Origin: an uncultured Thermodesulfobacteriota bacterium
GTDB lineage: Bacteria > Desulfobacterota > WTBG01 > CAIYCZ01 > CAIRTM01
Assembly (NCBI GenBank): GCA_964518865.1
Contig: CAZFIB010000013.1
Location: forward strand, 2,777 to 66,776
Direction: 5' to 3'
DNA length: 64,000 bases
Shown here: piece after piece, positions 1 through 64,000 of the stretch
Numbering within the stretch: the stretch's first letter is position 1
Layout of the letters: the number at the start of each line of letters is the position of its first letter
The notes under the pieces: model-generated
Told to the model about the DNA's origin: nothing
The model's input: the letters and a program-made list of their open reading frames with translations, nothing else
Databases searched by the model: none
Program-made: the position numbers and the translations under genes

Positions 1-274
1 TTTTGCCCAGGGTGATAAAGTTGTCCATGGGGGATTTTTTATGAGCCTCCGGGTCGTCGGATGTACGGGTGGTTTTTCGGGTGAATATTTCCTCACGGTT
101 GAACAGCGGGGAGGCCTGGGTTTTGATACGGTGACGGCTGGTTTCGCTGAAGATTACCCGTGCCAGGTAGAATATTTTCAGAATCTCCGGCGTCAGATGC
201 AGGTTGCGGGTGTCGCACACGCCGCAGGGCGGGGTGTAGAAATCAAGCTGTGCCTGAAACGAGGAGCTCTCCAT
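1..274 (-). CDS. Partial CDS (N-terminal ~91 aa, runs off the window start). Hypothetical protein translationally coupled downstream of the MoxR-like ATPase.
   Basis: Hand translation of the minus strand. ATG at plus 272-274 lies 7 nt after the ATPase stop (281-283). It reads MESSSFQAQLDFYTPPCGVCDTRNLHLTPEILKIFYLARVIFSETSRHRIKTQASPLFNREEIF... and stays open to position 1. The composition is protein-like. It is absent from the ORF track because it is truncated by the window edge. Confidence 0.35.
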   Translation of the reverse strand, partial: MESSSFQAQLDFYTPPCGVCDTRNLHLTPEILKIFYLARVIFSETSRHRIKTQASPLFNREEIFTRKTTRTSDDPEAHKKSPMDNFITLGK

Positions 275-280
275 GATGCG

Positions 281-1759
281 CTACAGCTGCAGAAGCTTTT
301 TTTCATTAAAAATGTCCTGCCGGAATCCCGTCAGGAGCTCGCGTGCCTCACGCGTCCGCACATCTTTGAGGGAAGCTTCGCTGATGTTTTCCAGCACCGT
401 AAACGTTTCCGGAATGTAGGTGTCGCGGGTCAGGCCCATGAATGTCTGCTTGAGCTTGTTGAAATATTCCGTCAAAAAGGAGTTTTCCCTGCGGGTCACC
501 TGGTCGAGCCGGGTCCGGATGCTGGTAAAGGTCCTGTCGGATTTAAGACTGTCCTGATCACGCGAGCTTTTTATAAGGGTGAGAATGCTGACGGCATCGA
601 AAATGTTTTCCAGCATTTTTTTGTCCTGGCGGAAATAATTTCTGGCGGCGCTCAGTATTTTGTTGAAGCGCACGGTTTCCTCCTCCCGGCCGAGTGTGCA
701 GACAGCGAAAAAAAGATTGTCGAGGTCTTTTTCCTCAACTGTGTGGCGGCCGTCAAGTATGGCCGCGGCCCGCAGGGTGTCCTGGGTTTTCACGCTTTTG
801 CGGTCGCTGATGGTATAATTTTTTCGATCGGAAACCATGTTGCGGGTTTCTTCAATGTATTTTTTCATGATGTAGTTTTTCAGAAAAAGCACATAGCCGG
901 GTATGTCGATCTGCCGGCTTTGAATGAGCTTTTTCAAAAACGACAGCTCGCCGAGCGTTATGCGTATATCGGGCGCGGCGATTTTTCCGAAGTGCTGCTG
1001 ATAGATATGATCTATCGAATACTGGAAATACAGATCCTTGTTTTCCGGTATATAACTTTTGTACATGAAGCGGTCGATCACCGCTTCCAGCACTTCGGTG
1101 AGCCGTATGTAGTTGGCCGCGGCGATTGCGCTCAGCAGCGTCGAGGATACGATCTGCTCACCGTTGACAAGCTGCTTTTCGTTCAGGAGCGACAGCAGGG
1201 AGCGCAGCAGCATGTCGTTTGCATCGAATATTTCGTCAAGGAAGGCAAAGTGCGAAAGAACCAGAGAGCCCTCGACGTTGTGGATCATTTTGCCTTTTTT
1301 CATGGCATCGATATCGTATGCGCCGAAGAGGTTTTCAGGCATCGTATCCTTGGTAAGCTGCTTTTCGAATATCTGAGCTCCGTCGAAACAGGAAAATATC
1401 TGCCGGGCCAGCAGCGATTTGGCCATGCCGGTGCGGCTGATAAGCAGTTGGTGCTCGCCGGTTATGATGGCCATGAAGGCCTGTCTGATAATGTTTTCGC
1501 GTCCCAGCACCTGCTTGCCGACAAAGACCATGCACTCGTTGAGCTTTGCGGTGATAGAGCCCAGCTTTTGCAGCGACGCCTGTTCGGCGCTTTCCTCCGA
1601 AACAGCCATGGGCTCAGGCTCGGATTGCGGCATCATCAAAACCTGCTCGGCTGCCTCGGGCGGACGGGCCTCGTCCACCTTGCCGGTTGCCAGGGAAAGA
1701 ACGGATGCCTCCAGGGGATGCAGATTGGATTTTGTCTCGTCGGTTTTATCGTTCGGCAT
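281..1759 (-). CDS. MoxR/RavA-like AAA+ ATPase (AAA_5-type) with a divergent Walker A and a disordered acidic N-terminus.
   Basis: 492-aa ORF. Motif GEHQLLISRTGMAKSLLARQIF resembles MoxR hVLLEGvPGlAKT. Walker B and sensor region FLDEIFDANDMLLRSLLSLLNEKQLV. The overlapping plus-strand 605-aa ORF (41..1858) is G/A/R/L/V-rich and is judged a shadow ORF. Confidence 0.6.
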   Translation of the reverse strand: MPNDKTDETKSNLHPLEASVLSLATGKVDEARPPEAAEQVLMMPQSEPEPMAVSEESAEQASLQKLGSITAKLNECMVFVGKQVLGRENIIRQAFMAIITGEHQLLISRTGMAKSLLARQIFSCFDGAQIFEKQLTKDTMPENLFGAYDIDAMKKGKMIHNVEGSLVLSHFAFLDEIFDANDMLLRSLLSLLNEKQLVNGEQIVSSTLLSAIAAANYIRLTEVLEAVIDRFMYKSYIPENKDLYFQYSIDHIYQQHFGKIAAPDIRITLGELSFLKKLIQSRQIDIPGYVLFLKNYIMKKYIEETRNMVSDRKNYTISDRKSVKTQDTLRAAAILDGRHTVEEKDLDNLFFAVCTLGREEETVRFNKILSAARNYFRQDKKMLENIFDAVSILTLIKSSRDQDSLKSDRTFTSIRTRLDQVTRRENSFLTEYFNKLKQTFMGLTRDTYIPETFTVLENISEASLKDVRTREARELLTGFRQDIFNEKKLLQL

Positions 1760-2108
1760 GGGAAATTCCGATCACCTCGGGCTGTTGTTATGGTTTCGTG
1801 TCCGCCCGGCTGCAGCGTCTATCGATTACTGTGTCGGCCGTTGTACGGAAATGAATAAGAGTAATTTGCATACCGGCTTTACAAGCAATAATAGCGCCAG
1901 AGCCTGTCATGTCGGCTGATTATTTATTTTTTATGGCAGCCGGGTCAGGCACTGTTTCAGGCTGCTCTTGATGAGTATAAAAATCAAACAAATTCAATAT
2001 GTTGCTTGTTTTCACCATGTCGGGGCCGTATAGCACAGGCATGAGAACGGTTGTGCCGCTGCTTTTGCCGTTCCGGCAGCCTGACAAAATGTCAGGCGTT
2101 ATTGTAGG

Positions 2109-2141
2109 TACTACTCTGTAGTCAAAGATTACAGAGTAGTA
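2109..2141. promoter_or_regulatory. Perfect 12-bp inverted repeat TACTACTCTGTA-N9-TACAGAGTAGTA. Candidate transcription-factor / enhancer-binding-protein site in the AT-rich divergent intergenic region.
   Basis: Read directly. The revcomp of TACTACTCTGTA is TACAGAGTAGTA. It lies about 175-205 bp upstream of the -24/-12-like motif at 2314-2328 and about 340-370 bp upstream of the acs start. Confidence 0.45.
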
Positions 2142-2313
2142 AGAAATGATTTAAATTATATTTATTGTTTATTAAAGAAAAACAGCAATGCTGTGACAAA
2201 CTGACAAAAGAAAACCATGCAACTTATTCCAGTGAATTTCTATTGACAAAGTGAACTATATGAAATAACATTTATAATTCTTTATCGTGCAGTTTGAAGC
2301 CATATATGATTCT

Positions 2314-2328
2314 TGGCATATTTATTGT
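2314..2328 (+). promoter_or_regulatory. Candidate sigma-54 (-24/-12) promoter for acs.
   Basis: TGGCAT-ATTTA-TTGT against consensus TGGCAC-N5-TTGC. The GG is at -24. The -12 GC dinucleotide is replaced by GT, with C-to-T changes in both elements. About 150 nt upstream of the acs ATG. An NtrC-family activator is encoded 4.5 kb downstream. Confidence 0.3.
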
Positions 2329-2477
2329 TTGAATTAGCTGATTTACACTATGCCGGCAGTTCCCGGCATCAGCTTTGAATCGATCAGAGACGTAAACAGC
2401 TTTATACTCTGCACCTTTCCGGTAAGCTGTTGCTGCCAAAAAGGAACCGAACAAATCGTAGAAGGAGGATTGAAGGG

Positions 2478-4463
2478 ATGGCTGAAGAGAAAAAATCAAT
2501 GACTTCCGTTGCGTCCGAAGGGTACAAGCGCGTATTTGATATCCCCAAGGACCTGCAGGAAAAAGCGCACGTCAAGAGCATTGAACAGTACGAAGAAATG
2601 TACAAACGCTCCATCGAGGACCCGGAAGGTTTCTGGGGCGAGCAGGCCGAGCAGAATCTTGATTTCTTCAAGAAATGGGACAAGGTCCTGGACTATGAAT
2701 GGGGCGACAAGGTGCGCATCGAGTGGTTCAAGGGAGCCAAGCTGAATGTGTCCTGCAACTGCCTGGACCGCCACATCAAGACCGAGCGCAAAAACAAGGC
2801 TGCAATCATGTGGCAGGGCGAGCCGGTCGACGAGGCGCGCACCTATACCTATATCGAACTGTATTACGAGGTCAACAAGTTCGCCAACGTGCTGAAGAAA
2901 AAGGGCGTCAAAAAAGGCGACCGCGTATCCATCTACCTGCCCATGATTCCCGAGCTGCCGATCGCCATGCTGGCCTGCGCCCGTATCGGCGCAATCCACA
3001 GCATCGTATTCGGCGGTTTCAGCGCCGACGCTCTGCGCGACCGCATTCTTGACTGTGATGCCAGGGTGCTGATCACCAGCGATGCGAGCTACCGCTCGGG
3101 CAAGGTCATCCCCCTGAAGGGCAATGCCGACCAGGCCCTGAATGAATGCCCGAACGTCGCAACCACGATCGTCGTCAATCGCACCGGCACCGATGTTCCC
3201 ATGAAGGAGGGCCGCGATGTGTGGTGGCATGAGGAGATGAATGCCAAGGGGCTGCCTTCATACTGCGAGCCCGAACAGATGGACGCCGAGGACCCGCTGT
3301 TTATTCTCTATACATCCGGTTCCACCGGCAAGCCCAAGGGCGTGCTTCACACGACCGCCGGCTACCTGCTGTACACGAATGTAACGCTGAAGTATACCTT
3401 CGATCTGCAGGAAGAAGACACCTTCTGGTGCACGGCCGATATCGGCTGGGTAACCGGTCACAGCTACATTGTCTACGGCCCCCTGTCGAACGGCGCTGCA
3501 AGCGTTATGTTCGAGGGCGTGCCCAGCTATCCGGACTACTCCCGTTTCTGGCAGATAGTTGAAAAATACAAAATCAACCAGTTTTACACCGCACCGACCG
3601 CTATCCGCGCCATCAATGCTCAGGGCGACTCCTGGCTCGACGGCATCGACCTGTCAAGCCTGCGCATTCTCGGCACGGTCGGCGAGCCGATCAATCCCGA
3701 GGCATGGATGTGGTATTACAACAAAATCGGCGGCGGCAAATGCCCCATCGTCGACACCTACTGGCAGACCGAGACCGGCGGCTTCCTGATCACGCCGCTG
3801 CCCGGTGCGATGAAAATCAAGCCCGGCTCCGCCAATCGCCCCTTCTTCGGCATCAAGCCTGCGATTATCCGTGAAGACGGCTCCGAGGTGGATGTGAACG
3901 AAGGCGGTCACCTGACGGTCACCCAGCCCTGGCCGGGCATGATGCGTACGGTGTACGGCGATCATGACCGTTTCAAAGAGACCTATTTCAGCCAGTTCCC
4001 CGGCAAGTACTATACCGGTGACGGCGCCCGGATCGACGACGACGGCGACTTTATCCTGATGGGCCGCCTCGATGACGTTATCAACGTATCCGGTCACCGC
4101 ATGGGTACCGCCGAGGTTGAAAGCGCGCTTGTTGCGCATGAAAAGGTTGCAGAGGCAGCGGTTGTGGGTATGCCCCATGAGATCAAGGGGCAGGGCATCT
4201 ATGCATTCGTGACCCTGAACTCGGGAGTCGAGGGTACCGATGATCTGAAGAAGGTGCTGGTCAAGCACGTGCGCTCCGAGATCGGCCCCATCGCGACACC
4301 CGACAAAATCCAGTTTGCCGCGGGTCTTCCCAAAACACGCAGCGGCAAAATCATGCGCCGCATCCTGAAGAAGATAGCAGCAGGCGATACCGGAGAACTC
4401 GGTGATACGTCCACGCTGGCCGATCCTTCAGTTGTCGACGACCTGATTTCCGGCAAGCAGTAG
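2478..4463 (+). CDS. acs: Acetyl-CoA synthetase (AMP-forming).
   Basis: [57 protein letters not shown]... with a [14 protein letters not shown]-binding motif and a C-terminal GKIMRR. RBS AGGAGG at 2461-2466. The ORF track begins at 2430, but the ATG at 2478 has the RBS. Confidence 0.95.
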
Positions 4464-4497
4464 CATTCGGAAATTTTTTCGCGATGTACATTCAAAG

Positions 4498-4538
4498 GCC
4501 TGCCGCCGGACCGGGTTCCGGCGGCAGGCTTTTTTTTG
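4498..4538 (+). terminator. Rho-independent terminator after acs.
   Basis: GCCTGCCGCCGGA-ccgggt-TCCGGCGGCAGGC followed by TTTTTTTT. Confidence 0.8.
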
Positions 4539-4625
4539 CGGCGGCAGAAGGCGGTGCGCACGGCGCGCCGTGCAGTCTCGCCCCTGTGCTTTCTAAACTC
4601 ACTTTAGAGCATGTTCACACCACTG

Positions 4626-4723
4626 CAGCCATTCTGTCATTTCGAAGGAGCACGGCGACTGAGAAATCTCACGCCCCTGAAGAGATTTCTCCCCTTCGGT
4701 CGAAATGACAAAAAAACAGCCGG
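4626..4723 (+). repeat. Repeat family A, copy A1 (~100-bp imperfect palindromic element).
   Basis: ...ccattCTGTCATTTCGAAGGAGcacggcgactGAGAAATCTCacgcccctgaaGAGATTTCTCcccttcggtcgaaatgacaaaaaaaCAGccgg. Near-identical copies occur at 10693-10792 and 51519-51620. The two ends are inverted repeats of each other. The inner stem is GAGAAATCTC/GAGATTTCTC. Confidence 0.8.
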
Positions 4724-4931
4724 CGACAGTAAAGAGAAAGGCACGCTGCTTCAGCTTTTCTTCTTCGCCCCCGTCTCCGCACCTGCACCTTAAACCCGTT
4801 GCTTTATCGCAGTATTTAAATTAGTATAGATTTTATTTAATCTTCGCTCCTGCTGTGCACGCCATGAGCGGGACGCATCGTGCCTGCGGGGCGGGGACAC
4901 GCACACCGTTTGGACAGGAGAGCACCGGGCG

Positions 4932-6998
4932 ATGAAATCGCGCAGCACGACCGTCAATATCTGCTTTGCGACTGCGGTATTAATTGCCGGTATCGGGGTG
5001 ATCGTTCTGGCGACCCAGCGTGCCATCGGACGAAACACCGCCGAAGCCTTCAACCGCCAGCAGCTGTTTCTGGTGCGGGAGACGGCCCGCGGCATCGAGC
5101 AATCCGTACAGGATATCACGGTACATTTGAAGAGTGCGGCGGAAATGTACCGCTCTTCGGGCCGAACGGAGACGCTGGAAATCATGTACCGCCACCGCAG
5201 CTCCATGGTGAGAGCGGTTTTTCTTTGCGGTGCCGGAGGCGGGGTGCCGTTTGTGTACCCCGGGGGCAGTCATGACGAAACAGCACTTGCGGAAAAAGTG
5301 ACGCCTGTCATTGCCGCGGCAACGGCTGCCGGACATGATGTGTGTATCAGCGATTTTATGACCTTCGGCAGCGGGAGTGAAGGTGTTTTTTCATTTGTCG
5401 TCGCAGTACCCGTTCAGGACGGCGGGGGACAGTGGCTGTGCTGCATTCCCGATTTTGCGGCAATGAAAAAAGAGTATGTGTACCCTATCAGAACCGGGGC
5501 CACCGGATATGCCTGGATGATCGACAGCACCGGTGTGCTGCTCGCCCATCCCAACACCGCCATGGAGGGTCGCAAAGCACTTGAGGTTCTCAGGGAGCTC
5601 TGGCCCGCCTACTCGGACTACAATCTCGAAATGATCATCAACCGAGAAATGACCCGGGGGGAGGAGGGCAGCGGCCGATATACCGGCTGGCACATCGGCG
5701 AGAAGAAGCTGACGAAAAAACTCATCGCCTACAGCCCGGTCCGCATCGAGCAGGTGCTGTGGTCGATCGGCGTGTCCGCACCGTACCGGGAGGTCATGGC
5801 ACCGCTCATGAAGAGCATCGCCGGCCCGCTGATTTTTATCGCCTGTTTTATCGTGGTCATTCTGGCGGGCGCGTGGCTGCTGATCGTGCAGGAGAGAAAA
5901 AAGAGCGGGGCTCTCCAGGAGCTGCGCTGGGGCCAGGAGGTGTTTGACGGTATTACCGACGGCATTTCAATTATCGACCGGGACTATCGCGTGCTGATGG
6001 TCAACCGGGCGGTGTCGCAGTGGCAGGGCAGGCCGCAGAATTATTTCAGGGGCAGGCGCTGTCATGAGGTTTTTCAGCAGCAGGATACTTTGTGTGTCGG
6101 ATGCCCGGCCAGGGAAACGTTCGAGACCGGGAAGCCGGCCCTGCGCGAGCGCGTGAGCACGACACTGGCAGGAAAGAAATACTATTTTCATCTGGCAGCC
6201 TTCCCCTTGAAGGATCCTGACGGTAACATCGTTCGCGTTGCCGAATGCGTGCGTGACGTGACCCGTGAGATGGAGCTGCGTCAGGAACTGCTGCAGCACG
6301 AGCGCAAGTCCGTAATCGTCAAGATGTCGGCACAGGTCGCACATGAAATCAGGAACCCGCTCGGTACGCTTACGCTCAATATCGACCTGCTCGAAGACGA
6401 GATCGACGGTTTCGGGATAACCGATACTGCCGAGGCAAAACAGCTCATCTCAAAAATAAAGTCCGAGATCGAGGGCCTGCACCGCGTTTTGCAGGAGTAC
6501 CTCGAATGCACGCGCTTTCCCACAATCAAGCCGGAGAAGCATGACGCGGGCGCCGTTATCGAAGACCTGCTCAACCTTATGGAGGAGGATCTGCGCAGAA
6601 AAAAAATAGTTTTCACAACAGGTTTCGAATACGATCTGCCCGCCGCCCGCATCGACCAGGACCAGATACGCCGGGCGTTCATCAACATTATCCAGAACGC
6701 GGTCGATGCAATGGGATCCGGCGGGGGCGCAATAGACGTGCGGACGCGTTCGATCGACGGATGGCTTGAAATCGTCTTCCAGGACAGCGGGCCCGGCATA
6801 CCCGCTGACAGAATCGACAAGATTTTCACTCCGTTTTTTACCACAAAGAGCGGGGGCACCGGCCTGGGGCTTTCCATTACGCAGCATATTGTCGAGGAGC
6901 ACAAAGGAACGATCACCTGCGAAAGCGCAGAAGGCCGGTACACGCGCTTCATTATGAAGCTGCCGGTCTGGCGTGACGAGGAGCAGGGGGAGGTGTGA
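4932..6998 (+). CDS. Sensor histidine kinase: TM - periplasmic dCache-like domain - TM - Cys-rich PAS - HisKA - HATPase_c.
   Basis: 688 aa. N-terminal TM ICFATAVLIAGIGVIVLA. Cache-like YAWMIDSTGVLLAHP. Second TM IAGPLIFIACFIVVILAGAWLLIV. PAS with CHEVFQQQDTLCVGCPARETFETGK. H-box VAHEIRNPLGTL. G-boxes DSGPGIP / GGTGLGLSI. Confidence 0.85.
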   Translation: MKSRSTTVNICFATAVLIAGIGVIVLATQRAIGRNTAEAFNRQQLFLVRETARGIEQSVQDITVHLKSAAEMYRSSGRTETLEIMYRHRSSMVRAVFLCGAGGGVPFVYPGGSHDETALAEKVTPVIAAATAAGHDVCISDFMTFGSGSEGVFSFVVAVPVQDGGGQWLCCIPDFAAMKKEYVYPIRTGATGYAWMIDSTGVLLAHPNTAMEGRKALEVLRELWPAYSDYNLEMIINREMTRGEEGSGRYTGWHIGEKKLTKKLIAYSPVRIEQVLWSIGVSAPYREVMAPLMKSIAGPLIFIACFIVVILAGAWLLIVQERKKSGALQELRWGQEVFDGITDGISIIDRDYRVLMVNRAVSQWQGRPQNYFRGRRCHEVFQQQDTLCVGCPARETFETGKPALRERVSTTLAGKKYYFHLAAFPLKDPDGNIVRVAECVRDVTREMELRQELLQHERKSVIVKMSAQVAHEIRNPLGTLTLNIDLLEDEIDGFGITDTAEAKQLISKIKSEIEGLHRVLQEYLECTRFPTIKPEKHDAGAVIEDLLNLMEEDLRRKKIVFTTGFEYDLPAARIDQDQIRRAFINIIQNAVDAMGSGGGAIDVRTRSIDGWLEIVFQDSGPGIPADRIDKIFTPFFTTKSGGTGLGLSITQHIVEEHKGTITCESAEGRYTRFIMKLPVWRDEEQGEV

Positions 6999-8377
6999 CA
7001 GGCGTGGAATATGCCGGTGACAGATCGGTGCTGGTTGTCGAGGATACGGCAGGTATCCGGGAAGCGCTGGTAAAAATATTGTCCAAAGAGAATTACGCTG
7101 TTTTTTCCGCGGCAGACGGACAGGAAGCCGTGACGCTTTTACAGCAGGAGGATATCGGCGTCGTGGTGACGGACTTGAAAATGCCCCGCATCGACGGCGT
7201 TGAGCTGCTGCGCATTGCAAAAACCATTTCGCCGGATATCGAGGTTATCCTGATTACCGGCCACGGCACGGTGGAGGTTGCGGTGGAGGTGATGAAGGAC
7301 GGCGCGTTCGACTTTATTCAAAAGCCCTTCAACAAGCTGACCGTTCTCAAAATCGTCAGGAATGCCCTGGAAAAGCGCTCGCTTGTGCGTGAAAACAGAA
7401 TGCTGCTCGAACGGCTGCAGGATGCCAGGGGAACCGACAGCGTTATCGGCAAAAGCGCGGCCATGCGGCGGGTCATGGACCTGGTCGCGCAGGTGGCACC
7501 GAGCTCGGCAAACATCCTGGTTACCGGTGAGAGCGGCGTCGGCAAGGAGGTCATCGCCAAAGCCCTGCACGATATGAGCCCGCGCCGCGAATGCAATTTC
7601 ATCAAGGTCAGCTGTGCGGCACTTCCCGAGACCCTGCTGGAGGCGGAACTGTTCGGCTATGAGAAAGGCGCATTTACCGGAGCGGTCAGCCGCCGGGAGG
7701 GCCGCTTCGAGCTTGCCCACGGAGGAACGCTTTTTCTGGATGAGGTCGGTGAAATCAAACCGGCCATGCAGGTCAAGCTTCTCCGGGTGCTGCAAAGCGG
7801 TGAGTTCGAGCGGCTGGGCGGCGGAAAAACCATAAAAGCCGATGTGCGTGTCATAGCCGCCACCAACGCCGCCCTCAAAGATCTTGTGGAGCGCAAGCGG
7901 TTTCGCGAAGACCTGTACTACCGGCTGAATGTCATCAATATCGAGCTGCCGCCGCTTGTCGAGCGCCGGGAGGACATCCCGCTTCTGGCCGACCACTTTC
8001 TTAATCGCTATATGAAAAAAAACGGCAAGAACATCGAGGGTGTTTCGCGGGAAACCATGGACATTCTGACACGATATCACTGGCCGGGAAATGTGCGTGA
8101 GCTCGAAAACACCATGGAACGTGCCGTGGTGCTGTCACGGGACAGAATCATTTCACCCGACGATCTGCCGTCGGATATCGTATCCTCAGCCGCGGCAGTC
8201 AGGGATGTTTCTGCGGGAGGGCGTGTGCTCAATATTCAGGTCGGTAAAACCCCGCTCAAGGAAATCGAGAAAAAGGTCATCGAGGAAACCCTCAGGCAGG
8301 CAAAGGGCAATAAAAACATCGCCGCAAAGATCCTCGGCGTTTCGGCGCGCACCCTGTATCGCCGCATTGAAGAATAA
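6995..8377 (+). CDS. Sigma-54-dependent response regulator (NtrC/AtoC family): REC - AAA+ sigma-54 activator - Fis-type HTH.
   Basis: REC domain with [28 protein letters not shown] Walker A. GAFTGA loop ([17 protein letters not shown]). C-terminal [24 protein letters not shown] start overlaps the kinase stop (GTGA). Confidence 0.85.
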
Positions 8378-8598
8378 CTAATTGAAATATCTTTATTAAT
8401 TTTAATTATTGCTCCTCGGTACCTCCAGATTTCACTTGACACTTTTTTTATCACCATGATATGTTTAGAACTTTATTACTGCTCGGCGGAAGACCATGGG
8501 CGTAAGCCCGCGGGTATCTACGGATTATGATTATTCATTCTTATTAAGATTTAGGGCCGCACGAAAAGACTCATAAAATTACAAAGCAGGGAGGTAAA

Positions 8599-9396
8599 AT
8601 GAACAGTATTGTATGTTTAAAACAGGTTCCTGACACAGAAGCACAGATTGTGGTGAAGCCCGACGGATCAGGGGTCAAAATGGACGGAATCAAGTTCGTT
8701 ATCAACCCCTACGATGAATTCGGCATCGAGGAAGCCCTGGTGAAAAAGGAACAGGCCGGTGCCGGCGAGGTGACCCTGGTGTGCATGGGTCCCGACAGGT
8801 GCGTCGAGTCGATCCGCACCGGACTTGCCATGGGTGCTGATAAGGCTGTTCACATCGATGATCCGGCCTGTGACGACAGCGATGCCATGGCAACCGCTGC
8901 GGTTCTGGCCGAGCAGATCAAGAAGATGGAATACGACCTTGTATTCTGCGGCAAGCAGGCAATCGACGACGACCAGGCGCAGGTCGGCGTTGCACTGGCC
9001 GAGCTGCTGGGCATTCCGCACGCATCGCTGGTGACAAAGGTCGAGGTCGCCGACGACAAGAAGAGCGTTACGGTCAATCGGCAGATCGTGGGCGGTGAAG
9101 AGGTGCTCGAAATGCCCATACCCTGCGTTATTACCGCTCAGAAAGGTCTGAACGAACCGCGCTATGCCTCGCTTCCCGGCATCATGAAGGCCAAGAAAAA
9201 ACCGCTGACGCCGGTGAAAACAGCCGATCTGGGCATTGATGCAGGCACGGTGGGTGCCGGCGGCTCCCGGACAAAAGCATCCAATTTCACCAATCCGCCT
9301 GCCAGAACCGCCGCTAAAATCATCGAGGGCGAGTCCCCCGAGGAAAAGGCCGCCAACCTTGCAAAAGCCCTGCGGGAAGAGGCAAAGGCAATCTAA
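8599..9396 (+). CDS. etfB: Electron transfer flavoprotein subunit beta.
   Basis: MNSIVCLKQVPDTEAQIVVKPDG...INPYDEFGIEEAL. RBS GGGAGG upstream. Confidence 0.9.
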   Translation: MNSIVCLKQVPDTEAQIVVKPDGSGVKMDGIKFVINPYDEFGIEEALVKKEQAGAGEVTLVCMGPDRCVESIRTGLAMGADKAVHIDDPACDDSDAMATAAVLAEQIKKMEYDLVFCGKQAIDDDQAQVGVALAELLGIPHASLVTKVEVADDKKSVTVNRQIVGGEEVLEMPIPCVITAQKGLNEPRYASLPGIMKAKKKPLTPVKTADLGIDAGTVGAGGSRTKASNFTNPPARTAAKIIEGESPEEKAANLAKALREEAKAI

Positions 9397-9452
9397 AGCC
9401 GTTACGTACATAAGAGCGAAACGATTCAGATCATATAAAGGAGAGAGTGACA

Positions 9453-10439
9453 ATGGGAAATATATGGGTTTTTGCCGAACAGGATCAGGGTAATCTGCGC
9501 AAGGTTACCTTTGAGATGCTGAGTGAAGCGCGAAAAATCGCAGATGCCAAAGGCGACAAGCTGTGCGCCGTTTGTCTCGGAAAAGACATCGCCGGTCTTG
9601 CCGACAAGTTCGCTCCCTACGGAGCGGACAAGGTCTACATGGTAGAGCACGAGCTGCTGGATCAGTACACGACCGATGCCTATGCCAAGGCACTGTGTGA
9701 CCTTATCATTAAGGAACAGCCCTCCATCGTGCTGTTCGGCGCAACCGTTCTGGGCAAGGACCTGGCGCCGAAAGTCGCAGCGCGCTGCAAAGCGGGCCTT
9801 GCCTCGGACTGCAGTGAGATCAAGCTCGACGGCGATAATTTTTGCATACGCCGTCCGATGTATGCCGGCAAGGCATATGCCGATGTTACCTATCAGAATA
9901 CCGACATCATGATGGCCTCGATCAGACCCAATGTGCTGATCGCTTCAGAGCCCGATGCGTCGAAGTCGGCCGAAGTGGAGAACGTCACCCCCGAAATCTC
10001 GGCAGACGATATCAAGGTAAAAGTGGCCGAGGTCATCAAGGGCGATGCCGGCAAGGTGGATCTTACCGAGGCCGAGATCATCGTTTCCGGCGGCCGCGGC
10101 ATGAAGGGCTCTGAAAACTACAAAATGCTCGAGGATCTGGCTGATGTGATCGGCGCAACGGTCGGCGCCTCGCGTGCGGCAGTCGATTCCGGCTGGCGGC
10201 CACAGTCGGACCAGGTGGGCCAGACCGGCAAGGTCGTATCACCCAACCTCTATATCGCCTGCGGTATCTCCGGCGCCATTCAGCACTACGCCGGCATGGG
10301 AACCTCCAAGGTCATTGTCGCCATCAACAAGGACGAAGAAGCCCCGATTCTCACCAAGAGCGATTATGCTGTCGTGGATGACCTGTTCAAGGTCGTGCCC
10401 GCGCTGACCGGAGAGATGAAAAAGCTGATGGCCGAATAA
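9453..10439 (+). CDS. etfA: Electron transfer flavoprotein subunit alpha.
   Basis: [15 protein letters not shown]... with a C-terminal FAD-binding region ([37 protein letters not shown]). RBS AAGGAGAGAG. The ATG at 9453 is preferred over the track start at 9447. Confidence 0.9.
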
Positions 10440-10466
10440 AAAACAGGCAGCGTTTCCTGACAAACA

Positions 10467-10503
10467 AAAAGCTCCCCTTTTGCACGGGGAGCTTTTTGTT
10501 TTG
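10467..10503 (+). terminator. Rho-independent terminator after etfA.
   Basis: AAAGCTCCCC-ttttgcac-GGGGAGCTTT followed by TTGTTTTG. Confidence 0.8.
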
Positions 10504-10692
10504 TGCGGTCACGCAACTTTGACGGTTCCGTAAAAAGTCCATCTGCTGCGTTGCGCGGCATCTTCAGTCATTGCGGCGTACAAACAAGTACGCCTCATTT
10601 CTTCAGATTTGCGCGCCTTGCATCTGAAGCTTTTTACAAAACCGCCCCGTTTCTTGCTTTTTACGACTTCATCAATTTTAAATGTCATAATC

Positions 10693-10792
10693 TACTATGG
10701 CCATTCTGTTACTTCGAAGGAGCAGGGCGACTGAGAAATATCACGCCCTGAAGAGATTTCTCCCTTCGGTCGAAATGACAAAAAACAGATGG
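10693..10792 (+). repeat. Repeat family A, copy A2.
   Basis: tactatggccattctgttacttcgaaggagcagggcgactgagaaatatcacgccctgaagagatttctcccttcggtcgaaatgacaaaaaacagatgg. It differs from A1 by point changes and 1-nt indels. Confidence 0.8.
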
Positions 10793-10892
10793 TTATAGAA
10801 AATAGAAAATTACTCTATGTAAAAAAGTTGATTGCAAATATAGCATTAAAATGTTATTTAATATTATTAAATAACAATAATATGTTATTTAT

Positions 10893-11026
10893 GGCATTTA
10901 TTGATAGAGTGCAGCCGTGCAGGAGCGGCCTCCGTCCGCGAAAAAAATTGCAGCTAAAGCAGCTCCCGCATTTTCGCACCACACGGCGGGCACCGAAAAA
11001 AGGCTGTAGAACAGAGTGAAGTGCAC
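10893..11026 (+). repeat. Repeat family B, copy B1 (~133-bp structured element).
   Basis: ggcatttattgatagagtgcagccgtgcaggagcGGCCTCCGTCCGCgaaaaaaattgcagctaaagcagctcccgcattttcgcaccacacggcgggcaccgaaaaaaggctgtagaacagagtgaagtgcac. About 80% identical to the copies at 45256-45388 and 51372-51500 (the latter in reverse orientation). Confidence 0.75.
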
Positions 11027-11076
11027 GGGACCATCAATTTTAAGATATATGCTGCTATAAAACGTACAGGGGGTTT

Positions 11077-12222
11077 ATGCTGTTTCGTCGGTTGCTCGAC
11101 CTTGAAAAACTGAAAAGTTCAGCATTTGTTTTCGGTCCCCGGATGACCGGTAAAACGACGTTGCTGCACAGGCTGGGCTCCGATGCGGCCTTCGATTTGC
11201 TTGACCCGGAACTGGAACTCGAATACCGGGCAAACCCGAAACTCTTCTGGGAGGTCGTTTCCGCTTTAGCCGAAAACTCACTGGTAGTGATTGATGAAAT
11301 ACAGAAAGTGCCGGCACTTTTGAACTATGTTCAAATGGGAATGGATCGCTTCAATCACAGGTTCATTCTTACCGGATCGAGTGCCAGGAAGCTCAAGCGG
11401 GGCGGGGCTAACCTGCTTGGCGGAAGAAGCCTCGACTTGAAACTTCACCCCTTGACGCACGAAGAGCTGGAAAATCATTTTTCCATCGACCGTGCATTAC
11501 TGTACGGGACGCTTCCGAAAATAGCCGCTCTGCTTGTCGATCAGGATGTCTCGCTCGCTAAAAAACATCTCAGAAGCTATGTGACAACGTATATCAAGGA
11601 GGAAGTTCAGGCTGAAGCGCTTACCCGGAACCTTGGCGCCTTCCAGCGGTTTTTGAACGTTGCCGGTCAAAGCAACGGGCAGATTGTTGAATTCTCCAAT
11701 ATTTCACGGGAATGCGCGGTTCCGGCAAGTACCGTCAAAGAGTATTACCAGATTCTGGAAGACACGCTGCTCGGCTTTTTTCTATGGCCGTTCGATCGCA
11801 ATGAGCGGAAGAAAGCGCGACCGAAATTTTATTTTTTTGACTGTGGTGTTGTTCGATCCATTCAAAACAGACTGGAAGATCCTCCGACGGCCCCTGAGAC
11901 GGGTTTTTTATTTGAAACCTGGTTTGTAACGGAAGTTATCCGTATACGGGATTATTATGAAAAAGACCATCAGATAGCCTTCTGGCGCAGCCGGAACCAT
12001 GAAATAGATATTATCATTTCAGGAGGGCACGGGCCGATACTGGCTATTGAGTGCAAGTCGGGAAAATCGGACGTTGCCGGTTCGACCTTCCATGCATTTA
12101 AAACCTCTTTCCCCGGAACGCCGTTACTCGTTGCTTCGCTTACTGATGACCGCCCCAGGAGAGCGGGCGGCGTCGATATCCTGCCCTGGCGACAGGTGCT
12201 CGAAACGTACCGTATGCTGTAA
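11077..12222 (+). CDS. AAA+ ATPase of the COG1373 type (AAA_14 plus a DUF4143-like C-terminal domain).
   Basis: 381 aa. Walker A GPRMTGKTTLL. Walker B LVVIDEIQKVP. The C-terminal region is typical of this orphan ATPase family. Confidence 0.75.
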   Translation: MLFRRLLDLEKLKSSAFVFGPRMTGKTTLLHRLGSDAAFDLLDPELELEYRANPKLFWEVVSALAENSLVVIDEIQKVPALLNYVQMGMDRFNHRFILTGSSARKLKRGGANLLGGRSLDLKLHPLTHEELENHFSIDRALLYGTLPKIAALLVDQDVSLAKKHLRSYVTTYIKEEVQAEALTRNLGAFQRFLNVAGQSNGQIVEFSNISRECAVPASTVKEYYQILEDTLLGFFLWPFDRNERKKARPKFYFFDCGVVRSIQNRLEDPPTAPETGFLFETWFVTEVIRIRDYYEKDHQIAFWRSRNHEIDIIISGGHGPILAIECKSGKSDVAGSTFHAFKTSFPGTPLLVASLTDDRPRRAGGVDILPWRQVLETYRML

Positions 12223-12352
12223 ATGTCTCCACCCGCCCCGCAGTATTGCATGTACCGGTATCCTGTAGCCGCAAACCGGATTCCGGAATCAAGAGGCTGT
12301 GTCGTAATGCATTCATATGCGATTTCGAGCAACAGCGGGAAACGGCAAGGTT

Positions 12353-13177
12353 TCAGGCCGCCCCTTCTTTATCCGCTGCCGGGCGGCGCAGCAGACAGGA
12401 GAGCGCCTGCGCTGCACGCGCGGCAGTGCACCGGGCCTGCAGCACCAGAAACAGTTCAAGCGCGATTTTACAGATTTTCACAGCGGACAGGGGAGCGGAG
12501 ACCACGCGTACGCTTCCTTTCTTTACGGCGCGTATGATTTCTGCTGCATCCTTCGGTGCCTGTATCAGGGAGTAGGTGGTCCCGAACTGGCTGAGCGTGT
12601 GACTGTCCGAGGTTCCGATCAGGGGCAGGCCGAGCCCGCGGGCGAGTTTTCTGGCACGCCGGTTGAAGTCGACGGCTGTTGTATAAAAATGGCACAGCTC
12701 GATTGCATCGAAGAGCCCGGCATGCTGTATGCACCGTGAGCCCAGGCTGTGACGCGAGGGGAAAAAGGGATGGGGCGCGATTATCAGCGACGCATCGGTC
12801 CGGCAGCGCTGCAGATCGCGGAATGAACTTATTTTTTCAGGTGCTGTTTTCAGGTTGTAGGCCAGCACATGCGTGCCCTGAACGGTCAGCTCAACACCCG
12901 GTATCAGAACGATACCGCGCTCTGCAGCATAATCGCGCAGGTAGGCGGTGCAGGTCACCGTATCGTGATTGGTGATCGACAGGACATCGTAGCCCCGACG
13001 GTGCGCTTCGTCGATCAGCCCGCATGCATCGTACCTGATTTCAGGCTCTTTGTCGGATTCGCAGGTGTGCAGGTGCAGGTCGGCTTTAAGCCATGCCGGA
13101 CGGTTGTGAGCGCCGGGCGCATCAGCTGACATATGTTTCACATCATTTCTCCCGCAGGTTGATCGTTTTCCATACAA
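12353..13177 (-). CDS. PHP-domain metal-dependent phosphoesterase.
   Basis: KADLHLHTCESD ... ITNHD ... HP ... GTSDSH motifs of the polymerase/histidinol-phosphatase fold. The start is uncertain: ATG at 13177 (per the ORF track), internal ATG at 13132, or an internal GTG 6 nt after GGGAGA. Convergent with the ATPase. Confidence 0.65.
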   Translation of the reverse strand: MYGKRSTCGRNDVKHMSADAPGAHNRPAWLKADLHLHTCESDKEPEIRYDACGLIDEAHRRGYDVLSITNHDTVTCTAYLRDYAAERGIVLIPGVELTVQGTHVLAYNLKTAPEKISSFRDLQRCRTDASLIIAPHPFFPSRHSLGSRCIQHAGLFDAIELCHFYTTAVDFNRRARKLARGLGLPLIGTSDSHTLSQFGTTYSLIQAPKDAAEIIRAVKKGSVRVVSAPLSAVKICKIALELFLVLQARCTAARAAQALSCLLRRPAADKEGAA

Positions 13178-13267
13178 GACAGCATTCTACCCTGAAAAAA
13201 ATCGTATATTCACAGAATTTTACTCTAAAAACCGCTGTTCCCGGTGATTGTCGTATCGGCCCGGTAC

Positions 13268-13282
13268 TGGTACATCTGTAGC
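13268..13282 (+). promoter_or_regulatory. Candidate sigma-54 promoter upstream of the first FimT-like pilin gene.
   Basis: TGGTAC-ATCTG-TAGC. GG-N10-GC spacing is correct, with one mismatch in each element versus TGGCAC-N5-TTGC. It lies 70-100 nt upstream of the pilin ORF. Confidence 0.3.
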
Positions 13283-13355
13283 GAAATCAATCAGCATTTT
13301 TTACAGGTGTAGCATGCAACGTCCAACTGTTAAATACGAAAAAAGTGTTAAATGT

Positions 13356-13907
13356 GACATTTTGTGTAAAATTTACCTTTTCCGCATTCTGACGTACCGA
13401 CGGGGATTCTCGCTTGTCGAGCAGATGGTGGTGGTTGCCGTTATCGGAATTATTGCAGCGGTAAGTGTTCCGAACCTGGTTACGGGATTGCCGAAATACC
13501 GCGTCAGGTCCGCCGCCGTCGACCTGATATCAAAAATGCGGGTTTCGCGCTTCAAGGCCATAAAGGAAAAGCGTACCGTCAGGATGCTGTTTTATGATGA
13601 TGCAGGTATATACAGCGTTGATGGTGAGGCCTATCCGCGCAGCGGCTCTTTTGCCGAACATTACGGCAGCGGCGTCGGATACGGATTCGGCAGCGCAACC
13701 AAAAGCGCCGCCGGCGGGGGCGGCAGCCTGCCGTCCAGGCCCATAACCTTCTGGGGCAATCCGAAATATCTGGCATTCAACAGCCGGGGGCTGAGCAATC
13801 CGGGTTCGGTCTATCTGTGTAACAACAAGGGGGATGCCTATTGTATCGTAGTGAATTCCGCCGGCAGACTACGGCTTCGACACTGGACCGGCGGCGGCTG
13901 GGAGTAG
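13356..13907 (+). CDS. Type IV minor pilin / pseudopilin, FimT-FimU/GspH-like (paralogue 1).
   Basis: Class III prepilin motif RG|FSLVEQMVVVAVIGIIAAV. It is then alignable to the gene at 16898 (VPNLVTGLPKYRVRSAAVDLISKMRVSRFKAIKEKRTV vs VPSMTRGIPKYRVKSSATDLAAKLRKARWVAVKEKRDV). The C-terminus ends WTGGGWE, versus WTGGDWD in the paralogue. The start is uncertain: in-frame TTG at 13356 gives the leader MCKIYLFRILTYRRG, while the upstream ATG at 13311 gives a 30-aa leader. Confidence 0.65.
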   Translation, partial: DILCKIYLFRILTYRRGFSLVEQMVVVAVIGIIAAVSVPNLVTGLPKYRVRSAAVDLISKMRVSRFKAIKEKRTVRMLFYDDAGIYSVDGEAYPRSGSFAEHYGSGVGYGFGSATKSAAGGGGSLPSRPITFWGNPKYLAFNSRGLSNPGSVYLCNNKGDAYCIVVNSAGRLRLRHWTGGGWE

Positions 13908-14133
13908 CATCCAAGCTGTTTTAGATTTATGATATTCGCGGTTCGCGTTTTTGTCCTTTCCCTCCACCCTCTTTCCTGTGCCGCGGCCGAAAGCCGCTCC
14001 TGCCTCTTTGCCTTGCTGCCTTCTCAACATAGCGGCCATTCGTTGACTTGCCGGACGTAATCTGGTAGGTGTCTCATACACCGGAGAGGAAACGCTTCCG
14101 CGTGCTGTTCATAACCCATGGCTGCTGTCAACA

Positions 14134-16569
14134 ATGAGTTCTGAAACCATCATTTCACCGGTGTCCTCCGGGCACCAGTATCCCGGCGTGCCATCCCTAG
14201 GTAAGCTGACGGCGGTCTATTTTCTCTTTTTCGTTTCGGGCGCAACCGGTCTGGTGTACGAGGTTGTCTGGAGCCGGATGCTTGTGCTGGTGACCGGCAA
14301 TACCGCCGCTGCCACGTCGCTCATTCTGGCAGCGTTCATGGCCGGCCTCACCCTCGGAAGTTTTTTCTGGGGACGCTTTGTCGTGCAATGGCGGTTCAGC
14401 GGCCTTGTGCTGTTCGGCTGCCTCGAGGCCGCAACCGGCCTGCTGGCGCTGTGTGTGCCCGTGTGTATCAGCCGGGCCGCAGGGGTCGAAGCAGCGCTCA
14501 TGGCCGCGGTTCCCTGGCACCAGCCTGTGCGGTTCGGCTATTGTTTTCTGGTGCTTCTGGGACCTGCCTTTCTCATGGGGGGAACCTATGCCGTACTCGG
14601 GCACCACATTATCCGAAGGCGCCGCCGGTTCGGACGACATGCGTCACTGCTGTATGCCGTCAACACACTCGGTGCGGCTGCCGGCTCGCTGCTTACCGGT
14701 TTTCTGCTGATACGGCTGCTGGGGCACACGGGCAGCATTACTGCAGCGGCACTTGTCAACCTGGCAGTCGGCGGGAGTGCCCTTTTTTTCGGCCTCCGGA
14801 AAAGCCTGCTGCCGGACGTTGCCGAGCCTGACCGGCTGGGTGAGAATGGAACGTCGGGGCCGTCGGTGCCCCGGACAGTTGCCGTGACAGCTCTTGTTGC
14901 GGTGACCGTCAACGGTTTCTGCAGCATCGCCTATCAGGTGCTGTGGACGCGGCTGCTCGTGCTTGTTGTAGATAACTCCGTTTATTCGTTTGCCTTTATG
15001 CTTACCTGCTTTCTGCTCGGCATGGGGCTTGGCAGCCTCTGGCTCGGGATGCTTGACGGCTTTGTGCGCAGGCAGCCGGTTGTGACATACGGGCTGGTCT
15101 GTGCCGGTATGGGTATTTCATCCTTTTTCGTGCCCTTTTTCATAGCGTGCAGTCCGCCGGACCCGGCCCAGCCGTACTGGGTGTTCCTGCTGCAGCGGCT
15201 GCCCCCCTTTGTGTTCGTGCCGACGCTGTTTATGGGCATGAGCGTGCCGCTTGCCGCCCGACTGTATGCGGTTCGTGCCTGCGGGACGGGAAAGCGGCTG
15301 GGCATTGTGTACGGGCTCAGTACGGCAGGCGGTGTGCTGGGGGCTCTGGCAGCCGCTGTCCTGCTGCTTCCCGTGATGGGGGTTCGCACAAGCCTGCTGC
15401 TGCTGCCCGCCCTGAGCATTGTGTGCGGGGGGCTGCTGCTGGTGCAGCACTTCAAGGGTTTGCAGGCCCTGGGCGTTGCCGGCCTGATGACCGTTCTCTT
15501 CGTCACCGGGCCGCTGCTCATGCCTGAAAATTATTTTGCAGACAAATACAGCGGCCTGGAGCCGGGCAGCGAGCTGCTCTACTATGAAGAAAGCCTGGCT
15601 GCAACCGCAACGGTTTTCAGGCGTCCGGACGGCAATGTGCTGCTGTACCTGAACGGCATTCCCGAAGTCGACACCACCAGGCTGTCGGTTATGACGTTCA
15701 AGCTGCTCGGTGCGCTTCCCTGCCTGCTGCACCGTGGTCCCGGGCGCGCGCTGATGATAACATTCGGGGCAGGTATTACCTCAGGCACGGCGGCTCTGTT
15801 TGCCGACCGCGTCGACTGTGTCGACCTTGCCGGGCAGGCGCGGCGTATCGCCGCGCTGTTCAGGCCGGTCAACAACGGTGTTGCTGCGCTTCCGAACGCA
15901 ACCCTGCATATTGATGACGCGCGTCATTTTCTGCAGACCGACATGCAGCGCTATGCGGTCATTGTCTCCGATGCGACGCATCCGCGCTCCTATGACTCCT
16001 GGATACTCTATACGGAAGAGTTTTACCGCCTGGTAGCGCAGCGCCTCGGCCCCCAGGGTGTTTTCTGCCAGTGGGTGCCGTTCCACGGCCTGGCCCCGCA
16101 GCAGTTTGCAAGCATCATAGCGACATTTCACAGTGTGTTTCCTCACACATCGCTGTGGCGGATCGGGCAGGGATATGCCGTGCTTGCCGCAACACCGGAA
16201 GAACTGCGCATTGACGTAAAAAACATGTTTGCGCGTCTTTCCGCGCCTGATGTGCAGCGCGATCTGAAAATGGTGGGTCTCGACAATCTTTTTGAGCTGC
16301 TTGCCTGCTTTGTGATGGGTGAGCAGCGGGTCGGCGGCATTGCGCGTACCGCATCCACGGTCATCCGTGACAACAGCCCCGCAAACCTTTTTTTTCCGTT
16401 CACCGCGACCCTCGATGAACAGTACCAGGGATGGCCGCGGGAGAATTTCTCCCTGATCGCTCAGCATGAGGAGTCAATAGAGCCCTACCTTGCAAACATC
16501 AGCAGTAATCCAGAGGACCGCCGCAAAATTATCGACATCATGAAAAAATATGAACAGCGCCGCAGGTGA
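14134..16569 (+). CDS. Fused MFS-like polytopic membrane domain / spermidine synthase-like (aminopropyltransferase fold) protein.
   Basis: 811 aa. N-terminal ~12 TM helices beginning FLFFVSGATGLVYEVVWSRML. C-terminal SpeE-like domain ALMITFGAGITSGTAALFADRVDCVDLAGQARRIAALF...LHIDDARHFLQTDMQRYAVIVSDATHP. Confidence 0.8.
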   Translation: MSSETIISPVSSGHQYPGVPSLGKLTAVYFLFFVSGATGLVYEVVWSRMLVLVTGNTAAATSLILAAFMAGLTLGSFFWGRFVVQWRFSGLVLFGCLEAATGLLALCVPVCISRAAGVEAALMAAVPWHQPVRFGYCFLVLLGPAFLMGGTYAVLGHHIIRRRRRFGRHASLLYAVNTLGAAAGSLLTGFLLIRLLGHTGSITAAALVNLAVGGSALFFGLRKSLLPDVAEPDRLGENGTSGPSVPRTVAVTALVAVTVNGFCSIAYQVLWTRLLVLVVDNSVYSFAFMLTCFLLGMGLGSLWLGMLDGFVRRQPVVTYGLVCAGMGISSFFVPFFIACSPPDPAQPYWVFLLQRLPPFVFVPTLFMGMSVPLAARLYAVRACGTGKRLGIVYGLSTAGGVLGALAAAVLLLPVMGVRTSLLLLPALSIVCGGLLLVQHFKGLQALGVAGLMTVLFVTGPLLMPENYFADKYSGLEPGSELLYYEESLAATATVFRRPDGNVLLYLNGIPEVDTTRLSVMTFKLLGALPCLLHRGPGRALMITFGAGITSGTAALFADRVDCVDLAGQARRIAALFRPVNNGVAALPNATLHIDDARHFLQTDMQRYAVIVSDATHPRSYDSWILYTEEFYRLVAQRLGPQGVFCQWVPFHGLAPQQFASIIATFHSVFPHTSLWRIGQGYAVLAATPEELRIDVKNMFARLSAPDVQRDLKMVGLDNLFELLACFVMGEQRVGGIARTASTVIRDNSPANLFFPFTATLDEQYQGWPRENFSLIAQHEESIEPYLANISSNPEDRRKIIDIMKKYEQRRR

Positions 16570-16844
16570 TTTGCGGGATTCCGCCGGACTTTTTTTCTGC
16601 TGCATGAAGACTGCGCAAATGTCTTGAATATACGGTTTTCCGTCCGATATGAACAAAGAGGCGCGTCTGCCGCTGGTTCTGAAGCATGGTGCGAGACCAT
16701 ACCGATTATTGTGCTGTAGTGTAAAATTATTTTATAGTTACTATAAAAATAGTTTATATTTTCACGTGGCAATTATTGAAATACGGTATGTAAAATAATA
16801 AATAGTATGAAAAATCAAATATTTAAATAATTTCGGTTTTTCAG

Positions 16845-16858
16845 GGAATGATTTATGC
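16845..16858 (+). promoter_or_regulatory. Weak candidate sigma-54 promoter (GG-N10-GC) in the very AT-rich leader of the fimT2-pilWVXY1 unit.
   Basis: GGAATGATTTATGC. The spacing is correct but both hexamers are poor matches. About 40 nt upstream of the ATG at 16898. Confidence 0.15.
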
Positions 16859-16897
16859 TTTATAAGTGAAACTGAAAATTATCAGCAGGGGGAAGAA

Positions 16898-17404
16898 ATG
16901 CTTTCATCCTCAAAAGGTTTTTCCTTGGTGGAACTCATGGTTGTCGTTGCCATAGTATCATTAATGGCAATCGTGAGCGTTCCGAGCATGACACGAGGCA
17001 TACCAAAATACCGTGTCAAGTCATCCGCAACCGACCTGGCGGCTAAGCTGAGAAAGGCCCGCTGGGTGGCTGTCAAGGAAAAGCGCGATGTGTCAGCCAC
17101 CTTCGATACCTCCAGGAATAATTATATCGTTGACGGAACAGAGTTTCCCCGCACCGGCGGTCTTTCATCGTATTACGGCAGCGGTGTCACCTACGGGGTC
17201 GGTGCTACAGGTGAGCCCCAGGCCGTTGACTGCGGGGGGGCTGACATCAAAACCCTCAGTTTTAACAGCCAGGGCCTTCTGGAAGACGGAGACGCGGTCA
17301 TTCACCTGATCAACAACAAGAACAAGGTATACCGGGTCAGGATCACCGCCGCCGGCAGCATCGTTGTCCAGAACTGGACAGGCGGAGACTGGGACCCGAG
17401 CTGA
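16898..17404 (+). CDS. Type IV minor pilin FimT/FimU (GspH-like), paralogue 2.
   Basis: MLSSSKG|FSLVELMVVVAIVSLMAIV prepilin signal. 168 aa. GGAAGAAATG RBS. Confidence 0.8.
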   Translation: MLSSSKGFSLVELMVVVAIVSLMAIVSVPSMTRGIPKYRVKSSATDLAAKLRKARWVAVKEKRDVSATFDTSRNNYIVDGTEFPRTGGLSSYYGSGVTYGVGATGEPQAVDCGGADIKTLSFNSQGLLEDGDAVIHLINNKNKVYRVRITAAGSIVVQNWTGGDWDPS

Positions 17405-17452
17405 CACAGGACCGCTTTGTTATAATATATACTGCATGAGGGGTTGATCGTA

Positions 17453-18250
17453 ATGAATACAAACCGCGGATTTACTATTATCGAGCTGATGGTAGCAATG
17501 GGGGTCTTTTTTATCGCCGTCACCAGCATCTATCAGACCTATCACTATCAGCAGCGGGCATACATCAAGCAGGAGCAGGTTGTCAACATGCAGCAGGAGA
17601 CACGGGCCAGTCAGTTTTTTATCGGTCGCGATATACGCATGGCCGGCTTCGACCCGACCGGAACCGCCGAGCTTACGCTTCCCCTGGGAACCGAAAAAAT
17701 TTCCATTGCAACCGTCGGAGAGCTTGAGTTCTACATCGACGACAATGCCGACGGCGACTACTGCAGCTCAGGGGGCACCGATCCGACAAGCTGTACGCTG
17801 GATGCGCGGGAACGGGTCCGCTTCGCCCTGACCAATGATGCAGACAAAAACGGCATCGCAGACGGTTTTCCCTGCCGGCTCGGACGGGAGTACAACAACG
17901 GCGGGCTGCAGCCGGTGGCGGAAAATGTTCAGGCGCTTGAATTCTGCTACGTTCTCAATGACGGCACGGAAACGGTTGCGCCGACGGCCGACGAGCTTCC
18001 GCTGATTCAGTCGGTGTTCGTTTCCCTGCTGCTGCGCAGCAGTCAGAGGATTCACAACTATCAGAATACGGACAGCTATTTTCAGGCCGGTGCCTCTACC
18101 AATCTGACGCCAAGCTTTCGCGGATCGCGCCCGTCCGAATGGGGGCCGTTTCTGGACGGAAACGGCAACCCCGATGCGTATAAGCGCCGGCTGTCGGTTT
18201 CCAAGTTCCGTTGCCGAAACATGGGTCTCGATCCGTTCGGCGACATATAA
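17453..18250 (+). CDS. pilW: Type IV pilus minor pilin PilW-like.
   Basis: MNTNRG|FTIIELMVAMGVFFIAV then YQQRAYIKQEQ...IRMAGFDP. 266 aa, which is PilW size. Confidence 0.7.
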   Translation: MNTNRGFTIIELMVAMGVFFIAVTSIYQTYHYQQRAYIKQEQVVNMQQETRASQFFIGRDIRMAGFDPTGTAELTLPLGTEKISIATVGELEFYIDDNADGDYCSSGGTDPTSCTLDARERVRFALTNDADKNGIADGFPCRLGREYNNGGLQPVAENVQALEFCYVLNDGTETVAPTADELPLIQSVFVSLLLRSSQRIHNYQNTDSYFQAGASTNLTPSFRGSRPSEWGPFLDGNGNPDAYKRRLSVSKFRCRNMGLDPFGDI

Positions 18251-18293
18251 GCTGCTGCGGTGCCTGTCAGGCACTGCTGCCGGAGGACACTAC

Positions 18294-18779
18294 ATGAAAC
18301 GATCTGCTACAGTACACAACCAGCGCGGATTCACCCTGCTGGAGGTCATTATTGCGGTTATGGTTCTTACGGTCGGCCTGGTCAGCACGGCGGCCATGCA
18401 GACGCGGGCCGTTGACGAGTCAAACGAGGCCTACCGGCAAAGCGAGCGTGTCATGAACTCCGAATACTGGATGGAAGATCTCATCAACCGCCCGGTCGTT
18501 GCCGACCGCGAGATCGAGCCTGATGAAATTTTCAGCGACAACTGTACCGGGGATCGGGAATGTGCCGACGGAAGCTGGTTTGACTCATCGTCGGTCGGGG
18601 TCGCCGCGTCAAGCAGCAGCAGCTACCGGGTTGTCCCCGGCAACCCCATGCCGTTTTTGATGACCATTGAAGTGAGAACCGAGCCCAGCTACGGGCACGG
18701 CGGCAGCGACGATCGTGATGCATGGCTTGATAAAAAAGCCGTAACGTTTTCCTATATCCGCTCGTCGCGATATAACTGA
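18294..18779 (+). CDS. pilV: Type IV pilus minor pilin PilV-like.
   Basis: MKRSATVHNQRG|FTLLEVIIAVMVLTVGLVSTAAMQTRAV. 161 aa. Start taken at the internal ATG 18294 of ORF 18174..18779. Confidence 0.7.
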   Translation: MKRSATVHNQRGFTLLEVIIAVMVLTVGLVSTAAMQTRAVDESNEAYRQSERVMNSEYWMEDLINRPVVADREIEPDEIFSDNCTGDRECADGSWFDSSSVGVAASSSSSYRVVPGNPMPFLMTIEVRTEPSYGHGGSDDRDAWLDKKAVTFSYIRSSRYN

Positions 18780-18849
18780 GTCCCGCAGGCGGGCTCCGAG
18801 CCTGCCGGGGGCAGTAACGCAAACACTACATAGAAAGCGGGTAGGTACG

Positions 18850-19521
18850 ATGATGCGCAATGATTCCGCCCTCGGCAATCAAAACGGCGTTGTGCTGGTG
18901 CTGTCGATATTCATGCTGGCGCTGCTTTCGATGATCGGAATGGCATCCATGATGCTTGGCACCTCCGAAATCGAAATTTCGGCAGGTGAAAAACATCACA
19001 AGGTCGCTTTTTACCAGGCGGAGTCCGGCCTGTCCATCGCGGCGGAGATCATTGAACAGCTTGACGGGTATGAATCGGTTTCCGACAATTTCCTTTTTGA
19101 CGACAACAGCACCATCGAGGTGGTGGACGGAGACTTTCTGTTCGAAAGCAAGGAAGTCAGTCAGGCAACCGGTATCTGGGACAAGGACAACCAGACCCAG
19201 GATTCGGTAAACATAAAAAAAAGAGGCCAGTCGGGTGAATCCATGTATCCGTATCTTGCCTCAGGGTCGACGCCCGATATCGTCGTCCGGTACTATACGG
19301 ACGATTCCCAGACAAACTATTCTATCGATATGAGTGTTGATGTCGACAAGGTCGGTGTGCGGCATGTAGTCGGAGGCGGTGCGGAATTCGGAGCCGGATC
19401 CCAGGGTATCGGGGTTGCATCGCACCGCGTGATTTATAATCTTGACTGTATCGCCACGCTGCCGGGCAGCAACCGAAACCCGCAAAATCACATTCTGGGC
19501 TATCAGCTGCTGCCTCGGTAG
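18850..19521 (+). CDS. pilX: Type IV pilus assembly protein PilX-like.
   Basis: QNGVVLVLSIFMLALLSMIGMASMMLGTSEIEISAGEKHHKVAFYQAESGL matches the PilX N-terminal domain pattern (hydrophobic helix, then EI..AG..........AF..AE.GL). Confidence 0.65.
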   Translation: MMRNDSALGNQNGVVLVLSIFMLALLSMIGMASMMLGTSEIEISAGEKHHKVAFYQAESGLSIAAEIIEQLDGYESVSDNFLFDDNSTIEVVDGDFLFESKEVSQATGIWDKDNQTQDSVNIKKRGQSGESMYPYLASGSTPDIVVRYYTDDSQTNYSIDMSVDVDKVGVRHVVGGGAEFGAGSQGIGVASHRVIYNLDCIATLPGSNRNPQNHILGYQLLPR

Positions 19522-19577
19522 CCCGCAACCCGAATTTCCGGGCCAGGCCCTGTGCGGCACGGCCGGGAGGAGTCGCC

Positions 19578-22500
19578 ATGAAGCTATACTACAGGTGGAT
19601 TGTACTGCTGCTCGCTGCGTTGTATCTCGCGGGCGCGGCGGATGCCCAGGCGGTCGAGCCCGATGTCGCCGACTATGCCAACCCCCCGATGTTTTTAACG
19701 GCTGATGTGCCGCCGCTGGTCATGCTGGTTATGGGACGCGACCACAAGCTGTATTATGAAGCCTATAACGATGCGTCCGACCTTGACGAGGACGGAAACC
19801 TCGATGTGGGGTTCGATCCGTCAATCGACTACTACGGCTATTTCGACTGTTACAAGTGCTATGAGTACAATTCGTCGAACAGCCGCTTCGAACCCCTGTC
19901 GGTAACGGCCGACAAAAAATGCACCAATGCCTGGAGCGGCAATTTCCTGAACTATGCCACCATGTCCCGCATGGATACGCTGCGCAAGGTTCTTTACGGC
20001 GGCAGGCGCTCGACCGACACGGCGACCGAAACCGTGCTGGAGCGGGCCTATATTCCGAAAGATGCCCACTCCTGGGGCAAGGAGTATCACAGCATAGCCC
20101 GCGACGGCTATGATATCAGCGACTACACCCCGCTCAGCGAGCCCCAGGGCGGCACCTATCACCAGTTTGTCAGCACAACGCTTTCGGACGCGGGCGACCC
20201 CCTGATGCGCGTGCTTGAAAACACCATTTACCGCGTCTGGGAGTGGGTGTCGATCGAGCGGCCTGTGGCCAGCGACAGGGCCCTGCACGGCGGCAGCGGC
20301 CCGTCGATTACCGATAACGGTGCTACCGGGGACCCGGAAGACGTCACGCTGGGCGGCAGCGCCGGCACCGCCAGCGACAATGCGGCCGGCGGCACTACCA
20401 CCACGGATGACGATTTCGACGACGACAGCCTGGACGCCATGTGGACCACCGCCGACCACGATACCGACCCCGGAACGACGTTTCAGGAGACCGGCCAGGA
20501 GCTCGTCATCACGGCAGCCGGCGCCGACGTGTGGACGAGTTCGGACGAATTCGGGGTCGTCTACCTTGACGATGTTACCGGCAATTTCGACGTCAGGGTT
20601 CAGGTCACCCAGCAGCAGAATACCAACGAATGGGCCAAGTGCGGCATCATGGTCAGGAACGACATGACCCAGCCGGGCTCTTCGACCGGCTACTGCATCA
20701 TGGGTGTGACACCCGGCAACGGGCACTCGTTTCAGTACGATAACAACGATAACGGTTTCCTTGACTCGCATGTCACCAACACCGGCGTCTCCCTGCCGCG
20801 CTGGGTTCGCCTGACCAAGGTCGGCACCACGTTCACCGCCTACCGCTCGGGCGACGGCGTCAACTGGACCGAGCACACGACCCAGACCATTTCTTCGGCC
20901 GCCACAACCCAGGACGTGGGCCTGTTCGTGACTTCCCACAGCGGCGGCAACCTGAGCGAGTGTCACTTCGATAATTTCTATATGGAACAGACCGCCAACG
21001 CGGATCCGGCGTTCGCCTTTGACGACAACACGTCGACCAAGTGGCTCATAGCCGATGAGCCGAGCCTTGCCGATCCCGCCTGCATACAGTTCGCGTTCGA
21101 CTCCGCGCAGCGCGTCCTTAAGTACACCATTACAACGGCCAACGATGCCGAAGGGCGCGACCCCAGGACCTGGATTCTTGCCGGCTCCAACAATGAAGTC
21201 GACTGGACCGAGATCGACACGGTTGTCAACGGCGCGCTGCCCGCGGACCGCGAGGAAGAGACGGAGTTTATCTGCTCAAATCCGCCCGGCGACAACGAGA
21301 CCTATATCTACTACCGGCTGTGCATATCGGACACGAAGGATGCGGGCGTGCCGGGTGTGCAGATCGGCGAGATCGAGTTCCTGACGTCCCTCGACCCGGT
21401 GCCGGCAACCGCCACGCTGACGGACTATGTTGTGCGCGTGCAGGTGGGGGTGGCCTCGATGCCCGAAGAAAACGCCAAGATGTACGGCGAAGGCGCCTCT
21501 GCCGTGTACAAGCCGATCGGCCTTTTGCAGCGCCACGGGGAAAACGAACGAATGTACTTCGGGCTTATAACCGGGTCGTATGCCAAAAATACCTCGGGCG
21601 GCGTGCTGCGCAAGGGCATCCGCTCAATCGCCGATGAAATCAATCTCACGACCGGGCAGTTTACCTCGGTCAACGGGATTCTCAACACGATCGACACGCT
21701 GCGAATCGTCGACTTCAGCTACAGCAACAATTCATACAACAGCAACTGCGGCTGGATCACGACCCGGCCGATCAACGAGGGCGAGTGCCGCATGTGGGGA
21801 AATCCGCTCGCCGAGATGATGTATGAGGGCCTGCGGTATTTCGGCGGCAAATCCGCCGGCACGGCAGACTATGACTATTCCTCGGGCGATGACGTCGATC
21901 TCGGTCTTCCCAAGGATTCCTGGATCGATCCCTACGACCCGTCGATCGGCTACGGCAAGTGCGCCCAGGCGGTCATGCTGGTCATGAGCGATGTCAACCC
22001 CTCGTTCGACTCCGACCAGCTTCCCGGAGTCGACAGTAACTTCGGCTCGTTCAGCGCCGCCCTGGAAGACCACAGCGGCGGGCCGGACCTCGACGTTGCG
22101 ACGCTGGCCGATGTGATCAGCGCCCAGGAGGGCATATCCGGCAACTATTTCATCGGTCAGCAGGACACGACCTACGACGGGGCCTGCACCGAAAAGTCAG
22201 TCAGCGGCTTCGGCGATATCCGCGGCCTGTGCCCCGAAGAGCCGACCAAAAAGGGCAGCTACTACTCGGCTGCGGTTGCCTATTTCGGCCAGACCGCCGA
22301 CATAAGCGCCGAGGAGGACAATCAGACCGTCATGACCTATGCCGTTGGCCTGTCCTCACCGCTGCCGCGCATCGAGATACCGTTTCCGGGCCAGACCGTC
22401 ACCCTGGTGCCCTTTGCCAAGTCGGTCGGCGGATCGAGCATCAGCGCGGCCCGCGGCAGCTTTCAGCCGACAAACACCATTGTCGATTTTTATGTCGATG

Positions 22501-25500
22501 TCATCGAGCCCACCTACGGCAGGTTCAGGATCAACTACGAAGACGTTGAGCAGGGCGCCGACCATGACATGGACGCCATAGCATTCTACGAGTATCAGCT
22601 GGTGGACGCTGCCGGTGACCCGACCGACAATGCAAGCCTTGCAGTCGGAATCGATGTTACGCTCACCTCCGAGTATGCGGCCGGCGGCATCGCCCAGCAC
22701 ATGGGGTATATCATCTCGGGAACCACGCAGGACGGCATTTACCTCGAGATTCGCGACTGCGACACGGCCAACCCCGCAGGCGTCGACCCCTGCGACGGCA
22801 ACAACCCTTCGACCGACCCGGACTATTTTCTCGATACGCCTCCGGGCATCGGGCCGAATCAGGGCGCAGGCGACACCAACTGGGATGACGATGCGCCCCT
22901 GCCGCTGCAGACCACCAGAAATTTTACGCCCGCGCCGGCGGGGACGGGGTCGGCCAACCTGCTGGAAAACCCGCTCTGGTTTGCCGGCAAGTACGGCGGG
23001 TTCGACGACAAAAACAACAACGATCTGCCCGACCTGCAGGAGGAATGGGATGATGACGCCGACGGCGTGCCGGACAACTACTACTATGTCGTAAACCCCC
23101 TGAAGCTCGAGGAGGAACTCAACCGCACCTTTGCCGACATCCTGAAGCGCACCGGCTCGGGTACGTCCGTCTCGGTTCTGGCAACCAAGGGCGAGGGCGA
23201 GGGAACCCTTGTACAGGCCTACTTCAAGCCCAAGGTAACCGGCCCCAGCGCTCTCTACGACGTGATCTGGGTCGGCTACCTGCAGTCGCTCTGGATCGAC
23301 CGCTACGGCAATACGCGCGAGGATTCCAATCACAACTATACGCTCGACCTGTACGAAGACGACATCGTCAGGTTTTATCTGGACAATAACGAGACGCGCT
23401 TCAGGCGCTACGAGGTTACGGTGGACGATCCCTACGCCGAGAACAATCCGGCGGTGGACGATTTTCCGCTCGATGACCTTGAGCCCATCTGGGAGGCGGG
23501 TGAGCTGCTGGCGCTGCAGCCCGAAAGCCAGCGTAAAATCTTTACCTATATCGGACCGGGCACCGAACTCGAACCTGACACAAACAAAATCGAGTTCAAC
23601 GAAATGAACATCGATCAGATAAAAAGTTATCTGGGTGTCGAGGACAGCGCCTGGGACTATCTGGGCACATCCTACGAGGACCGGGCCGCAAACCTCATAC
23701 GCTTCGTGCGCGGCGTTGAGGATGACGATCCGCCGTCGGTCTATAACTATGAGCCCGGCCATCAGATCCGGCCGCGCAAGCTCGAACTCAGCGACGCTTC
23801 GCTTGCCACGTGGAAGCTCGGGGATATTGTCTACTCCACACCGCTGTCCATTTCAAAGCCGGTTGAAAACTACGGCCTGCTCTATGATGACGATTCTTAC
23901 AAGAATTATTACGGCATGTACAGGGACAGGGAAACCGTGGTGTACGTTGGGGCCAATGACGGCATGATTCATGCGTTCACCTCCGGGGTCTTCCGGCTCG
24001 AGGACCAGAAGTTTTACAGTATTCACGATGTCGATTCCGGTTACAACCTCTCTGAAATCCCCGACACGCTGGGAATTGGCGATGTGCCGCTGGGCAGCGA
24101 GCTGTGGGCCTACATTCCCCAGAACCTGCTGCCGCACCTGAAGTTTCTGCCGGACCGTGACTATCCGCACGTGTCCTATGTCGATTTGCGGCCGAAGGTG
24201 GTCGATGCCAAGGTCTTTGCCGATGACGGTACGCACCCCGAGGGCTGGGGAACGATTCTGATCGGCGGCCTCAACATGGGCGGCAAGCAGATCTCCACAG
24301 CGAGTGCGGGAACGTTTAAGCCCTGCTTTTTCGCCATCGATATCACCAACCCCCGCAACCCGGTCCTGATGTGGGAAAAAACCTACACCGGGCTCGGTTT
24401 CGCATCCAACGAGCCGGCAGTCATAAAAGTCGAGGATGAGTGGATGCTTGCCATCGGGTCGGGCCCCACCGACTTTGACGGATCGAGCACGCAGAACGCC
24501 AAGGTGTTCATCGTCGATCTTGCAACCGGCACCCTCCTGCAGACGTTTACCGCTGCGGAGGGCAGCTCCGTCATGAACGCTCCGGTGGCGCTCGACAAGG
24601 GCCTCAATTTCAATGTCGACGCGATTTTCGCGGGCGCCACCTATCCCGATGCAGGCAGCCTGAAGGCAAAGGTGTACCGCGTCACCGTGCCCCAGACCGG
24701 CTCGGACTTCGATCCGGCGGCGGATGCCGAGTACATACCCGACCCGACCGACAGCAAGTGGAACATGGTCAGGGTGTTCGACTCGCCGCGGCCGCTTTCA
24801 GCGCCGTTTTCGCTCAGCGTCGACAAATTCGACAACAACTGGATTTTCTGCGGCACCGGACGGTACATCGAAACCTCTGATAAAACCAATACCGATCAGA
24901 ACTATATTTTCGGGCTCAAGGACCCCTTCTTCAATCCGGACAACAATACGACCTGCTACGGCCATTATCCGGCGGTGGAGTGCGAGCTGACCACAGCCGA
25001 CCTGTTCAATGCCGAGCTTTTTAAAGATCAGATTCACAGCACCGGCCAGATCGACCCGGTCAACATCGACGGTGAAACCGTGGACAGCTTTTCCGAGCTC
25101 CTCAACCAGGCGCGCAAAGACGACTACCGCGGGTGGTACCGGTATATGTGTCAGGGCCGTACCGATGAGGACGGCAACTGCTACCCTGCCGGCCCCTCGG
25201 AGAGAAATATCAGCAAGCCGTCTGTCCTGGGCGGGATAGTGCTGGTGCCGTCGTTTTCACCCAATGAGGATATCTGCGGTTTCGGCGGCAACGGCCGGCT
25301 GTTCGCGCTGTATTATGAAACCGGCACGTCATACCAGCGCAGAATCGTCGGTGCCATGGATCAGGATATCGTGCTGGATGTGGTGTCCCTCGGCGAGGGG
25401 CTTCCCTCGAGCTTCGGTATTCATGTCGGCCTCGAAGAGGGCGGCACCCTGTACAGCCAGGACAGTACCGGCAAAATTCTGCAGATCGATATTACCCCGG

Positions 25501-25547
25501 CCTTCAATCCCAAAAGCGCCCCGATTTACTGGCGTGAAGAGCCCTGA
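19578..25547 (+). CDS. pilY1: PilY1-like type IV pilus tip adhesin (1989 aa) with inserted ConA/LamG-like and discoidin (F5/8 type C)-like modules and a C-terminal PilY1 beta-propeller.
   Basis: Signal peptide MKLYYRWIVLLLAALYLAGAADAQA. N-terminal PilY1 region (YEAYNDASDLDEDGNLDVGFDPSIDYYGYFD). LamG-like segment ~20405-20985. Discoidin-like segment ~21001-21385 (FAFDDNTSTKWL...WILAGSNNEVDWTEI). Propeller from ~23700 (GDIVYSTPL...VYVGANDGMIHAF). Ca-binding loop DPVNIDGETVDS at 25053-25088. Confidence 0.85.
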   Translation: MKLYYRWIVLLLAALYLAGAADAQAVEPDVADYANPPMFLTADVPPLVMLVMGRDHKLYYEAYNDASDLDEDGNLDVGFDPSIDYYGYFDCYKCYEYNSSNSRFEPLSVTADKKCTNAWSGNFLNYATMSRMDTLRKVLYGGRRSTDTATETVLERAYIPKDAHSWGKEYHSIARDGYDISDYTPLSEPQGGTYHQFVSTTLSDAGDPLMRVLENTIYRVWEWVSIERPVASDRALHGGSGPSITDNGATGDPEDVTLGGSAGTASDNAAGGTTTTDDDFDDDSLDAMWTTADHDTDPGTTFQETGQELVITAAGADVWTSSDEFGVVYLDDVTGNFDVRVQVTQQQNTNEWAKCGIMVRNDMTQPGSSTGYCIMGVTPGNGHSFQYDNNDNGFLDSHVTNTGVSLPRWVRLTKVGTTFTAYRSGDGVNWTEHTTQTISSAATTQDVGLFVTSHSGGNLSECHFDNFYMEQTANADPAFAFDDNTSTKWLIADEPSLADPACIQFAFDSAQRVLKYTITTANDAEGRDPRTWILAGSNNEVDWTEIDTVVNGALPADREEETEFICSNPPGDNETYIYYRLCISDTKDAGVPGVQIGEIEFLTSLDPVPATATLTDYVVRVQVGVASMPEENAKMYGEGASAVYKPIGLLQRHGENERMYFGLITGSYAKNTSGGVLRKGIRSIADEINLTTGQFTSVNGILNTIDTLRIVDFSYSNNSYNSNCGWITTRPINEGECRMWGNPLAEMMYEGLRYFGGKSAGTADYDYSSGDDVDLGLPKDSWIDPYDPSIGYGKCAQAVMLVMSDVNPSFDSDQLPGVDSNFGSFSAALEDHSGGPDLDVATLADVISAQEGISGNYFIGQQDTTYDGACTEKSVSGFGDIRGLCPEEPTKKGSYYSAAVAYFGQTADISAEEDNQTVMTYAVGLSSPLPRIEIPFPGQTVTLVPFAKSVGGSSISAARGSFQPTNTIVDFYVDVIEPTYGRFRINYEDVEQGADHDMDAIAFYEYQLVDAAGDPTDNASLAVGIDVTLTSEYAAGGIAQHMGYIISGTTQDGIYLEIRDCDTANPAGVDPCDGNNPSTDPDYFLDTPPGIGPNQGAGDTNWDDDAPLPLQTTRNFTPAPAGTGSANLLENPLWFAGKYGGFDDKNNNDLPDLQEEWDDDADGVPDNYYYVVNPLKLEEELNRTFADILKRTGSGTSVSVLATKGEGEGTLVQAYFKPKVTGPSALYDVIWVGYLQSLWIDRYGNTREDSNHNYTLDLYEDDIVRFYLDNNETRFRRYEVTVDDPYAENNPAVDDFPLDDLEPIWEAGELLALQPESQRKIFTYIGPGTELEPDTNKIEFNEMNIDQIKSYLGVEDSAWDYLGTSYEDRAANLIRFVRGVEDDDPPSVYNYEPGHQIRPRKLELSDASLATWKLGDIVYSTPLSISKPVENYGLLYDDDSYKNYYGMYRDRETVVYVGANDGMIHAFTSGVFRLEDQKFYSIHDVDSGYNLSEIPDTLGIGDVPLGSELWAYIPQNLLPHLKFLPDRDYPHVSYVDLRPKVVDAKVFADDGTHPEGWGTILIGGLNMGGKQISTASAGTFKPCFFAIDITNPRNPVLMWEKTYTGLGFASNEPAVIKVEDEWMLAIGSGPTDFDGSSTQNAKVFIVDLATGTLLQTFTAAEGSSVMNAPVALDKGLNFNVDAIFAGATYPDAGSLKAKVYRVTVPQTGSDFDPAADAEYIPDPTDSKWNMVRVFDSPRPLSAPFSLSVDKFDNNWIFCGTGRYIETSDKTNTDQNYIFGLKDPFFNPDNNTTCYGHYPAVECELTTADLFNAELFKDQIHSTGQIDPVNIDGETVDSFSELLNQARKDDYRGWYRYMCQGRTDEDGNCYPAGPSERNISKPSVLGGIVLVPSFSPNEDICGFGGNGRLFALYYETGTSYQRRIVGAMDQDIVLDVVSLGEGLPSSFGIHVGLEEGGTLYSQDSTGKILQIDITPAFNPKSAPIYWREEP

Positions 25548-25590
25548 CCTGCATATCCGGCCGTTTCGGAAGCCGACCTGTTTTTTGTGC

Positions 25591-25619
25591 AAAGCCCCTT
25601 TCAGAAGGGGCTTTTTTTA
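25591..25619 (+). terminator. Rho-independent terminator after pilY1.
   Basis: AAGCCCCTT-tcag-AAGGGGCTT followed by TTTTTTT. Confidence 0.85.
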
Positions 25620-25659
25620 TGGATTTGACTTTTAGACGAAACATTATATTCTTAAGCCC

Positions 25660-27462
25660 ATGAAAGAGCGGCTGACCCTCCAGGATTACTGCGACATACT
25701 GTTGCGGCAGAAGGCGATTACCGCCGAGAGCCGCGCGATGCTGCTTTCACAGGAGTCGGAGCAGCGCGAAAAGCTTGAAAAGATTCAGGAGCTCAAGGGC
25801 GATGCGGGTGACTTTGCCGTCACCCCGGCTGAAATCATCGCCTCGCTGCACATAACCGATGCGCGCAGCAACACGGATCAGCTGACCGAGGAGGCGGTCA
25901 TGCGCGAGGTGGCCGCAGCCCTGGGGTTCGATTTCAAGAAGATCGACCCGCTTGAGCTCGACCTCGACGTGGTCACGCGCACTGTCTCGAAAGCCTTTGC
26001 CGTCAGGAGCCTGGCGGTTCCCATAGAGCTTCAAAACGGCGTGCTGAAAGTCGCGATGGTCGATCCCCTCAACCGGGAAATCGTGGACGACATTCACAAG
26101 GTTCACAAGCTGAACGTCACGCCGGTGATGAGCACCAAGTCCGATATCGTCAAGCTCATCCAGGAGTTTTACGGGTTCAAGCAGTCGGTGGTCAAGGCCG
26201 AGCGCGAGCTGGTGGCGCCGTTCAGCGATATCGGCAACCTCGAGCAGTACGCACGCCTGGGAACCGTCGGGGAAATCGAGTCGACCGACAAGTATATTCA
26301 AAACGCGGTGGACTACCTCTTCCGCTACGCGTTCGAGCAGCGCGCCAGCGATATTCATATCGAGCCCAAGCGGGAAAAAAGCATCGTGCGCTTCCGTATC
26401 GACGGGCTGCTGTATCCGATCTACTCGGTACCCGGCGTTGTGCACAATGCCATGATTTCGCGCATCAAGTCGATATCCCGGCTCAATATCGCCGAAAAGC
26501 GCCGGCCGCAGGACGGCAGGATCAAGCTGCAGCATGACGAGCGCGAGGTGGAAATACGCGTTTCCACCGTGCCGGTGGCGTTCGGCGAAAAAGCCGTGCT
26601 GCGCGTCCTGAATCCGGAGGTGCTGTTTCAGGACCTTGAGATGCTCGGCTTCGATGCCGGCGAACTCATCCGGTATCGCGGTTTTCTCGATCAGCCCAAC
26701 GGCATTATACTGTTTACCGGCCCGACCGGCAGCGGCAAGACGACCTCGCTGTACTCCTCGCTCAGGTTTCTTTCCTCGACCGAGACGAATATAACCACCA
26801 TCGAAGATCCCATCGAGATGGTCTGCGAGGACTATAACCAGATCGCCGTGCAGCCGGCGGTGGGCATCACCTTCGCCTCCATACTGCGCACCATTCTCAG
26901 GCAGGATCCCGATATCATAATGGTCGGTGAGATACGCGACCGGGAGACGGCCCGCAATGCCATCCAGGCCGCCCTGACCGGCCACCTTGTGCTGAGCACC
27001 CTGCACACCAATGACGCATCCTCCGCGGTTACGCGTCTCATCGATCTTGAGATCGAGCCGTTTCTGATAAGCTCGACCCTCATCGGCGTTGTTGCCCAGC
27101 GCCTGGTCCGCACGGTCTGCCCGCGCTGCACGGAGTCATACGATCTGACGCGGGAGGATTTCGAAGGCCTGGGCCTGCAGCTGCCCCCCGACAACCGCGA
27201 TGAGGTGATAACCATGAAACGCGGTACGGGGTGCCTGCACTGCCGGTCGACCGGGTATGTCGGCAGGGAGGCGGTTTTTGAAATTCTGAGCATTACCGAA
27301 AAAGTGCGCACGCTGATCAACCGGAGTGCCCATGCAGAGTCGATACGCAAAACCGGGCAGTCCGAAGGCATGAAGCTTCTCAGGGAAAGCGCCGTGCAGA
27401 AGGTGCTCAAAGGCAGAACCACCTACAACGAGGTGCTGCGGTGCATCAGCCAAGAAGCCTGA
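25660..27462 (+). CDS. pilB: GspE/PilB-family secretion ATPase (type IV pilus extension ATPase-like) with an N-terminal T2SSE_N domain and a tetracysteine zinc motif.
   Basis: Walker A GPTGSGKTT. Asp and His boxes. CPRC...CLHC. Confidence 0.85.
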   Translation: MKERLTLQDYCDILLRQKAITAESRAMLLSQESEQREKLEKIQELKGDAGDFAVTPAEIIASLHITDARSNTDQLTEEAVMREVAAALGFDFKKIDPLELDLDVVTRTVSKAFAVRSLAVPIELQNGVLKVAMVDPLNREIVDDIHKVHKLNVTPVMSTKSDIVKLIQEFYGFKQSVVKAERELVAPFSDIGNLEQYARLGTVGEIESTDKYIQNAVDYLFRYAFEQRASDIHIEPKREKSIVRFRIDGLLYPIYSVPGVVHNAMISRIKSISRLNIAEKRRPQDGRIKLQHDEREVEIRVSTVPVAFGEKAVLRVLNPEVLFQDLEMLGFDAGELIRYRGFLDQPNGIILFTGPTGSGKTTSLYSSLRFLSSTETNITTIEDPIEMVCEDYNQIAVQPAVGITFASILRTILRQDPDIIMVGEIRDRETARNAIQAALTGHLVLSTLHTNDASSAVTRLIDLEIEPFLISSTLIGVVAQRLVRTVCPRCTESYDLTREDFEGLGLQLPPDNRDEVITMKRGTGCLHCRSTGYVGREAVFEILSITEKVRTLINRSAHAESIRKTGQSEGMKLLRESAVQKVLKGRTTYNEVLRCISQEA

Positions 27463-27959
27463 AAAGCAAACTCAAAACACTCGAGGAGCTGCGGGACATC
27501 ATCGCCGGCATGAAACGCGAGGGAAAGCGCATCGTGTTCACCAACGGCTGTTTCGATATCCTGCACGCGGGGCATGTGTGTCTGCTGGAGGAGGCGCGCC
27601 GGCAGGGCGATGCGCTGGTTGTCGCCATGAACAGCGACCGCTCGGTAGCCGGTCTCAAGGGCGCCGGCAGGCCTGTGGTGCCCGAGCATCTTCGCGCGCA
27701 GGTGCTGGGGGCCCTGGAATCTGTCGACTATGTGGTCATCTTCGACGAGCCCGACCCACTGTGCCAGATCAGCACCGTCGTTCCCGATATACTTGTAAAG
27801 GGAGGCGACTGGAAGCCGGAACAGATCGTCGGACGAGATGTCGTGGAGCGGGCCGGCGGGCGCGTGGTGACGATTCCGCTAAAGTATGGCGCTTCTACAA
27901 CCGATATAATAAGCACGGTTATCAAAAAACACTCATATCGGTATGATTCAGGGCCATGA
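27441..27959 (+). CDS. D-glycero-beta-D-manno-heptose-1-phosphate adenylyltransferase-like cytidylyltransferase (HldE domain II / RfaE2 type).
   Basis: IVFTNGCFDILHAGHVCLL...NSDRSVAGLKGAGRPVVPEHLRAQVLGALESVDYVVIFDE...LVKGGDW is near-colinear with E. coli HldE C-domain motifs. It overlaps the pilB 3' end by 22 nt. Confidence 0.8.
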   Translation: MHQPRSLKSKLKTLEELRDIIAGMKREGKRIVFTNGCFDILHAGHVCLLEEARRQGDALVVAMNSDRSVAGLKGAGRPVVPEHLRAQVLGALESVDYVVIFDEPDPLCQISTVVPDILVKGGDWKPEQIVGRDVVERAGGRVVTIPLKYGASTTDIISTVIKKHSYRYDSGP

Positions 27960-28477
27960 ACTCAGGCAGCGTACAGGATGGGGGGCAGGTATGTCCTATG
28001 ACGGCTGATCAGGCAAAAAGGGTGCGCGGGTCACAGTTGCAGGGGGTGGAGAAACGGAAATTCCAGCGCCTCGATTTCCCGCTGCAGGTACAGGTAACGG
28101 TTGTTACCGAGGAGGATCCCGCAGGACAGGACCCCTCCTGCATCGCCAAATGTCTCAATGTTTCTTTGCAGGGCATATGCCTTGAAACCCCGAACATACT
28201 GCTCGGCCCCTTCAATATCCTTTCGGGCTCACCCGGTTCCCGGGAATATATTCTCAGGCTTGCATTCAGCTGTTTGCCGGACACGGCACCGGTGATCGCC
28301 ACCGGGCAGGTGTGCTGGTATGATGTTGCCTGCGAGAGCGATGATTTCAGATATCAGGTAGGAATAGTGTTTCTTGAAATCGAGGGCGACGGCAGGGAGC
28401 AGCTGAAGCGTTTTCTCAAGACAAACAGAAAAAAAACAGGCTTTTTCCAGTCACTTTGGGCACGGGTTGCCCATTGA
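27956..28477 (+). CDS. PilZ-domain protein (c-di-GMP binding).
   Basis: RxxxR motif (EKRKFQRLDF) and D/NxSxxG motif (LNVSLQGICL). The start may instead be the internal ATG at 27998. It overlaps the preceding gene by 4 nt. Confidence 0.7.
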   Translation: MNSGSVQDGGQVCPMTADQAKRVRGSQLQGVEKRKFQRLDFPLQVQVTVVTEEDPAGQDPSCIAKCLNVSLQGICLETPNILLGPFNILSGSPGSREYILRLAFSCLPDTAPVIATGQVCWYDVACESDDFRYQVGIVFLEIEGDGREQLKRFLKTNRKKTGFFQSLWARVAH

Positions 28478-28575
28478 TACATCTTTCGCAGAGGTCCCGT
28501 TTTTACCCTCCCGCTTTTTTTTTTACCCTTTTCGATATATCCTAAAAAATAATTAAAAATCTTTGAATATTTTTT

Positions 28576-28626
28576 CTTGACATTCCCCTATATGTTGTGT
28601 TTTATAGAACCACAAAACACAACATA
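28576..28626 (+). promoter_or_regulatory. nrdD promoter (TTGACA at 28576-28581) with an overlapping perfect 13-bp inverted repeat TATGTTGTGTTTT-N10-AAAACACAACATA (28591-28626). Candidate repressor operator.
   Basis: Read directly. The palindrome covers the predicted -10 region (TTTTAT, 28600-28605). Confidence 0.5.
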
Positions 28627-28651
28627 GCGATATTTAAACGGGGAGGGCGCC

Positions 28652-30769
28652 ATGGGGTCTTTGGTAGAGCTTAAAGCTCACGCAGGAGAGAAGCAACAAA
28701 AAGGTGAGACCACCGATTTAGCTCTTTTTGTCCGGACGTCGAGCGAGGATCTGGCCGGCTGGAATCGACAGAAAATTGTCGATGCTCTGGTGCGTGAAGC
28801 AAGCCTCGATACGAGCGTTGCCGAAGAGATCAGCAAAGAAGTTCAGGAAATCATACTCGCCTCCAAGATCAAGTGGGTTACCGCGCCGCTCGTACGAGAG
28901 CTGGTCGACTCCAAGCTGATAGAGCGCGGGCTTGAGGATGCCCGCAAGAAACACACCCGCCTCGGTGTTCCCCTGTGGGATGTCGAGCAGCTTCTGCTTC
29001 ATCCCAACAAGGAAAACGCCAATGTCCCCCACGGGCCGGAAGCCACCAACCTGACCCTGGCGGAAGGAATCAAAAAAGAATATGCCCTGCTGAAAGTTTT
29101 TTCTCCGGCGGTGAGCGATGCGCATATGCGCGGTGACATGCATCTGCACGACCTGGGATTCATCGATCGTCCGTACTGTTCCGGCCAGTCGCTGGAGTAC
29201 ATAAAAAAGTTCGGTCTCAGCCTTCCCAATTCGCTCTCCAATGCAAAGCCGGCAAAACAGCCCGAGGTGCTGCTGGCTCACATGGTAAAGTTCGCTGCCG
29301 CCCTGCAGAGCCACTTTGCCGGCGCGATCGGCTGGGATGCGGTGAATCTGTTTTTTGCCCCGTATCTTGAAGGCCGCAGCGACCGGGAGGTGCGTCAGCT
29401 TGCCCAGATGATGGTGTACGAGTTTTCGCAGCAGGCGGTGGCCCGCGGCGGACAGGCGATTTTTACCGACATTAACCTGTACTGGGAGGTGCCGAAGCAC
29501 TTTGAGAACGTACCCGCTATCGGCCCGGGCGGCGCATTTACCGGTAAAACCTACGGCGACTATGAAAAGGAAGCGCAGCGTTTTGTCTGGGAGCTGTTTA
29601 ACGTTTATAAAGAGGGTGACGGAACGGGCAGACCGTTTTTCTTCCCCAAGCCTTTGGTGCATATCACCGAAAAGTTTTTCAGAACCGAGGGCCACAACGA
29701 ATTCCTCAACCACATCTGCGATATTGCCAGCGAAAAGGGCACAACGTATTTTGTGTTCGACCGCGGCGAAACAGCCAAGATATCGGAGTGCTGCCGTCTG
29801 AGCTTCAAGCTTAACGATAATGATCTGCTCGATGCAAAAGAGCCCTGGCGCATGCGTTTTTGTGCGCTGCAGAACGTGACGATCAATCTCCCGCGCCTGG
29901 GGTACCGGGCGGACGGCAACGAGGAGCTGCTGTTCGAGCACCTGACGAAAATGATGGAAACGGCCGTTACGGCCCACCTGGAGAAAAAGGCCTTTATCGA
30001 GAATCTGCTTGACCTGGGCGAAAACGGCCCTCTGGCGCTGCTGACCATGAACAAGGACGGCATGGGCTATCTCAGAATGCACCGTGCCTCGTTTCTGATC
30101 GGTATGGTCGGACTCAACGAGCTGGTGAAAATCCAGACCGGCGAAGAGATGAACGAATCGCGCCGGGCGCTCAAGTTCGGACTGAAGGTTATTTCACACA
30201 TGAACCTGCTGTGCCACCGCTGCAGCGAGCAGTACGGCATGCATTTTGTGCTCGAGCAGACCCCGGCTGAAAGCACCGCCTACCGCTTTGCAAAGCTTGA
30301 TTTGCGCGATTTTCCCGAACATGCGCCGAAGCATGTAAAGGGAAGCATTCCCTACGGTGAGGTATACTACACGAATTCGACCTGTCTGCCGGTTTCGTCG
30401 CGAGAAAATCCTGTCGAGCGCGTCAAGGCCGAAGGTATGTTTCATCCCATTATCGAGGCCGGCGCAATTACCCATATCTGGCTCGGCGAATCCAAGCCGT
30501 CCAAGGAATCGCTGGCGAATTTCGTCAAAAAGGTTTTCAGGGAAACACAGAACGACCAGATCGCGTTTTCACCTGAGTTCACCAACTGTCTGCAGTGCGG
30601 TAAAACCGTCCGCGGCCTGCGCGAAACATGCCCGCACTGCGGCTCTCCCGAAGTCGACGGCATAACCCGGATCACCGGCTATTTTACAAAGATATCGAGC
30701 TGGAACAAGGGCAAGCTGGGTGAGCTCAAGGAACGCAACAAGAACAAGGGATATTTTTCCGTTCACTAG
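28652..30769 (+). CDS. nrdD: Anaerobic ribonucleoside-triphosphate reductase (class III).
   Basis: ATP-cone N-terminus. C-terminal zinc ribbon CLQCGKTVRGLRETCPHCG. Glycyl-radical motif RITGYFTK. Confidence 0.9.
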   Translation: MGSLVELKAHAGEKQQKGETTDLALFVRTSSEDLAGWNRQKIVDALVREASLDTSVAEEISKEVQEIILASKIKWVTAPLVRELVDSKLIERGLEDARKKHTRLGVPLWDVEQLLLHPNKENANVPHGPEATNLTLAEGIKKEYALLKVFSPAVSDAHMRGDMHLHDLGFIDRPYCSGQSLEYIKKFGLSLPNSLSNAKPAKQPEVLLAHMVKFAAALQSHFAGAIGWDAVNLFFAPYLEGRSDREVRQLAQMMVYEFSQQAVARGGQAIFTDINLYWEVPKHFENVPAIGPGGAFTGKTYGDYEKEAQRFVWELFNVYKEGDGTGRPFFFPKPLVHITEKFFRTEGHNEFLNHICDIASEKGTTYFVFDRGETAKISECCRLSFKLNDNDLLDAKEPWRMRFCALQNVTINLPRLGYRADGNEELLFEHLTKMMETAVTAHLEKKAFIENLLDLGENGPLALLTMNKDGMGYLRMHRASFLIGMVGLNELVKIQTGEEMNESRRALKFGLKVISHMNLLCHRCSEQYGMHFVLEQTPAESTAYRFAKLDLRDFPEHAPKHVKGSIPYGEVYYTNSTCLPVSSRENPVERVKAEGMFHPIIEAGAITHIWLGESKPSKESLANFVKKVFRETQNDQIAFSPEFTNCLQCGKTVRGLRETCPHCGSPEVDGITRITGYFTKISSWNKGKLGELKERNKNKGYFSVH

Positions 30770-30779
30770 GAGTGACGCC

Positions 30780-31043
30780 ATGAGCGTGATCAAGCTTTTT
30801 GTTCAGCAGCAGTGCGCCAAGTGCCCGCAGGCCAAGGAACTTGGACAGGCCCTGCGGCAGGAAGGGTGTACCGTGCTGGAGTATGATGTCGGCACAACCG
30901 AGGGTCTTGCCGAGGCAACCTTTTACGGTGTGCAGGCAACCCCGACGTTTATCGTTGAAGATGATCAGGAAAACATGATTGCAGATTTCAGGGGAACACT
31001 TCCCGTCAAGGACGAACTCAGGCAAATCGCCACTGCCCGGTAG
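30780..31043 (+). CDS. Small thioredoxin-fold (glutaredoxin/NrdH-like) protein.
   Basis: MSVIKLFVQQQCAKCPQAK (CxxC) ... ATPTFIV. RBS AGGAGTG. Lies between nrdD and nrdG. Confidence 0.65.
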   Translation: MSVIKLFVQQQCAKCPQAKELGQALRQEGCTVLEYDVGTTEGLAEATFYGVQATPTFIVEDDQENMIADFRGTLPVKDELRQIATAR

Positions 31044-31049
31044 AACGTT

Positions 31050-31769
31050 ATGGAACGCCTCAACCATATACCCGTCAAGGGCTTTATTGAGAATTCATTT
31101 GTCGACTGGCCGGGCATGCTGTGCGCGGTAGTCTTTCTGCCGGGCTGCAATTTCCGCTGCCCGTACTGTCACAATGCAGAGCTTGTGCTCAGGCCGGATG
31201 CGCTGCAGGACGTCGACTGGACCGAGATAGCCGACTATTTGCACAGTCAGCGCGGCTGGATCGACGGCGTATGTATCTCGGGAGGTGAGCCGACGCTGCA
31301 CAGGGGGCTTCCCGATGTTTTTCGTGCAGTGAGGGCCATGGGCCTTGCGGCAAAACTCGACACCAACGGCAGCAATCCCGCAATGCTTGAAGCGCTTATG
31401 GCTGAAGGACTTCTGGACTATGTAGCCATGGATGTCAAGTCATGTCTCGACGAACAGCATTACTGTATGATCACCGGTGCTGCAAACATGTTCGATGCCG
31501 TCAAACAGAGCATACGCATTCTGCTCGGGGGCAGCGTTGACTACGAGTTCAGGACGACGGTGGTTCCGACCTTTCACAAGCCTGATGATATTTTTCGCCT
31601 GGCTGCGGAGCTCAACGGGGCTCCCCGGCTCAGAATCCAGAATTTCAGCCCCTCCGAGTCGATCCTCGATCCGCGCCTGAAGAATCTGCAGCCGTTCACG
31701 GACGAGCAGATCAGCAGTATTCAGCAGCGCGTGGACAGGCTGATAGCCCCGAGCTGCCGACCTGTCTGA
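31050..31769 (+). CDS. nrdG: Anaerobic RNR-activating protein (radical SAM).
   Basis: CNFRCPYCHN cluster motif near the N-terminus. ~239 aa. Confidence 0.85.
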   Translation: MERLNHIPVKGFIENSFVDWPGMLCAVVFLPGCNFRCPYCHNAELVLRPDALQDVDWTEIADYLHSQRGWIDGVCISGGEPTLHRGLPDVFRAVRAMGLAAKLDTNGSNPAMLEALMAEGLLDYVAMDVKSCLDEQHYCMITGAANMFDAVKQSIRILLGGSVDYEFRTTVVPTFHKPDDIFRLAAELNGAPRLRIQNFSPSESILDPRLKNLQPFTDEQISSIQQRVDRLIAPSCRPV

Positions 31770-31944
31770 ACAGAACCTCCGTGAGTACAAGGATCCTGCG
31801 GGAACCTTTTGAAACACGACGGAGCGTGATCCTCAACCTGCATATAACAACAGTATCGCGAGCATTTGACACTGGTTGGCCGGGGTTCTTCATGCAATGA
31901 ACAGAGGCACTGTCACCGGATATGGTGCGGTGTTTGTGGAGATT

Positions 31945-31972
31945 GCTTCGTCACGCCACGGCGTGACGAAGC
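31945..31972. other. Strong 13-bp stem hairpin GCTTCGTCACGCC-ac-GGCGTGACGAAGC in a 390-bp ORF-poor spacer.
   Basis: Read directly. An A-run follows on the plus strand (a T-run precedes it on the minus strand). Confidence 0.4.
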
Positions 31973-32162
31973 AAGGACAGTAAAAAAATGACGTTATGGA
32001 AAATCAATAGCTTACCGTATGTTCATCAGGAATCACGCTTTGGAGGGATGACCAATCTCAATTACCTGATTTTATGAGCCGTGCCCCATCCATGCCCCGT
32101 CCATTGACTTTGAAAAATCATTATGGTACATTTTTTTACTTGAGTTAAACAGTCTCGCAGCT

Positions 32163-32624
32163 ATGGAATACAACAGGCAGTTTGATGAGCTGTGCATGCG
32201 GGCAGCGCTTGAGCAGGCCTGTCTGGCGCGCCGCAGCGGCGAAGTGCCGGTCGGTGCGGTGCTTGCCGGAAAAGACGGTATTATCGCGCGGGGCTACAAC
32301 AGTCCCCGGTCGCTGCATGACCCGAGCGCACACGCTGAAGTTGTAACGCTTCGGCGGGCCGGTGAGGCGGTCGGCAACTATCGCATGCCGGGCACGGTGC
32401 TGTATGTAACGATCGAGCCGTGCATTATGTGCATGGGAGCGCTGGTCCAGGCCCGTGTCGACCGCCTGGTGTACGGAGCGCCGGACCCGCGGGCTGGGGC
32501 AGCCGGAACGGTTTTCGATTTTTCAAACGACCGGCGGCTCAACCATCGCATGGACGTGTGCGCCGGCGTTCTGGAGCATGAGTGCCGTGCCGTGCTTCAG
32601 GTTTTTTTTGAGCAAAAACGCTGA
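32163..32624 (+). CDS. tadA: tRNA-specific adenosine deaminase.
   Basis: HAEV...TIEPCIMCMGAL CMP/dCMP deaminase zinc motif. 153 aa. Confidence 0.85.
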   Translation: MEYNRQFDELCMRAALEQACLARRSGEVPVGAVLAGKDGIIARGYNSPRSLHDPSAHAEVVTLRRAGEAVGNYRMPGTVLYVTIEPCIMCMGALVQARVDRLVYGAPDPRAGAAGTVFDFSNDRRLNHRMDVCAGVLEHECRAVLQVFFEQKR

Positions 32625-32670
32625 GCACACCGGCGTGTGCGATCAGCTATGCATGCTGTTGAACAATTGC

Positions 32671-32762
32671 GGAGAGATGGCCGAGCTGGCTGAAGGTGCA
32701 CGACTGGAAATCGTGTGTGCGTTAACAGCGTACCGAGGGTTCGAATCCCTCTCTCTCCGCCA
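32671..32762 (+). tRNA. tRNA-Ser (anticodon GGA).
   Basis: GGAGAGA-TG-GCCGAGCTGGCTGAAGGTG-CACGA-CTGGAAA-TCGTG-long variable arm-GAGGG-TTCGAAT-CCCTC-TCTCTCC-G-CCA. CCA is encoded. 92 nt. Confidence 0.9.
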
Positions 32763-32912
32763 TTTATATCCGGAAACCAGGAATGTAGCCGGATCCCAAG
32801 CAACAGGTGATTTGCGAACCCCGCCAGGTCCGGAAGGAAGCAACGGTAGTAAAGATCCTGTGTGTTTGGTGTATCCGGCTATTTTTCCTCTCTGCCCGGT
32901 CGTGCCGACGTC

Positions 32913-34553
32913 ATGACATCCGATCAGCCATCTCAACAGACAAGCGCTTCCTACCGGGTTCTGGCCCGCAAATGCCGCCCGCAGACTTTTGCAGAGGTCG
33001 TGGGGCAGCAGCATGTCACCCGCACGCTGGCCAACGCCATCAGCGAAGGCCGCCTCGCGCATGCATTTCTTTTCAGCGGCGAGCGCGGTGTCGGCAAGAC
33101 CTCGGTTGCGAGAATCCTCGCCAAGGCCCTGAACTGTCACGGCGGCCCGACCGAGACCCCCTGCGATGCCTGTGCATCCTGCACTGAAATCGCAGCCGGC
33201 TCAAGTCTTGATGTTCATGAAATCGACGGTGCGTCCAACAACAGCGTGGAGGATGTCAGAACGCTTCGCGAAAATGTGAAGTATATGCCCTCGCGCGACA
33301 GGTTCAAGATATACATCATCGATGAAGTGCACATGCTGTCCACCTCGGCGTTTAATGCTTTGCTGAAAACCCTTGAGGAGCCGCCGCAGCATGTCAAGTT
33401 CATATTCGCCACCACCGAACCCCATAAAATTCCGGACACCATCAATTCCCGATGCCTGCGTCTGGACTTCAAGCGCATACCGCTGCGGGATATTGCGGCC
33501 CAGCTTGAAACCATTGCCGCGGCCGAAAAGGTAAGCATCAGCGCCCGGGCCCTGCATCTCATTGCACGGGAGGCCGAGGGCAGCATGCGCGATGCCCAGA
33601 CGATGCTGGAGCGCGCAATCTCGTATTGCGGGGATACGGTGGGCGATGAGGCGCTCGCCGACCTGCTGGGCCATGTCGACCGAAGCCTGCTGCACGGCAT
33701 TCTGGAGGGCCTTGTTCAGTCTGACGCCGCCGCGGTTGCGCGCAGTATCGGGGATGCCTACAGCAGCGGTGTCGACCTGCACCGGCTGTACTACGGCCTG
33801 GTCGAGCTGCTGCGGGATGTGCTGATGACCAAAACAGGAGGGGGCGAAAGCAGGCTGATCGATGCATCGGACGATGAGCGTTCGATTCTTCAGCAGCACG
33901 CCGAATCGCTGTCGCACGATGATCTTTTACGGTGTCTGCGGCTTGCCATGGCATCCGAACCCGACATCACCCGCTCGCAGAACCCGCGCATAGCCCTTGA
34001 GGTGCTGCTGCTTGAAATGGTTTTTATCAGAGAATCACTGCCGATTGACGAAGTAATGACGCATATCGATGCGCTTGCGCGTCAGGGCACGGCGGGGGCA
34101 CGGCCCGGGGGGTCCGCCGGTTCTCCGCCACAGCCGAAGCAGCAGGTCTCCCGCACGGTGCCGCGCACGAGCGGAGGCACCCCCGATGCGGAGGCTCTGC
34201 TGCAGTTCATCAAGAAAAAAAGCCCGCCCATGGCCGGCAAGCTTTCCGGCTGCACGATAAGCATTGACAAAGACGCCGCGATACGGCTTATGATGCCCGA
34301 GGGTTCTTTTTTTGCCGAGCAGCTCAAAGAGACTGAAGAGCTTGAGCGTCTGACAGAATGGTGCTCTGAGTTCTTCGGCCGTGACGTGCGGGTGGCCGTT
34401 TCCCAGACCCGGATGCGACGGCAGGAAGCCGATCGGCCCGATCCGCGTGAACTAAAAAAAAAAGCACGGGATCAGGCGCTGCACAATCCCGTCATTCAAA
34501 AAGTGATGGAAACCTTTAACGGACAAATCATAGAGATCCGTACCGATCTCTGA
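32913..34553 (+). CDS. dnaX: DNA polymerase III subunit gamma/tau.
   Basis: GERGVGKTS Walker A, zinc module CHGGPTETPCDACASC, DEVHML Walker B. Start chosen at ATG 32913 within ORF 32862..34553. Confidence 0.85.
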   Translation: MTSDQPSQQTSASYRVLARKCRPQTFAEVVGQQHVTRTLANAISEGRLAHAFLFSGERGVGKTSVARILAKALNCHGGPTETPCDACASCTEIAAGSSLDVHEIDGASNNSVEDVRTLRENVKYMPSRDRFKIYIIDEVHMLSTSAFNALLKTLEEPPQHVKFIFATTEPHKIPDTINSRCLRLDFKRIPLRDIAAQLETIAAAEKVSISARALHLIAREAEGSMRDAQTMLERAISYCGDTVGDEALADLLGHVDRSLLHGILEGLVQSDAAAVARSIGDAYSSGVDLHRLYYGLVELLRDVLMTKTGGGESRLIDASDDERSILQQHAESLSHDDLLRCLRLAMASEPDITRSQNPRIALEVLLLEMVFIRESLPIDEVMTHIDALARQGTAGARPGGSAGSPPQPKQQVSRTVPRTSGGTPDAEALLQFIKKKSPPMAGKLSGCTISIDKDAAIRLMMPEGSFFAEQLKETEELERLTEWCSEFFGRDVRVAVSQTRMRRQEADRPDPRELKKKARDQALHNPVIQKVMETFNGQIIEIRTDL

Positions 34554-34564
34554 AGGAGTCAGCC

Positions 34565-34876
34565 ATGGATATTCCCGGCATGATGAAACAGGCTCAGAAA
34601 CTTCAGGAACAGATGGCGAACATGCAGGAACAGCTCGGTTCCAGAACGGTACAGGCAGCATCGGGGGGCGGTATGGTAACGGTTGTCGCCAACGGCAGAC
34701 AGGAGATCGTTTCCGTCCGGATAGCGCCGGAGATCGCCGCCGGCGGTGATGTCGGCATGCTGCAGGACCTGGTTGCGGCAGCGGTCAATGAGGCGCTGCG
34801 GTCTTCGAGAAACATGATGCAGGAGGAGCTCGGCAAGCTTACCGGCGGTCTGAAAATACCGGGTATCACTACGTGA
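34565..34876 (+). CDS. ybaB: YbaB/EbfC nucleoid-associated protein.
   Basis: MMKQAQKLQEQMANMQEQL N-terminus. 103 aa. Lies between dnaX and recR. Confidence 0.85.
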   Translation: MDIPGMMKQAQKLQEQMANMQEQLGSRTVQAASGGGMVTVVANGRQEIVSVRIAPEIAAGGDVGMLQDLVAAAVNEALRSSRNMMQEELGKLTGGLKIPGITT

Positions 34877-34886
34877 GGAGTGCATA

Positions 34887-35483
34887 ATGAGCGTGCAGAA
34901 CCCGATACAGCATCTTGTGGCATGCCTGTCCCGTCTGCCGGGGGTCGGCGAGAAGACGGCAACCAGGCTGGCCCTGTACCTGGTCAACTGCCCTCGCGAG
35001 GAGGCGCTCGATTTAGCACGCAGTATCGACGATGCCCGTCGGAAAGTCTCATTGTGCAGCCGCTGTTTTAACTATGCAGAGGGTGATGTGTGCTCGATCT
35101 GCTCGGAGACCGTTCGGGACCACACGACCGTCTGCGTTGTGGAGACACCGGCCGATATCCTGTCAATCGAGCGTACCGGCGGGTATCGGGGCGTATATCA
35201 TGTCCTGCACGGCTCGATCGTGCCGCTGGACGGAATCGGTCCGGAGCAGCTGCGCATCAGCGAGCTTGTCGAGCGCATCAGGGCGGGTGGTGTTGATGAG
35301 GTCATTATCGCCACAAACCCGACCATGAGCGGCAATGCCACCGCCGCTTACATCGCGGACAGGCTGAAAAGCGGCAGCGCAAAGGTTTCACGTATTGCTC
35401 AGGGCATACCCTCCGGGGGAGATATCGGCTATGTGGACACGGTAACGCTGAAAAATGCGCTTGACGGCCGCCGCTGCATCTGA
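34887..35483 (+). CDS. recR: Recombination protein RecR.
   Basis: HhH (LPGVGEKTATRLA), C4 zinc finger (CSRCFNYAEGDVCSIC), Toprim region. Confidence 0.9.
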   Translation: MSVQNPIQHLVACLSRLPGVGEKTATRLALYLVNCPREEALDLARSIDDARRKVSLCSRCFNYAEGDVCSICSETVRDHTTVCVVETPADILSIERTGGYRGVYHVLHGSIVPLDGIGPEQLRISELVERIRAGGVDEVIIATNPTMSGNATAAYIADRLKSGSAKVSRIAQGIPSGGDIGYVDTVTLKNALDGRRCI

Positions 35484-35552
35484 GAAATCAAAATTAATAT
35501 TGCAATAAATCGATAAAATATATTTACTGTATTACTTTCCGGTATGTGCATA

Positions 35553-35581
35553 TTGACAAAATGCTACCGCCGCGATATGAT
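35553..35581 (+). promoter_or_regulatory. Sigma-70-type promoter of the por operon.
   Basis: TTGACA - 17 nt - TATGAT. About 80 nt upstream of porG. Confidence 0.55.
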
Positions 35582-35660
35582 TTCACCCTTCTTTTCGGGA
35601 GCACCGTGCAGAGGATGATTCGATAAATAGCTATTTACAGGTCATACAGGAGGACATTCT

Positions 35661-36212
35661 ATGATTGAAGTCAGAATTCACGGAAGAGGCGGGCAGGGTG
35701 GTGTGACATCCGCCGAGCTGGTTGCGCTGGCGGCGATCAGCGAGGGCAAGTATGCCCAGGCTTTTCCAAGTTTCGGTCCCGAGCGCAGGGGCGCTCCGGT
35801 GCTGTCGTTTATCCGTGTCGACTCGGCGCCCATCAAGGCGCGATATGAAATTCGCGAGCCGGATGTGGTCGTCGTTCTGGACCCATCGCTCATCGATGTC
35901 GCCAATGTGACGTCCGGGCTGAAGCCGGGCGGTATGATCGTCATCAACACCGGCAAGCCCATCGATGTCATCAAGAAAAACTATAACATTCAGGCTGCAA
36001 CGGCAACGGTCGACGCAACAAACATAGCACGGGAAATTCTGGGCCTGCCGATCACCAATACCACAATGATCGGCGCCCTTGTCCGTGCAACGGGCATCGT
36101 CGAGATGGACTCTCTTGTCGAGCCGCTCAAGCACCGGTTCGGCCGGATCGCGGAAAAGAATATCGCCGTCTGCCGCAAGGCCTACGAAGAGACCAACATG
36201 GAGGGAAACTGA
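35661..36212 (+). CDS. porG: Pyruvate/2-oxoacid:ferredoxin oxidoreductase gamma subunit.
   Basis: MIEVRIHGRGGQGGVTSAELVALAA...FGPERRG. Confidence 0.85.
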   Translation: MIEVRIHGRGGQGGVTSAELVALAAISEGKYAQAFPSFGPERRGAPVLSFIRVDSAPIKARYEIREPDVVVVLDPSLIDVANVTSGLKPGGMIVINTGKPIDVIKKNYNIQAATATVDATNIAREILGLPITNTTMIGALVRATGIVEMDSLVEPLKHRFGRIAEKNIAVCRKAYEETNMEGN

Positions 36213-36214
36213 CG

Positions 36215-36507
36215 TGGCCAAAAAAGACTCGGAAATAACCTGGAAAGATCTCGATATCGGCTGCATCGTCGTCGAAGCGGGCAATGCCGCGCAGTACAAG
36301 ACCGGCGACTGGCGCTCGCAGCGCCCCGTGTGGGACAAAGGCAAGTGCGTGAAATGCGGCCGCTGTTATTCATTCTGCCCCGAGCCCTGCATTGTGCAGG
36401 ATGAGGAAGGGTATTACGAAGCCGATCTGTACTGGTGCAAGGGCTGCGGCATATGCGCCCACGAATGCCCCAAAGGCGCTATAACTATTCTACAGGAGGA
36501 GAACTGA
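36215..36507 (+). CDS. porD: Pyruvate:ferredoxin oxidoreductase delta subunit (2x[4Fe-4S] ferredoxin).
   Basis: CVKCGRCYSFCP and CKGCGICAHECP. GTG start after GGAGGG. The ORF track frame 36079..36507 is trimmed to this start. Confidence 0.75.
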
Positions 36508-37682
36508 TGAGCAGGAGAGTAGGAACGGAGGCGTCGTTCGCCATAGCCGATGCGGCTATCCTTGCCGACGTTGATGTTGTGGCAGCCTATCCTATCACCC
36601 CGCAGACCCATATCGTCGAGCACCTTTCAGAAGTCGTCGCCGACGGCGAGCTCAACGCCGAGTTTATCTGCGTCGAGTCGGAGCACTCCGCCATGAGCGC
36701 CTGTCTCGGATCTTCGGCCACGGGAGCGCGCACCTTTACCGCTACGGCCGGGCAGGGGCTCGAGCTCATGCACGAGGTTCTTTATGTCGCCTCATCCATG
36801 CGCCTGCCGATTGTAATGGCGGTTTCGAACAGGGCCCTCTCCGGACCGCTGAATGTGTGGGGCGACCACTCGGATGCCATGGCCGCCCGTGACTGCGGCT
36901 GGATACAGTATTTTACCGAAAACGCCCAGGAGGTATTCGACCTGACGCTGTGCGCGTTCCGCATCGCCGAGTCTCCCGACGTGCTCTTTCCGGTTATGGT
37001 TCACCTTGACGGATTCAACGTTTCACACGTGGTCGAGCCGCTGGAGATGATCGAAAAAGACGAGCTTGGGGACTTCATCCCGCCGATCAGTCTGCCGCAT
37101 CCCCTGGACCCCAACCGGCCGGTCACCATGGGCGCATTTGCACCCCCGGTGCTGTACTCGGAGTGCCGCAAGGCCCAGGAGATGGCCCTGCGGCCGACGA
37201 AGAATAAAATAATCGAGGTGTGGGACGAGTTCGGCAAGCGCTTCGGCCGTCAGTACCGTCCGGTGGAAACGTACCGGGCCGAGGACGCCGAAACCCTGCT
37301 TATTGCCATGGGAAGCTTTACCGAAACCGCCACCAATGCAATAGACGCCCTGCGGGAGCGCGGCGAAAAGGCGGGCCTCGTGCGGCTGCGGCTGTGGCGC
37401 CCGTTTCCCTTCGAGGAATTCCGCGAAACCGTCCGATCTGCAAAGCAGCTTATCGTTTTCGACCGCGCCATTTCCTACGGCGGCCCCGGCGGGCCGCTGT
37501 GCTCGGAGATCAAGGCCGCGCTGTACCGCGAGCCGGTACGGCAGCCGATCGTGAATTTTATCGGCGGCCTCGGCGGCCGCGACATCACGCCGCAGCAGTT
37601 CGAACAGATGTTCGAGCGCGGGCGGGAAATACTGGACAAGAACCTAGACTTAGAATATGAAACGATTGGAGTCCGAGAATGA
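36507..37682 (+). CDS. porA: Pyruvate:ferredoxin oxidoreductase alpha subunit.
   Basis: MSRRVGTEASFAIADAAILADVDVVAAYPITPQT. ATG overlaps the porD stop (TGATG). Confidence 0.85.
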   Translation: MSRRVGTEASFAIADAAILADVDVVAAYPITPQTHIVEHLSEVVADGELNAEFICVESEHSAMSACLGSSATGARTFTATAGQGLELMHEVLYVASSMRLPIVMAVSNRALSGPLNVWGDHSDAMAARDCGWIQYFTENAQEVFDLTLCAFRIAESPDVLFPVMVHLDGFNVSHVVEPLEMIEKDELGDFIPPISLPHPLDPNRPVTMGAFAPPVLYSECRKAQEMALRPTKNKIIEVWDEFGKRFGRQYRPVETYRAEDAETLLIAMGSFTETATNAIDALRERGEKAGLVRLRLWRPFPFEEFRETVRSAKQLIVFDRAISYGGPGGPLCSEIKAALYREPVRQPIVNFIGGLGGRDITPQQFEQMFERGREILDKNLDLEYETIGVRE

Positions 37683-38596
37683 ATGAGCAGACATTTCAGA
37701 AGCTGAAAGACGCCGGTGAGCTTTTTTCTCCGGGCCACAGGTCCTGTATAGGCTGCGGCGAGGTGCTGGCAGTCAGGCAGGTATGCAAGGCGCTCGGCAA
37801 GGACACCATTATCGCCAATGCCACCGGTTGTATGGAAATCGTATCATCGCCGCTGCCGACAACCAACTGGATGGTTCCCTGGATTCACACGCTGTTTGAA
37901 AACACCGCGGCTGTGGCGGCAGGCATTGAATCAGGGCTGAAATCCATGAAAAAGAAAGGGCGGGGGCCTTCCCAGGATGTCACCGTTGTTGCCATGGGCG
38001 GCGACGGCGCCACCTGCGATATCGGCTTTCAGGCGCTGTCCGGTGCACTCGAGCGCGGCCATAACTTCATCAATGTTTGCTTCGACAATGAAGCCTATAT
38101 GAATACCGGCATTCAGCGGTCAAGCTCCACACCGTTCGGTGCCATGACCACCACCTCGCCGCCCGGCAAAAAAAGTATCGGCCAGGTTACCTGGAAAAAG
38201 GACATGCCCTCTATTGCGGTTGCCCACAACATCCCCTATGTCGCAACGGCCTGCCCCAGCTATGCCGGCGACCTTGTCAAGAAGGTGCAGAAGGCCCAGG
38301 CGGTACAGGGACCGGCTTACCTGCACATTTTTTCGGTATGTCCGACTGGCTGGCGGTCAAAGCCCGAGCTTTCCATAGAACTGGGACGCCTGGCGGTAGA
38401 AACAGGTGTTTTTCCGCTCTATGAAGTCGAAAACGGTGCCTACCGGCTTACCAAAAGCGTCAAGGAGCTGAAGCCCATTCGGGACTATATGAAGCCGCAG
38501 GGGCGGTTCCGTCATCTTACCGATGACGTCATCGATGATATCCAGAAAAAGGTCTGGGAGCGCTACGAGGCACTCAAACAGCGCTGCGGCGCATGA
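37679..38596 (+). CDS. porB: Pyruvate:ferredoxin oxidoreductase beta subunit (TPP-binding).
   Basis: CIGCGEVLAV...GCMEIV...GGDGATCDIGFQAL. Confidence 0.85.
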   Translation: MNEQTFQKLKDAGELFSPGHRSCIGCGEVLAVRQVCKALGKDTIIANATGCMEIVSSPLPTTNWMVPWIHTLFENTAAVAAGIESGLKSMKKKGRGPSQDVTVVAMGGDGATCDIGFQALSGALERGHNFINVCFDNEAYMNTGIQRSSSTPFGAMTTTSPPGKKSIGQVTWKKDMPSIAVAHNIPYVATACPSYAGDLVKKVQKAQAVQGPAYLHIFSVCPTGWRSKPELSIELGRLAVETGVFPLYEVENGAYRLTKSVKELKPIRDYMKPQGRFRHLTDDVIDDIQKKVWERYEALKQRCGA

Positions 38597-38626
38597 TCCC
38601 GCTGCACCGCTACCGAAGAATTCTGC

Positions 38627-38655
38627 AAAGGCCTCCCGCGCGGAGGCCTTTTTTG
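38627..38655 (+). terminator. Rho-independent terminator after porB.
   Basis: AAAGGCCTCCCGCGCGGAGGCCTTTTTTG. Confidence 0.85.
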
Positions 38656-38656
38656 A

Positions 38657-38697
38657 ATTTTTATGCTGCTGAAACACCCGGCAGCAGCATAAAAAAC
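38657..38697. terminator. Second hairpin flanked by T-run and A-run (bidirectional terminator-like).
   Basis: TTTTTATGCTGCTG-aaacacccgg-CAGCAGCATAAAAAA. Confidence 0.5.
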
Positions 38698-38798
38698 ACT
38701 CGACAGCTCCAAAAGGTCTTGACAATTAATATTTTTTTGTATTAATATATTAATTTCTTTAAAACTATTATATCGAATGTTATCTTTTTAAAAGGAAG

Positions 38799-39845
38799 AT
38801 GCCTATGGCCTGGGGAGACGACAAAAACATTCAGCAGGGCCCGTGGAAAAAGAATGACGGCCCGCCCGACCTGGACGCGTTGTTTCGAAAGTTCGGGGAC
38901 TGGTTTTCCAAGGGCGGCTTTCCCGGCTTTTTCATTATAGCTGCGATTCTGGCGCTGATGATCCTGTTCTCCTGCTTTTACAGCATACAGTCGGGCGAGG
39001 TGGGTGTCGTGCAGCGGTTCGGAAAATTTGTCAGGCTGGCGCAGCCCGGCCTGAACTGGAAGCTCCCGGCCGGGATAGAAAAAGTCACAAAGGTGAAGGA
39101 TGCCTTTGTGTACACCGAGGAGTTCGGCATCAGAACCGTGCGCCCCGGTGTCAGAACGCAGTATGCGCCCGAGCGGGGGTTTGTCGAGGAGTCGCTGATG
39201 CTGACGGGGGACCTCAACTGCGCCATTGTCCCCTGGGTCGTACAGTACAGAATCAGCGATCCCTACAGATACATGTTTAAAGTGCGCCGGGTAAACGAGA
39301 CGCTGCGCGACATGTCGGAGGCGATCATGCGTCAGGTGGTCGGCGACCGCAGCATCAACGAAGTAATCACCGAGCGGCTTGAAATAGCGACCGAGGCACA
39401 GCGGCAGCTTCAGGTTGCGCTAAACGACGCCGAAACGGGTTTGACGATCGCCAACCTCGAGCTGAAAAAAACAACCGTGCCGGAGCCTGTCCAGCCGTCG
39501 TTTAACGAAGTAAACCAGGCCCTGCAGGAGAAAGAAAAAATGATCTACCAGGCCCGGGAAGCCTACAACAAGGTCATTCCTGAAGCCCGCGGCGAAGCCG
39601 AACGCCTCATCAAGGATGCCGAGGGCTATGCGCTCGAGCGCATCAACAGGGCCAAAGGTGATGCGAACAGGTTTCTCGAGGTGTGGAAAGAGTACAGCAA
39701 GGCCAAGGATGTCACCCGGCGGCGGCTCTATCTTGAAGCCATGGGTGAGGTTATACCGAAGCTTGGTACGAAATACATTCTCGATCCCGAGCAGAGCTCT
39801 TTGCTGCCGCTGCTTGACCTGGGAGTGAAAGGGGGCGGGCGATGA
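38799..39845 (+). CDS. hflK: HflK (SPFH/band-7) membrane protease modulator.
   Basis: TM then SGEVGVVQRFGKFVRLAQPGLNWKLP... Confidence 0.8.
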   Translation: MPMAWGDDKNIQQGPWKKNDGPPDLDALFRKFGDWFSKGGFPGFFIIAAILALMILFSCFYSIQSGEVGVVQRFGKFVRLAQPGLNWKLPAGIEKVTKVKDAFVYTEEFGIRTVRPGVRTQYAPERGFVEESLMLTGDLNCAIVPWVVQYRISDPYRYMFKVRRVNETLRDMSEAIMRQVVGDRSINEVITERLEIATEAQRQLQVALNDAETGLTIANLELKKTTVPEPVQPSFNEVNQALQEKEKMIYQAREAYNKVIPEARGEAERLIKDAEGYALERINRAKGDANRFLEVWKEYSKAKDVTRRRLYLEAMGEVIPKLGTKYILDPEQSSLLPLLDLGVKGGGR

Positions 39846-40786
39846 CGAAAACAATAACTATCGTAGCAGCTGTCGCTGTGGCGGCGGTTTTGATTATCGG
39901 CACCCCGTTTTACGTGGTTGATGAAACCGAGCAGGTCATCATCACGCAGTTCGGCAAGCCGGTAGGCGATGCAGTAATCGAACCCGGTCTGCATGTGAAG
40001 CTGCCCTTTATACAGGAAGCCAACTATTTTGCCAAGAATCTGCTCGAGTGGGACGGCGATGCCGGCCAGATACCGACCAACGATAAAACCTTTATTTCGG
40101 TAGACACGTTTGCCCGCTGGCGAATAAAGGACCCGCTGCAGTTTTACAAATCGGTCAACAATGAGCGCTTTGCGCAAAAAAAACTCGATGATATTCTGGA
40201 TGCTGCAACCTATAATTTTATTACTTCCTACCACCTGATCGAAGTGGTGCGCAGCTCAAACCGACTGATGAAAGCCGAAAAAATAACCATCGTGGGGCTG
40301 CCGGAGAAGGTCGATCAGAAAGCCCGGATAAAGCTCGGTCGCGAGCAGATGACCAGAGGCATTCTGGAGCAGGCTGCCCCCAAGCTCGACAAATTCGGTA
40401 TCGAAATTGTCGATTTCCGCATCAAGCGCGTCAACTATGTCGAGGAAGTCCGCAGGAAAGTATACGAGCGGATGATAGCCGAACGCAGGCAGATTTCCGA
40501 GAAATTCCGTTCCGAGGGCAAGGCTCAGAGCAAGCGCATCGAGGGAGAGCGTCAGAAGGAGCTGCGCAAGATAAAATCTGAGGCCTACCGAACGGCTGAG
40601 GAAATCAAGGGCAAGGCCGATGCGGAGGCCACAAAGATCTATGCCCGGGTGTTCAACAAGGACCCCGAGTTCTACTCTTTCGTAAAGACACTTGAAATTT
40701 ACAAAAAATCTCTTAATGAGGATTCGCGGGTGCTGATGAGCACCAACAGCGATTTTTTCAAATATCTTAAAAACTATAATAAATAA
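39842..40786 (+). CDS. hflC: HflC (SPFH/band-7).
   Basis: N-terminal TM, then YVVDETEQVIITQFGKPV. 4-nt overlap with hflK. Confidence 0.8.
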   Translation: MTKTITIVAAVAVAAVLIIGTPFYVVDETEQVIITQFGKPVGDAVIEPGLHVKLPFIQEANYFAKNLLEWDGDAGQIPTNDKTFISVDTFARWRIKDPLQFYKSVNNERFAQKKLDDILDAATYNFITSYHLIEVVRSSNRLMKAEKITIVGLPEKVDQKARIKLGREQMTRGILEQAAPKLDKFGIEIVDFRIKRVNYVEEVRRKVYERMIAERRQISEKFRSEGKAQSKRIEGERQKELRKIKSEAYRTAEEIKGKADAEATKIYARVFNKDPEFYSFVKTLEIYKKSLNEDSRVLMSTNSDFFKYLKNYNK

Positions 40787-40813
40787 AAAGGTTTTACAGC
40801 AGGAGGTTGCATA

Positions 40814-41077
40814 ATGGCTCATAAAAAGGCGGGAGGAAGCTCGCGAAACGGACGGGACAGCGCCGGTCAGCGCCGCGGTGTAAAGCGCTACAGCGGTCAG
40901 ACGGTCAAGGCCGGCAATATCATCGTCAGACAGCTCGGAACCAGGCTTCATCCGGGCGAAAATGTTGGAATGGGAAGGGATTACACGCTGTTTGCAAAAA
41001 TAGACGGTGTTGTGCGTTTCGAACGGTTCGGGCGCACGAAAAAAAAGGTCAGTATCGTTCCGCCCAGTGCAGCTTAG
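40814..41077 (+). CDS. rpmA: 50S ribosomal protein L27.
   Basis: [29 protein letters not shown]...DYTLFA. Confidence 0.95.
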
Positions 41078-41155
41078 TGCTGTGATGTGTCAGTGCGGCA
41101 ACCACGCTACCGTGTCACGTTTTGTTGTATGCTCACACACCACTGAGTCCTTTGT

Positions 41156-41181
41156 GAATGCGTTCCCGTGTGAACGCATTC
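41156..41181 (+). other. 10-bp perfect stem hairpin GAATGCGTTC-ccgtgt-GAACGCATTC between rpmA and proB.
   Basis: Read directly. No T-run follows. Confidence 0.4.
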
Positions 41182-41209
41182 AACGGCGGGCTTAGCGAGA
41201 TCGTCTGCA

Positions 41210-42355
41210 GTGACCGCAGGACATTACAGAAAAAACATACTCTCGAAAGTTCAGAGAATCGTCTTAAAGCTCGGCAGCTATGTCCTGACGACACCTTCCT
41301 GGAAAATCGACCGCAAGGTTATTTCCGACGTTATTCAAACCATTGCCGAAATACACTCCACAGGCAGGGAGTTTGTCCTTGTCAGCTCAGGGGCAATCGC
41401 CGCCGGCATGGGCAGGCTCGGCCTGAAAGAGCGGCCCCGCATTATCGCTCAGGAGCAGGCTGCCGCCGCTGTCGGACAGATCGGGCTGATGGGCATGTAT
41501 GAACGGCTTTTCAGCCGTCACGGGCTTCACGCAGCCCAGGTGCTGTTGACGCATGACGACTTTCGCAACAGGAAGCGGTTTCTGAATGCACGGCTTACCC
41601 TCAGCAGCCTGCTCGAGTTCGGCACCGTACCGGTAATCAATGAAAACGATACGACCGTTGTTGAAGAGATAAAGTGCGGGGACAATGATTACCTCGCCTC
41701 GATGGTGACGAACCTGGTGCAGGCGGATCTGCTTATTATTATGACCGACATCGACGGGTGCTATGACAAGGATCCCCGGCGGTACAAGGATGCACGACTT
41801 ATTCCGCTGATTGAGAATATCGACAAAAGTTTTGAACGTTTTGCGCTGGGAACAAAGCGCACGATAGCGCGGGGCGGCATGGCGACAAAGATAGCGGCCG
41901 CCAAGACGGCTGCACGGTTCGGCGTGCCGACGATCATCGCCAACGGAAAAGTTGCCGGAACACTCAGCCGCATTCTGGCGGGGCACGAGGAGGGCACACT
42001 GATTTTGCCGCAGAAGAACAAGCTCGCAAGCCGCAAGCACTGGATAGCCTACATGCTCAATCCGCAGGGAACGCTGCAGGTGGATGACGGCGCGCGGGAT
42101 GCGATTATACGGCACGATAAAAGCCTTCTTCCAAGCGGCATTGTATCCGTTTCAGGGCACTTCGACACCGGTGAGTCGGTAAGCTGCACAGACAGCGCCG
42201 GGCGGGAGTTCGCCCGGGGCCTGGCCGGGTACCCGTCGGCGGAAATCTCAAAAATCAAGGGACTCAAGACGTCCGAAATAGCGCGGGTGCTGGGCGTGTG
42301 TCCACACCCTGAAGTCATTCACCGCGATGATCTGGTCGTTATCGACGGTCACTGA
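41210..42355 (+). CDS. proB: Glutamate 5-kinase with a C-terminal PUA domain.
   Basis: RIVLKLGSYVLT...VLVSSGAIAAG... and a PUA-like C-terminus. The track start at 41210 is a GTG; the start codon is uncertain. Confidence 0.85.
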   Translation: MTAGHYRKNILSKVQRIVLKLGSYVLTTPSWKIDRKVISDVIQTIAEIHSTGREFVLVSSGAIAAGMGRLGLKERPRIIAQEQAAAAVGQIGLMGMYERLFSRHGLHAAQVLLTHDDFRNRKRFLNARLTLSSLLEFGTVPVINENDTTVVEEIKCGDNDYLASMVTNLVQADLLIIMTDIDGCYDKDPRRYKDARLIPLIENIDKSFERFALGTKRTIARGGMATKIAAAKTAARFGVPTIIANGKVAGTLSRILAGHEEGTLILPQKNKLASRKHWIAYMLNPQGTLQVDDGARDAIIRHDKSLLPSGIVSVSGHFDTGESVSCTDSAGREFARGLAGYPSAEISKIKGLKTSEIARVLGVCPHPEVIHRDDLVVIDGH

Positions 42356-42436
42356 CGGCATGCCTGTTTCAGTATAACTGTGTGCCGGATCATAACCGGT
42401 TTGACCGAAACCTTGTTGTAGGCGCGAGAGCAGCAC

Positions 42437-43102
42437 GTGGATCGAATCAGCGATAACAGACATGCACCGGGCATTTTCGGCGGAACCTTTAACCCGCTGC
42501 ATTTCGGCCACCTGCGGGCCGCGGAAGAGATCCGTGAACAGTTTCTCCTTGCAAAAGTCGTTTTTGTTCCCGCCCGCATACCGCCGCACAAGAAAGCTCC
42601 TGCCGCCTCGGCAGAACAGCGTTACAAAATGGTCGAACTGGCCATAGCCGACAACCCCGCCTTTGAACTATCTCATGTCGAGCTTGACCGGCCCGGCAGC
42701 TCGTATGCTGTTGAAACCATTCGCTTTTTTCTTGACGCCTGCCCGGACGGCATAAAACCGTACTTTATCATGGGAGCGGATGCGTTTCAGGATATCGCTT
42801 CGTGGAAAGAGTACCCGGATTTTTTTTCGCTGTGCCACTTCATAATCATGAGCCGGCCGGGCCACGGCACCGACACTTCGGAATTGCCGCCGGATTTGCG
42901 CGACGTTTTTATGCCCGGGGAACAGAAGCATGTGTATCGGCATCGCAGCGGAACGCTATTATGTTTCAGCTCAATTACGGCCCTGGATATTTCTTCAAGC
43001 CGTATTCGTCATATGGTGCGCGACGGCAGGAATATCCGCTATCTCGTACCCGAACCTGTTGAGCGGTATGTGCGCGAGCAGGGTCTGTATGCAAAGCAGT
43101 GA
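42437..43102 (+). CDS. nadD: Nicotinate-nucleotide adenylyltransferase.
   Basis: GIFGGTFNPLHFGHL. GTG start. Confidence 0.85.
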   Translation: MDRISDNRHAPGIFGGTFNPLHFGHLRAAEEIREQFLLAKVVFVPARIPPHKKAPAASAEQRYKMVELAIADNPAFELSHVELDRPGSSYAVETIRFFLDACPDGIKPYFIMGADAFQDIASWKEYPDFFSLCHFIIMSRPGHGTDTSELPPDLRDVFMPGEQKHVYRHRSGTLLCFSSITALDISSSRIRHMVRDGRNIRYLVPEPVERYVREQGLYAKQ

Positions 43103-43167
43103 GCGGCGGTGTCCGGCAACAACACGCGGCGACGGCACACGACAGAAAAAAGCAAGGAGGATTGTAG

Positions 43168-43524
43168 TTGGATTCGCTTGAAAAAGCTCTTTACTGCGCA
43201 CGATGCGCTGATGATACAAAGGCACAGGACCTGGTTATTCTTGAACTGAAAGAGATATCATCACTGGCCGATTATTTCATCATTTGCAACGGGACCTCGG
43301 ACAGGCAGGTCCGGGCTATCGCAGATCACATAGCAAAACGTCTGACCGAGATCAAGGCCAAACCCCTGGGAGTGGAGGGGCAGCGCGAGGGAACATGGAT
43401 TCTGATGGATTGTGATGATGTCATTATTCATGTTTTCCAGGAACAGGATCGAAGGTTTTATGACCTTGAAAACCTTTGGACGGATTGCCCGAGAGTACCG
43501 TTTGAGGCTGTGTCATCAAAGTAG
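43168..43524 (+). CDS. rsfS: Ribosomal silencing factor RsfS (Iojap).
   Basis: DYFIICNGTSDRQVRAIADHI...DCDDVIIHVF. TTG start after AAGGAGG. Confidence 0.8.
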   Translation: MDSLEKALYCARCADDTKAQDLVILELKEISSLADYFIICNGTSDRQVRAIADHIAKRLTEIKAKPLGVEGQREGTWILMDCDDVIIHVFQEQDRRFYDLENLWTDCPRVPFEAVSSK

Positions 43525-44275
43525 GGTCGTTCGCAAGGCAACGCGGATACTTGCGGGCGGTTTTTGTGATGTGCTTTTCCCGCCGCAGTGCCTGCTGTGC
43601 GGCTCGACGGTCGAGCAGCGGGAGTACGGCAGCCTGTGCAGCTCCTGCATCGCTGAAATGCCGATATGCGCCGGTCCCGTCTGTTCGCAATGCGGTGCGC
43701 CGTTTGTTTCAGAGGAAGGTTCGGATCATCTATGCGGATCGTGCATCGTGCGACCTCCGCGGTACGACCAGGCCCGGGCGGTCGGCACCTACAGTGGATA
43801 TTTGCGGGAAGCGATACAGCTCTTTAAATACGGCAAAAAAACATTATTTGCACGGCCCCTGGGCACTCTGCTGGCTGATCATGGTAAAAGACTTTTACCC
43901 GGAACGCGCTATGATAGTATCGTACCCGTGCCGCTTCACCGCCGCAGGCTTCGTCGACGGTGCTTTAATCAGTCACTGATGCTTGCCCGCCGGGTCGGCG
44001 CGCTGTGGGGGGTGCGTGTGAGCATATCGGGGTTCAAACGGATACACTGGACCGACCCGCAGGTGGGTCTTGCACTGGCTGAACGAAGACGGAATATAAA
44101 GGGTGCTTTCGCCTGCAGCGCGGGACTGTTTTCCGGTGCCCGCGTGCTGCTGGTCGACGATGTCTACACGAGCGGTGCAACGGTGAATGAATGCGCAGCA
44201 GTGCTGAAAAGGGCAGGAGCCGTAACCGTAGATGTTTTAACGCTCGCACGAGCACAACGGGAGAATGAACGTTGA
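43466..44275 (+). CDS. comF: ComF-family phosphoribosyltransferase.
   Basis: N-terminal Cys pairs (CLLCG...CSSC...CSQCG...CGSC) and a PRT motif VLLVDDVYTSGAT. The start is uncertain and overlaps the rsfS 3' end. Confidence 0.7.
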   Translation: MKTFGRIAREYRLRLCHQSRVVRKATRILAGGFCDVLFPPQCLLCGSTVEQREYGSLCSSCIAEMPICAGPVCSQCGAPFVSEEGSDHLCGSCIVRPPRYDQARAVGTYSGYLREAIQLFKYGKKTLFARPLGTLLADHGKRLLPGTRYDSIVPVPLHRRRLRRRCFNQSLMLARRVGALWGVRVSISGFKRIHWTDPQVGLALAERRRNIKGAFACSAGLFSGARVLLVDDVYTSGATVNECAAVLKRAGAVTVDVLTLARAQRENER

Positions 44276-45249
44276 ATAGACTGGACAGCGTATTTGATAT
44301 CGTTGCGGACGAGATGAAGGTTGTTGAAAAAACACTGTTGGCGCATGTCGGAAGCGATATAGACCAAATTAACAGTATCTGCTCGTATGTTTTCAAAAGC
44401 GGGGGCAAGCGGCTGCGGCCGCTGATACTGCTGCTTGCGGCACGCTGCTGCGGGTATCAGGGCGACAGCCATATTACCGTTGCCTGCGTGATGGAGTATA
44501 TTCATACGGCTACACTTCTGCATGACGATGTAATCGACCATGCCGAGATACGACGGGGCAATTCTTCGGCAAACATACTCTGGGGCAACCAGTCGACGAT
44601 ACTGAGCGGTGACTTTCTGTTTGCCAAGGCCTTTTCGCTTGCTGTCTCGATCCATGATATCGAAGTACTCGATATCATCGCCGAGACCTGCAGCCGTCTT
44701 GCAGAGGCCGAAATGATGCAGGTTATCAAAGCAGGGGACCCCCGAATAACGGAACAGGAGTACTTTACAATCATTACCGATAAAACGGCATCCCTTTTTT
44801 CCGCCTGCACACGCATCGGCGGAATTCTCGGCCGGGTGTCCGGGGAGAAAGTAAAAGCCGTAGAGCGCTACGGCCACCACTTCGGCATAGCTTTTCAGAT
44901 TATGGATGATGTGCTTGACTATTCCGCCCGCGAAGAGGACCTCGGCAAGACTATCGGCAAAGACCTGCAGGAAGGCAGCATAACCCTTCCCTTTATTGCC
45001 GCCCTGGAACGAAGCTCACCGCAGGACCGTGATTGTCTGCTCAATGCCTTCGGCCCGGGCAGCGTATCACCGGAAAACCTTTCGAGAATTATCAAAATTG
45101 TCGAGCACTACAAGGGCAGCGATTATGCTGTAGCGCGTGCGCGCGACCATGTGCAGCATGCCATCGATGCGCTTGAGGCTTTTAAAGATCGTGATGCGGT
45201 ACAGCCGCTCATCGATCTGGCGAAGTACGTCGTTGAGCGCACATCATGA
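44272..45249 (+). CDS. ispB: Polyprenyl diphosphate synthase (IspB-like).
   Basis: FARM LLHDDVIDHAEIRRG and second DD motif FQIMDDVLD. Confidence 0.85.
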   Translation: MNRLDSVFDIVADEMKVVEKTLLAHVGSDIDQINSICSYVFKSGGKRLRPLILLLAARCCGYQGDSHITVACVMEYIHTATLLHDDVIDHAEIRRGNSSANILWGNQSTILSGDFLFAKAFSLAVSIHDIEVLDIIAETCSRLAEAEMMQVIKAGDPRITEQEYFTIITDKTASLFSACTRIGGILGRVSGEKVKAVERYGHHFGIAFQIMDDVLDYSAREEDLGKTIGKDLQEGSITLPFIAALERSSPQDRDCLLNAFGPGSVSPENLSRIIKIVEHYKGSDYAVARARDHVQHAIDALEAFKDRDAVQPLIDLAKYVVERTS

Positions 45250-45255
45250 TGCTGT

Positions 45256-45388
45256 GGCATGTATCAAAATAATGCAGCCGGGCAGGAGCGGCCTCCGGCC
45301 GCAAAAAGAATCGCAGCCAACGCAGCTCCTGCATTTTCGCACAACCTGCGGGCACCGGACTAAGGCTATGGAATAGGGTGAAATGCAC
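45256..45388 (+). repeat. Repeat family B, copy B2.
   Basis: ggcatgtatcaaaataatgcagccgggcaggagcGGCCTCCGGCCGCaaaaagaatcgcagccaacgcagctcctgcattttcgcacaacctgcgggcaccggactaaggctatggaatagggtgaaatgcac. It abuts the stop of the minus-strand gene at 45388. Confidence 0.75.
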
Positions 45389-45756
45389 TAGCGCTGAATG
45401 GTTTTATCGATTTCATACTCGAGGTAATAGGTGTATCCGGGAAACTCCAGTGCGGTCTCCCACCAGACGTAGATGTTGAGGCTGTGCGGCCTGGCCGTAA
45501 TTTCTACATCTTCTTCATACAGCTCGATGCCGATTTTTTCGGCTTTCAGAATAACTTCGTTTCGGATTTTGTCGGCATCTTTGGGCCCTGCTCCCGCATT
45601 GGCCCAGTATTTTGTGATTGTAGTCACCTCCTCCTTCAGCGATTCATAGTCCCACTGTGCGTACCCCCACTTCAGACCAAACCAGACTCCAATTGCAATC
45701 AGCAGTATCGGGAAGATACAGCCGACGGCCGAGCCTCCTCGCATGGATTTCAGCAT
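45388..45756 (-). CDS. Hypothetical small membrane-anchored protein.
   Basis: 122 aa. N-terminal TM CIFPILLIAIGVWFGL. Co-oriented with the downstream dtd. Confidence 0.55.
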   Translation of the reverse strand: MLKSMRGGSAVGCIFPILLIAIGVWFGLKWGYAQWDYESLKEEVTTITKYWANAGAGPKDADKIRNEVILKAEKIGIELYEEDVEITARPHSLNIYVWWETALEFPGYTYYLEYEIDKTIQR

Positions 45757-45797
45757 CGCGGCTTACTCCTCTGGTAGTGAACGAAAAGCTCCGATTT

Positions 45798-46250
45798 TCA
45801 GAACAGCCTGGTGCTGTCGAGCATGAATGTCACCGGGCCGTCGTTTATCAGCGAAACCTCCATCATTGTTTGAAATCCGCCTTCCGCCACGCTGATGCCG
45901 CCTTCCCGCAGCCTTTCGATATATGTCCGGTAGAGCTGCACAGCACTTTCGGGCTGTGCGGCACCGCTGAACGACGGACGGCGTCCTTTGCGGCAGTCAC
46001 CGTACAGGGTGAATTGCGAAATCACCAGCGCTTCTCCGTTGATGTCCAGAAGGCTCAGGTTCATTTTATCGTTATTGTCCGAAAATGCGCGCACGTGAAT
46101 GGTTTTCGAAACCATGTAATCGACATCCTTCACTCCGTCCTCGACCCCGACACCCAGAAAAACAAGCAGGCCCCGTCCGATGTGTGCGCTGTGGTTTTGA
46201 TCGACTATATCGACCGATGCTTTTTTGACTCGCTGAATTATTGCCCGCAT
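45798..46250 (-). CDS. dtd: D-aminoacyl-tRNA deacylase.
   Basis: MRAIIQRV...SQFTLYGD...GRRPSF. Confidence 0.9.
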   Translation of the reverse strand: MRAIIQRVKKASVDIVDQNHSAHIGRGLLVFLGVGVEDGVKDVDYMVSKTIHVRAFSDNNDKMNLSLLDINGEALVISQFTLYGDCRKGRRPSFSGAAQPESAVQLYRTYIERLREGGISVAEGGFQTMMEVSLINDGPVTFMLDSTRLF

Positions 46251-46444
46251 TTTCGAGAGGCGGTTTGTCCGCAGGTGATGGTGGTTGACCTGAGCGATAC
46301 GCTCCCGAAATCAGTTTTGACTACCTGGATGCACTGCGCGCGGGGAGCATCACTTTTTTTCAATTTATGCAGATTTTTTTTGTGAAGTAAAGTAAAATAT
46401 TAAAATCATGGCATTGTTCACAAAATCTTCAGGGGACATTTACA

Positions 46445-47260
46445 ATGGAGCATGAAAATATTACCTGCGTTGTAACCGGCGCTGCCGGAAGAATGGGCCG
46501 GCGGCTCTGCAGCCTGATTGAAACTTCGCCGAATCATGTGCTGGCCGGAGCAACCGAGCACCCGCACAGCGAACATGCAGGAGACACCCTGCAGGATGCA
46601 ACCGGAATACCGCGCAGGGATATCGTTATCGCAGACAGCCTCGATGCGGTTGCCGCTGACTTCGAAGTCGTTATCGACTTTACGTTTCCCGAGGTCTCCA
46701 TGGAAACGGTTCGCTTTGCCGCCGCCAGGCGCGTGCCTGCCGTGGTCGGTACAACCGGGTTCAGCGAGGAGCAGCGGAGCGAAATCCAGCACCTGAGCAG
46801 GTCGTTTCCCTGTGTCTGTGCTCCGAATATGAGCATGGGGGTCAATGCCCTTTTCAAGCTGGTTGCCGAGGCCGCCGGGGTTCTGCGTGAGGGATTTGAT
46901 GCGGAGATCATGGAGATCCACCACCGCCACAAAAAGGATGCTCCCAGCGGAACGGCCGTGCGGCTTGCCGAAATTATTGCCGACAAATACGGCCGCGATC
47001 TTGCAGCGGTCGGTGTTTTCGGACGGAAGGGTTTTATCGGCGAACGCTCTTGTGAGGAAATCGGTGTTCAAACAATGCGTGCCGGGGATATCGTCGGAGA
47101 GCACACCGTTCTGTTCGGTGGTGCCGGCGAGAGAATCGAGCTTGTCCATCGTGCCCAGAGCCGGGACTGTTTTGCGCAGGGGGCACTGCGTGCCGCCCGC
47201 TGGATTGTCGGACGCCCGGACGGACTCTACGACATGCAGGATGTGCTCGGCTTGAGGTGA
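46445..47260 (+). CDS. dapB: 4-hydroxy-tetrahydrodipicolinate reductase.
   Basis: VTGAAGRMGR NAD(P)-binding motif ... EIMEIHHRHKKDAPSGTA. Confidence 0.9.
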   Translation: MEHENITCVVTGAAGRMGRRLCSLIETSPNHVLAGATEHPHSEHAGDTLQDATGIPRRDIVIADSLDAVAADFEVVIDFTFPEVSMETVRFAAARRVPAVVGTTGFSEEQRSEIQHLSRSFPCVCAPNMSMGVNALFKLVAEAAGVLREGFDAEIMEIHHRHKKDAPSGTAVRLAEIIADKYGRDLAAVGVFGRKGFIGERSCEEIGVQTMRAGDIVGEHTVLFGGAGERIELVHRAQSRDCFAQGALRAARWIVGRPDGLYDMQDVLGLR

Positions 47261-47359
47261 CCGGATACACTGCCCCGGCCGGCACAGCGGCACACCCCCG
47301 GATAAGCAATCATCGAAAAGAGTTCCTCCGGGGCTGCTGCAGTAACGCACACTCCGTCT

Positions 47360-47878
47360 ATGCGGGCTATGGAATCGCTTTGTAACACAGCATTGGTGGG
47401 TATCGGATCCAATATCGGCAACAGGCGCAGGAACTGCCGTCGCGCCGTCGAGGCGCTTCATGCTGCAGCGCGCCTGCAGGTGTGTCACGTTTCCTCATAC
47501 TACGAAACAGAACCATGGGGGGTGCCGGATCAGCGCGGGTTTGTAAACTGTGCTGCAAGGCTTGCGACTTCTCTGAGCGCTGCCGGTGTGTTTTCGGAAC
47601 TGCAGCGCCTGGAAAAGGAACTGGGAAAAAAGGTCGTATCAGTGTGGGGGCCGCGCAGGATAGATATCGACCTTCTTTTTTTTAACAGCGATGTTATTAC
47701 GACAGACCGCCTTGTCGTACCGCACCCCCTGCTGCATGAACGACGGTTTGTGCTGGCGCCTCTTGCCGAAATCGAGCCGGAGTTCGTTCACCCCATCCTG
47801 GGCCTGACGGTCAGAGACCTTCTTGAGAACGTCAGCGATATTAAAAAAGTTGCAAAAATTTCCGGGAGCGTGTATTGA
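47360..47878 (+). CDS. folK: 2-amino-4-hydroxy-6-hydroxymethyldihydropteridine pyrophosphokinase.
   Basis: ALVGIGSNIG...ETEPWG...GPRRIDIDLLFF...HPLLHERRFVLAPL. Confidence 0.85.
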   Translation: MRAMESLCNTALVGIGSNIGNRRRNCRRAVEALHAAARLQVCHVSSYYETEPWGVPDQRGFVNCAARLATSLSAAGVFSELQRLEKELGKKVVSVWGPRRIDIDLLFFNSDVITTDRLVVPHPLLHERRFVLAPLAEIEPEFVHPILGLTVRDLLENVSDIKKVAKISGSVY

Positions 47879-48165
47879 TACTTTCAGGACTTATCAGGCT
47901 TGTTTTTTTTATTCTGCTTGTTTATTTGTTTACGAAGCTGTTTAAAAAGCTTTTTCTCAAGGTCGGCCGGCCCCGGCAAAGCTTTAATGACAAGTTTGCA
48001 GGACGCAAAAGCCCAGCTGTAAACGAAATGGTGCAGGATCCGGTGTGCAGCGTGTATATCCCCCGCACGGAAGCACAGACGCTTATCCATAACGGCACGA
48101 CCTATTTTTTTTGCAGCGCTGCGTGCAAAAAGCGTTTCCAGCGTGACATGGCTTCCGATGCGTAA
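47875..48165 (+). CDS. Small membrane protein with a C-terminal YHS/TRASH-like Cys motif.
   Basis: [22 protein letters not shown]...[12 protein letters not shown]. Confidence 0.5.
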
Positions 48166-48272
48166 AGCATGATCTGTGCGGGGGGTTCCGATTCTCCAGA
48201 TTTTTTCGACCTGACGCGTACAACGGGTCCGGTGGCCCGCTACGGTATCTTTTTAACAATCCGGCAGAGACC

Positions 48273-49631
48273 ATGAAACCATCCGGTACTGATCAGGGCA
48301 AGCATCGCGACGATGCCGGTCCGGACGATGCTATCGGCAAAGAGGTTATTGTCGAGGATTCGTCCGATACGGCCGAACCCCAGCAGTCATCCGGCCAGAC
48401 CGCCTCCCAGAAGGATCCGCTTGAAATCTATCTCAAAGAAATCCGAAAGATTCCGCTGCTTGACCAGAAGGAGGAGCTGTACTGGGCACGCATGCTGAGC
48501 CGCCGCACAAAAGAGAAAATCAAGCTTCTCAAGCAGGTTGTCGAAATACTCAGCACGGGAAAGTTTTCCCGCCCGCTTAATCAGCTCATGCTTTTTACCA
48601 ACGAATCACTCTACGAGTATGTTCACCTCAAAGAGGCGGTCGATCTTTTCAAGAAAATAAATAAAATCGAGGTGCAGCTCACGCAGCAGGGCGGCCAGCG
48701 TGAAAAGCGCAAGCTGAGCAAGGAAAAAATGAAGCTGAAAAGCGACTATAGCGACAGCCTCGCCAAAATCAGAATCAAAGAACTCAGCGACTGGGAGATG
48801 TTTCTCGACTTTGATAAAAAACGCGGCGGAACCCCGGGCCGCATGCGCAAGGAATATAACGATCTCAAGGGCCTGTGGGAACAGCTGATCGCGCTTGAGC
48901 CCGACATACGCCAGGCCAGACAGAAGCTTATCCAGAGCAACCTGCGGCTTGTCGTCAGTATCTGCCGGCACTACAAAAACAGGATGGTTTCGTTTCGCGA
49001 CCTTGTGCAGGAGGGGAACCTGGGCCTTATAAAAGCAGTGGAAAAATTCGATTACAAGAGGGGCTTTCGCCTGAACACCTATGCTTCCTGGTGGATACGT
49101 GAGAGCATCAACCGGGCTATTGAAGAGAAAAGCCGTGTTATCAGAATTCCGGTGTACGTCAACGAGAAGTTTTACAAAATAAAAAAGGCAGCGAAAGAGA
49201 TGCTGCAGGACGAGGGGCGCGAGTCTTCGATATGCGAGATTGCCAGCAAGCTCAAGATGAATCAGTCCGAAGTCTCGCGCATCCTGACGGCCTTCAAGGA
49301 TCCGGTTTCGCTTGAAACGTCGTCCGCGGACAACGTCGATCCCCTGGAGAACTTTCTTTCAGACGATCAGCCCTCACCGGTTGAAAATATCTGTGAAGAA
49401 ATAATCAGGGAAAGCGCCAACAAAATCATCAACAGCCTGCCCCCGCGTGAGGCCTCTATTCTCAAACTGCGTTTCGGCCTGAGCGAAGAAGGCGAAAAAA
49501 CTCTTGAAGAGGTCGGCGCACGCTTTGCGGTTTCCCGCGAGCGCGTGCGTCAGCTTGAGAACAAGGCACTCAGAAAGCTCAGGAAAAACAAGGAGCTTCG
49601 CACGCTTTTGTCGCTGCTGTCAAAGGGCTAG
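48273..49631 (+). CDS. RNA polymerase sigma-70 family factor (RpoD/RpoS-like, group 1/2; 452 aa).
   Basis: Region 1.2 [16 protein letters not shown]. Region 2 [61 protein letters not shown]. Region 4 HTH. Shorter than canonical RpoD. Confidence 0.8.
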
Positions 49632-49712
49632 CTCCAGGACAAGCAATAGAGCGATGATGGGGAGAGATGTGCTGCCCTGAAAAATTCGTGTTTTGAAACG
49701 ACAGGCCCGCAT

Positions 49713-51224
49713 ATGGCCCGGCTACCGTGTTTTCCCGTTTGTTCCGTGCTGCTTATTGTGCTCTGGATCACTCCTGCAGCGTATTCGCATGATACCTGCT
49801 CGATCGAACTCGACTGCAGCGATGCAGAAGGTACGGTGCGGCCCTTTGCCGAGATAAACTGCGGACCGATTCCGGTCTCTGCATCCGCAACCCAGGTCGA
49901 TGTGACCCGCCAGTTTCAGGAAATCGGCATTACCTCAGTGCGAACGCATGATTTTTACGGTCCGACCGACATATCCATGATATTTCCGGACTGGACGGCG
50001 GACCCGTCCCTGGCGTCCAGCTATGATTTTTCAGAAAGCGACCGTCATATAAACAGTATCGTCGACGGCGGGTTCGAGGTTTTTTTTCGCCTGGGGGAGA
50101 GTGCAAGCGACAATGAGTCGCTGCGGCAGCCGCCGCCCGATTTTTCCGTCTGGGCCGAGGTGTGCAGGCACGTTGTCATGCATTACAATGAGGGATGGGC
50201 CGAAGGTTACCGCTACGATATACGGTACTGGGAGATATGGAACGAGCCCGACCTGGACGGTTTCTGGGCGGGAACCGCTGAGGACTATTATGAGCTGTAC
50301 CGGCTGGCTGCCGAAACCCTCAAAGCGCACGACCCCGACTTGAAGGTCGGCGGGCCGTGCACGTCGAACATAGCCGACGAGCGCTTTGCCGGAGGCTTTC
50401 TTGCCTATATCGATGAACATGATGTGCCGCTTGATTTTTATTCGTGGCACAACTATGCCGACTCCCCGGCAGAGCTGTACGGCAATGCCCTGGCCGTCCG
50501 CAGCATGCTTGACGCCTGCGGGCTGACCGGCTGTGAGAATATCAATACCGAGTGGAACATAAATATTCTCTATCCCCAGCGCGACAATGATAATGCCAAG
50601 AACGCGGCCTTTACCGCCTCCTGCCTGACCGCCTTTCAGGATGCGGGACTTGACCGCGCCTTTCGCTATCGCGCCACCCAGGATGACAGCAGCCTGCTGG
50701 GGCTGATGCTGGGATTCGACCTGAGCCTGTTTGCTGCTGACGGCACCTATAAAGCCCCCGCGCTTTCATATCTTGCGATGCAGTACCTGTACCGTGACAG
50801 CCCGCTGCGCCTTGCCTCCCCCGCAATGGACGCCTCGTCAGGCATTACCTGGCTGGCGGGAAAAGCCGCAGACGGCTCCTGCGTGTCAGTGCTTGTCAGC
50901 AACTACGAAACCGGCGATACGATGTGTAACGTGCGTATCGACAGTCTGCCGTTTCAGGGCGGCTATGCGGCGGCACGCTACCGGATCGACGACACCAGCC
51001 ACCTTGAGACGGTCGGTGCTGCAGCGGTGATGTCCGGTGCCTATGAGACATCCTTTGTGCTTAAGCGTAATTCCGTCGTGCTGCTGCGTCTGGCAGCGTC
51101 TCCCGATCAGCTTCCGCCGGAAGGACCGGCGGTTGCCGATATCCCGCTGCTGCTGCAGCTCAAAATTCTCGATCCAATATTCAAACTGCTCGGGTACTGG
51201 CTGCTGCTGGCAGTGTTCGGGTAG
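49713..51224 (+). CDS. Secreted glycoside hydrolase, (beta/alpha)8-barrel, GH39/GH5-like.
   Basis: Signal peptide. YWEIWNEPD (NEP catalytic-acid motif). WHNY. C-terminal hydrophobic tail. No exact family can be assigned without a search. Confidence 0.55.
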   Translation: MARLPCFPVCSVLLIVLWITPAAYSHDTCSIELDCSDAEGTVRPFAEINCGPIPVSASATQVDVTRQFQEIGITSVRTHDFYGPTDISMIFPDWTADPSLASSYDFSESDRHINSIVDGGFEVFFRLGESASDNESLRQPPPDFSVWAEVCRHVVMHYNEGWAEGYRYDIRYWEIWNEPDLDGFWAGTAEDYYELYRLAAETLKAHDPDLKVGGPCTSNIADERFAGGFLAYIDEHDVPLDFYSWHNYADSPAELYGNALAVRSMLDACGLTGCENINTEWNINILYPQRDNDNAKNAAFTASCLTAFQDAGLDRAFRYRATQDDSSLLGLMLGFDLSLFAADGTYKAPALSYLAMQYLYRDSPLRLASPAMDASSGITWLAGKAADGSCVSVLVSNYETGDTMCNVRIDSLPFQGGYAAARYRIDDTSHLETVGAAAVMSGAYETSFVLKRNSVVLLRLAASPDQLPPEGPAVADIPLLLQLKILDPIFKLLGYWLLLAVFG

Positions 51225-51371
51225 GTCGAAAAAATCATAAATGTGTGTCCGGCGAAGGCGGGAATCCAGTGCTTTCGTTTTCGACTGACTTCTCATCCCG
51301 CCGGGGCTGGATTCGAAATGACAGTACGGATCGGTGCGCACGGCACACCCTGCGGAAGCTTTTCCGCATTA

Positions 51372-51500
51372 GTGCACTTTACACTATTCCATAGCCTTTT
51401 TCCGGCGCCCGCCTGGTGGTGCGAAGCCGGAGCCTCTTTATCTGCGATTTATTTTCGCGGCCGGAGGCCGCTACCCGGCTTCATTGTTTTGGTACATGCC
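51372..51500 (-). repeat. Repeat family B, copy B3 (reverse orientation).
   Basis: Its revcomp reads ggcatgtaccaaaacaatgaagccgggtagcGGCCTCCGGCCGCgaaaataaatcgcagataaagaggctccggcttcgcaccaccaggcgggcgccggaaaaaggctatggaatagtgtaaagtgcac. Confidence 0.75.
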
Positions 51501-51518
51501 GTAGAGCCATTTTTACAC

Positions 51519-51620
51519 TACTATGGCCGTTCTGCCATTGCGAAGAAGCACAGCGACTGAGAAATCTCACGCCCCTGAGGAGATTTCTCCCTTCAATCGA
51601 AATGACAAAAAAAAGATGGC
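51519..51620 (+). repeat. Repeat family A, copy A3.
   Basis: ctactatggccgttctgccattgcgaagaagcacagcgactgagaaatctcacgcccctgaggagatttctcccttcaatcgaaatgacaaaaaaaagatggc. Confidence 0.8.
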
Positions 51621-51742
51621 TGCAAACAAGAGGAAACTGCTTCAGACGGCAGCAGTTCTATTCACCATAGAAGTAATAACAGGGAATATGGTATAATCAT
51701 TTGTGTTTTATATGCTATACACCAATGCGTGTGGAGGGGACG

Positions 51743-54385
51743 ATGAAACTAAAAAAACAAGGCATTGTATGCTGTCTGGCGTTGCTGGTTATGCTTCCCT
51801 GCTGCCGTACCGATCAGCCGTCGACTATCGAAGACGGATCGCAGTGGGAAACGGTCTGCGACCCGGGACTGGGAAACATCAAAAACTACTCAATCGTCGC
51901 CATGGCCGAGTTCCAGGGGCTTCTCTATGCAATGACCCGCAACGAGGAGGCCGGAGCCGAGGTCTGGCGCTACGGGGGAACATCCTGGGAGCAGGTTCCG
52001 TACCCTGACGGAGAAACAAACGGCATATACGGCAATCCGTGGCTGAACTGCCTGTGGGGCGAGATGATTGTTTTCAACGAAAAGCTCTACTGCGGTTTTT
52101 CCTCCGGCTGCCAGGGCCGGGTGCGCAGGTCAACCGGCTGCGAGATCTGGCGTTATGACGGCGATGTCTGGGAGCCGGTCATTTCGGACCGGCTCGATAC
52201 GGAAGAGAACGGTACGATTACCGGCATTGCCGGCTGTGACGACGCCGACACCGAAACAACAGCTTTTTTCACTGACGCGGGTAAAATCTGGGAGATTGAT
52301 CAGTGGGCCGGGGCCGTGCTGCAGATAACCTCGGGCGAGGGACGGTTCCGCCGGTTCGATATTATTGCAAACACCGCCGACACGCTTACCGTGCAGCAGA
52401 ACGAGGTCGACAGCACCGCAAACGATGACTTTACCGAATACACCGTCTGCGGCTCCCGGCACTTCGACAACCCCTTTCCGCCGCATGAGACGGATATCGG
52501 CGCAGTGGCGGCCGGCGATACCTATGAAATCGGCAGCGGCAGCGATGAAAACGGATTCGGCGACTACTGGAACCGCATGGTGACCGGCATGGTAATATTC
52601 GAGGACCGTCTCTATGTCAGCACCGGGCTGAATTACGAGCGCGGCGGCCAGATATGGTACTCCTCCGACGGTGATACCTGGCAGGTAACCAGCCCCGCAC
52701 ACAGCTTCGGCAACTACCACAACAATGAGCTTTACCCCACCGGCCTCAAGCCGGTCAGCACCAGCATCACCGACCTGTGCGTCTCGAGCGTTTCGGGCAA
52801 GCCCGTGCTGTACGCGGGCGGCACGGGCGCCTCGGGCGACAAGGGGCGCTGCTCGCGCATGGCGCGCCTGACCGACGAGGGCTGGGAGCTGATTGTCGAT
52901 GCGGGCGTTGACGACAATGACGAGGGCAGCAATGAAAACGGGTTCGGCTGCGGCATGGACTGCTCGATGTTCAACGGCGACTTCATGCCGTGGAGCCTGG
53001 CTGAGTTCAACGGCATGCTGCACGTGGGCATCCAGTCGATCGCGGGCGCGCGGGTCGTCTATACCCCCACCGGCAGCCCGGAGGACGGCAGCTGGTTTCA
53101 CAGCGTGGGAGGTGACGCCGCTCTGCCCAACGGCTTTGACAACAGCCGCAACCGCGGCAACTATTTTTATTACCAGAACACGGCCGCCAACCTGTATGTG
53201 TATGAGGACACCATGTATGCCGGGCTGGTGTCGCTGTACGCGCCGTCTATCGGCGCCCGGCAGGAGGATCTGACCGGCGCGCAGCTCTGGAAAACCGGCG
53301 ACGGGCTCAGCTGGACGCCGGTGACGCGCAACGGTTTCGGGGATACGAATGCCATCGCCTTTGATGCGTTTGCAGAATACAACGGCGAACTGTATGTGTC
53401 GGTCAACAAGGGAAGCGTCGACAGCCCCGAGGGACTGGAACCGGAGGAGGGCGGCCTGGTGTACCGGCAGGTGTCATACCCCCGGATGCCTGAGCCCGCC
53501 TATGATGCAGTGGAATCGTACACAACCGTTATGCCTCAAAACGGCGACCCGGTCGATATCCATCATCCGGTCCCGGCAGCCGTCCCTGAGGGCACGGTCC
53601 TGCCGGTTGCGCTGCTGCTGCAGGGCGGCCGGGTGGACAAACAGCACTACAGCTCCTACGCACGCATTGTCGCCGCCTACGGTTTTATCGTGCTGGTGCC
53701 GAATCACACCGCGACGTTTTCATTCCCGGGGTACTCATCCGAAGGGCTTTTTTCGCAGATGCGCCAGATTACCGATACGCTTGCGTATGCGGCCGAGCAG
53801 AACGACAATGCAACCTCCCCGCTTGCCGGCATCGTCGACACCGAACGGCTTGTCATGCTGGGGCACTCCTACGGCGCGGCCTGCACGATCGGCGCGATTC
53901 AGAACCAGTGCGAGTATCCCTTCTGCGAGGAGGGCGAAACCTTTACCCGGCCGCCCGAGCTGAAGGCCGCGGCCCTGTGCGGCATCAATACCAAGCCGCG
54001 CGGCAAGCCGTTCGACTACAAGATCAGGGAAACGGACAACGACGGCATCCCGCTGGCGTTCATCAACGGCAGCATCGACAACAATGCCCGCTACTGGGTG
54101 ACCAGGCGCTCGTACGCACTGATCGCTGATCCGCCCAAAATGCTGGTTTTTATCAACGGCGCAAATCATTATGCCATGTGCGACATCAACAACCCCGAGG
54201 GCCCCGGCGAAGATCCCAACGATCCCACGCTTTCGCAGAGCGTTTCCGTTGAGACGGCCGCCCGCTGGAGCGCCCTGTTTCTGCGGGCCTTTGCTCTCGA
54301 TGACGCCGACGCGCTGGCCTATGTCGGCAGTACGGGCGCAAGCCTCGATCCGAACGTGGAGGTGCTGATCGAAACCGGCGGGTAA
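51743..54385 (+). CDS. Secreted/lipoprotein fusion: BNR (Asp-box) beta-propeller-like N-terminal region plus C-terminal alpha/beta-hydrolase esterase domain.
   Basis: Signal peptide MKLKKQGIVCCLALLVMLPCC. Repeated SxDGxTW-like motifs (YSSDGDTWQV, KTGDGLSWTPV; EVWRYGGTSWEQV, EIWRYDGDVWEPV). GHSYGA nucleophile elbow. PVALLLQGGRVDKQHYSSYARIVAAYGFIVLVPNH (PAF-AH/chlorophyllase-like). The ORF track starts at 51701; the ATG at 51743 is preferred. Confidence 0.6.
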   Translation: MKLKKQGIVCCLALLVMLPCCRTDQPSTIEDGSQWETVCDPGLGNIKNYSIVAMAEFQGLLYAMTRNEEAGAEVWRYGGTSWEQVPYPDGETNGIYGNPWLNCLWGEMIVFNEKLYCGFSSGCQGRVRRSTGCEIWRYDGDVWEPVISDRLDTEENGTITGIAGCDDADTETTAFFTDAGKIWEIDQWAGAVLQITSGEGRFRRFDIIANTADTLTVQQNEVDSTANDDFTEYTVCGSRHFDNPFPPHETDIGAVAAGDTYEIGSGSDENGFGDYWNRMVTGMVIFEDRLYVSTGLNYERGGQIWYSSDGDTWQVTSPAHSFGNYHNNELYPTGLKPVSTSITDLCVSSVSGKPVLYAGGTGASGDKGRCSRMARLTDEGWELIVDAGVDDNDEGSNENGFGCGMDCSMFNGDFMPWSLAEFNGMLHVGIQSIAGARVVYTPTGSPEDGSWFHSVGGDAALPNGFDNSRNRGNYFYYQNTAANLYVYEDTMYAGLVSLYAPSIGARQEDLTGAQLWKTGDGLSWTPVTRNGFGDTNAIAFDAFAEYNGELYVSVNKGSVDSPEGLEPEEGGLVYRQVSYPRMPEPAYDAVESYTTVMPQNGDPVDIHHPVPAAVPEGTVLPVALLLQGGRVDKQHYSSYARIVAAYGFIVLVPNHTATFSFPGYSSEGLFSQMRQITDTLAYAAEQNDNATSPLAGIVDTERLVMLGHSYGAACTIGAIQNQCEYPFCEEGETFTRPPELKAAALCGINTKPRGKPFDYKIRETDNDGIPLAFINGSIDNNARYWVTRRSYALIADPPKMLVFINGANHYAMCDINNPEGPGEDPNDPTLSQSVSVETAARWSALFLRAFALDDADALAYVGSTGASLDPNVEVLIETGG

Positions 54386-54503
54386 AAAGACGCTGAGGCA
54401 GGTGCGGCCTCCGGCCTTGAAGGACGAGGGAAGAGGCGAAAGCTTCGGCCTGCCTGCGAAAAGCCGCTATACAACAGCAGCCGGAAGGCGGATGTCCACC
54501 GAT

Positions 54504-55271
54504 TCACCTTTTCTTGTTTATTTTGCAGAGTACGGGATACAGTATAACCGAAGCTGCCAGCAGGCACCAGGCAAGCACCTGTGAGGTGGGGAAGCGTTCG
54601 AACAGCAGATCGCCGCGAACATCACCGCGGAACAGCTCGTTGATCGATCGGAAGCCCGAGTACAGAAACACCCACAGAACGGCAAGCTGCCCGTCGAATG
54701 ACTTGCGCGTTCGAATCGCATACAGCACCAGGAAGGTAATGAGCGCGCCGCCGGCTGAGTAGAGCTGCACCGGGTGCAGCGGCGTGTTGAGTCGTGCAAG
54801 GCTGTGAGGATTCGTGAAGGTAACAGCCCAGGGCAGGCTGCAGGAGGTGCCGTAGCAGCATCCGGCGAAAAAGCAGCCGATTCTTCCGAAAAAGACGCCG
54901 GCGGCGAGAGAAGGCGCAAAAATGTCGAAGGTTTCCCATGTGCCCATGCCGCGCCGGCGTATGATCCAGATGCACAACAGGAGCGCCATGATAAAGCCGC
55001 CGAAAAAGGTAAGGCCGCCTTCCCATATTTTAAACGCATCCAGCACGTGGCCCCGGTAATAGCTCAGGTGTGTCAGTACATAGAACAGCCGGGAGCCGAC
55101 AATAGCCCCCACGATGATGTAGAAGGAAAGATCCAGGACAAACTGCGGATCACGGCCGGCCCGTTTTGCCTCGCGCATTGCCAGCGTAATACCTGCCAGA
55201 AAAGCCGTTGCGACGAAAAAGCCATAGGTTTTGATGGAATACCCGCCGATTTCGATCAGGAGTGGGTGCAT
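54504..55271 (-). CDS. lgt: Prolipoprotein diacylglyceryl transferase.
   Basis: MHPLLIEIGGYSIKTYGFFVATAFLAG...GGLTFFGG...GRIGCFFAGCCYG. Confidence 0.85.
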   Translation of the reverse strand: MHPLLIEIGGYSIKTYGFFVATAFLAGITLAMREAKRAGRDPQFVLDLSFYIIVGAIVGSRLFYVLTHLSYYRGHVLDAFKIWEGGLTFFGGFIMALLLCIWIIRRRGMGTWETFDIFAPSLAAGVFFGRIGCFFAGCCYGTSCSLPWAVTFTNPHSLARLNTPLHPVQLYSAGGALITFLVLYAIRTRKSFDGQLAVLWVFLYSGFRSINELFRGDVRGDLLFERFPTSQVLAWCLLAASVILYPVLCKINKKR

Positions 55272-55789
55272 GGATTCCGTCCCTTCCCGGCGCTGTGCCG
55301 CTTGTTTATAAAAAGTTCGCACACGACATACACGGCAATGCCCACACTGATGGCCGAATCGGCGATGTTGAACGCAGGCCAGTGCCAGGATTTCCAGTAG
55401 ACATCCAGAAAGTCCACAACTTCCCCCTGCCGGAACAGGCGGTCGATAAGATTGCCCAGCGCACCGCCCAGCACCAGGGCCAGGCTCGTTGTTTCAAGCA
55501 TACGCGACCTGTTCACCTGCGTAATGAGATAGCCGATCAGCACAACGGCGATGACGCCGATAAGGGCAAGCGACACCATGCGGTACTGACTGCCGAACTG
55601 TTTGAAAAGCCCGAACGCGATGCCGGTGTTGCGGATGTGGACGATATCGAACAACCCCGGTATCACGGTAACCGTATCATATCGCGAAAGATTTACGCAG
55701 ATAAGGTATTTCGAGGCCTGATCGGCAGCCACCGTCAGGGATGACACAAGGGCTGCAAAAATGATTTTCTTTTTACCGTTGTTCAGCAT
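55256..55789 (-). CDS. lspA: Lipoprotein signal peptidase II.
   Basis: VIPGLFDIVHIRNTGIAFG...FNIADSAISVG. Confidence 0.85.
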   Translation of the reverse strand: MLNNGKKKIIFAALVSSLTVAADQASKYLICVNLSRYDTVTVIPGLFDIVHIRNTGIAFGLFKQFGSQYRMVSLALIGVIAVVLIGYLITQVNRSRMLETTSLALVLGGALGNLIDRLFRQGEVVDFLDVYWKSWHWPAFNIADSAISVGIAVYVVCELFINKRHSAGKGRNPCTHS

Positions 55790-55891
55790 GACGGTGGATG
55801 CTTGCCGCGCTTAGCGCTGCGTTACACACAGGGTTGCGGTCAGTGTCTCGGATAAGCCGAAGCGGAACAGCGTGCGCAAAAAGCCGCACCC

Positions 55892-58690
55892 TCACGAATT
55901 CTGTACATAGGCCGGTGATTGCAGGGCCTCTGAACATCGTTCACACACGTCGGGATGACCGTTGTATTCATCGTCGGGCAGCACTTTCCAGCAGCGCAGG
56001 CATTTTGTGCCCCCGGCGCGGGCGACCGTAAGCTCGATGTCCTGCGTCATGGTTTCCACGGAAAAACGCTCCCTGTCGTCGCTGCGCTGCAGTGATACCT
56101 GCGAAACGATGCACAGGTCGGGCAACTCGTTTTCGTAGCGCTGCACGATGTCGAACAGACCGGAAGGAAGCCTCAGGCTGACGGCGGCTTCCAGCGAGTT
56201 GCCGATCTGCTTGTTCTCCCGGGCTGTTTCGAGCTCTTTCAATACGCACTCGCGCAGTTTGAGCAGAACGGCCCATGTTTTTTCAAGGTCGGCATTGTCA
56301 AACGATTCCTCGGGTGCGGGAAAAGTCGAGAGATGAACGCTTTCCAGCGGGGTGCCGGGCATCGCCGCCCAGGCCTCATCTGCAGTGAATGACAGAACGG
56401 GGGCAAGCAGCTCAAGCAGGCTTTTCAGAACCGTATAAATAGTGCTTTGCGCCGCCCGGCGCTCCGGCGCCTCCGGCGCCGAGCAATACAGGCGGTCCTT
56501 GAGTATGTCGAGATACACGGCGCTCATGTCGATGATGCAGAAATTCAGCAGGCTGTGGTAGACTGTATGAAACTCATAGGTCTCGTAGGCCGGCAGCACC
56601 TTGCGGATTACAGTGTTAAGCCGCATAAGGGCCCAGCGGTCGATTTCAGAAAGCTCGGCATAGGGCACTGCGTCACGAGCAGGGTCGAAGTCCGCCAGGG
56701 TTCCCAGCATGAAGCGGCAGGTATTGCGTATCTTGCGGTATGCCTCGGAGAGCCGCTTGAGAATATCCTGGGAGATGCGCATGTCCTCCTGATAATTTTC
56801 CGAGGCGACCCACAGCCGGATGATTTCTGCGCCGTACTGCTTGATGATTTTATCAGGGCTTATGACATTGCCCTTGGATTTGGCCATTTTTTCGCCTTTG
56901 CCGTCGACGACGAACCCGTGAGTCAGGACCGAACGGTAGGGGGCCTGTCCGCGGGTGCCGACTGCGGTGAGCAGCGAGCTCTGGAACCAGCCGCGGTGCT
57001 GATCGCTGCCCTCGAGATACATGTCGCAGGGGCTTGCAAGCTCCCGGCGCTGCTCGAGCACGGCAGCATGGCTGACCCCGGAGTCGAACCACACATCCAG
57101 GATGTCGGTTTCTTTATCGAATGAGGCAGATCCGCAGGACGGGCACACGGTGCCGTCGGGCAGGAGTGTTTCGGCCGGCTCGCTGAACCAGATGTCGCTG
57201 CCCTCCCGCTCGAACAGGCCCGCTACGTGATTGACGATTGCGCTGTCGAGCAGGAGCCCGCCGCAGTCGCCGCAGTAGAACGCCACAATGGGAACGCCCC
57301 AGGACCGCTGCCGGGAGATGCACCAGTCGGGTCTGTTTTCGACCATGCCGGTTATGCGCTCGCGCCCCCAGCGCGGAATCCACCGCGCACCGGCTATGCA
57401 GTCAAGCGCTTTGGTGCGCAGGCCGTTTTTGTCCATGGAAACAAACCACTGCTCGGTCGCCCTGAAGATGACGGGTTTTTTGCACCGCCAGCAGTGGGGA
57501 TAGGAATGGCTGATGTGCTCCTCTTTCAGCAGGGCGCCGGCCTCGCGCAGCATGTCGTTTATGCGCTCATTGGCGGCGAACACGAACTCGCCCGCAAGCG
57601 AACCGGCATCGCCGGTAAAGCAGCCGCGGTCGTCTACGGGTGCATAGATATCAAGGCCGTAGCGCATGCCCGCGACATAGTCCTCCTGGCCGTGTCCGGG
57701 AGCGGTATGCACGCAGCCTGTTCCCGCCTCGAGCGTGACATGGTCGCCGAGGATCAGCGGGGATTCGCGCTCATAGAGCGGATGGCGGCAGCGGACGCCT
57801 TCGATATCCCTGCCGGGAAATCGATTCAGGATTTCAAAGCCCTGAATGTCGCAGGCCAGCATGGTGCGGTTCAAAAGCCCTTCGGCAAGAATAAGAATGT
57901 CGTTTCCGGCACGAACCGCCACATAGTCGAAATCGGGGTGCAGGCAAACCGCCAGATTCGCCGGAATGGTCCAGGGCGTGGTGGTCCAGATGAGCACCGA
58001 TACCGCTCCCTGCAGCCCGGGAATCTGTTCGGCGATATCCGACACGACCGGAAACTTTACATATATCGACGGAGAGGACTCGTCCCGGTACTCGACTTCC
58101 GCCTCGGCAAGCGCGGTCCTGCATGAGGCGCACCACTGAATGGGTTTTTTCTGCTTGTAGAGATCGCCCGTGTCGACAAAGCGGGCAAACTCCCGGACGA
58201 TAGCCGCCGTATAGGCGGGGCTCATGGTCAGGTAGGGGGCCGCCCACTCGCCGAACACACCCAGGCGCTTGAACTCCTCGCGCTGGATATCGACGTGCTT
58301 TTCAGCATAGGCGCGGCAGCTTCGGCGGATTTCCTGTTTTGAAAGGCTGTTCTTCTGTTTGCCCAGCTGTTTCTCAACGTTTATTTCAATCGGCAGTCCG
58401 TGACAGTCCCACCCCGGAACATAGAGCGTGCTGCAGCCGGACATGGTCTTCGATTTGATGATAATGTCTTTCAGGATTTTATTCAGCGCGTGTCCGATAT
58501 GGATGGAGCCGTTTGCGTATGGCGGGCCGTCATGCAGGATGAACGAATCGGCGCCTGCACGGGCCTGTCTGATTTTTTCATACAACCCGCTGTCCTGCCA
58601 GTGCTGCAGCATTTCAGGCTCCTTGCGCGGCAGGCTGGCCTTCATGGGAAACGCGGTCTTCGGCAGATTGATGGTGTTTTTGTAGTCCAT
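55892..58690 (-). CDS. ileS: Isoleucine--tRNA ligase.
   Basis: PYANGSIHIGH (HIGH). KMSKS as KMAKSKGN. C-terminal zinc CLRCW...CERC. Confidence 0.95.
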   Translation of the reverse strand: MDYKNTINLPKTAFPMKASLPRKEPEMLQHWQDSGLYEKIRQARAGADSFILHDGPPYANGSIHIGHALNKILKDIIIKSKTMSGCSTLYVPGWDCHGLPIEINVEKQLGKQKNSLSKQEIRRSCRAYAEKHVDIQREEFKRLGVFGEWAAPYLTMSPAYTAAIVREFARFVDTGDLYKQKKPIQWCASCRTALAEAEVEYRDESSPSIYVKFPVVSDIAEQIPGLQGAVSVLIWTTTPWTIPANLAVCLHPDFDYVAVRAGNDILILAEGLLNRTMLACDIQGFEILNRFPGRDIEGVRCRHPLYERESPLILGDHVTLEAGTGCVHTAPGHGQEDYVAGMRYGLDIYAPVDDRGCFTGDAGSLAGEFVFAANERINDMLREAGALLKEEHISHSYPHCWRCKKPVIFRATEQWFVSMDKNGLRTKALDCIAGARWIPRWGRERITGMVENRPDWCISRQRSWGVPIVAFYCGDCGGLLLDSAIVNHVAGLFEREGSDIWFSEPAETLLPDGTVCPSCGSASFDKETDILDVWFDSGVSHAAVLEQRRELASPCDMYLEGSDQHRGWFQSSLLTAVGTRGQAPYRSVLTHGFVVDGKGEKMAKSKGNVISPDKIIKQYGAEIIRLWVASENYQEDMRISQDILKRLSEAYRKIRNTCRFMLGTLADFDPARDAVPYAELSEIDRWALMRLNTVIRKVLPAYETYEFHTVYHSLLNFCIIDMSAVYLDILKDRLYCSAPEAPERRAAQSTIYTVLKSLLELLAPVLSFTADEAWAAMPGTPLESVHLSTFPAPEESFDNADLEKTWAVLLKLRECVLKELETARENKQIGNSLEAAVSLRLPSGLFDIVQRYENELPDLCIVSQVSLQRSDDRERFSVETMTQDIELTVARAGGTKCLRCWKVLPDDEYNGHPDVCERCSEALQSPAYVQNS

Positions 58691-58887
58691 GGAACGCTCC
58701 GCTGGTACGTACCGATCGCATTTTCTTCAGTACGTTTCGGATGCATGCGCTCGGTAAATGTAGAAATTTATCATATGTCTTTGTAAAGTCAATAAAAACC
58801 TTCTTTTAACTTGCCAAGCCTGCAAAGGCTGTGATAAAAATTTTAGTTTATGTAATCGAGAATACTTTTCATACAGGATCCGGCGGT

Positions 58888-61464
58888 ATGCAGAAACAGT
58901 ACGAGCCCCACGCCGTAGAGGAGAAGTGGCAGCGCATCTGGGAAGAACAGCAGGTGTTCAAAACCGTTGAGGGCGGCGACCGCAAAAAATATTACCTGCT
59001 TGAAATGTTCCCCTACCCCTCAGGGCGCATCCACATGGGGCATGTCAGAAACTACACGATCGGCGACGTCGTGGCACGCTACAAGGCGATGCAGGGCTAT
59101 AATGTGCTGCATCCCATGGGGTGGGACGCATTCGGCATGCCTGCTGAAAACGCGGCACTGCAGAGCGGCACCCACCCGTCCTCATGGACCTACAGCAACA
59201 TCGACATGATGAAAAAGCAGCTCAAACGCATGGGTTTCAGCTATGACTGGGACCGTGAGCTGGCAACCTGCGATGTGTCGTACTACAGGTGGGAGCAGTG
59301 GATTTTTCTGCAGATGTATGAGCGCGGACTGGCGTTCCGCAAAAAATCCTATGTCAACTGGTGTGCCGCCTGCAGCACGGTTCTGGCCAATGAGCAGGTG
59401 GAAAGCGGCCGGTGCTGGCGCTGCAAGAACGAGGTCTCGCAGAAAGAGCTGAGCCAGTGGTTTTTCCGCATCACTGACTATGCCGATGAACTGCTCGCAT
59501 CCCTGGACGCCCTTTCCGGCTGGCCCGAGCGGGTGATTGCCATGCAGCGCAACTGGATCGGGCGCAGCTACGGAACCGAGATAGACTTTGTTGTCGAGGG
59601 AACGGGCGAAAAGATCACCGTTTTCACCACCAGGCCGGACACGCTTTACGGGGCGACCTTTATGAGCCTTGCACCCGAGCACCCGCTTGCCGGGCATCTT
59701 GCAGCAGGCACACCGCAGGAACAGCCGGTGCGCGAGTTCGTCGATCGGGTTCTGGTGCAGGACCGGACGGTCAGGACATCGGATGATCTTGAAAAAGAGG
59801 GCGTGTTTACCGGCGCCTACTGCATCAATCCGGTAACGTCGCAGCGGATGCCCGTGTATGTCGCCAATTTTGTGCTGATGGAGTACGGCACCGGTGCGGT
59901 TATGGCGGTACCGGCACATGATCAGCGTGATTTCGAATTCGCAAAAAAATACGGGCTGGAGGTCAAGGTCGTTATTCAGCCCGAGGACAGACCGCTCGAC
60001 GCCGATTCGATGACCGTGGCCTATGTCGATGAAGGGGTTCTGGTGAACTCGGGCCGTTTCGACGGCCGGAAAAACACGGCCGCCATGCAGGCTATAACTG
60101 ACTATCTTGCAGAGCAGGAAGCCGGTCGGCAGGCAGTCAACTACCGTCTGAAAGACTGGGGTATCTCACGGCAGCGCTACTGGGGAGCGCCGATTCCGAT
60201 ACTGTACTGCGACGCCTGCGGCACGGTGCCGGTTCCCGCAGACGATCTGCCGGTGACGCTGCCCGAGGAAGTGTCGCTGGAAGTCATGGGGCGCTCACCC
60301 CTGGCCGACTGTGAGGCATTCGTTGCCGCCGTCTGCCCGACGTGCGGTGGGCCCGCCAGGCGGGAAACCGACACGATGGATACATTTGTCGAGTCCTCCT
60401 GGTATTTCGAGCGCTATGCCTGCCCGGACTGCGACGCAGGCCCCCTTGACGCCGGTCGGGTGAACTACTGGATGCCGGTCGATCAGTATATCGGCGGCAT
60501 AGAGCACGCTGTCCTGCACCTGCTCTATGCGAGGTTTTTCACAAAGGTGCTGCGCGATCTGGGGCTGGTCGGCGTCGACGAGCCGTTTGTCAACCTGCTG
60601 ACCCAGGGTATGGTGTGCATGGAAACCTGCCGCTGCGAATCCTGCGGCTGGCTGTATCCGGAAGAGGTTCGCGACGGCTGCTGCACCAGGTGCGGCGGTC
60701 CCGCCCGGATCGGGCGTACGGAAAAAATGTCCAAATCTACCAGAAACGTTGTTGACCCCGAAAAGCTGATTGCGCGGTACGGGGCGGATACCGCGCGTCT
60801 TTTCTGCCTGTTTGCAGCCCCGCCAGAACGCGACCTGGAGTGGAGCGACAAGGGTGTTGAGGGCTCATATCGGTTCCTGCAGCGCATATGGCGTCTTCTG
60901 GCCGACCGCGGTGATGCTGCAGCGGCCACGACCCGGGTCGACTGGAGCGGCGCCGATGAAGAGACGGCAACCATCCGGAGAAAAACGCATCAGACCATAC
61001 GAAAGGTAACCGAGGATATCGAAAAGCGCTTTCATTTCAACACCGCTATCAGCGCCGTTATGGAACTCGTCAATGATTTGTATCAGTTCGATGCCGGCCG
61101 GGATGCAGGCCCCCAGCGACAGGCGGCGTTCAGGGAGGCCTTTGAATCGGTGGTCCTGCTTCTCTCGCCCATGGTGCCCCATGTCTGCGAGGAGCTGTGG
61201 AGCCGGCTGGGAAACGAGGGCGGCATCAGCCGGGCGGCCTGGCCGGTTTTCGATCCGGCGATAGCACGGGCGGATGAAGTCGAGATCGTCATACAGGTCA
61301 ACGGCAAACTGCGCGGTAAAATAAGCGCGGCAGCCGATGCTGCAGACGATGAGCTCAAGCAGCAGGCGCTCGATTCCGACAGCGTCAGGCCGTGGATCGA
61401 GGGCAGGGACATTAAGAAAGTTATTGTCGTTCCCGGAAAGCTTGTGAGTATTGTGGTAAAATAA
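58888..61464 (+). CDS. leuS: Leucine--tRNA ligase.
   Basis: [20 protein letters not shown]...[14 protein letters not shown]...KMSKS. Confidence 0.95.
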
Positions 61465-61517
61465 GCGGCCTGCGCCCGGTGCGCATGCGTGCCTGTTTAA
61501 AAAAAAGGAGGTCTGCT

Positions 61518-62036
61518 GTGCTCAAGCGTTTGCCGATTGTCTGTCTGCTGACCGTGCTGCTTCTTGCCGGCAGCTGCGGGTACCGTCTCGCCAGGCCGGG
61601 CAACAGCCTGCTTGCGGGAATTTCAACAATCGCCGTTCCCTACTTTCAGAACAAGAGCTATGAGCCCGGAGCCGAAGCGCTGTTTACGGAAGCCTTTGTC
61701 GATGAGTTCGTCAGGAGCGGCAGACTTGCGCTTGCCGACGCATCGGAAGCGGATGTCGTGCTGCAGGGGACCATACAACGCCTCAGCGACTACATAAGCG
61801 CTTACAGCACCGACGACAAGTCGCTGGAGTACCGGGTTGCTGCCGTGCTCGATCTTGTGCTTCTGGAGCGGACCAGCGGGGAGGTGCTCTGGAAGCGGAT
61901 ACGCCTTGTTCATGCTGAAGACTATTTAATCGGCGAAAGTATCGCAACCGGAGAGGCCGGCAAGCGGGAAGCTATCAGGCAGCTCGCCGTCGATCTGGCC
62001 GAACGGGTGCATGAAAGCATTATGCAGGGCTTTTGA
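61518..62036 (+). CDS. lptE: LPS-assembly lipoprotein LptE-like.
   Basis: Lipobox LLLAGS|C after GTG with AAGGAGG RBS. Conserved leuS-lptE-holA synteny. Confidence 0.65.
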   Translation: MLKRLPIVCLLTVLLLAGSCGYRLARPGNSLLAGISTIAVPYFQNKSYEPGAEALFTEAFVDEFVRSGRLALADASEADVVLQGTIQRLSDYISAYSTDDKSLEYRVAAVLDLVLLERTSGEVLWKRIRLVHAEDYLIGESIATGEAGKREAIRQLAVDLAERVHESIMQGF

Positions 62037-63047
62037 ATGCGACCCGACGAACTGCTGCGACAGATAAAAAAAAACACCATCGCCCCGGTCTGCCTTCTCC
62101 ACGGAAACAATCTCAGGGCCGTAAACCAGTGTGTCACGGCGCTGCGCACAGCGCTGTTCGGCGATGTCGAGCCGGATATGGACCTGCAGACGTTCGACGC
62201 TCAGGTGCATCAGCCGCAGGATATCGTGCAGGCGGCCCGAACCGTCCCGTTGCTGTTTCCCCGCAGGATGGTTCTTGTCAGACGCGCGGAGGCTTTCAGG
62301 GAACAGCAGTGGAAGGAATGCGAGCGCTGCTTCAGCGCGCCCTCCGCCCGCTGCTGCCTTGTCATAACCGCGCAAAAGCTTCCGCCGAAACGCTGGGCGG
62401 ACCTGCTGAAAAAAAACGGCGTGACGGTGGAGTGCAGCAATCCGCGCGGCGAACGCCAGGTGCGTGCACTTCTCAGGGAGGAGCTCAGGCGCCGCGGCCT
62501 GACAGCCACCGACGCCGCGCTCGACTATATGGTCGAAACGGTGGCGGCCGACGGCCAGTCGGTGGCCGCCGAAGCGGCAAAGATCGAACTGTACTGCCGC
62601 GGCAGAAAACAGGTCGATCTGCGCGATGCCCAAAGCATTATCACGGGATCGGGCTCGGTCACTATTTTCAAGGCGACCGATGAAATCTTCAGCGGAAACC
62701 GTCTTCAGGCGCTTGTGTATCTGCATGATCTTCTGATCGACAACTACGAGCCGCTTGTGTTTCTCAAGATGGTTGCCCGTCATCTGAGGCTTGTTTCCCG
62801 GGCGCATGAAGCGCTGCGTCACGGGGAGGGCGCCGCCGGTGCGGCACGACGCACGGGCGCAAAAGACTGGCTTGCGGAAAAGTACGCAAAACAGGCTCGC
62901 GGATGGTCACAAACGGCCCTGAGCAGGGCGTTCGAGGAGATTTTTCAGGCTGATGTGCGCATTAAAACCAGCCGCCTGGACAGGCGCTTTGTTCTGGAAG
63001 ACCTGGTGGGAAAACTTGTGCAGCTGCGCAATCAGCCGGCTGCCTGA
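62037..63047 (+). CDS. holA: DNA polymerase III subunit delta.
   Basis: 336 aa. Position after lptE. LLHGNN... pattern typical of HolA N-terminus. Confidence 0.7.
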   Translation: MRPDELLRQIKKNTIAPVCLLHGNNLRAVNQCVTALRTALFGDVEPDMDLQTFDAQVHQPQDIVQAARTVPLLFPRRMVLVRRAEAFREQQWKECERCFSAPSARCCLVITAQKLPPKRWADLLKKNGVTVECSNPRGERQVRALLREELRRRGLTATDAALDYMVETVAADGQSVAAEAAKIELYCRGRKQVDLRDAQSIITGSGSVTIFKATDEIFSGNRLQALVYLHDLLIDNYEPLVFLKMVARHLRLVSRAHEALRHGEGAAGAARRTGAKDWLAEKYAKQARGWSQTALSRAFEEIFQADVRIKTSRLDRRFVLEDLVGKLVQLRNQPAA

Positions 63048-63307
63048 AGAACCGAATTGGCACGCTTTGCAAGGCGCGCTATTTTTCGTGAAGCGGTTGT
63101 CTTTTTGATAATGCCCTTGCTTGCGGTCTTGTCGATCACTTTTGACGTTATCTGAAGCTGCTTTTTGACCGCCTCCCGGTCTTTCTCCTCAACGGCTTTC
63201 AGAAGCGACTTGATAGATGTTTTCATGAATGATTTTGCCGACCGGTTGCGGGCGCGACGAATAAGGCTCTGACGGTGGCGCTTGAGTGCCGATTTATGAT
63301 TAGCCAA
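63032..63307 (-). CDS. rpsT: 30S ribosomal protein S20.
   Basis: MANHKSALKRHRQSLIRRARNRS from a TTG start (plus 63305-63307) after AAGGAG. The ORF track's upstream extension is rejected. Confidence 0.85.
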   Translation of the reverse strand: MANHKSALKRHRQSLIRRARNRSAKSFMKTSIKSLLKAVEEKDREAVKKQLQITSKVIDKTASKGIIKKTTASRKIARLAKRANSVLQAAG

Positions 63308-63368
63308 AACAAACTCCTTGCTGTGAGTTATTATATTTAAATAAATTAAAATAACATATAGCATTTTA

Positions 63369-63914
63369 ATGTCAAGTAAAATTAACCATGATAAAAAATA
63401 TTTCACTGTTTTTACTACCGGTTTCGGCTGGTGCGGGGTGGTTTTCACCCTGCGGGGGGTTCAGCGTATTTTCCTGCCCGAAAAAAAGCGCGCGTATCTC
63501 GATAAGCGGATTCAGGATGCCTTCCCGGATGCTGTCACGGATACGGAAACGTTCTCCGGACTCTGCAGCGAGCTGATATCGTATTTCCGGGGTTCTGCCC
63601 CTCGTTTTGACTGCCGGCTGGATATGCGCAGGGCAACGGCGTTTCAAAGAAACGTCTGGAACGCTGCCCGCAAGATTCCTTATGGAGAGGTCACAACCTA
63701 CGGCGGCATCGCAGCACAGCTGCACCGGCCGCGCGCAGCCCGGGCGGTGGGCACGGCGCTGGGCCGCAACCCGTTTCCGATCGTCGTGCCCTGTCACCGC
63801 GTGCTTCCCGCTGCCGGCGGCCTGGGAGGGTTTTCCGGGCCGGATGGGGCCGCGTATAAAAAAAGACTTCTTCGGCTCGAGGGATCGCTCGGGAGGCAGC
63901 CGTCTGCAGCATGA
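63369..63914 (+). CDS. ogt: Methylated-DNA--protein-cysteine methyltransferase.
   Basis: IPYGEVTTYGGIA...VVPCHRVL active-site motif. Confidence 0.85.
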   Translation: MSSKINHDKKYFTVFTTGFGWCGVVFTLRGVQRIFLPEKKRAYLDKRIQDAFPDAVTDTETFSGLCSELISYFRGSAPRFDCRLDMRRATAFQRNVWNAARKIPYGEVTTYGGIAAQLHRPRAARAVGTALGRNPFPIVVPCHRVLPAAGGLGGFSGPDGAAYKKRLLRLEGSLGRQPSAA

Positions 63915-64000
63915 ATTATACTCTATGCATAAATTCCCGCCGGCTCGGGGATGACGGATGCAACGACGGTGGGCAGCGACTCTCATTGTGCAGACGGAAA

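Follow-up and report, generated by a model that had tools for sequence, protein, structure and literature searches.

A dispersed repeat family, probably of MITE type, with YTAR-type flanks in a deep-branching, uncultivated Desulfobacterota-like bacterium

Family B, a repeat found three times in the 64-kb stretch of DNA analysed here (the window), is probably a MITE-like element, that is, a small non-coding transposable element. Its terminal modules, YTAR flanks, empty orthologous sites and occurrence in pile-ups of repeats point to mobile DNA, and four features support membership of the MITE class: small size, no coding capacity, several copies and sites that are vacant in relatives. The copies are 128–133 bp long and non-coding, inside the usual MITE range of about 50–400 bp; three of them are dispersed over 64 kb, at 10.9, 45.3 and 51.4 kb; and the junction that holds the second copy is filled in some genomes and empty in others, the genomes compared being distant ones.

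Copies of family B and their two-part ends

An earlier note made from the window alone had placed three copies of the repeat in it, about 80% identical to one another, and both statements are borne out. Searches of the window with nhmmer recover all three (E 1e-42 to 1e-48), with pairwise identities of 80.5–83.5% over 127–133 aligned bases:

10893–11025, forward strand: B1, full copy of 133 bp (alignment, nhmmer)
45256–45387, forward strand: B2, full copy of 132 bp (alignment, nhmmer)
51373–51500, reverse strand: B3, full copy of 128 bp (alignment, nhmmer)

The copies have diverged by about 18% from one another, and B3 differs from B2 by two 3-nt deletions and two 1-nt insertions. An HMM built from the three copies finds no fourth full copy in the 64-kb window (nhmmer). 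The copies are alike from GGCAT, where similarity sets in abruptly, to TGCA(C), and the ends are conserved as had been described, reading GGCAT.TA... on the left and ...GGCT.T.GAA.AG.GT.AA.TGCA(C) on the right. The palindromic core assigned to the family needs a small correction: it is exact, GCGGCCTCCGGCCGC, in B2 and B3 (51457–51471 in the latter), but carries one mismatch in B1, GCGGCCTCCGTCCGC (10925–10939). The parts of B2 and its flanks are as follows:

45252–45255: left flank, CTGT
45256–45279, forward strand: left end module, GGCATGTATCAAAATAATGCAGCC, with GCAT.T at its tip and AGCC at positions 21–24
45282–45332, forward strand: long central hairpin, arms GCAGGAGC (45282–45289) and GCTCCTGC (45325–45332)
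45288–45302, forward strand: core palindrome, GCGGCC-TCC-GGCCGC
45364–45387, forward strand: right end module, GGCTATGGAATAGGGTGAAATGCA, an imperfect inverted copy of the left module (12/24 ungapped)
45388–45391: right flank, CTAG (YTAR), which includes the TAG stop codon of the gene on the minus strand

There is next to no chance that the repeat encodes a small protein or is the remnant of a duplicated gene. Reading frames are mostly open over B1 and B2 on the forward strand (QP.RSGLRP...HFRTT) and over B2 and B3 on the reverse strand (VHFTLFHSL...), but none is open in all three copies, and the protein-coding reading is effectively refuted by the indels between B2 and B3 (+1, +1, −3 and −3), which shift the frame. 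Searched against 5.8 billion sequences with E up to 10, the joined six-frame translations of B1–B3 (685 aa) gave no protein match.

The two ends of the repeat resemble each other in inverted orientation. Comparison of the first 24 nt of each B copy with the reverse complement of its last 24 nt gives 11–12 ungapped matches (p 0.006–0.02 against random 24-mers from the window), which fall on GCAT.T at the tip and on AGCC at positions 21–24. Inverted symmetry is also present in elements from the loci of two distant relatives, L006 and L010, where it reaches 15/24 in L006b (p 0.0007) and 14/24 in L010a (p 0.001), and Fisher's combination over seven element lineages yields p = 1.3e-6. The symmetry within B itself is weak, and a model of right ends only does not recover the left ends of B. 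From outside to inside, the consensus end consists of YTAR, [AGT]GCA[TC]TT[CT]AC, about ten variable bases and [CT]A[TC]AGCC, and this two-part end recurs on the three copies of a second family, A, on a 65-bp mini-element and on small intergenic repeats in L006 and L010:

4608–4750, forward strand: A1, family A, with end modules of the same type and flanks TTAG/TCAG
about 10681–10814, forward strand: A2, family A, left boundary uncertain
12247–12311, forward strand: C, candidate mini-element of 65 bp, a weak match (nhmmer E about 1–5)
51505–51641, forward strand: A3, family A, adjoining B3, flanks GTAG/TCAG
4298–4424 and 11043–11210 of L006: elements with two-part ends
10979–11165 and 11170–11330 of L010: elements with two-part ends

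In total, six or seven elements are present in the window and two or three each in L006 and L010. B3 and A3 stand head-to-head, 4 nt apart, with GTAG (51501–51504) between them. Their common end modules and YTAR-like flanks give A and B the look of two subfamilies that depend on a single transposase. A long hairpin, GTCATTTCGA..GAGAAATCTC..GAGATTTCTC..TCGAAATGAC, is present in family A as well; a match of A3 to the Chlorobi-1 RNA is weak (11.7 bits, E 2.3) and is not repeated on A1. The mini-element joins a B-like left end, TGCATGTACC..CTGTAGCC, to a B-like right end, GGCTGTGTCGTAATGCA, with 24 nt between them, and is located in the convergent spacer between a DUF4143 gene and a PHP-domain gene. 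When the end model was built from the relatives only, its best match outside the training set was the right end of B2 (E 0.011), followed by the tandem-junction end of L010 (E 0.11), B3 (E 0.18) and B1 (E 1.1). The right end module of B2 is the part that it has in common with the elements of distant relatives. One of these, L006a, also resembles B internally, with collinear blocks and equal length (nhmmer E 0.006–0.014).

Plasmid sequences contain no match to B2 (blastn), and a literature search found no match to the end sequence. An exact-pattern scan of genome, metagenome and viral contig collections for the right-end motif GGCTNTNGAANAGNGTNAANTGCAC returned chance matches only (L002–L004); these collections did not return the window's own copies, the source genome being absent from them. 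The paired ends GCATTTCAC N95-125 GTGAAATGC gave eight chance-type matches in viral contigs, none with the features of the family. A separate palindromic element of about 113 bp, GCATTTCACCGCG...GTGAAATGC, was seen at 1282–1394 of an IMG/VR contig (L016); its internal halves are repeated, YTAR flanks are absent, and it is probably unrelated to family B. In an independent short-read assembly (the Logan assembly of SRR7048224), contigs break off within B2 (45273 and 45290) and within A3 (51570), as expected for repeats, and B3 is spanned intact. Because contigs break there, B2 and A3 probably share exact k-mers with copies elsewhere in the metagenome.

Flanks, gene context and occupancy in relatives

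The flank pairs of the three copies are TTAT/CGGG for B1, CTGT/CTAG for B2 and CTAC/CTAA for B3, matching at 0/4, 2/4 and 3/4 positions, respectively, so that in B itself any target duplication would be a decayed one. YTAR is rare in the window, with 115 sites (0.0018 per position), 44 of them intergenic and 5 in stop codons, and the exact motif stands at 3 of the 10 well-defined element flanks there (p 7e-7; p = 2e-5 against the intergenic background). A YTAR-type flank is therefore clearly enriched. In the relatives, L006b is framed by a perfect TTAG/TTAG direct repeat, L006a has TTAG on its left, and the L010 elements have TTAG, CTAG and CTAA; exact YTAR occurs at three of four flanks in L006 (p = 2e-7) and at all three junctions in L010, statistics that are partly circular since the boundaries of these elements were drawn by eye with YTAR in mind. 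IS5 duplicates YTAR on insertion (PMC5009759), and IS630 inserts at TA, preferentially within CTAG (PMC2170065). The flanks of our elements show a YTAR target and fit a 4-bp duplication of IS5 type or a 2-bp TA duplication of IS630 type equally well.

B2 adjoins a stop codon, as the earlier note had observed. The C at 45388, which is also the last repeat base of B2, belongs to the stop of the minus-strand gene 45388–45756, and CTA at 45388–45390 is the reverse complement of that gene's TAG. At its other end, B2 begins 6 nt past the TGA stop of a polyprenyl synthase gene (44272–45249, forward strand), so that the 138-bp spacer between this gene and the convergent gene for a 122-aa protein is wholly taken up by B2; the 122-aa protein is not truncated by it. 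YTAR includes TAG or TAA, so insertion at such a site would sometimes hit a stop codon, and this would account for the position of B2, touching one stop and 6 nt from another. Special homing to stop codons was considered and rejected: 5 of 115 YTAR sites lie in stops and 3 of about 18 element flanks touch them, no excess beyond the preference for YTAR.

The polyprenyl synthase has homologues of at best 59% identity, and the few that are named come from MAGs of Desulfobacterota/Deltaproteobacteria (54% identity or less). A Chlorobi origin, which the sequence of family A had suggested, is rejected by this protein homology. Identical proteins were met on a single 68.6-kb NCBI contig and in a single sequencing run, SRR7048224, and nowhere else. 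Seven relatives keep the synteny of the B2 locus, which comprises a ComF-like gene, the polyprenyl synthase gene, the 122-aa gene, Dtd, DapB and, further on, RpoD. The stop-to-stop spacer between the polyprenyl synthase gene and the 122-aa gene has the following lengths:

Window: 138 bp (B2)
L009: 18 bp
L012: 14 bp
L013: 32 bp
L023: 3 bp
L024: 14 bp
L006: 403 bp
L010: 352 bp

The junction is thus filled in three genomes and only 3–32 bp long in five syntenic relatives, a comparison of distant genomes (55–59% protein identity) rather than of strains. In L010, the spacer is made of two tandem elements, L010a and L010b, which have one CTAG in common and whose outer ends touch both stop codons. 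The 403-bp spacer of L006 contains L006b, and its outer ends are the inverted arms of another repeat. The end and family models find nothing clearly significant in the five other 21-kb loci, those with short spacers (best E 0.76).

The other repeat of L006 has its arms, TAGGAGGCTGCCGGAGAAGG, at 10976–11003 and 11357–11384, where they touch both stops of the junction between the polyprenyl synthase gene and a 120-aa gene. A further arm-like copy at 15532–15557 overlaps the stop of an rpoD-like gene, and this repeat appears to be another TAG-targeting element family.

The other two copies of B have different surroundings. B1 lies 78 nt downstream of A2 and 51 nt upstream of a DUF4143 AAA-ATPase gene (11077–12222), and B3 lies with A3 between a GH39-like gene and the gene for an 894-aa protein with an esterase-like domain. 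B1 has the same direction as the two genes next to it, B3 is antisense to both of its neighbours, and B2 stands between convergent genes.

Both regions have features of their own. The DUF4143/AAA_14 ATPase gene (11077–12222, forward strand), with B1 upstream and mini-element C downstream, looks horizontally acquired: its homologues are 64–74% identical, the few that are named (64–66%) coming from MAGs of Omnitrophota, Elusimicrobia, Firestonebacteria and Riflebacteria, against 59% at most for the housekeeping polyprenyl synthase. A search for paralogues of the gene returned cross-phylum homologues and no paralogues. Upstream of this gene, in a 70-nt AT-rich stretch between A2 and B1, is a perfect 25-nt AT-rich palindrome, TGTTATTTAATA-T-TATTAAATAACA (10852–10876), which could be an operator or part of an acquired segment. 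The GH39-like gene and the gene for the 894-aa protein, whose esterase-like domain is of the PETase/chlorophyllase kind, occupy 49713–54385, between rpoD and lgt. In relatives, either lgt comes immediately or almost immediately after rpoD, or other variable genes do (toxin-antitoxin genes in L010), and the rpoD–lgt interval is a variable, insertion-prone region.

Taken as a MITE-like element, family B would move as follows. A DDE transposase acting in trans would bind the ends of about 24–27 bp and cut the element out or copy it, and the element would then enter a YTAR site at its TA, with 2 or 4 bases duplicated. The window and the relatives' loci examined yielded neither a transposase nor a full-length element with B-type ends, and no insertion polymorphism within the species was seen. 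Having taken the place of the whole convergent spacer, B2 may now terminate both genes through its GC-rich stem and flanking T/A runs. As the sole sequence between the two convergent genes, it must carry any terminators that they have, and judged from its sequence it is probably the terminator of both.

Hairpins and rival explanations

The long central hairpin of B2 is followed on the forward strand by ATTTT (45333–45337), which is terminator-like, and a T-rich tail (GCATTATTTT) comes after this region on the reverse strand. The earlier note had read such hairpins as a structured RNA, kept by compensatory change in the arms. Family B does form hairpins, with a long stem in every copy, but the evidence for structural selection disappears once the copies are aligned. 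The arms of B2 occupy columns 27–34 and 71–78 of the three-copy alignment and those of B3 columns 19–26 and 74–84, so the two arm pairs are different, non-homologous stems that compete for one 3′ strand, and the supposed compensatory change between them falls away. In B3, the 5′ arm of the B2-type stem is 3 nt shorter and another 3 nt have been deleted further downstream, and two one-sided substitutions complete a latent alternative pairing that is already present at 5–6 of 8 positions in B1 and B2. Among the 15 pairs of the central hairpin, none has changed in both partners, and no measure rises above the shuffles, a check of low power with three sequences.

It is accordingly quite unlikely that family B is a multi-copy structured non-coding RNA, either an sRNA gene or a cis-acting UTR element, with hairpins under selection at the RNA level. 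A long GC-rich hairpin is possible in every copy, B3 gained a new 8-bp stem through its substitutions and deletions after the old stem had lost 3 nt, and a small stem in the right module (CTAT/ATAG in B2 and B3, CTGT/ACAG in B1) represents a single double change. This small stem is not kept in the L006 elements, however, and the arm pairs of the earlier note occupy non-homologous columns with no two-sided change among the 15 central pairs. The folding energies are mixed: the opposite strand is moderately low against shuffles (z −0.95 to −2.3) and folds somewhat better than shuffles in B2 (−2.16) and B3 (−2.33), but the strand of the family is unremarkable (z −0.25 to −0.97). None of the three copies matches Rfam at the gathering score, and even at E up to 5–10 there is only noise. 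Similarity begins abruptly at GGCAT, so no conserved promoter lies upstream of the copies. A sigma-54 promoter was considered at TGGCAT...TGCA / TGGAAT...TGCA and rejected, the spacing being 18 and 15 nt and not 12. The orientation of the copies relative to genes is also inconsistent, and the placement of B1 and B3 between co-directional genes in opposite orientations argues against a strand-specific cis-RNA. The recurrence of a B-like right-end module at one gene junction in three distant genomes can be counted for an RNA, but the genera, like families A, B and C, have only the terminal modules in common, a pattern of transposase sites and not of an RNA core.

The only matches to Rfam at the gathering score in the window are a tRNA with a long variable arm (89 nt, 32671–32759, forward strand) and, 28 nt further on, a small SRP RNA (32787–32883, forward strand), whose end overlaps the listed start of the dnaX ORF (32862); RecR follows further on.

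The junction between the polyprenyl synthase gene and the 122-aa gene raises the idea that the B-type element, instead of having entered a hotspot repeatedly, is a conserved functional 3′-end cassette. It would be retained there because it acts as a small RNA or terminates transcription in both directions, and B1 and B3 would be secondary copies. The B-like right-end module does lie in one orientation against the stop of the 122-aa gene in all three genomes, whose housekeeping proteins are only 57–58% identical; we consider a cassette of this kind improbable. Also unlikely is a host-domesticated repeat of the REP/BIME or ERIC kind, retained for termination or mRNA 3′-end stability and moved by recombination or an enzyme of RAYT type rather than by a DDE transposase. 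B2 alone separates two convergent genes, and the family resembles the 127-bp ERIC elements in size and imperfect-palindrome build. Consensus terminator scans call hairpin-plus-T-tail sites in B2 (reverse strand) and B3 (forward strand), each downstream of a co-directional gene, but none in B1, which has no such tail and does not follow a gene on the strand concerned; on the forward strand, the stem of B1, like that of B2, is followed by ATTTT only. Moreover, the window contains no Y1/RAYT gene, the unit is about 130 bp long and not of the 20–40-nt REP type with its GTAG head, and GTAG is not conserved in it. A role in termination would by itself leave the YTAR flanks and the common terminal modules unexplained. 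In a MITE-like element, the hairpins would follow from its palindromic build.

If family B is such an element, the window shows how intergenic DNA, scarce in this deep-branching, uncultivated Desulfobacterota-like bacterium, is shaped by small non-autonomous transposons. Two families or more, A and B among them, would then stack at YTAR sites with one set of end modules and could replace whole convergent spacers, where they would probably go on to supply the terminators. Their repeats would break short-read assemblies of the source organism and could pass for structured RNAs in genome scans, and their ends would offer a handle for tracing the transposase. A MITE-like family is an ordinary kind of feature, and this reading changes no general concept.

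Comparison with known MITE-like elements

The Correia/NEMIS elements of Neisseria and the RUP elements of Streptococcus pneumoniae are intergenic, TA-targeting MITEs of 100–155 bp with inverted ends. They lie near gene ends, form long hairpins when transcribed and have been reported as terminators or processing sites, and their families comprise hundreds of near-identical copies with clear 26-bp inverted repeats. Family B is similar to them in size, build and TA target; hosts and sequences are unrelated, and the three B copies examined differ by about 18%. IS5 and IS630 make a similar choice of target (YTAR and TA within CTAG, respectively) but are autonomous elements of 1.1–1.2 kb that encode a transposase, and to our knowledge their ends have no apparent similarity to those of B.

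ERIC elements (IRU; PMC2759123 for the RU-1 class) are imperfect palindromes of about 127 bp that occur in intergenic transcribed regions in either orientation and are regarded as MITE-like. Unlike B, they have no defined YTAR target and are confined to Enterobacteriaceae and Vibrio, and their sequence is unrelated. MITEPsy1 of Pseudomonas syringae, an IS5-derived MITE of 100 nt, takes CTAG/YTAA as its target and duplicates 4 nt there (PMC3189936). [quoted passage not shown] The two have no sequence similarity, and B has weak inverted symmetry. Family B thus appears to resemble MITEPsy1, Correia/NEMIS, RUP and ERIC in size, build, target and genomic behaviour without a common sequence, and it seems to differ from known MITE-like elements in its weaker inverted repeats and its older, more diverged copies.
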